24,216 nt of DNA, taken from positions 1 through 24,216 of IMG/VR virus record IMGVR_UViG_3300031152_000006, one strand, 5' to 3'. Source of the DNA: a virus. Taxonomy: Duplodnaviria > Caudoviricetes. A program made the translations under genes and the position numbers. This document shows, piece after piece, positions 1 through 24,216 of the stretch. The notes under the pieces are model-generated. The model did not search any database. It had not been told where the DNA came from and saw only the letters and a list, made by a program, of their open reading frames with translations. Position 1 is the first letter of the stretch, and every line of letters starts with the position of its first letter.

Positions 1-210
1 GCCGGCTACAACCGCGCCGGCTACAACCGCGCCGGCTATGACTGCGACGGCTATGACCGCGACGGCTATGACCGCGCCGGCTATGACCGCGCCGGCTACA
101 ACCGCGCCGGCTACAACCGCGCCGGCTACAACCGCGCCGGCTATGACTGCGACGGCTATGACCGCGCCGGCTATGACTGCGACGGCTATGACCGCGCCGG
201 CTATGACTGC
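1..210 (+). repeat. 15-bp tandem repeat, 14 units visible, consensus G(C/A)CGGCTA(CA/TG)AC(C/T)GC
   Basis: Exact 15-nt periodicity from 1 to 210 with no spacers; it probably continues upstream of the window. Confidence 0.97.
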
Positions 211-234
211 GACTGGGTGCACAAAGACGAGTAA
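1..234 (+). CDS. 3' end of a GYD/GYN pentapeptide-repeat protein (5'-truncated)
   Basis: Frame 1 is open from base 1: AGYNR-AGYNR-AGYDC-DGYDR-DGYDR-...-AGYDC-DWVHKDE, TAA at 232-234. The TAC/TAT variation between units is synonymous (Tyr) only in this frame, which favours it over the track's frame-2 MTATA ORF. Confidence 0.75.
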   Translation, partial: AGYNRAGYNRAGYDCDGYDRDGYDRAGYDRAGYNRAGYNRAGYNRAGYDCDGYDRAGYDCDGYDRAGYDCDWVHKDE

Positions 235-334
235 GAACGCTGTCACGCGAGCGGGCAGACGAGTCGGCTGGATACCGGCAGGTCGTAAGACCCAGAGTGA
301 GTTTCTTGAACCGTAACTTCAGGAGAATTCCGAC

Positions 335-1108
335 ATGAACAAACAAAGCTCTCAGGTCCCCAGCTCGCTGGCGGCTTTTATCGAGAATCAAGAAGCCGAA
401 CACCTAGCCGCTGCGGGCGGCAGACTGGCATCTGCGCTAGACGACATCATGGCCGTGGCGGCCATTTGCCGCGACGCCTTGATCGGCAGAACCGCCTTTC
501 CAGCGTTTGGCTTGCGAAATTTGCCGGCCCAGACAACACCCATCGTTGTCGAGTTCAATAATTCCGTCGTATCGGAATTCGGCGCGCCGTTGGAGTCAGA
601 GGCCGCCGTGCGCGTAGCAAAGTCTGCCGCTTGCACTCGCCCAGCAGCTTGGGAAATAGGGTTGTCCGTGGCCTTGTGCAACGCCTACGCTTGCTGCGCT
701 CTGCTCAGACACGGTAGCTTCGATCCGCGCGATCACGAACGTAGCCGCGTGGCAGAATTCGCCTACGTCGGCGCGCCGAACGACGCAGCGCTAGCAGCCC
801 AGATCCACGATACGACGAGAAGGCGTATGCTGCGCGCGAGGGCCCATTACTTGGCGGCGTGGGTAGTAGCCAATCCCGAGGCTTCTTTGGCCGCAAAAAT
901 AGCTGCCGGCGATTCGTTCAGTCGCGGCTACGCGGAAGAGGTAGCGCGCCAGCTGCCTTCGCCGAAGAGTCTGACGCGGGCTACGGTCGCTCGGGCCCGT
1001 CAGGAAGCCGGCGTGAGCGTTGCTACCTTGGTCGCTCCGCAAAGAGGCGAAAACGTTAAATCATACCGAGACGGGCAGGACGCTGCTCGCAAATTGGAAT
1101 TAAGATAG
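335..1108 (+). CDS. Hypothetical protein resembling the C-terminal domain of DUF2786-family proteins (DUF7168-like)
   Basis: AGGAG RBS at 321-325. Recalled family pattern: WE..L...lc.ay.C, F.yvG...d..lA, RARAHYL, DSF.RG, Y.DG..AA..L.L at the C-terminus. Confidence 0.55.
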   Translation: MNKQSSQVPSSLAAFIENQEAEHLAAAGGRLASALDDIMAVAAICRDALIGRTAFPAFGLRNLPAQTTPIVVEFNNSVVSEFGAPLESEAAVRVAKSAACTRPAAWEIGLSVALCNAYACCALLRHGSFDPRDHERSRVAEFAYVGAPNDAALAAQIHDTTRRRMLRARAHYLAAWVVANPEASLAAKIAAGDSFSRGYAEEVARQLPSPKSLTRATVARARQEAGVSVATLVAPQRGENVKSYRDGQDAARKLELR

Positions 1109-1140
1109 GGCTTCTGGTTCAACGCCAACAGGAGTTACAA

Positions 1141-1371
1141 ATGAGCGCCGACAACAGACTGCTTCTTGAAAAGACCGTAGCTGCGCTGCGGGCCCACGAC
1201 GTTGCGCAGCGCGCGCGCATCGCCAGTCTAGAAGAGCTGGCAGCTCATCAAGCCGATTTTCTGGAGCACTTGGCGCATTTCTTTCTCGAAGACGACTGCA
1301 AGGGTGTCCACGACAAGATCCAAGCTCAGCTGGCCAAGTATGTGATCGTCGTCAAGGGAGGGTTGCTGTGA
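1141..1371 (+). CDS. Hypothetical coiled-coil protein
   Basis: AGGAG RBS upstream of ATG; stop overlaps next start (GTGA). Confidence 0.7.
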   Translation: MSADNRLLLEKTVAALRAHDVAQRARIASLEELAAHQADFLEHLAHFFLEDDCKGVHDKIQAQLAKYVIVVKGGLL

Positions 1372-1724
1372 ACTACGGAGACGCTCAATCGTTGGCGCAG
1401 ATTAGGAGCGAGCTTGCGGAATATCTGCGGCCCTTGCGCGTTGCTCTCCTATCCGGAAAGCAAGGGCCTGACGTTCCAACCGCGGTCGCTTGCGGGTACG
1501 TCTTCAAAGGCGTCCGCTTTTACAAAGCTCCTGGGCAAACAGGCTACGCCTGGCACCCATACTTCAAAGCTGAGTACCTGCCCGGCGAAGAAGGACGCTG
1601 GAACCCGGTACAGGGGCGGACTATTGACGACATAGCGTCTCAGATCTTCCATCGTCGAATCGCGCGCAAGGAAGACGGTAGTTGCGCCGCGGGTCTGGCG
1701 CCCCCTCAGATAGGTGTGAAATGA
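1368..1724 (+). CDS. Hypothetical protein
   Basis: GGAGG RBS; GTGA and ATGA overlaps with both neighbours. Confidence 0.7.
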   Translation: MNYGDAQSLAQIRSELAEYLRPLRVALLSGKQGPDVPTAVACGYVFKGVRFYKAPGQTGYAWHPYFKAEYLPGEEGRWNPVQGRTIDDIASQIFHRRIARKEDGSCAAGLAPPQIGVK

Positions 1725-1927
1725 CCAATCCTCTCCGGCCCTACACCGGCAAGTACAAGCCCCACATTGCGATGCGTAGCCGAGAAGGTCTGCCCGGGCA
1801 CTACGTGTGCACAGTGGGCCCGTTCTTCGGCTCTGCTAGTACGCCTTCGTTGGCGTACCGAGCTTGCTTTGAATGCGCAGTGGGCGCGGCCTTGGAAGCC
1901 CGTAAGAAGCTGCGCAAGCGCAGCTGA
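1721..1927 (+). CDS. Hypothetical protein (68 aa, MTNPLRPYTGKYKPHI...)
   Basis: ATGA overlap with the upstream stop places the start at 1721 rather than 1682. Confidence 0.65.
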   Translation: MTNPLRPYTGKYKPHIAMRSREGLPGHYVCTVGPFFGSASTPSLAYRACFECAVGAALEARKKLRKRS

Positions 1928-1990
1928 CGCTAGCCACCTGCTTTCGCGGCAGGTGAGCGGGGCCAGAATGACAACAAGTAGGAGGAAGAC

Positions 1991-2152
1991 ATTATCTTTG
2001 ACGTTCTTGAGATCACCGCGCGGCTAATAGCGGCCGTATCGATTATCGCCGTATTTGCCGCAGCGACAATCGCTGCCTGCGTCATTGCCCTGCTAGGCTT
2101 CGTAGTCTTGCAGGCCGTTAATATCACCAAAAGGCTATTGCGCCTTTTGTAA
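1991..2152 (+). CDS. Small membrane protein (53 aa) with probable non-canonical ATT/ATC start
   Basis: AGGAGG at 1980-1985, then ATT ATC TTT GAC...; product IIFDVLEITARLIAAVSIIAVFAAATIAACVIALLGFVVLQAVNITKRLLRLL has a long hydrophobic stretch and a basic tail. An in-frame TAG at 1979 rules out an upstream start. The ORF fills the gap up to the next RBS. Confidence 0.5.
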   Translation: MIFDVLEITARLIAAVSIIAVFAAATIAACVIALLGFVVLQAVNITKRLLRLL

Positions 2153-2162
2153 GGGAGGTCCC

Positions 2163-2498
2163 ATGGGCCGAGTCAGAACCATCCGCTCAGACTCGTCTGA
2201 GCCGCGCACCTACGGATCTACGCGGGCCGGTAGCTTAGCGCGCGGCGTTTGCCAATTCCTGGACAATAACCGGCACGAAGTTCTCACTGTGAACGACGTC
2301 CTGATTAAGTTTGGCCTGCGCACCTCGGCAACCGGTAAGGAGGTTTGCGACGACGAGCGTAGCGCGTTACGCAAACTCACGAAGTTGTTGAACGTAGGTT
2401 GGCTCTCCTACGACGAATTGCTGGACGAGGAGGGCCGCCCCGCCTATGGGCCCGGGCCGCGTATTCTCGACATGTCAGTGCCGTCTTCTCGGGAGTAG
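2163..2498 (+). CDS. Putative winged-helix DNA-binding protein
   Basis: GGAGG RBS; helix pattern GSLARGVCQFLDNNRHEVLTVNDVLIKFG...LRKLTKLLNVGWL...AYGPGP resembles a wHTH. Confidence 0.5.
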   Translation: MGRVRTIRSDSSEPRTYGSTRAGSLARGVCQFLDNNRHEVLTVNDVLIKFGLRTSATGKEVCDDERSALRKLTKLLNVGWLSYDELLDEEGRPAYGPGPRILDMSVPSSRE

Positions 2499-2501
2499 TC
2501 A

Positions 2502-2867
2502 GTGATTGTCGGCAAGCACGTATTTACTATTCACGAGCCCGGCGCTGGACTGAATGATTCTAATCCCGGTTCGTGGATTCGACTGGCGTGTTTTGCAGGA
2601 GGCTACTACAATAACAGTTACAGTCGCAGATCTGTCTGGGCAGGGCTGGCCTGCGACTGGAACGGAGTCACTTACAGCGCCGGGGTTGTAACCGGCTATC
2701 CTGACGCCGCGCTGCACCCGTATTTTTCCCGTGGTTATCACGCCAACGGTCGGAGTATTTTGTTTATACCAAGAACGCGACGTAACGCACCAGCTGTTCA
2801 TTGCGCTTCGTACAAACATGTTTCGTTGCTGGAGTTTTTGTGTAACTTACTCAAGGAGTCATCATGA
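2502..2867 (+). CDS. Hypothetical protein
   Basis: GGGAG RBS, GTG start, ATGA overlap with the next gene. Confidence 0.55.
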   Translation: MIVGKHVFTIHEPGAGLNDSNPGSWIRLACFAGGYYNNSYSRRSVWAGLACDWNGVTYSAGVVTGYPDAALHPYFSRGYHANGRSILFIPRTRRNAPAVHCASYKHVSLLEFLCNLLKESS

Positions 2868-3355
2868 ACGACAGTTTGTCCGAAATACTGAAAAGCGCCC
2901 GCAAGTTGGTTCAGCTACTGGAGGGCCAGCGCAAGGCGGTCTTGGATAGCGGTTCTGCCGACTTGGAAGTTTGTTGGGCCCGCGCCATGACTGAGACGTG
3001 GCAGGCTATTCCTGAGTCAGTGCGTTTGCGTTCGACGGCTTGCAACGACCCGCTTGCCCCTACCGACACCGAGCGCCGCTTGCCCTGTGCGGTGCGTTTG
3101 CTCGCCGAAATGTCCTTGGTAGGGGGTGGGTTTGTGCGGGAAAAGGCCACCGGCGACGTGTACTTGGACTTGGGGGCAGTTTACGCACCCGACGAGCATT
3201 GGCAGGGACGCGCGGTGCGCATCTACGCGTCTGCGCTCAACGGACGCGCGGCTGAAGAGGGCTACCCCTTGGTGCTTCGTTGGAGCGAATTCAAGATTCG
3301 TTTTGCGCCCGTTTCCGAACCCTTCCGGCCCGTTGACACTATCAAAGGAGTTTGA
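2864..3355 (+). CDS. Hypothetical protein; C-terminal half DUF1653-like
   Basis: AAGGAG RBS; VREKATGDVYLDLG...VRIYAS...LVLRWSEF..RFAPV echoes the DUF1653 pattern. Confidence 0.55.
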   Translation: MNDSLSEILKSARKLVQLLEGQRKAVLDSGSADLEVCWARAMTETWQAIPESVRLRSTACNDPLAPTDTERRLPCAVRLLAEMSLVGGGFVREKATGDVYLDLGAVYAPDEHWQGRAVRIYASALNGRAAEEGYPLVLRWSEFKIRFAPVSEPFRPVDTIKGV

Positions 3356-3357
3356 TC

Positions 3358-4278
3358 ATGCCCCTACCAGCCTCAGCCACCCACGTCGCCAAAGAGCCCA
3401 TGAAGGCGTCTGACCTGCGCGGCAACCTTGGTACGCTGACTTTCCCGGTCTTCGTCAGCCCCAAGATGGACGGCATCAGGGCCGTCACGTCGCGCGAGTG
3501 CGTGGTAAGCAAATCTCTCAGGCCCATACCTAACGTTCATGTGCAGCGTTGCTTGGCGAGCTACCACAAGGGCTTAGACGGCGAGCTGATTGTGGGGGAA
3601 CCCACAGACGATCCCTACCGCAGGTCTATGTCAGGCATCATGAGCATCGACGGCGAACCCAATTTCACGTTTTGGGTGTTCGACAATCAAGCGTGCCCGG
3701 GAGGATTCAACGAGAGGTTCGCCAGTCTGCGGGAGTTCACTTCGGGCAGACAACGTGGCTTCGTTCGCGTCGTACCTCACTACTTGGCCCGCAACATCAA
3801 GGAACTGGAGAACTACGAAGAGCGGTTCATCGGCGATGGCTACGAAGGCGCCATGCTGCGCAAGCCCTCGGGCCTCTACAAGCACGGCCGCTCCACCGTC
3901 AACGAGGGCTACCTGCTCAAGCTCAAGCGGTTCCAAGATGGGGAGGCCCGCATTTTTGCTTACTCGGCACTGGAGAAGAATAACAACGCAGTCAAGCAAG
4001 ATGCGTTCGGCCGCACGGAGCGAAGCAGCCACAAAGCCGGCAAGGAAACTCAGCAGGCACTCGGCTCTGTGACAGTCGTGGGTCTGCGCGGTTCTGACTA
4101 CGGCGGGGTAGAGTTCAATGTAGGCGCCGGCTTCAAGGAACGGGAACGCCTTGAGTTGTGGGAAGCGCGCGAATCGTTGCCAGGCCGGATAATCAAGTTC
4201 CGCTACTTCCCCACTGGCGCGAAAGACAAGCCGCGCTTTCCTACGTTCTTGGGTTTCCGCGCCGAAGGGGACATGTAA
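3358..4278 (+). CDS. ATP-dependent DNA ligase (minimal adenylation + OB type)
   Basis: Motif I SPKMDGIR (KxDG), III LDGEL, IIIa FWVFD, IV EGAMLR, V LLKLK, VI PRFP. AAGGAG ends 7 nt before ATG 3358. Confidence 0.95.
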   Translation: MPLPASATHVAKEPMKASDLRGNLGTLTFPVFVSPKMDGIRAVTSRECVVSKSLRPIPNVHVQRCLASYHKGLDGELIVGEPTDDPYRRSMSGIMSIDGEPNFTFWVFDNQACPGGFNERFASLREFTSGRQRGFVRVVPHYLARNIKELENYEERFIGDGYEGAMLRKPSGLYKHGRSTVNEGYLLKLKRFQDGEARIFAYSALEKNNNAVKQDAFGRTERSSHKAGKETQQALGSVTVVGLRGSDYGGVEFNVGAGFKERERLELWEARESLPGRIIKFRYFPTGAKDKPRFPTFLGFRAEGDM

Positions 4279-4595
4279 TGAAGTTCGCGTCTGGCAAGCA
4301 TCCGCGTTTCGTAGTTTCTGCAACGTCGTTCATGGCTCAGTCCATAGCTGCCGACTCTCTTATGGCTGGAGTTATCAAAAGACTTGAGACCAAGTTGGCG
4401 AACGACGGCTTGCTCAAGATCGCGGCGGGTCATGATTGGTCCGAGTGGGTGGTCGAGGCTAACCTGTCTCAATTGGAATTGAGTATGTTGGCGACTCGCC
4501 ATGAGCCGGTAAGCCAGTATTTGCCGCGACCCGCTTCGTCAGACAAGATAAGCATGTGCGTAGCTAACTCAGACGGTACTCCGAGGGAGAGTTGA
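4278..4595 (+). CDS. Hypothetical protein
   Basis: TAATG stop/start overlap with the ligase gene. Confidence 0.6.
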   Translation: MKFASGKHPRFVVSATSFMAQSIAADSLMAGVIKRLETKLANDGLLKIAAGHDWSEWVVEANLSQLELSMLATRHEPVSQYLPRPASSDKISMCVANSDGTPRES

Positions 4596-4598
4596 ATC

Positions 4599-4871
4599 AT
4601 GATCTCTACATTTTCTACAGAAAAGATGCGCTTTGACCCTACTGGCGGCTACGTTCAGAGGTTCTTGCGCTTGCCCAGCGTTCAGCAAATCGCAATAGTG
4701 CGCGCCGAAGTGGAGTGCGACAAGGCTTGGAGAGCGGCGTACGCGGCCAGGGCTCACGGCGCGGCCTCGTTGGGGGTGGCGGGAGCGCTCGATTTGGTTT
4801 ACTCGTTGGCCCAAGCCAAAGTGGTTCAGCTGCGTCGCGCCCTGGTCTGGAAAGGATTCAGGCAAGCGTAG
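4599..4871 (+). CDS. Hypothetical protein
   Basis: GGAGAG RBS, ATG 3 nt after the previous stop. Confidence 0.6.
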   Translation: MISTFSTEKMRFDPTGGYVQRFLRLPSVQQIAIVRAEVECDKAWRAAYAARAHGAASLGVAGALDLVYSLAQAKVVQLRRALVWKGFRQA

Positions 4872-4955
4872 GCTTGAACGAAATAGACGTTCAGACGTCA
4901 TTCGGCTAGAGTATTCGATTACTCTGTAAACTCTGTGGCTTAGTAAGGAACCAAG

Positions 4956-5468
4956 GTGCCCGTAACCACCAAACGCGTAGCCGCGAAAAATACCCCTGTG
5001 GGGGTGAAAACCGCTAAGAAGACCGTTGTCAAGACGGTTCCTGCGCCCGATCAGAAAGTTTCAGCCGTCAAACTTCCCAAGTCCTTGGCTGAGTGCGCAG
5101 ACCTCTTGTACAAGACTCGCGCCGAACGGCTTAAGCTGCAACAGGAAGCTGACAAGTTGGAGGCCACTGAGTCCGCTATCAAGCAGATGCTTATCAAGCA
5201 ACTTCCAAAGAAGAAAGCATCTAGCATTGGCGGAGTCGTAGCTATGGCGTCGTTGAACAAGAAGACGGTGCCCAGCGTCAAAGATTGGAGTGCTTTGTAC
5301 AAGTACATCGTCAAGACGTACCCCAAGGACCCCGGCGTGTTCTCTCTACTGGGCCGGTCCGTGGGTAAGGCCGCGGTAGAAGAGATTTGGAAGTCTGGCA
5401 AGGCAGTTCCCGGCGTGGAGGCGTTCGAAACCGTCACGGTCAGCTGCACCAAGCTCGGGGATTCGTGA
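4956..5468 (+). CDS. Phage replication-module coiled-coil protein with a Lys-rich N-terminal tail
   Basis: AAGGA RBS, GTG start. Coiled coil LAECADLLYKTRAERLKLQQEADKLEATE, then VPSVKDWSALYKYI...VPGVE, a pattern typical of proteins beside phage SSB/polymerase genes. Confidence 0.75.
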   Translation: MPVTTKRVAAKNTPVGVKTAKKTVVKTVPAPDQKVSAVKLPKSLAECADLLYKTRAERLKLQQEADKLEATESAIKQMLIKQLPKKKASSIGGVVAMASLNKKTVPSVKDWSALYKYIVKTYPKDPGVFSLLGRSVGKAAVEEIWKSGKAVPGVEAFETVTVSCTKLGDS

Positions 5469-5695
5469 TGGCCGCCCTTCGAGTGCTTCCCTACGCGGGG
5501 CCGTTTGACACAGTCAAAACAGAAGACCCAGTCATACGCAGAGCTTTGCCGGTTAGGTTGTTCTGCACCCACTTTGTTCGCGGCTGGCACATCCGCGTGG
5601 ACCATAGAACTGGGACGGGCAGCTTTGCGGACAAATTCGAAGGCACTGTGTGCTGCGCGTGCGGTGCCATCCTTCGTGAGCGCCAGATGCTGTGA
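5468..5695 (+). CDS. Small putative Zn-binding protein (CxH...CxxC)
   Basis: TGATG overlap with the upstream stop; LFCTH and VCCACG motifs. Confidence 0.6.
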   Translation: MAALRVLPYAGPFDTVKTEDPVIRRALPVRLFCTHFVRGWHIRVDHRTGTGSFADKFEGTVCCACGAILRERQML

Positions 5696-5748
5696 GCGAG
5701 CCCCTTATGACGTTCGAAGAGCTGAGGTGCCTCAAGGAGGATGGTCCG

Positions 5749-6384
5749 GTGAACGTCTTCATGCTGGACCACGATCCAGAATCGGCGGCCAAGGCTCACG
5801 TCGACAGACACGTGATCAAAATGATCGTGGAATCGGCGCAGCTCCTTTCGTCCGCCTGGCATTGCTTGTCTAACGACTATTGGGACCCACTGCCTGACGA
5901 CGAAGCAGACGACCCGCCAGAGACTATCACGCCTTGGGTTCGCCAAGTAGTGTACGCCCCTGGAAGGCCGCAGCCGCGCCTGAAGTCTGCTTCGGGCGAA
6001 GTCTTCTTCGCACATTGGGAGCTGTTTGGCCAACGTATTTACACCAAGACTCACGCCGACCACCCCGCCGCAACGTGGGTACGCTCGCTTGGAGGCAACT
6101 ACCGATGGTTGTGGCGGTTGGCAGTGGCCCTGTGCGACGAGTACAAGTACCGCTACGGTCGCGCTCACGCCACTCTCCCCGTCCTTTGGACCTTGGAAGC
6201 GCCCCCGCCCCCGCTGGTAGAGTCCTTGGAGTCTTGGACAGAAGTCCCGCCCGTCGTGCCGGAAGAATGCCGGGTGGAGCAGGGCGGCTACTACGACACC
6301 GTTGCCAGCTACAGAATGTACTACGCCGACAAGAAGCGGGACCTGCACGCTTGGACCAAGCGCGGCCCGCCCATTTGGTTGTAG
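5749..6384 (+). CDS. Pyrimidine-dimer DNA glycosylase / T4 endonuclease V (DenV)-like family protein
   Basis: Family N-terminus (M)NVFMLDHDP...AKAHVDRHVIKMIVESAQLL, plus YTKTHADHPAATW, EYKYRYGRAH and AWTKR..P.W. AAGGAGG at 5734-5740 lies 8 nt before GTG 5749, a better start than 5692. Confidence 0.8.
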   Translation: MNVFMLDHDPESAAKAHVDRHVIKMIVESAQLLSSAWHCLSNDYWDPLPDDEADDPPETITPWVRQVVYAPGRPQPRLKSASGEVFFAHWELFGQRIYTKTHADHPAATWVRSLGGNYRWLWRLAVALCDEYKYRYGRAHATLPVLWTLEAPPPPLVESLESWTEVPPVVPEECRVEQGGYYDTVASYRMYYADKKRDLHAWTKRGPPIWL

Positions 6385-6406
6385 CCCTCGCTTAAGGAGC
6401 AGACGC

Positions 6407-6604
6407 ATGTTTGACCTGTACTTGTATTTTCAGCTTGTTTGGCTTGGCGTAGTGCTGGGGTACTACGAACGGGCCTATTCGTTTTTGGTGGCTCACGGCC
6501 GGGCTACTTCCCAAGACGCCTTGGAAGTAGCTTGGAGTATTGTTCATGTGAAGGACGCGCGCCGTATGTGCAAGCGGCGTTTGCGCAATCGTCTGCACGT
6601 CTGA
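6407..6604 (+). CDS. Small hypothetical protein with hydrophobic N-terminus
   Basis: AAGGAG RBS at 6394-6399; MFDLYLYFQLVWLGVVLGYY... Confidence 0.6.
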   Translation: MFDLYLYFQLVWLGVVLGYYERAYSFLVAHGRATSQDALEVAWSIVHVKDARRMCKRRLRNRLHV

Positions 6605-6616
6605 TAGGAATCAACC

Positions 6617-7534
6617 ATGCCAGTTTCGTCTAAGAAAGTAGCGGCCAAGAAGGTCGCAACGAGCAAACCCGCCGGCAAGCCCGCGGCCAAGAAGGTGACA
6701 ACCACAGCTTTGGTGCCGTGGGCAGAGGAAATGAAGGCCAAGGCGAAGATCGCTGCAGAAGCAGAAAAGATCCAGCAACTGACCAAGAAGATCGGCACAC
6801 GCGGCGGCATCCTGACCGTGGATGACGAAGCTGTGGAGGGCAACGAGCTTTCGGCCGTGGTGCTGGTGGCTGTGCACGAAAACCAGTACTACAAGGAGCG
6901 ATTCGATCCGAAGAACCCGACCGTGCCCAACTGTTACTCGTTTGGCGACCCCGCTTCGGCTGATCCGGAGCCCGCGATGGCGCCGCACGACGAAGCGGAA
7001 GACAAGCAGGGCGACGACGACGGACTGTGCGCCAACTGCTGGGCTAACCAATGGAAGTCGGCCGACGAGGGCAACGGCAAGGCGTGCAAGAACATCCGCA
7101 GGCTCGCCCTGATCACTCCTGACGCGCTGGAGTCAGCGGAAGACTTGGAGTCCGCGGAAGTGCGTATGCTGAACGTGCCGGTCATGTCCACGCGCAACTG
7201 GTCCAAGTTCGTTCACAAGATGGCCGAGATGGAGCGCCCCTATTGGACCGTCGTGTGCAAGATCAAGTTGGTACCAGACGAAGCAAGCCAGTTTCGCATT
7301 GAATTCAGCTTCGATGAATTGATCAACTTCGATTCAGACACGTGGTTGGCTATGCAGTCTAAGATCACCGAAGTGTCCAAGTCCATAGTGGCGCCGTACC
7401 CCAAGCAAGCAGACCTGAACGCTGAACGGCCCGTGCGCCCCCAGGGCAGGCTGGCACAGAAGATGGCTCAAAGATCGGTTGTTGTCAAGAAAGCGGCAAA
7501 GACTCTGGGGGCGAAGAGCAACAAGAAGTTCTAA
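6617..7534 (+). CDS. Putative ssDNA-binding/annealing protein with Cys cluster
   Basis: PNCYS...CANCWANQWKS...GKACKNIRRLAL, a motif common in phage genes directly upstream of polA; AGGA RBS; Lys/Ala-rich tails. The function is inferred from context. Confidence 0.65.
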   Translation: MPVSSKKVAAKKVATSKPAGKPAAKKVTTTALVPWAEEMKAKAKIAAEAEKIQQLTKKIGTRGGILTVDDEAVEGNELSAVVLVAVHENQYYKERFDPKNPTVPNCYSFGDPASADPEPAMAPHDEAEDKQGDDDGLCANCWANQWKSADEGNGKACKNIRRLALITPDALESAEDLESAEVRMLNVPVMSTRNWSKFVHKMAEMERPYWTVVCKIKLVPDEASQFRIEFSFDELINFDSDTWLAMQSKITEVSKSIVAPYPKQADLNAERPVRPQGRLAQKMAQRSVVVKKAAKTLGAKSNKKF

Positions 7535-7540
7535 CAACTG

Positions 7541-7563
7541 GCCCGCTAAGTGCGGGCTTTCTT
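7541..7563 (+). terminator. Putative intrinsic terminator
   Basis: GCCCGC-taagt-GCGGGC followed by TTTCTT, starting 6 nt after the stop of 6617..7534. Confidence 0.65.
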
Positions 7564-7579
7564 CCGTAAAGGAGCCGAC

Positions 7580-7639
7580 ATGCCAAAAGAGACGTACATA
7601 TCAAGGCCAGGAGTCGTCCTGGCTACCGGTGCGGGGTAG
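7580..7639 (+). CDS. 19-aa mini-ORF upstream of the polymerase (MPKETYISRPGVVLATGAG)
   Basis: AAAGGAG at 7568-7574, ATG 7580, TAG 7637-7639, 2 nt before the polymerase GTG. Confidence 0.4.
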   Translation: MPKETYISRPGVVLATGAG

Positions 7640-7641
7640 CC

Positions 7642-9561
7642 GTGATCATACCCAAGCCAATCGTCATCGACTTTGAAACGGCGGCCATAGAGCCGCGCCC
7701 GGAGTACCCACCCAAGCCGGTGGGATTCAGCATAAAGCGCCCAGGGGACAAGAAGAGCAAGTATTACGCGTGGGGGCACCCAACTAAGAACAATACGTCC
7801 AAGGCCGACGCCCAACGTGTGTTGCATGACGCCTGGAAGAGCGGCAGTGACTTGCTATTTCATCACGGCAAGTTTGACGTTGACGTCGCGCAGGTCCACA
7901 TGGGACTGGCGAGCGTTCCTCTGGACCCGATCAAGATCCACGACACCCAGTTCCTGCTCTTTCTGCTCGACCCCCATAGTTGGTCGCTCGGTCTCAAGCC
8001 CATGGCCGAGAAGTTCCTAGGACTGCCGCCAGACGAACAAGCCAGCGTGCGGGACTGGCTCATAGAGCATCAAAGGGAGCTGAAAGCTGACGGCTTGCTG
8101 CCGGCCAACGTGCGCATCACCGCGGGCAACTTCGGGGCGTGGATCAGTTTGGCGCCTGGAGACTTAGTTGGAACCTACGCGGACGGGGACGTATTACGCA
8201 CCGACAAGTTGTTCAAGATGACCTATAAGATGGTCAGCGATGCTGGCATGCTGGAGGCGTATCAGCGCGAGCAACGCCTCATGCCTATCTTGTTGCAGAA
8301 CGAACGCGAGGGCATGCGCTGCGACGTCGTGGGCTTGGAGCGGGACTTACCCCTGTACGAGTGTGCAGTGGCAGCTGCGGAAGCGTGGCTGCGCAAGAAG
8401 CTGAAGGCTCCTGACCTGGACTTCGAGAAGGACCGGGAGGTAGCCAACGCCCTGGAGTCGTCCGGTGTAGTAACAGAGTGGTCCTACACCAAGACAGGCT
8501 TGAAGTCAATAAACAAGAAATCTCTCAAGGCCGAGCACTACCACAACCAGCAGGTCTTTCAGGTTCTGGGCTATAGGTCCAAGGCGTCGAACTGTCTGCA
8601 GACTTTGTTTCGTCCTTGGATAGACACCGCGTCCCGCACCGGAGGCATTTTGCACTCTGGCTGGAACCAAACCCGCAACGATAGGGACGCTGGCGCGCGT
8701 ACGGGGCGTCTGAGTAGTAGCCCCAACTTCATGGCGGTGGCGAAGGACTTCGAGGACAAAGGCGACGGTTGGTCCCACCCCGCCTTCCTCAAATCGTTGC
8801 CCCACCTGCCGCTCATGCGCAAGTACATGCTGCCGGACTCCCCCAAACACTGGTGGGGTAGGCGGGATTACAACCAGCAAGAACTGCGCATTCTGGCCCA
8901 CTTCGAAGATGGCGAGTTACTCGAAGCGTACCGCGCCAACCCCCGCCTAGATGTGCACAAGTTCGTGCAGGAGGCCATCAAGGAGTTGCTCGGGATAGAC
9001 CTGCCCCGCACCCCCATTAAGACGCTGAACTTCGGTCTGATCTACGGCCAGGGGGTCGGGTCCATGGCCGAAAAACTGGGCCGCACGGTGGAGGAAGTGG
9101 CGTCATTTCGACAAGCTCAGTTCTCTGCGCTGCCGGGGCTCAAGTCTCTTGATAAAAGCACCAAGAAACGCGGCAAGGACGGTGAGTGCATTACCACATG
9201 GGGCGGGCGCCAATACTTCGCCGAAGAGCCCAAGATGATCGACGGTTGGTACAGGACGTTTGAATACAAATTGCTGAATTACCTGATTCAAGGGAGCGCA
9301 GCGGATTGTTGCAAGGAAGCCTTGATCAGATTCAACAGTCTACCCGGTAAGGACTCTAGATTTGTAGTCACGGTGCACGATGAAATCAACATCAGCGCCG
9401 CCAAGGGCGCGTTCAAGAAGGAAATGCTGAAGCTCAGGGAGTGCATGCAGTCGGTCGAGTTCGATTTGCCCATGCTGTCGGACGCAGAGTTTGGCCCCAG
9501 CTGGGGCGCGATGGAGGCGCTGAAGGAACCGGCCGCATCCAAATTGACACCATTCGCTTAG
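7642..9561 (+). CDS. polA: Family A DNA polymerase with 3'-5' exonuclease domain
   Basis: ExoI IDFET, ExoII HHGKFD, ExoIII YADGD; RTGRLSSSPN; motif A DYNQQELRILAH, motif B KTLNFGLIYG (Phe at the E. coli 762-equivalent), motif C VHDE. Confidence 0.97.
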   Translation: MIIPKPIVIDFETAAIEPRPEYPPKPVGFSIKRPGDKKSKYYAWGHPTKNNTSKADAQRVLHDAWKSGSDLLFHHGKFDVDVAQVHMGLASVPLDPIKIHDTQFLLFLLDPHSWSLGLKPMAEKFLGLPPDEQASVRDWLIEHQRELKADGLLPANVRITAGNFGAWISLAPGDLVGTYADGDVLRTDKLFKMTYKMVSDAGMLEAYQREQRLMPILLQNEREGMRCDVVGLERDLPLYECAVAAAEAWLRKKLKAPDLDFEKDREVANALESSGVVTEWSYTKTGLKSINKKSLKAEHYHNQQVFQVLGYRSKASNCLQTLFRPWIDTASRTGGILHSGWNQTRNDRDAGARTGRLSSSPNFMAVAKDFEDKGDGWSHPAFLKSLPHLPLMRKYMLPDSPKHWWGRRDYNQQELRILAHFEDGELLEAYRANPRLDVHKFVQEAIKELLGIDLPRTPIKTLNFGLIYGQGVGSMAEKLGRTVEEVASFRQAQFSALPGLKSLDKSTKKRGKDGECITTWGGRQYFAEEPKMIDGWYRTFEYKLLNYLIQGSAADCCKEALIRFNSLPGKDSRFVVTVHDEINISAAKGAFKKEMLKLRECMQSVEFDLPMLSDAEFGPSWGAMEALKEPAASKLTPFA

Positions 9562-9569
9562 GAGCCGTT

Positions 9570-10298
9570 GTGGCAACCAAGGTCATTCCGATTAAACAGT
9601 TTTCGTCCTGGAGTTGGAGCCGCTACCAAGATTGGGTTAAGTGCCCGCTCAAGGCCAAGCTCAAGCATATAGACAAGCTCAGGGAGCCCTCCAACGACGC
9701 TATGGAGCGGGGCACCAACATACACAAAATGGCGGAGAATTACGTGCTCGGCAATCTCAGGACGCTACCAACTGAGCTGCGGGCATTCAAGGAAGAGTTC
9801 GCCAAGCTGAAGAAGCTCTACAAGACCAAAAAGCTGCCGCTATCCGTGGAGGGCGATCTTGCGTTTACCAAAGATTGGGACTCTACAGCGTGGAACGACT
9901 GGCAAGGTGCGTGGGTGCGCATCAAGATAGATTGCGAGCATTTCGAGGCGCCTAACTTGCTGGTCGTGACCGACTACAAAACAGGCAAGATGGACGAACG
10001 CAACACGGCTGAGTACATGCTTCAGTTGCAGCTGTACGCGGTCAGCGGCCTTGTGCGCTTTTCGCATATCAAGGACATAGTGGTGCAGCCCCGCATCTTG
10101 TACCTAGACCACGGCGTGGAGTTTCCGCCCGCGGGTGAGCAAGTGCAGTACACTTTGAAGGATCTCAAGGGCTTGATCAAGGACTGGGGTAAGCGCGTGG
10201 CGCCCATGTTTGCGGATAAGCGATTTGCGCCCAAGCCTAACTACGGCTGCAAGTGGTGTTTTTTCAGCAAGGCTAAGAACGGCAATTGTAAGTTCTAA
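9570..10298 (+). CDS. Cas4/RecB-like PD-(D/E)XK nuclease
   Basis: SWSRY...CP, RGTNIH, KID, TDYKTG, QLQLYA, C-terminal CKWC...C. AGGAG at 9560-9564 precedes GTG 9570. Confidence 0.88.
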   Translation: MATKVIPIKQFSSWSWSRYQDWVKCPLKAKLKHIDKLREPSNDAMERGTNIHKMAENYVLGNLRTLPTELRAFKEEFAKLKKLYKTKKLPLSVEGDLAFTKDWDSTAWNDWQGAWVRIKIDCEHFEAPNLLVVTDYKTGKMDERNTAEYMLQLQLYAVSGLVRFSHIKDIVVQPRILYLDHGVEFPPAGEQVQYTLKDLKGLIKDWGKRVAPMFADKRFAPKPNYGCKWCFFSKAKNGNCKF

Positions 10299-10309
10299 GG
10301 AGCTACAGC

Positions 10310-10882
10310 ATGGAAACAGAAGTACGCAAGATCCACGTGATGTGCGACTTGGAGACGTTGGGCAAAGCTCCGGGCTGTAAGATCGTCAGCATAGGGGCCG
10401 TGGAGTTTTCCAGCGCAGGCCTGGGCCACGAGTTCTACATGGAGGTTACCCGCGACTTCCAAGGAACGTTGAACGAGGATCCCTCCACGCTTGAGTGGTG
10501 GGCTGCCCAGCCCTCTGAAGTTCGCGATCGTTTGTTCGAACACGATGCGCGGCGGCCGTTCTTGTCCAGCGCGTTGTTTGACTTCAACGAATGGCTAGTC
10601 AGTTTGTCAACTCAATCCCAGGGGGGCCCAGCGGAGATAGCCTTGTGGGGCAATGGCGCCACTTTCGACAACAGCATATTGAGGTATGCCTACACGGCAG
10701 TGGGCGGCCCCAAGGAACCTGCGTGGCCGTGGTTCAATGATTTTTGCTACCGCACCCTGAAGAACCTCCGTCTTGACGTACAGTTGGAGCGGACATCCCC
10801 CAAGCACCACGCGCTGTGCGACGCCAAGTACCAAGCGTTGCACGCCATAGAACTGATGAAGGCGATCGGGGTATGGGTGTAG
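10310..10882 (+). CDS. DEDDh 3'-5' exonuclease (Rv2179c/DUF5051-like)
   Basis: HVMCDLETLG, STLEWW, LWGNGATFD, CYRTLK, HHALCDA; AAGGAG RBS. Confidence 0.9.
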   Translation: METEVRKIHVMCDLETLGKAPGCKIVSIGAVEFSSAGLGHEFYMEVTRDFQGTLNEDPSTLEWWAAQPSEVRDRLFEHDARRPFLSSALFDFNEWLVSLSTQSQGGPAEIALWGNGATFDNSILRYAYTAVGGPKEPAWPWFNDFCYRTLKNLRLDVQLERTSPKHHALCDAKYQALHAIELMKAIGVWV

Positions 10883-11238
10883 TAGGTCGCTGGGTAGTCG
10901 GAGCAGGGACGGTAGTGGCCGAAGCCTCCTTGCACGACGTGGGCGCGGACGAGTTGTCGGCGTTCGGCAGGGCAGGCGCGAAGTTGGTCGAGCTGACGGA
11001 CGTACACGCCCATCCGTTCTGCCGCGGTAAAGGATGGTCTAGATTGGCCGTAGAAGCCGCTATGGAGTATGCCGACAAGAGGGATTGGGACGTGTATTTG
11101 CGGGTCTGCGTCTACGGCACCGTTGGAAAGAGGGTGCCTCGTCTTACGACAACCCAACTAGCAGCTTTTTACACCTCGTTGGGTTTCAAGCCTGTCGGAC
11201 CGTCGTTGGAGCTACAAATGGTCAGACGGCAGCCATGA
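10873..11238 (+). CDS. GNAT-family N-acetyltransferase
   Basis: Acetyl-CoA motif A VHAHPFCRGKGWS and C-terminal LAAFYTSLGF; start at ATG 10873 overlaps the upstream stop. Confidence 0.8.
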   Translation: MGVVGRWVVGAGTVVAEASLHDVGADELSAFGRAGAKLVELTDVHAHPFCRGKGWSRLAVEAAMEYADKRDWDVYLRVCVYGTVGKRVPRLTTTQLAAFYTSLGFKPVGPSLELQMVRRQP

Positions 11239-11588
11239 CTCGCGACGAGCGGAAGATAGAAGATTGGGTTATGCAAAAGGCTTGGGACCTTTACGGAGTG
11301 CCCAGTATTAAGCTCAACGTCTCCGGCAATACAGGATGGCAGGATGTGCTGTTCGTACTGTTCAGCGGCAAGACGCTCTGGGTGGAGTTCAAACAACCAG
11401 GCGCAGGTCTGGACCCCAAGCAAAAGCTACAACGCAAGGTGTTGAAGTATCGTGGCCACAACGTCCAAACGCACACAGATCGTCTCAGAGCCCTCGAAGC
11501 CGTCGAGTGTGCCCTGGAAGCCTCTCGCCTACATGAAGAAGGCGGTCAAGTTCCTGCTCGAACACGGCGCAGGGGGCCTCCTTCTTGA
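11235..11588 (+). CDS. VRR-NUC domain nuclease
   Basis: ERKIE, GWQD (G.PD-equivalent), LWVEFKQPG..L.P.Q; ATGA overlap; lies next to a SNF2 helicase as is usual in phages. Confidence 0.82.
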   Translation: MTRDERKIEDWVMQKAWDLYGVPSIKLNVSGNTGWQDVLFVLFSGKTLWVEFKQPGAGLDPKQKLQRKVLKYRGHNVQTHTDRLRALEAVECALEASRLHEEGGQVPARTRRRGPPS

Positions 11589-12960
11589 CCCTGGGATGTG
11601 TAAGACCAGCATCACGCTGGCGGCTTTCAAGATACTGAAGACCGAAGGCATGAGCCGCGGCATGGTCGTCTTCTGCCCCCTGTACCCCGCCCATACTACT
11701 TGGCCCAACGAGGTACGCAAGTGGAGCGACTTCAACGAATTAGACATTGTCGTGTTGCACGGCCCCAAGAAGGACCGGCTGGTGCGCGAAAAGCACGACA
11801 TATACATGATCAACTACGAAGCCATACCGTGGTTGTTCAACAGGGCGAAGGTAGGCAAGGCGTGGAAGTATTTCATCACGGATGCTGGCAAGGAGCTGCT
11901 CAAGAACGTTGACATGGTTGTGTTTGATGAACTGCACAACATGAAGAACAGCGACACCTTGCGCTTCGCTCTGATCAAGCCGTGGCTGGACAAGTTTCTG
12001 CGCCGCTGGGGGCTGACGGGCTCCCCCGCCAGCAACGGTCTGCTTGACCTGTTTGGGCAGTGCTACGTCTTGGACGGCGGGCGGACTTTGGGCAAGTATG
12101 TCACGCACTACAAGTCTGAATACTTCGTCGCGTTGGACCAGAACGGGTGGAACTGGGCTCTGCAGAAGGGGGCCGAAAAGCGCATTTACGACAGACTCAA
12201 GCCGTTGATGCTTCGTCTGGACGCAGAAGACTACATCAAGTTGCCGCGCCAAATGGACCACTACATCAAGTTTGACTTGCCTGACAAGGTGCGAAAAACT
12301 TACGATGAAATGGAAAAGGAGCTGTTGACCACCTTGGACGCTCAACTCATAGTGGCGCCCAACAAGGGGTCAGCCGTGACCAAGTGCAGACAGATCTGCT
12401 CTGGCGCCCTCTACACCCCCACCAGGGACCCGATCACAGGTATCGGCGAAAGTTCGTCGGGCAAGGATCGTCCATGGCAGCTCGTGCACGACTGTAAGAT
12501 AGAGCTGATCAAATCGTTGGCGGAAGAGCTGCAAGGTAAGCAGTTGTTGGTGGCGTATGAGTACAACCACGATCTGGCGCGGCTGCTTAAAGCCTTTCCC
12601 AATACGCCGTACATTGGCAGCGGCGTGCCGTTGAAAAAGGGCGTAGCCATCGAGGCGGCATGGAACAGAGGGGAGATACCTCTGCTGTTCGGTCAACCGG
12701 CATCCATCGGCGTAGGGCTGAATCTCCAAGGTAGCAACGCGTGCCACATTGCTTGGTTCACCATCACTTGGAACCAGCTGCACTACGATCAGTTGAATCG
12801 GCGCTTGCGGCGAACGGGGAGCGGCGCTGAAATCGTCCACGTCTACCATCTAGCGGCCAAAAATACCGTGGAGGAAAGCGTGGTGGCGTCTTTGCGCACT
12901 AAGTGGAAGACCCAGATGGACCTCTTCAACGCGATCAAGACGAAAAAGCGGCTTTCATAG
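11452..12960 (+). CDS. SNF2-family (SF2) helicase
   Basis: Motif I LLLDPGMCKT, II FDELH, III LTGSP, V GVGLNLQ, VI QLNRRLRRTG. The start could instead be GTG 11509. Confidence 0.92.
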   Translation: MATTSKRTQIVSEPSKPSSVPWKPLAYMKKAVKFLLEHGAGGLLLDPGMCKTSITLAAFKILKTEGMSRGMVVFCPLYPAHTTWPNEVRKWSDFNELDIVVLHGPKKDRLVREKHDIYMINYEAIPWLFNRAKVGKAWKYFITDAGKELLKNVDMVVFDELHNMKNSDTLRFALIKPWLDKFLRRWGLTGSPASNGLLDLFGQCYVLDGGRTLGKYVTHYKSEYFVALDQNGWNWALQKGAEKRIYDRLKPLMLRLDAEDYIKLPRQMDHYIKFDLPDKVRKTYDEMEKELLTTLDAQLIVAPNKGSAVTKCRQICSGALYTPTRDPITGIGESSSGKDRPWQLVHDCKIELIKSLAEELQGKQLLVAYEYNHDLARLLKAFPNTPYIGSGVPLKKGVAIEAAWNRGEIPLLFGQPASIGVGLNLQGSNACHIAWFTITWNQLHYDQLNRRLRRTGSGAEIVHVYHLAAKNTVEESVVASLRTKWKTQMDLFNAIKTKKRLS

Positions 12961-13013
12961 CCTTTCCCAATGGACCTATGGATAGCCTGTAGGTCCGCCA
13001 TAGTGAAGTTCTA

Positions 13014-13042
13014 TGGCGCGCGCTCATAGTTGAGTTTATAGT
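13014..13042 (+). promoter_or_regulatory. Possible sigma70-like promoter heading the modification gene string
   Basis: TATAGT (13037-13042) with a weak -35 (TGGCGC) 17 nt upstream, in the AT-richer non-coding gap after the helicase. Confidence 0.35.
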
Positions 13043-13082
13043 CTCTACATCGAAACACCGTAACGAACCGAAGGAGCTGAAA

Positions 13083-13229
13083 ATGGCCCACTCTGAATTC
13101 AGTCAAGTTCTGTTGCTCGAACGTTGCGTGAAGCTCCTCTTTATCATGCGCAACCATCACGGCGGCAGGTTTGAACTTCATCGCGCAATCGGCGCCTTGA
13201 GGCTCGCTCGATCGGCTCGCCACGTCTGA
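13083..13229 (+). CDS. Small hypothetical protein (48 aa, MAHSEFSQVLLLERCVKLLFIMRNHHGG...), absent from ORF track
   Basis: GAAGGAG at 13070-13076, ATG 13083, TGA 13227-13229. Confidence 0.55.
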   Translation: MAHSEFSQVLLLERCVKLLFIMRNHHGGRFELHRAIGALRLARSARHV

Positions 13230-13237
13230 CCTCTATC

Positions 13238-14038
13238 ATGGACGAGCCTGTCGTATGCCGCGAAGTCGGCACCAGCTACACCTGCATTCGTACGTCTGTT
13301 AGTGCCACCCATACAACGTACGTCACCATGGCCGATCTCAGAGTGGATCGTCTGAGCAATAAGGAATTCGCCCAACATTGGAAACCTTACGAAGTCTACC
13401 CCGTAGGGCGTGCGGCTCAGGTATACTTGGGCGCAGGTCAATACCGTGAAATTGACCCCCAGGTCAAAAAGCTCCTTGAGCAGATCCTGAGCAACCCGGC
13501 AACACCAGTAGAGCTTGATCCCGTCGTTTTTCCATCTTCAACTTCTCACCAGAAGGAAACTGTCATGTCTGAAGCGCAAACCGCCGCTGCGTCCGAAACC
13601 AAGACCTCCAAGGTCAAGAACGCCCCCGCGGCGAAGAAGGCAGCGAAGTCCGCCCCGGGCAAGCAAGCTGTCGCTGCAAAGAAGCCCGCAAAGAAAGCTG
13701 CCCCGGCCCCCGCGGCGAAGAAGGCAGCGAAGTCCGCCCCGGGCAAGCAAGCTGTCGCTGCGGTGGCGCAGACTCTGACCAAGGGCTCTGCCAAGCAGAC
13801 CGAAGCCGCCAAGAAGCCTCTGGGGCGGCCGGTGAGCAACGAAAAGCTCAAGGTCCTGGACCCGGAAGCCCCTCGCCGCGGCGCCACCGCCGACTTCGTG
13901 ACCGCAGCCGTTAAGCTCAAGACCTTCACGCGTCAAGAGCTGGCCGACGCCATGATCAAGGCCGGCTACGAAGAAAAGGCCGCCCGGATCAAGGTCGCGG
14001 ACATGGTGTACTTCGAAGTCATCGGCCCAGCCAAGTAA
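13238..14038 (+). CDS. Protein with histone H1-like Ala/Lys/Pro-rich region and C-terminal helical domain; strong in-frame internal start at 13565
   Basis: PAAKKAAKSAPGKQAVAA repeats; AGAAGGA precedes in-frame ATG 13565, whereas ATG 13238 has no clear RBS. Confidence 0.75.
   Translation: MDEPVVCREVGTSYTCIRTSVSATHTTYVTMADLRVDRLSNKEFAQHWKPYEVYPVGRAAQVYLGAGQYREIDPQVKKLLEQILSNPATPVELDPVVFPSSTSHQKETVMSEAQTAAASETKTSKVKNAPAAKKAAKSAPGKQAVAAKKPAKKAAPAPAAKKAAKSAPGKQAVAAVAQTLTKGSAKQTEAAKKPLGRPVSNEKLKVLDPEAPRRGATADFVTAAVKLKTFTRQELADAMIKAGYEEKAARIKVADMVYFEVIGPAK
13622..13761 (+). repeat. 56-bp exact direct repeat (13622-13677 and 13706-13761; 84-bp period)
   Basis: GCCCCCGCGGCGAAGAAGGCAGCGAAGTCCGCCCCGGGCAAGCAAGCTGTCGCTGC occurs twice in frame. 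Confidence 0.95.
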
Positions 14039-14041
14039 GCC

Positions 14042-14902
14042 GTGACTCTGTCCATCGTCGAATTCGGCGATGCATTGCTGCGTACGGGGGACCTGGACCC
14101 CGCGTACGCAGCAATCGCCGCTTGTGGGTTGGACGAGCCCACCCTTCACCGCCTGTGCCTTGCGTACTGGTGCTTCTACCACCTAGGAGTCGCGGCCCGT
14201 CTGGCCGAGTATAAGACCCCCGCTGTGTTTTGGTCCTGGATGGCCGAAGCCGCTGCGAACAAGGACCTGTCTTGGCCCCGCGGATCGGAGCGGCGGCACT
14301 TCCGGGCGGAAGCCGCGAAGTCTTCCGTGCGGGACTTGATGAGTCGGTACAAAACGGCAACTGACGCGGTTTATGGCATGATCGATTGCCCCATACCTAT
14401 CGGCCAAAAGTCGGTTCAGTTCGCCAGCGTGACAGCCAAAGTTGAGTCTCACACTGGGTTCGGCCCGTGGATGGGGTTCAAAATCGCGGACATGGCGGAG
14501 CGCGTGCTTGGCGGTCACGTGGACTTCTCCAACTGTCAGTTGAAGATGTTCAAGGATCCGCGGCAAGGGGCCTCTCTGGCGTACTTCCTGGACCACGTAG
14601 AGCCCAAACAACTCAAGCTGCTGGGTGATCCCAGGCCGTGGGAGTTCCCCGCGACGGACGCCCAAATCACCGCCACTGTTGACAAGTACGTCGCGTTGTG
14701 GCGCAAGAAGCGCGCAAAGGCCCCGCCCGCGAAAGATCGGCTGGTCAATATCCAGGAAATCGAGACCATTTTCTGCAAGTACAAGTCCCACTACAAGGGC
14801 CACTATCCGATAGGCAAGGACACGCACGAAATTGGCAAGGCGCTGGAAGGTTGGGGCGACCTCGCGCGGCAACTCAAGAAAGGACTGCCAAGTGGCGCGT
14901 AA
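14042..14902 (+). CDS. Amino acid:DNA transferase (aGPT-Pplase2/ADDT family)
   Basis: Family motifs FG..LL.TGDLDP.Y, LAYWCFYH.G, WPRGSERRHFR, GFGPW..FKIADM.ER, IQEIETIFCKYKSH..GHY..GKD..EI. Confidence 0.87.
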   Translation: MTLSIVEFGDALLRTGDLDPAYAAIAACGLDEPTLHRLCLAYWCFYHLGVAARLAEYKTPAVFWSWMAEAAANKDLSWPRGSERRHFRAEAAKSSVRDLMSRYKTATDAVYGMIDCPIPIGQKSVQFASVTAKVESHTGFGPWMGFKIADMAERVLGGHVDFSNCQLKMFKDPRQGASLAYFLDHVEPKQLKLLGDPRPWEFPATDAQITATVDKYVALWRKKRAKAPPAKDRLVNIQEIETIFCKYKSHYKGHYPIGKDTHEIGKALEGWGDLARQLKKGLPSGA

Positions 14903-15737
14903 GCACAACATCGTCATCGTCGGCGCGGGCCTCTTCGGCTCGATAGCTGCGCGCTTGGCCAGGGACGCGGGCCACACTGTCACGGTCATCGACGCCAACT
15001 TGCCGTTCGCAGCCAGCAAGGCGTCCGGTTGCGTCCTGGCGCCGTCTTGGCTCAATAGCATGGAGCGCAGTCAGATCGACACGTCGTTGGCCATCCTGGA
15101 CGAATTGTACGGGCTCATTCCGTTGGAGCTGCACTCCAATCTCGGCAAGGTGTTCAAGGCGCAGCGCGTGAACCTGAGCGACGTACTTGTCAAGCCAGAC
15201 CTGGAATTGATAGTGGACGGTGTGACTGACGGCGTGGTGCCCACGCCAGCTGGCAAGTACCGCGGCAAGGTGCTCGTGGCTGCAGGGGTCAAGTCGTTTG
15301 AGTTGTTGTCGCTGAGTAGCTTCCCGGGAGACTTGCCGCGGATGAAAGCTCTTTGGGGCGCTTCATTGACGTTCAACACGCAGTTGAAGAAGTCTGCTGC
15401 GCGCCTTCACGTCTACGCTCCTTACAAGCAGGCCGTCGCGTTCAACAATGGCTCGAAGCATGTGTGGATGGGGGACGGTACTTCGTTGGTTGAGGCTACT
15501 TGGGCCAAGCAACAAGAAGGCCGGGTGCTTGACACTATGCGCAGGGCCAAATCTCTTTTCGGCTTGCCGGCAGTACCTCCGGTGGTGAACGTCGGCGCCC
15601 GTCCGTGCGTGGAGGGCTACAAGGCCGGGTTTTTCGGCCGCCTGGGTCCACACACGTGGGTATCCACCGGCGGCGCGAAGAACGGGACCGTTTTGGCTGC
15701 ATGGCAGGCTTACCAATTCTTGCAGGAGCTGAAATGA
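14892..15737 (+). CDS. FAD-dependent oxidoreductase (glycine oxidase/DAO-like); candidate flavin-dependent lyase acting on glycyl-thymine
   Basis: Rossmann IVIVGAGLFG...VTVID, ASKASG, GARP, TGGAKNG; AAAGGA before GTG 14892; overlaps the transferase gene. Confidence 0.85.
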   Translation: MARKHNIVIVGAGLFGSIAARLARDAGHTVTVIDANLPFAASKASGCVLAPSWLNSMERSQIDTSLAILDELYGLIPLELHSNLGKVFKAQRVNLSDVLVKPDLELIVDGVTDGVVPTPAGKYRGKVLVAAGVKSFELLSLSSFPGDLPRMKALWGASLTFNTQLKKSAARLHVYAPYKQAVAFNNGSKHVWMGDGTSLVEATWAKQQEGRVLDTMRRAKSLFGLPAVPPVVNVGARPCVEGYKAGFFGRLGPHTWVSTGGAKNGTVLAAWQAYQFLQELK

Positions 15738-15847
15738 CGTTTGACGAGTTCTGCGGGCAGTTCACACTGACTGCCGAAGAGCGCGCTGCTTTGGTGTGGC
15801 ACTTGGCTGGCCTTCGTTTCCGCAAGACGCTGGAGGCCCTGTTGTGA
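15734..15847 (+). CDS. 37-aa hypothetical protein (MTFDEFCGQFTLTAEERAALVWHLAGLRFRKTLEALL)
   Basis: AGGAG RBS; ATGA and GTGA overlaps at the two ends. Confidence 0.7.
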   Translation: MTFDEFCGQFTLTAEERAALVWHLAGLRFRKTLEALL

Positions 15848-16422
15848 CAGTAGTCAACCTACGCGGTACGCACGGTGCCGGCAAGAGCACGGTGATTCAA
15901 CGCATCTTGAGGGAGTTCCCCCGTAAAGAGCTGATAGGCGAAGACGGCAAACTTTGGGGCTACTTGGTCACTTTGCCTTCGCGCGAACCGCTCGCCATCG
16001 TCGGCCCGTACCGCACCGCCTGCGGGGGTTGCGACGCCCTTCAGCCCTATAGCCGCATATGGCCGTTGGTGGACTACGCCGCCAAGCAAGCCTGGCACGT
16101 GCTCTTCGAGGGCGCGTTGGTCAGTTGCTCCTACGGTTCAATCGGCACGTCGTCTGAGGGCTACGGCGAGCGGTTCATTTTTGCCACCCTCGATACGCCT
16201 CTTGAGACTTGCATACAAAGGGTGAACCAACGTCGCGCTGCGAAAGGCAAAGGGCCCCTCGAAGATACCAAAAACATCGAGGGCAAGTTCAAGAGCGTGC
16301 TCAGTTCTCACAAGAAAGCCGAGGAACTAGGCCGGCGCGTGTTCACGGTTCGGCACTCCAAGCCTACCCTGGACGTTCTGTCTTTGTTTGGAATCAAACT
16401 GGCGAAGGAGCCAAGTGATTGA
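15844..16422 (+). CDS. P-loop nucleotide kinase of the type found in thymidine-hypermodification loci
   Basis: VNLRGTHGAGKST (Walker A), GPY..ACGGCD, VLFEG, LDTPLETCIQRV..RR; GTGA overlap. Confidence 0.85.
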   Translation: MTVVNLRGTHGAGKSTVIQRILREFPRKELIGEDGKLWGYLVTLPSREPLAIVGPYRTACGGCDALQPYSRIWPLVDYAAKQAWHVLFEGALVSCSYGSIGTSSEGYGERFIFATLDTPLETCIQRVNQRRAAKGKGPLEDTKNIEGKFKSVLSSHKKAEELGRRVFTVRHSKPTLDVLSLFGIKLAKEPSD

Positions 16423-16621
16423 ACCTTTCAAGATCATTGACACTGACAACTTCGGCGATGACTACCCGGATGAAAAGTTGATCGCCGACAACATACAGTC
16501 GTGGGCCCACGCCGACGCCATGTGCCAAGCCCTGAACGCTAAGTTCAGCGGTAAGCGGGCCCGTCGTTGCTACGAAATCAAGCCCGCTAGCTACGTCTTG
16601 CTGCCTGGATTTGAGCCATGA
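16415..16621 (+). CDS. Small phage hypothetical protein (68 aa)
   Basis: AAGGAG RBS before GTG 16415; KIIDTDNF.DDYPDE...ALN...Y.L..GFEP; ATGA overlap downstream. Confidence 0.7.
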   Translation: MIEPFKIIDTDNFGDDYPDEKLIADNIQSWAHADAMCQALNAKFSGKRARRCYEIKPASYVLLPGFEP

Positions 16622-17514
16622 GCGCGGCTTACGAACAAGGTCTGTATCGTTTTCTCGCCTACATGGGCAAACGGCACAGTATTTACTTGATGCGGCAGGA
16701 AGGCGCCGTCGCGCCTTGGACTTCAGACCCAATTCTGAAAGAATTCAGATTCTGCAACGTGTATCGCGAGCTGGACACCGTGACGATCTGGATTCGCGAC
16801 CACATTCGCGAGCCGTTCGCGAATCACCAGCACCTTTGGTTCATGCTTTGTATAGCGCGTCGCATCAACCACCCACCCACGTTGGCGGAACTTATCGCAG
16901 ACAAGAAGGCGTGGCCCGGTTCCGGGGCGTGGGATTGGGCCCGGACGGCCAAGATCCTAGACGACAGGACGGCGCGAGGCGAGCAGGTCTACACCGGCGC
17001 GTACATGATCACTGCTGAGACAGGCCCTGAGCATATCGGCAAGACCAAGTCAGTGACTACGGCCCGTAGCAATTTGTTGCCTCTTTGGCGCAAGGCGCAA
17101 GAGATAGAACCGCAGCTGCACGGCACCTTGCAGGAAGCCTACGAAGCCATCCTGGGGCAGGGATTTGCTTGGGGCCCTTTCATGACGTACGAAGTCGTGA
17201 GCGACCTGCGCCACACCCGCTACCTCAAGAACGCCAAGGACATCAGTACGTGGGCCAACGCAGGTCCCGGCGCGTTGCGCGGTCTGAACCGCTTGCACGG
17301 CCGCCCCGTCAAGAGCGGCTTGACCGAATCCATGGCGTTGAGCGAAATGCGACAGTTGCTGAATGACGTAGTCAAGCAATGGCCGAGGGCTTCGAAGAAA
17401 TACCCGCGCTTGGAAATGCGCGAGATTGAACACACACTCTGCGAATTCGACAAGTATGAAAGAGTGCGCCTCGGGGAGGGGCGCCCGCGTTCCAAGTACC
17501 ACCCCGCCGTCTGA
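16618..17514 (+). CDS. aGPT-Pplase1 / helical 5-hmdU DNA kinase-family protein
   Basis: RHSIY..R..G...PWTSDPIL..FRFCNVYRELD..T.W, VYTGAYMI, GPFM.YEV.SDL, NAGPGA.RGLNRL, IEHTLCEFDKY.R. Confidence 0.88.
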   Translation: MSAAYEQGLYRFLAYMGKRHSIYLMRQEGAVAPWTSDPILKEFRFCNVYRELDTVTIWIRDHIREPFANHQHLWFMLCIARRINHPPTLAELIADKKAWPGSGAWDWARTAKILDDRTARGEQVYTGAYMITAETGPEHIGKTKSVTTARSNLLPLWRKAQEIEPQLHGTLQEAYEAILGQGFAWGPFMTYEVVSDLRHTRYLKNAKDISTWANAGPGALRGLNRLHGRPVKSGLTESMALSEMRQLLNDVVKQWPRASKKYPRLEMREIEHTLCEFDKYERVRLGEGRPRSKYHPAV

Positions 17515-17528
17515 GGATCAACCCGACT

Positions 17529-18611
17529 ATGTACACTATCACCGCATCGGCTCCCGACTTCGCCTTGGAGGCGGGTCTTTGGTATTTGAAGACCTCTGGC
17601 GTCGTCTGCGAAAGCCGCAACGGACGAGTCCTTCGCGCCCCCGGTCCTGTCTGCACCGTATGGGCGGACCCGCGGCAGCGCGTGTCCTTCTCTCCGCTGC
17701 GCGACGCCAATCCGTTCTTTCACCTCTTCGAAGCCATCTGGATGCTGGCTGGTCGCAACGACGCTGCGTCTTTGCTCCCGTACAATTCTCACATGGCGAC
17801 GTTCGCTGAAGGCGGCCAGTTCTGGGGTGCGTACGGCAATCGCTGGCGCAAGTTCTTCGGCTTCGACCAGCTCACGCACATAATCGAACGGCTGAAGGTC
17901 AATCCGTCCGATCGTCGCTTGGTGCTGTCCATGTGGGCGCCGAACGGGGACCTGATTCCGGCTGGCGGTCTGCGAGGCGGCGCCAGTAGTAAGGACGTAC
18001 CGTGCAATACCGCCGTCTACTTCGATGCGTCTCTGGGCAAGCTGGACATGACAGTGACGAATCGCTCCAACGATATCGTCTGGGGCGCGTACGGCGCCAA
18101 CGTCGTCCATATGAGCTTCCTCCATGAGTTCGTTGCGGCCGCCGCTGGCGTCCCTCTCGGGACTTACTACCAATTCAGTAACAACTACCACGCTTACATT
18201 GACCGCCCCGACGTGCAGAAGTTGATCGACACACAGCGGGATCGCTCTTCATGGTCCGTCAACTTCCAACCAGGCAACCGTCTGCGTACGAGTAGTCACA
18301 CGTTGATGGGACAGGGCGAAGACTATGTCAGCTTTTTGGTTGACGCTGAGACCTTCCTGGAAGCTGATGAAGACTGGGCGCCGGCCACGGCGTTCTTTCG
18401 GTCCGTTGCGGTCCCGCTGAAACAGGCCCACGCAGCGTGGCGGGAAGGCGATTACGGCGGCGCTCTCTCCAGGTGTAGGGATTGCCAGTCAGAAGATTGG
18501 CGCTACGCAGCCGTCGAGTGGTTGTGCCGCCGTCTTCGCGCTCGGGGCGCGAAGGGCGACGAGGCTGCGACCCAGGCCGTGTCGCAAATCCCCAACGTCT
18601 TTGGAGGCTGA
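17529..18611 (+). CDS. Thymidylate synthase homolog, probable dUMP hydroxymethylase
   Basis: ESRNG, ANPFFHLFEAIWMLAGRND, GAYG.R, SDRRLVL.MW, catalytic DVPCN, NRSNDIVWGAYGAN (Asn at the uracil-specificity position, not the Asp of dCMP enzymes), NNYHAY. The hydroxymethylase call rests on the gene neighbourhood. Confidence 0.87.
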   Translation: MYTITASAPDFALEAGLWYLKTSGVVCESRNGRVLRAPGPVCTVWADPRQRVSFSPLRDANPFFHLFEAIWMLAGRNDAASLLPYNSHMATFAEGGQFWGAYGNRWRKFFGFDQLTHIIERLKVNPSDRRLVLSMWAPNGDLIPAGGLRGGASSKDVPCNTAVYFDASLGKLDMTVTNRSNDIVWGAYGANVVHMSFLHEFVAAAAGVPLGTYYQFSNNYHAYIDRPDVQKLIDTQRDRSSWSVNFQPGNRLRTSSHTLMGQGEDYVSFLVDAETFLEADEDWAPATAFFRSVAVPLKQAHAAWREGDYGGALSRCRDCQSEDWRYAAVEWLCRRLRARGAKGDEAATQAVSQIPNVFGG

Positions 18612-18612
18612 C

Positions 18613-19197
18613 GTGGTAGATGTAGATTCAAACAATCGTAAGGCGCGGTCGCTGAGTCCTGCGGACGAGCGTTTCCTGGACGCGGTGGTGCGGTCAGGCC
18701 GCGTCAAGCGGTGGCACAACCGCAGTACGCTGCACACGCAAACCGTGGGCGAGCACACTTACAACGTCCTGTGGATCTTGATTCACATTACAGACAACAA
18801 AGTGTCTCCTGACTTGTTGCGCGCAGCGCTGGCGCACGACATGCCGGAGTACGCTACAGGCGACGTTCCGAAGCATGTCAAAGACCTGCCGGGCGTTCGC
18901 CAAGCCCTGGAGGCACAAGAGCGGGTTGTATTCGAGCAACTAGGGCTGTCGTCTTTTCAAGAATCTAATCTGACCGGAACTGACCAGATTCTGCTTAAAT
19001 GGGCGGATGGCCTGGACGGCGCTCTGTTTTGCGCGTGGGAGCTGAAAATGGGCAACAAGTTGCTCCGCAATCCGTTTGAAAATTACCTGGGCTATCTGAG
19101 CGTTCTCAAAATGAAGGGCGGCTTGGACCTGCCCAAGGCGTTCGCTATCTTGGCGCATCTTGACGAGGTTTGGCATGACGAATTCAACCCCTTCTGA
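18613..19197 (+). CDS. HD-domain 5'-deoxynucleotidase (YfbR-like)
   Basis: VKRWH, QTVGEH, LAHDMPEYATGDVP, KWAD.LD; GGAGG 5 nt before GTG 18613. Confidence 0.85.
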   Translation: MVDVDSNNRKARSLSPADERFLDAVVRSGRVKRWHNRSTLHTQTVGEHTYNVLWILIHITDNKVSPDLLRAALAHDMPEYATGDVPKHVKDLPGVRQALEAQERVVFEQLGLSSFQESNLTGTDQILLKWADGLDGALFCAWELKMGNKLLRNPFENYLGYLSVLKMKGGLDLPKAFAILAHLDEVWHDEFNPF

Positions 19198-19597
19198 CCC
19201 CTCCAACTCCTACCAGGTAGGTGGGACCCACTACCAGTCGGCACTGCAGCACTGGGACTTTGTGGCTGCGTACGGCCTGGACTACTTTCAGGGGGTAGCC
19301 ACGAAGTACATCACACGTTGGCGCAACAAGAACGGCTTGGAAGATCTCAAGAAAGCCCAGCACTACTTGCGCAAGCGTATCGAACTGACAACGGTCTTGC
19401 CCATGTACATTCGGACGCACTTCGAACCGCAACCGAGCACGTCAATAGCCGAGTTCTGCAAGGCCAACTGTCTGGGACTGAACGAGACGGACTTGGTGGC
19501 CCTCATTACCGAAGGCCAGTTGCATAAGGCTTTGGAGCAGCTCACAGCGTTCATAGCCTACGTAGAGCGCCAGGCTGCCAAAGGAGGCGCGCAATGA
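19175..19597 (+). CDS. DUF3310 (SaV / T7 gp1.7-like) protein, possible nucleotide kinase
   Basis: QVGGTHY, G.A.KYI.RWR.KNGLEDLKKA.HYL; GAGG before ATG 19175. Confidence 0.85.
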   Translation: MTNSTPSDPSNSYQVGGTHYQSALQHWDFVAAYGLDYFQGVATKYITRWRNKNGLEDLKKAQHYLRKRIELTTVLPMYIRTHFEPQPSTSIAEFCKANCLGLNETDLVALITEGQLHKALEQLTAFIAYVERQAAKGGAQ

Positions 19598-20223
19598 CTT
19601 ACGACGTTTCAGTACTCAACGTGGCGGTAGTTGGAGGCGCTGGGGCGCTGGGGCGTGAGCTGATTTCTTGGATCCGCGGGGAGAGGGTGAATGTGATTGT
19701 GGTTGACGATTCTGTCGCGGGCGCAGGGGTGGAGGAGTTCGCCCGCCGCGATTTGAGCCGTATGAATTTACACCGCGCGCTCGTGGCTGTAGCGGACCCT
19801 GTTGTGCGAAAGCGCCTTCGTACTCTGCTGAATGATTGCGCGCCAGGCGATATTTGGGCTTCGTCTGTGGGTCCGCATGCTGTCGTACACAGCCAGCTTG
19901 GGCAAGGCGCCATCGTTGCGCCGTTCGCCTTGGTCTCGGTCAACGTCAAGTCCGGGCGCCACCTGATCGTCAACACCCACAGCGCCATCGGGCACGACGT
20001 CATCCTGGGCGACTACGTGACGATAGCCGGCCACGTCACCATCTGCGGCCGCGCCTCTATCGGCGATGGGGTTCAGATCGGCGCGGGGGCCGTCATTCTG
20101 CCGGGGGTTCAGATCGGCGCGGGGGCCGTCGTGGGCGCGGGGGCCGTGGTCACTTCGGACGTTCCGGCAGACGTAACGGTGTTCGGCAATCCCGCGGTCA
20201 GAGTGGGAGTACGTCGTGTCTAA
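19594..20223 (+). CDS. PglD/NeuD-type sugar acetyltransferase (left-handed beta-helix)
   Basis: N-terminal VVGGAGALGREL, VAVADP.VRK, SAIGHD (catalytic His position), hexapeptide repeats IGDGVQIGAGAVILPGVQIGAGAVVGAGAVV, VFGNPA; AAGGAGG RBS, ATGA overlap. Confidence 0.9.
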   Translation: MTYDVSVLNVAVVGGAGALGRELISWIRGERVNVIVVDDSVAGAGVEEFARRDLSRMNLHRALVAVADPVVRKRLRTLLNDCAPGDIWASSVGPHAVVHSQLGQGAIVAPFALVSVNVKSGRHLIVNTHSAIGHDVILGDYVTIAGHVTICGRASIGDGVQIGAGAVILPGVQIGAGAVVGAGAVVTSDVPADVTVFGNPAVRVGVRRV

Positions 20224-21127
20224 GCCGGCAGCGGGTTGGCTTCCCGTTTGCCACGTGTCCGAGGTGGCAGAAGTGGGCCAGTACGTGGTTCTGCCATGGG
20301 GGCCGGATGGGGGCGAGATAGCCGTTAGCCGGATGGGGCCGGTTCGATTCGACGGCTTGGTGGCGTGGGACAACCGTTGCCCCCACCGCGGGCGCAAGAT
20401 TCTACCTGCGGCTTGCGGTCGTTCTGACCACGTGTGCGCGTATCACGGTCGGACGGCCCACGCTGGAAACGTTCGACACCACCCCCTGGACGTCCATTGC
20501 GATTTTGTATGGGTCAGCGTAGCAGGCGGGGCTACGGGGTGGCAGCCGGGTTGCGGCATTCTGCCCTGGTCTTCCGGCTCACCCAGGACGTGGAGCCTGC
20601 ACAGCGAATTGAGGTTAGTCATGGACTGCGATTGGACTGTGGCTGTAGAGAACGCCTTGGACGCAGAGCACATAAACTCGGTACACGCCGATAGTCTGGC
20701 CCAACTCGGCCTTGCACCTGAAGCGCTGAACCGTTTGCCGGGAGGGTCTTCGTGCGAAGTGTTTACGTCCGCCAAGTCGGCTGAACTAGACCGACTTGGG
20801 CGCGCTTTGGACTTCGGCAGGTCGGTGTCTGGCGACTACCTTCATTTGCACTTGGCGCCTTTCTCCTGCTTCAGTTCCACGCGCGGTTACGCCCTGAACT
20901 TCCAACAATACTTCCCTGCCAAGGATGGAAAGACCCTGTTCATTCACAAACTGTACGGCGATCTGACCGCCAAGCCCGCGGCGCGGCGCGCCTATCTTGA
21001 CAAGGTGGCGGCCATGAACAAGATGGTCTTCGAAGAAGATGCAGACATTTGTCAAGGGGTGCCTGCAGGGTACGGCAAACTGGGCCCGTCGGATCTGCGC
21101 ATACAACATTTTAGGAGTTCGCTGTGA
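20216..21127 (+). CDS. Rieske non-heme iron oxygenase alpha subunit (compact)
   Basis: Rieske ligands CPH-x16-CAYH; mononuclear Fe motif ENALDAEHINSVH; C-terminal VFEED. Confidence 0.87.
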   Translation: MSKPAAGWLPVCHVSEVAEVGQYVVLPWGPDGGEIAVSRMGPVRFDGLVAWDNRCPHRGRKILPAACGRSDHVCAYHGRTAHAGNVRHHPLDVHCDFVWVSVAGGATGWQPGCGILPWSSGSPRTWSLHSELRLVMDCDWTVAVENALDAEHINSVHADSLAQLGLAPEALNRLPGGSSCEVFTSAKSAELDRLGRALDFGRSVSGDYLHLHLAPFSCFSSTRGYALNFQQYFPAKDGKTLFIHKLYGDLTAKPAARRAYLDKVAAMNKMVFEEDADICQGVPAGYGKLGPSDLRIQHFRSSL

Positions 21128-21444
21128 AAGAAGATCCAATCATTTTGGGCTGCTCTGCCAGCACATTCAACAACGGAGCTGTATTGCATCGTAAGGGCGA
21201 AGTGTTTTTGGTCAGTAAGTCCACCGCCAGTAAGTTGCTTGGATCGTCCCCCGCGTACTGCAACCTGACGCCCTCAGAGGTGTGCAAGGCTTTGCCCGAC
21301 GGCCCCTTCTTGCCGACGGCTGTCACTACTGTCAGCCAAGGTCCTTGCCATGAATGCGCCGATCCTGACACTTTGTATCTAGGTCAGCGCTTGACGGACT
21401 GTAGTCGTTGCGGAGGCACGAAGGTTGTGCTGAAGTTGCTATGA
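21124..21444 (+). CDS. Small protein with C-terminal CxxC-x14-CxxC metal-binding motif
   Basis: CHEC...CSRCGG; AGGAG RBS; GTGA and ATGA overlaps. Confidence 0.65.
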   Translation: MKEDPIILGCSASTFNNGAVLHRKGEVFLVSKSTASKLLGSSPAYCNLTPSEVCKALPDGPFLPTAVTTVSQGPCHECADPDTLYLGQRLTDCSRCGGTKVVLKLL

Positions 21445-22490
21445 TCAAAGTGCTCGTGCCTTACATGCCTACGGCTGACCAACTGGTGCCGTATCTACGC
21501 GAAATGGACGAGTCTAAGGTGTACACCAATAACGGGCCGTTGGCTCGCCGTTTGGAAGCTCAGCTCAGTACGCAGTTGCAAATACCTTGTGTCTCCGTAG
21601 CCAACGCCACGTTAGGTTTGGAACTTGCGTTGAAGGCCTTGCCTGGTAAAGACCGCTGGGTTGTTCCTACGTCCGCTCTGACGTTCCGAGCCACCCAGTG
21701 CGCCATCGTAAACGCGGGTCTGGCGCCTGCGTATGTTGACGTGGCCCCGGACAGTTGGAGCCTGCACCCAAATGCCGTGGCGGGCAGCATTGCAGCCGCT
21801 GAGTACGCAGTCAAAGCGGTAGTGCCCGTGGCCGCTTACGGCAGGCCGCTTGTAGACCCGTCTTGGAACCGCTTCGCAGAAAAGACCGGCCTTCCCGTAG
21901 TGATTGACGCAGCCGGCTGCTTGCCAGCCTACCTGGACGGCGGTCTGTCTGATAGTTATTGCGGCCGCCTGGCCGTCGTGTTCAGCTTGCACGCCACGAA
22001 GGGGGTGGGGGCGGGCGAAGGCGGAATTGTCTGCTCGCACGACAAAGACTTGATTTCCAAGGTACGCGGGACAATCAACTTTCAAGGGTACGGAGCTACC
22101 AACGGAAAGTTGTCCGAGTACCACGCGGCCGTAGCTCTGGCGTCGTTGACGGTGGGCTTTCGTAAGGAGCGGGCCCTCAAGATGAACCAGGTAGTGCGGT
22201 GGTACCAACTGAATTGGCCGTCTTCTCTGTCAGACCGCTTCTTTGGATCGTCACTGCTGGTAGCCAAGTTGCCCGCTCGTGTAAGGTTTCAAGACGTGAC
22301 AGAAGCGGCGTTGAATCGCGGCGTTGAGCTTCGCCAGTGGTACAGCCCATTTTACGACGAGGCAGCTTTGGAGCAGCTGCCCGTCGCCCGCGAGCTTCGC
22401 AATCGGCTCATAGGCTTGCCGTACCACGCTCATCTCAGCGAAGACGACGTGGCTCATGTTTGTGACACCATGAAGGAGGTGCTAAAATGA
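21441..22490 (+). CDS. DegT/DnrJ/EryC1/StrS PLP-dependent sugar aminotransferase (VioA-like)
   Basis: YTNNGP, ANATLGL, TF.AT, VIDAA (PLP Asp), FSLHATK..GAGEGG (PLP Lys), NGKLSEYHAA, LP...LS..DV; ATGA overlap gives start 21441. Confidence 0.92.
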   Translation: MIKVLVPYMPTADQLVPYLREMDESKVYTNNGPLARRLEAQLSTQLQIPCVSVANATLGLELALKALPGKDRWVVPTSALTFRATQCAIVNAGLAPAYVDVAPDSWSLHPNAVAGSIAAAEYAVKAVVPVAAYGRPLVDPSWNRFAEKTGLPVVIDAAGCLPAYLDGGLSDSYCGRLAVVFSLHATKGVGAGEGGIVCSHDKDLISKVRGTINFQGYGATNGKLSEYHAAVALASLTVGFRKERALKMNQVVRWYQLNWPSSLSDRFFGSSLLVAKLPARVRFQDVTEAALNRGVELRQWYSPFYDEAALEQLPVARELRNRLIGLPYHAHLSEDDVAHVCDTMKEVLK

Positions 22491-23458
22491 GGATTTTGGT
22501 TACAGGGGGCGCCGGCTTCATCGGCTCTCACTTCGTCTATCTAGCCCACGAGGCCGGACACGAGGTGTTCGTACTGGACGCCTTGACGTATGCTGGCAGC
22601 CGAGCGAACGTAGACATGGGCGCTTGCCAGCGGTTCTACCGGGGGCGGGTAGAGCGCGCGGGGGACGTGGCTAAGTGCCTCGCGGACTCCAAGCCTGACG
22701 CGGTGGTGCACTTGGCGGCCGAGACGCACGTGACGCGATCCATTCGCTCTCCCCGCGCCTTCATGCAAACCAACGCGCTGGGGACGTATGTACTGTTGGA
22801 TCAGTGCACGCGCTACCGGGACGAGTCGGCCCCCCGTCTGCGCGTGATCAACGTGTCCACAGACGAGGTGTACGGCTCTCTGACCCCGTCAGAGCTGCCT
22901 TGGACGTCTCAAGCGCCGCACCGCCCCAACAACCCGTACGCAGCAAGCAAGGCCGCTGCGGACCACTTGGCCGGATCGTACGCCCACACTTATGAATTGG
23001 ACGTGATTACTACGCACAGCTCTAACAACTACGGTCCGAGGCAACACCCCGAGAAGCTCATACCGGCGCTTATCGACAGGGCGCGCCGCGGCTTATCGAT
23101 GCAAATTCACGGGGACGGCTCTCACGTCAGAGACTGGCTGCACGTAGATGACCATTGTTCTGGTCTTTTGTCGGTGTTGACGGCCCCAAGCTTGCGCCGC
23201 GGCTCCACGGTCAATTTCAGCGGCCAGTGCGAGCGTACCAACCTTCAAGTGGCCGCGTTGGTAGCCGAGAGCTTGTCGCTTAGCGCGCGCGTAGAGCTTG
23301 TGGCGGACAGGCCGGGTAACGACAAGCGTTACGCTATGACCAACGACGCGTCAGAGGTTTTGGGGTGGAAGCCGCGCAGCACGTTAGAAGACGGCATCAA
23401 AGAAACTGTGAATTGGTACATGGACAACGAAGGATACGAAGCCCATTATGGCAAATGA
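22487..23458 (+). CDS. rmlB: dTDP-glucose 4,6-dehydratase (RmlB/RffG-like)
   Basis: GGAGFIGS, DALTYAG, HLAAETHV.RSI, STDEVYG, YAASK, SNNYGPRQHPEKLIP, RDWLHV.DH, DRPG.D.RY; AAGGAGG RBS. Confidence 0.94.
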   Translation: MRILVTGGAGFIGSHFVYLAHEAGHEVFVLDALTYAGSRANVDMGACQRFYRGRVERAGDVAKCLADSKPDAVVHLAAETHVTRSIRSPRAFMQTNALGTYVLLDQCTRYRDESAPRLRVINVSTDEVYGSLTPSELPWTSQAPHRPNNPYAASKAAADHLAGSYAHTYELDVITTHSSNNYGPRQHPEKLIPALIDRARRGLSMQIHGDGSHVRDWLHVDDHCSGLLSVLTAPSLRRGSTVNFSGQCERTNLQVAALVAESLSLSARVELVADRPGNDKRYAMTNDASEVLGWKPRSTLEDGIKETVNWYMDNEGYEAHYGK

Positions 23459-24216
23459 AAATCTCCCAGCTGGCGTGACAGTCATTCCCAACGTATCGTT
23501 GGAAGAGTTTGAAGCCAAGGTCTACTCGCGCGACTACGAAAAAGCTACCATCCTTCTTCTGCAGAACCTCCAGCGTTTGAAAGCGGGCGCGTTCTTCGTG
23601 GGGTACCAGCCCAACCACCCCAAGCTGGCGCTCATGCTCTATTCGAGGTTCTGCGCAGCCATCGTTGCGTTGATGCTGGACAAGACCAGCCCTGCACGCT
23701 TGTCCCAGCAAGGCTTTGAGTGCTTGGCGGCTGAGCATGCAATCATGGACGCGTTGTTCAGGGCCAGCGTGTTCGAGACCAGCGATCACATGCTGCCTCA
23801 GATTGCCGAAAACCCCACCGAGACTGACAGAAGCAAGCTGAAGCTTACGGACCGCCACCTTATGGCGAAGTTCTTTACTGTCTATTCGCTACGGTCCAGC
23901 TTCAAGATGAAGTTCGAAGAGGCGTTCAAGCGCAATCCGCAGAACTTCGTCGCGTTCTGGGCCGGGGCCCTGTCGCACCTTCTCACTATCAACAAGGACG
24001 CTCACGACCGCAAAGAAGAGTTGCTGGGCATGCACGGTATATTCGCCGACGTCAAGCTCAGCGACGCGACACTACCTGTACTGTCTGACGCCTACATGTA
24101 CGCCAGCTACGGAACCCGCCGCGACAAGCACGCCATGAAAGCTACCGTGCACAAGATGATGGCCCGGATGTTTCAGGATCACAAGACCCCTCTGCCCAGC
24201 AGAGAGACCCTCGCCC
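23448..24216 (+). CDS. HMW1C/ApNGT-like (GT41) N-glycosyltransferase, N-terminal part (3'-truncated; not in ORF track)
   Basis: Open from ATG 23448 to the window end (256 codons). The translation matches the recalled HMW1C N-terminal helical region: SLEEFE...RDYEKA..LLL..L..L, YSRFCAAI..L, LS.QGF..L...H..MD.LF.AS.F...DH, K....YS.RS, A.DRKEELL, LSDAYMYASY....DKHAMK. The catalytic GT-B domain would lie beyond the window. Confidence 0.8.
   Translation, partial: MANENLPAGVTVIPNVSLEEFEAKVYSRDYEKATILLLQNLQRLKAGAFFVGYQPNHPKLALMLYSRFCAAIVALMLDKTSPARLSQQGFECLAAEHAIMDALFRASVFETSDHMLPQIAENPTETDRSKLKLTDRHLMAKFFTVYSLRSSFKMKFEEAFKRNPQNFVAFWAGALSHLLTINKDAHDRKEELLGMHGIFADVKLSDATLPVLSDAYMYASYGTRRDKHAMKATVHKMMARMFQDHKTPLPSRETLA

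Follow-up and report, generated by a model that had tools for sequence, protein, structure and literature searches.

The window analysed here, the whole 24,216-nt stretch of DNA, comes from an uncultured soil phage. The record stops at position 24216, so the genome is incomplete, and no structural genes were found in the window. From 14042 to its end, 15 tightly packed open reading frames (ORFs) lie on the plus strand. Twelve of the 14 junctions between them overlap and the other two are gaps of 14 and 1 nt, counts that rest on the start codons picked here with a simple codon model as the ORF caller. At seven sites (15734, 15844, 16618, 19594, 21124, 21441, and 22487) the start and stop codons overlap as ATGA or GTGA. 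The preliminary description had read the packing in the same way, with no gap above 14 nt and the same seven overlaps, and Pfam HMM searches agree with the genes it named, which lie on the plus strand at the positions it gave; its gene order also stands, apart from two small ORFs (15734-15847 and 16415-16621) missing from its list. The run consists of two modules: a PaMx11-type hmdU cluster (14042-19597) and the front of a sugar cassette (19594-24216). Gene packing suggests that 14042-24216 may be a single operon, while a promoter and terminator scan of the run gave hits at chance level only. A Logan contig, whose sequencing run may be the window's own source sample, spans 13732-21492 with zero differences, which argues that the junction between the modules is not a chimera of this assembly.

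The hmdU module opens with an amino acid:DNA transferase (14042-14902; PF18724 ADDT, 7.6e-19; 40% identity to PaMx11 gp46), predicted to be a glycine:DNA transferase. It is followed by an FAD-dependent enzyme (14892-15737; PF01266 DAO, 8e-13; 30% to gp47, E 2e-37), predicted to convert glycyl-T to 5-aminomethyl-dU, and by a 37-aa ORF without a family match (15734-15847), which occupies the site of gp48 and is not an acetyltransferase. Next come a 5-hmdU DNA kinase (15844-16422; PF18748 HMUDK, 3.2e-9; 38% to gp49), a 68-aa ORF (16415-16621; phrog_19873, 2e-16), an aGPT-Pplase1/HMUDK_hel protein (16618-17514; PF18723, 3.8e-48; 37% to gp50), and a thymidylate-synthase (TS) homolog, a predicted dUMP hydroxymethylase (17529-18611; PF00303, 1.5e-18; 43% to gp51). 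The module is completed by an HD-domain nucleotidase (18613-19197; PF12917 YfbR/HD, 3.3e-11; 28% to gp52) and, as its final gene, a DUF3310 protein (19175-19597; PF11753, 6.9e-8; 36% to gp53). The TS homolog aligns with Asn, as does gp51, at the column of the residue that chooses between dUMP and dCMP. The PaMx11-type core set (dUMP hydroxymethylase, 5-HMUDK, and aGPT-Pplase2/ADDT) is thus present in one cluster.

The function of gp46 and the PaMx11 5-AcNmdU pathway, gp46-gp53, are described in Lee et al. (PMC8989533). The window shares seven homologs with PaMx11 in identical order and at 28-43% identity, bearing out the likeness proposed earlier. PaMx11 has gp48, whereas the window fragment does not, and the PaMx11 cluster is followed by a terminator and polymerase genes, whereas that of the window is followed by the sugar cassette. 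Four GNAT queries returned nothing better than E 0.1 for a gp48-like acetyltransferase in the 24-kb window, and the predicted end product is therefore 5-NmdU. The alignment of a GNAT at 10816 spans 15 aa only. As a PaMx11 variant, the hmdU module is unremarkable.

The sugar cassette begins with a hexapeptide (NeuD/PglB/VioB-like) sugar N-acyltransferase (19594-20223; Hexapep, 5.2e-17; TIGR03570, 141 bits, cut-off 160.8), which is 38-40% identical to homologs in phages without hmdU genes (L003-L005). The Rieske non-heme iron oxygenase that follows (20216-21127; PF00848/PF00355: Ring_hydroxyl_A 4.8e-7, Rieske 2.7e-5) has intact ligands, with C55, H57, C74, H77, H152, H157, and D275 invariant across seven homologs. 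One homolog (P0002) is 67% identical, and the nearest Atlas cluster is 89% viral. The Rieske gene co-distributes with FabH and FabG in 5 of 12 genomes carrying the glycosyltransferase (GT) described below, and its product likely tailors the N-acyl group. A 106-aa protein with two C-terminal CxxC motifs and no Pfam family (21124-21444) has homologs 3' of the Rieske gene in G001 and G002 (31% and 24% identity). The DegT-family sugar aminotransferase (21441-22490; PF01041, 8.2e-42; PDB 2po3, 1.6e-28) has as its best named match the DesI type (4-amino-4,6-dideoxyglucose), at 115.7 bits to TIGR04427, far under the cut-off of 650. It is followed by an RmlB-like NDP-glucose 4,6-dehydratase (22487-23458; GDP_Man_Dehyd/Epimerase, 2.7e-66; TIGR01181, 344 bits, cut-off 365). 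All three families of a viosamine-type set (4,6-dehydratase, C4 aminotransferase, and N-acyltransferase) are present, each under its equivalog or subfamily cut-off. In relatives, a 160-aa gene lies 3' of the GT, which Atlas links weakly to nucleotide pyrophosphohydrolases (0.83).

The last gene encodes an HMW1C-like GT41 glycosyltransferase (23448-24216; PF18071 HMW1C_N, 8e-9; 3q3e, 3.1e-6), of which the N-terminal 256 aa precede the contig end that breaks it off. This fragment is 52% identical to a 627-aa protein of L002, which matches 8p0o at E 2e-66 over residues 28-601. The architecture is an AAD plus GT41 without TPRs, the AAD being seen in the window, whose C-terminal part is missing, and both parts in L002. 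The L002 protein is homologous to HMW1C-like NGTs (ApNGT, 3q3e; AaNGT, 8p0o/8p0q; GT41) over its full length, and the core columns H284, R288, G375, H376, K445, N523, and D527 are shared with them and kept in nearly all GT homologs; the solved homologs are all protein glycosyltransferases, none acting on DNA. Known HMW1C-like NGTs use UDP-Glc/Gal, whereas this GT is tied to its own predicted amino-sugar pathway; it further differs in being phage-encoded, in lacking Arg177, and in falling under the NCBIfam cut-off (268 bits to NF049992 for a full-length relative, cut-off 1000). According to PMC10507012, the Arg177/Asp215 dyad reads the Ser/Thr+2 of the sequon in NGTs, and the Arg177Ala mutant of AaNGT is inactive. 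In sequence alignment, Arg177 is replaced by Leu in the window GT and by Leu or Met in 18/18 clade GTs, with hmdU genes or without, while Asp215 is retained in the window GT and in all 18. Hence the earlier label of N-glycosyltransferase holds for the HMW1C-like fold, but N-linkage is not established, since the sequon-reading arginine is absent. Charge, neutral to acidic in full-length GTs and basic in the DNA enzymes of the window, was rejected as a proxy for DNA binding: the control fails, as PaMx11 gp46, gp47, and gp50 have pI values of 5.7-6.7. INPHARED phages gave no match to the window GT fragment, the Rieske enzyme, or a full-length GT, so no cultured model phage was found. No phage HMW1C/GT41 glycosyltransferase was found in the open-access literature searched, as judged by titles and abstract openings.

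The hmdU module and the sugar cassette do not travel together. PF18723 occurs in none of the eight complete GT-carrying phage genomes (control G006 positive), and these genomes gave no match to the ADDT, FAD enzyme, kinase, or aGPT. Six of the eight are without any TS homolog, and the two that bear one have Asp at the dUMP/dCMP-selecting column. C5-methylase was found in 0/13 records, with positive controls, and Tet_JBP in 0/13 in a search run without a positive control. Conversely, among the matches listed, 44 TS loci run on for 7 kb or more past the TS gene, and none of them carries a GT, DegT, Rieske, or acyltransferase gene there; these loci derive from the best 80 of 592 matches in 29 of 64 parts, L014 not among them, and form a sample, not a census. 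In the complete genome G040, the whole series of genes from ADDT to DUF3310 is present and a GT is absent. The neighbourhood check proposed in the preliminary description, whether the sugar module accompanies hmdU loci, thus gave a mostly negative answer. A single pathway ending in a glycosylated base fails the refutation test set there, since the sugar/GT module lies mostly in phages without hmdU genes and, in G008, among the structural genes.

These distributions bear on the option, also raised there, of one pathway leading to a glycosylated base, in which the GT would glycosylate DNA with the deoxy-amino sugar, at 5-aminomethyl-dU or at 5-hmdU left unconverted. The seamless packing of the run speaks for it, as do the window's lack of a gp48-like acetyltransferase, which would leave the amine free, the loss of Arg177, if read as an altered acceptor site, and the two complete carriers with TS homologs, whose Asp suggests that they may modify cytosine. 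Adjacency of hmdU genes and GT also recurs in three phages (the window, L014/G006, and L053), but the other two have different cassettes and their GTs stand apart in the GT tree from the group of the window GT, which joins six Rieske-cassette GTs from hmdU-free loci with support 96. Moreover, G006 retains a gp48 homolog (28%, E 4e-14) and L053 has a GNAT-like gene at the gp48 position, so the amine is probably capped in both. In L315 and L326, the stretch from the FAD gene to the aGPT gene shows no gp48-like ORF, yet these records are without GT, and Arg177 is lost regardless of hmdU genes. We consider such a DNA target very improbable, and equally so its specific form, an HMW1C-fold GT recruited to cap free 5-aminomethyl-dU, which would be the first GT41 on a nucleobase and yield a new hypermodified nucleoside. 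The two modules sit at the distal end of the early/replication arm, immediately ahead of lysis and tail genes that run convergently, and this shared position explains why they adjoin.

Protein glycosylation, the other option raised earlier, is the supported alternative, given the GT distribution and, in one phage, its placement among structural genes. A single ~505-aa major capsid protein is common to nine of the 12 GT genomes. Together with G035 (ten carriers), they fall into one 23-row capsid clade (SH-aLRT 99). As a single lineage, this clade amounts to roughly one event; 14 of its rows were unlabelled, most of them untested fragments. The GT occurs in 0/20 records outside the clade, of which three are at least 90% complete and 17 incomplete; a parsimony label test on the quick capsid tree was not significant (149/500 shuffles as low). 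In the podophage G008, the head-tail adaptor lies on one side of the GT and the major head gene block on the other, with the acyltransferase and DegT genes upstream of the terminase; in G012, GT and terminase share a strand, the GT lying upstream. Pfam scans covered G001 and G002 nearly completely and the other genomes in part. Another contig, of 8.9 kb, in the sequencing run that holds the window bears a capsid gene like that of G001 (179 differences in 1126 letters); it is linked to the window solely by its depth of 9.94, against 8.3-10.6 for the window's contigs.

Alternatively, the same cassette might act on a non-structural protein of the phage or on a protein of its host, such as pilin, flagellin, or another receptor, for instance in a superinfection block. 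The integrase of carrier G003, which makes lysogenic conversion possible, would suit this, as would the position of the cassette in the window's own lineage, on the early arm and opposite to the structural genes, and the bacterial relatives beside flagellin in 8/77 loci. However, the tie to one capsid clade would not be expected, and the layouts of G008 and G012 also speak against such a target, which we regard as unlikely.

Virion proteins might also be glycosylated by the classic NGT rule, at Asn in N-X-S/T of capsid and tail; this sub-case of our preferred reading, scored apart, is likewise doubtful. The full-length HMW1C fold and the retained Asp215 fit it, as do two near-fixed clade sequons (21/22 versus 1/51 and 20/22 versus 9/51) and the greater Asn content of in-clade capsids (32 versus 24). 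Against it stand the replacement of Arg177 and the low NF049992 score. N-X-S/T sequons are enriched in the capsid clade (8.1 versus 4.7), but the reversed motif is equally enriched (8.4 versus 4.4), so the excess probably reflects more Asn rather than sequon selection, and sequon enrichment was rejected as specific evidence. An AlphaFold capsid model from seven sequences reached pLDDT 37 and was not used.

Flagellar amino-sugar islands glycosylate flagellin, with viosamine-type sugars in Pseudomonas and Burkholderia. The bacterial locus L126 has DegT-GT-methylase-acyltransferase-AMP ligase-Gfo between flgL and fliC. The Xanthomonas flagellar cluster contains Rieske, acetyltransferase, SDR, FabH, ACP, and aminotransferase genes (XCV2007-2013; PMC3826837). 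Such islands have an enzyme set in common with the phage cassettes (aminotransferase, acetyltransferase, Rieske, ACP, FabH, and SDR), which differ in being phage-carried and in using a TPR-less HMW1C-type transferase. Many bacterial GT loci have general glycan genes around them and no evident protein target, and this would suit an acceptor that is neither protein nor DNA (host lipid, LPS, or small molecule), or decaying cargo; reading frames and motifs intact in more than 20 phage loci, and solved family members that act on proteins, make either improbable. Mycobacteriophages encode glycosyltransferases that decorate capsid and tail tube with glycans (Freeman et al. 2023, as cited in PMC12619734). 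Phage-encoded GTs are common to both systems; the present one would pair a phage-encoded acyl-amino-sugar pathway with a GT41/HMW1C enzyme, and its phages are unrelated to mycobacteriophages.

The reading we favour, with a probability of about 0.62, is that an independent cassette beside a PaMx11-like cluster decorates the virion proteins of the phage itself with an N-acyl-viosamine-type sugar. The hmdU cluster would convert part of the phage's hydroxymethyluracil to 5-aminomethyl-dU. Separately, RmlB would dehydrate host NDP-glucose, DegT would aminate C4 to give a viosamine-type sugar, and the hexapeptide enzyme would acylate the amine; the acyl chain is probably short and supplied by ACP, FabH, and FabG, whose genes are expected past the contig end. 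After oxidation of the acyl group by the Rieske enzyme, the predicted product is an N-acylated 4-amino-4,6-dideoxyhexose nucleotide, from which the GT41 enzyme would move the sugar in the cytoplasm onto capsid or tail subunits, linked to Ser/Thr or to Asn residues that it would select differently from the N-X-S/T rule of classic NGTs. Glycosylation of virion proteins is supported by GTs without hmdU genes and hmdU loci without GT, the capsid-clade tie, the G008 layout, the depth-matched capsid contig, the bacterial flagellar parallels, and solved homologs that are all protein GTs. Counted against it are the window's lack of a structural gene, the early-arm cassette, the small number of bacterial loci near flagellar genes, and the adjacency recurring in three phages. 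Depletion of dTTP by hmdU phages, which would leave a dTDP-sugar route short of substrate, also counts against this reading.

A phage sugar coat of this kind, a phage-made amino sugar on virion proteins, was not found in the literature searched. If the favoured reading is true, the particles of an uncultured tailed-phage lineage bear a coat of an acylated amino sugar that the phages make themselves, attached by an HMW1C-fold enzyme whose acceptor rule is unlike that of known NGTs, and virion glycosylation would extend past mycobacteriophages. It would also offer a soluble transferase for rare sugars. The window phage would then be shielded in two independent ways, by a modified base and by a sugar coat. 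Tight packing at the early-arm end of a phage does not imply a single pathway.

The window, a linear virus record of 24,216 nt, contains 15 ORFs between 14042 and its end, all on the + strand, with 12 of 14 junctions overlapping and a largest gap of 14 nt. The tightly packed gene run of the preliminary description was thus confirmed by ORFs, junctions, and Pfam; all seven ATGA/GTGA overlaps were found in the sequence, and each gene annotation was backed by a Pfam profile search. The last gene (23448..24216) breaks off at the window end after 256 aa of an HMW1C-like glycosyltransferase (GT). A single contig of sequencing run X1, possibly the source sample, spans 13732-21492 with 0 differences from the window, so the junction at 19594 between the thymidine-hypermodification (hmdU) genes and the sugar cassette is real. 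Upstream of 14042, Pfam recognised a ligase, PolA, exonucleases, and an SNF2 helicase; it recognised no capsid or tail genes in the window. Positions 1-255 form a tandem 15-nt unit (~17 copies) within ORF 38-316.

Positions 14042-19597 are collinear with PaMx11 gp46, 47, 49, 50, 51, 52, and 53 (40, 29, 38, 37, 43, 28, and 36% identity, respectively), and these seven homologs in conserved order, at 28-43% identity, bear out the proposed likeness to PaMx11 5-hmdU hypermodification. In the accessible text of PMC8989533, PaMx11 gp49 is the 5-hmdU kinase, gp46 the glycine:DNA transferase, gp47 the flavin enzyme yielding 5-aminomethyl-dU (5-NmdU), and gp48 the acetyltransferase of 5-NmdU; the words glycosyltransferase, aminotransferase, Rieske, and sugar are absent from its main text. 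Whereas PaMx11 has gp48, no homolog lies within the 24,216-nt window, and the predicted base is 5-NmdU, unless capped by an enzyme encoded beyond the fragment. A GNAT-like ORF (10816-11238) stands between exonuclease and helicase; since hmdU locus L312 has a homolog of it (41%) besides its own gp48-like gene, it is probably not the NmdU acetyltransferase. Directly 5' of ADDT, a Lys/Ala-rich ORF (13238-14038, start uncertain) contains two identical copies of a 56-nt direct repeat, at 13622 and 13706, and its homologs hold the same position in phage G006 and in hmdU loci L312, L315, and L326. In L315 and L326, whose ADDT+FAD hmdU clusters have no gp48-like ORF, a histone-deacetylase-family gene (PF00850; L315:12004-12858, E 1.6e-24; L326:10699-11583, E 3.8e-26) lies immediately 3' of DUF3310 and could possibly encode a further thymidine-tailoring enzyme.

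The window GT fragment shares 52% identity with a 627-aa protein of related locus L002, which has HMW1C_N and GT41 domains and whose residues 28-601 align with AaNGT (E 2e-66) and ApNGT (E 2.4e-63). The best named matches of the donor enzymes are RmlB, DesI, and NeuD/PglB/VioB, each below cut-off, and the predicted donor is a viosamine-type NDP-4-acylamido-4,6-dideoxyhexose. hmdU phages deplete dTTP, the source of dTDP-glucose, which would be at odds with a dTDP-linked donor. The same 5 of 12 GT genomes share Rieske, FabH, and FabG, which suggests that the acyl group is the likely substrate of the Rieske enzyme and that FabH/FabG genes probably follow the truncated window GT. In 6/12 GT genomes the GT is followed by a 160-aa protein (L002:2521-3003) that belongs to no Pfam family and for which the Atlas hints weakly at nucleotide pyrophosphohydrolases. 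Three phages also encode, downstream of the GT41 cassette, a GT2-radical SAM fusion protein (L219:1491-3518 in G006, L200:17500-19710 in G004, and L226:2079-4241 in G010), which may extend or methylate the glycan.

A search with the L002 GT returned 78 proteins, many on 60-68 kb contigs; neither the window fragment nor the full-length GT matched isolated phages in INPHARED. Alignment of 41 of the 78 gave a set of 22 viral, the best 80 of 203 metagenome, and 77 genome loci, on which the suggested neighbourhood check for co-occurrence of the two modules was run. hmdU genes occur at 1 of the 22 viral loci (L014, in G006; 9 of the 22 had 10 kb upstream) and at 1 of the best 80 of 203 metagenome loci (L053). 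In the eight complete GT carriers (G001-G005, G008, G011, and G012), HMUDK_hel was absent (0/8; the positive control G006 was detected), and tblastn turned up no homologs of the ADDT, FAD, kinase, or aGPT proteins. Two of the eight have a TS homolog, both with Asp where the window TS has Asn; judged by this dUMP/dCMP-selecting column, these genes (L199:12991-13767 in G004, L203:10516-11400 in G005) likely encode dCMP methylases or hydroxymethylases. A search of 13 records gave no C5 methylase. The acyltransferase-Rieske-DegT-GT order is the same in G001, G002, and G003, without TS. Conversely, among the matches listed, the best 80 of 592 TS loci included 44 with at least 7 kb downstream, of which 43 have hypermodification genes, none has GT, DegT, Rieske, or acyltransferase, and one has an RmlB-like gene upstream. 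L312, L315, and L326 carry a full ADDT-to-DUF3310 run in records without GT, that of L315 (G040) being complete.

The idea that both halves form one pathway to a base bearing a deoxy-amino sugar is not supported, as the cassette is found mostly in phages without hmdU genes. The absence of gp48 from the window, the three hmdU-GT adjacencies (window, L014, and L053), and the altered acceptor site of the GT speak for DNA as acceptor, which we nevertheless consider very improbable. The three hmdU-adjacent GTs occupy separate places in a FastTree tree and have differing cassettes, and the window GT, filling 39% of columns, clusters with six Rieske-cassette GTs from non-hmdU loci (support 96). G006 retains a gp48 homolog, and L053 has a GNAT-like gene at the gp48 position.

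Virion proteins are the probable acceptor, at roughly 60%, about a third of this figure by the classic sequon rule; a host or other protein is an unlikely acceptor, and a non-protein acceptor, or none, is quite improbable. While replication genes differ among the 12 GT genomes (integrase and RecT in G003, PolA in G004 and G005, hmdU in G006), nine share a ~505-aa protein homologous to annotated Arthrobacter phage major capsid proteins. In a quick IQ-TREE capsid tree of 82 proteins, these nine and the later-found G035 fall in one 23-row clade (SH-aLRT 99); a parsimony label test, with untested fragments scored negative, was not significant (149 of 500). Among 25 records searched for GT (2 positive controls, 3 in-clade fragments, and 20 out-of-clade), it was present in 1/3 in-clade fragments and in 0/20 out-of-clade records, 3 of which are at least 90% complete. 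The tie between GT and capsid clade is that of one lineage and so statistically weak. Complete hmdU relatives G040 and G041 have neither GT nor this capsid. Three of the 12 carriers have other capsids, among them G008, where the GT is flanked by the major head block and an SU10-type adaptor and where acyltransferase and DegT come just 5' of the small terminase, and G012, with GT upstream of terminase on the same strand. In run X1, a capsid gene resembling that of G001 (179 of 1,126 letters differ) lies on an 8,853-nt contig of depth 9.94, and a second contig, of 9,111 nt and depth 9.82, matches further on; these depths, within the 8.3-10.6 of the window's contigs, suggest, by matching depth rather than physical link, that the window phage belongs to the capsid clade. 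The Ser/Thr/Asn/Gly-rich middle region of the G006 capsid (L218:3505-5028, ~residues 155-345 from alignment) is a candidate exposed acceptor domain. GT-carrying G001 has a separate deazaguanine-type system, with a PAPS-reductase/QueC-like gene (L190:5883-7737) beside DpdA and two N6/N4 methylases.

The call of an N-glycosyltransferase held for HMW1C-like/GT41 homology and not for the N-linkage. According to the accessible part of PMC10507012, AaNGT Arg177 and Asp215 read Thr+2, and either Ala mutant is inactive. In our alignment, the window GT has Leu and Asp in these columns, and 18 GTs of its wider clade have Arg177 in 0/18 and Asp215 in 18/18. The C-terminal core columns are kept in the clade. 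Capsids average 8.1 N-X-S/T sequons in-clade vs 4.7 out-of-clade (22 vs 51 unique sequences), the reversed motif rises alike (8.4 vs 4.4), and capsid Asn numbers 32 vs 24; two sequons are near-fixed within the clade.

Bacterial flagellar clusters offer parallels. Locus L126 reads flgL, unknown, DegT, GT, methylase, acyltransferase, AMP ligase, Gfo, TPR, fliC, and phages G004 and G006 have GT, acyltransferase, AMP ligase, and Gfo; a flagellar gene lies near GT in only 8/77 genome loci. The Xanthomonas flagellar cluster, as described in the accessible part of PMC3826837, has Rieske, acetyltransferase, two SDRs, FabH, ACP, and aminotransferase, the same gene set as in G002.

In L312, L315, L316, and L326 the hmdU run extends up to convergent genes or stops one gene short of them, and convergent tail genes also lie 3' of the cassette in G001, G003, G005, G006, G007, and L002; a common location where the early arm ends would explain the adjacency of the two modules. 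The literature searched by titles and abstract starts, subscription papers and supplements aside, yielded no publication describing an HMW1C/GT41 cassette in a phage. Each half has a known counterpart, the first in PaMx11 hypermodification and the second in the virion glycosylation of mycobacteriophages (as cited in the accessible part of PMC12619734), and the evidence points to two separate things in one phage rather than a single glyco-base pathway.
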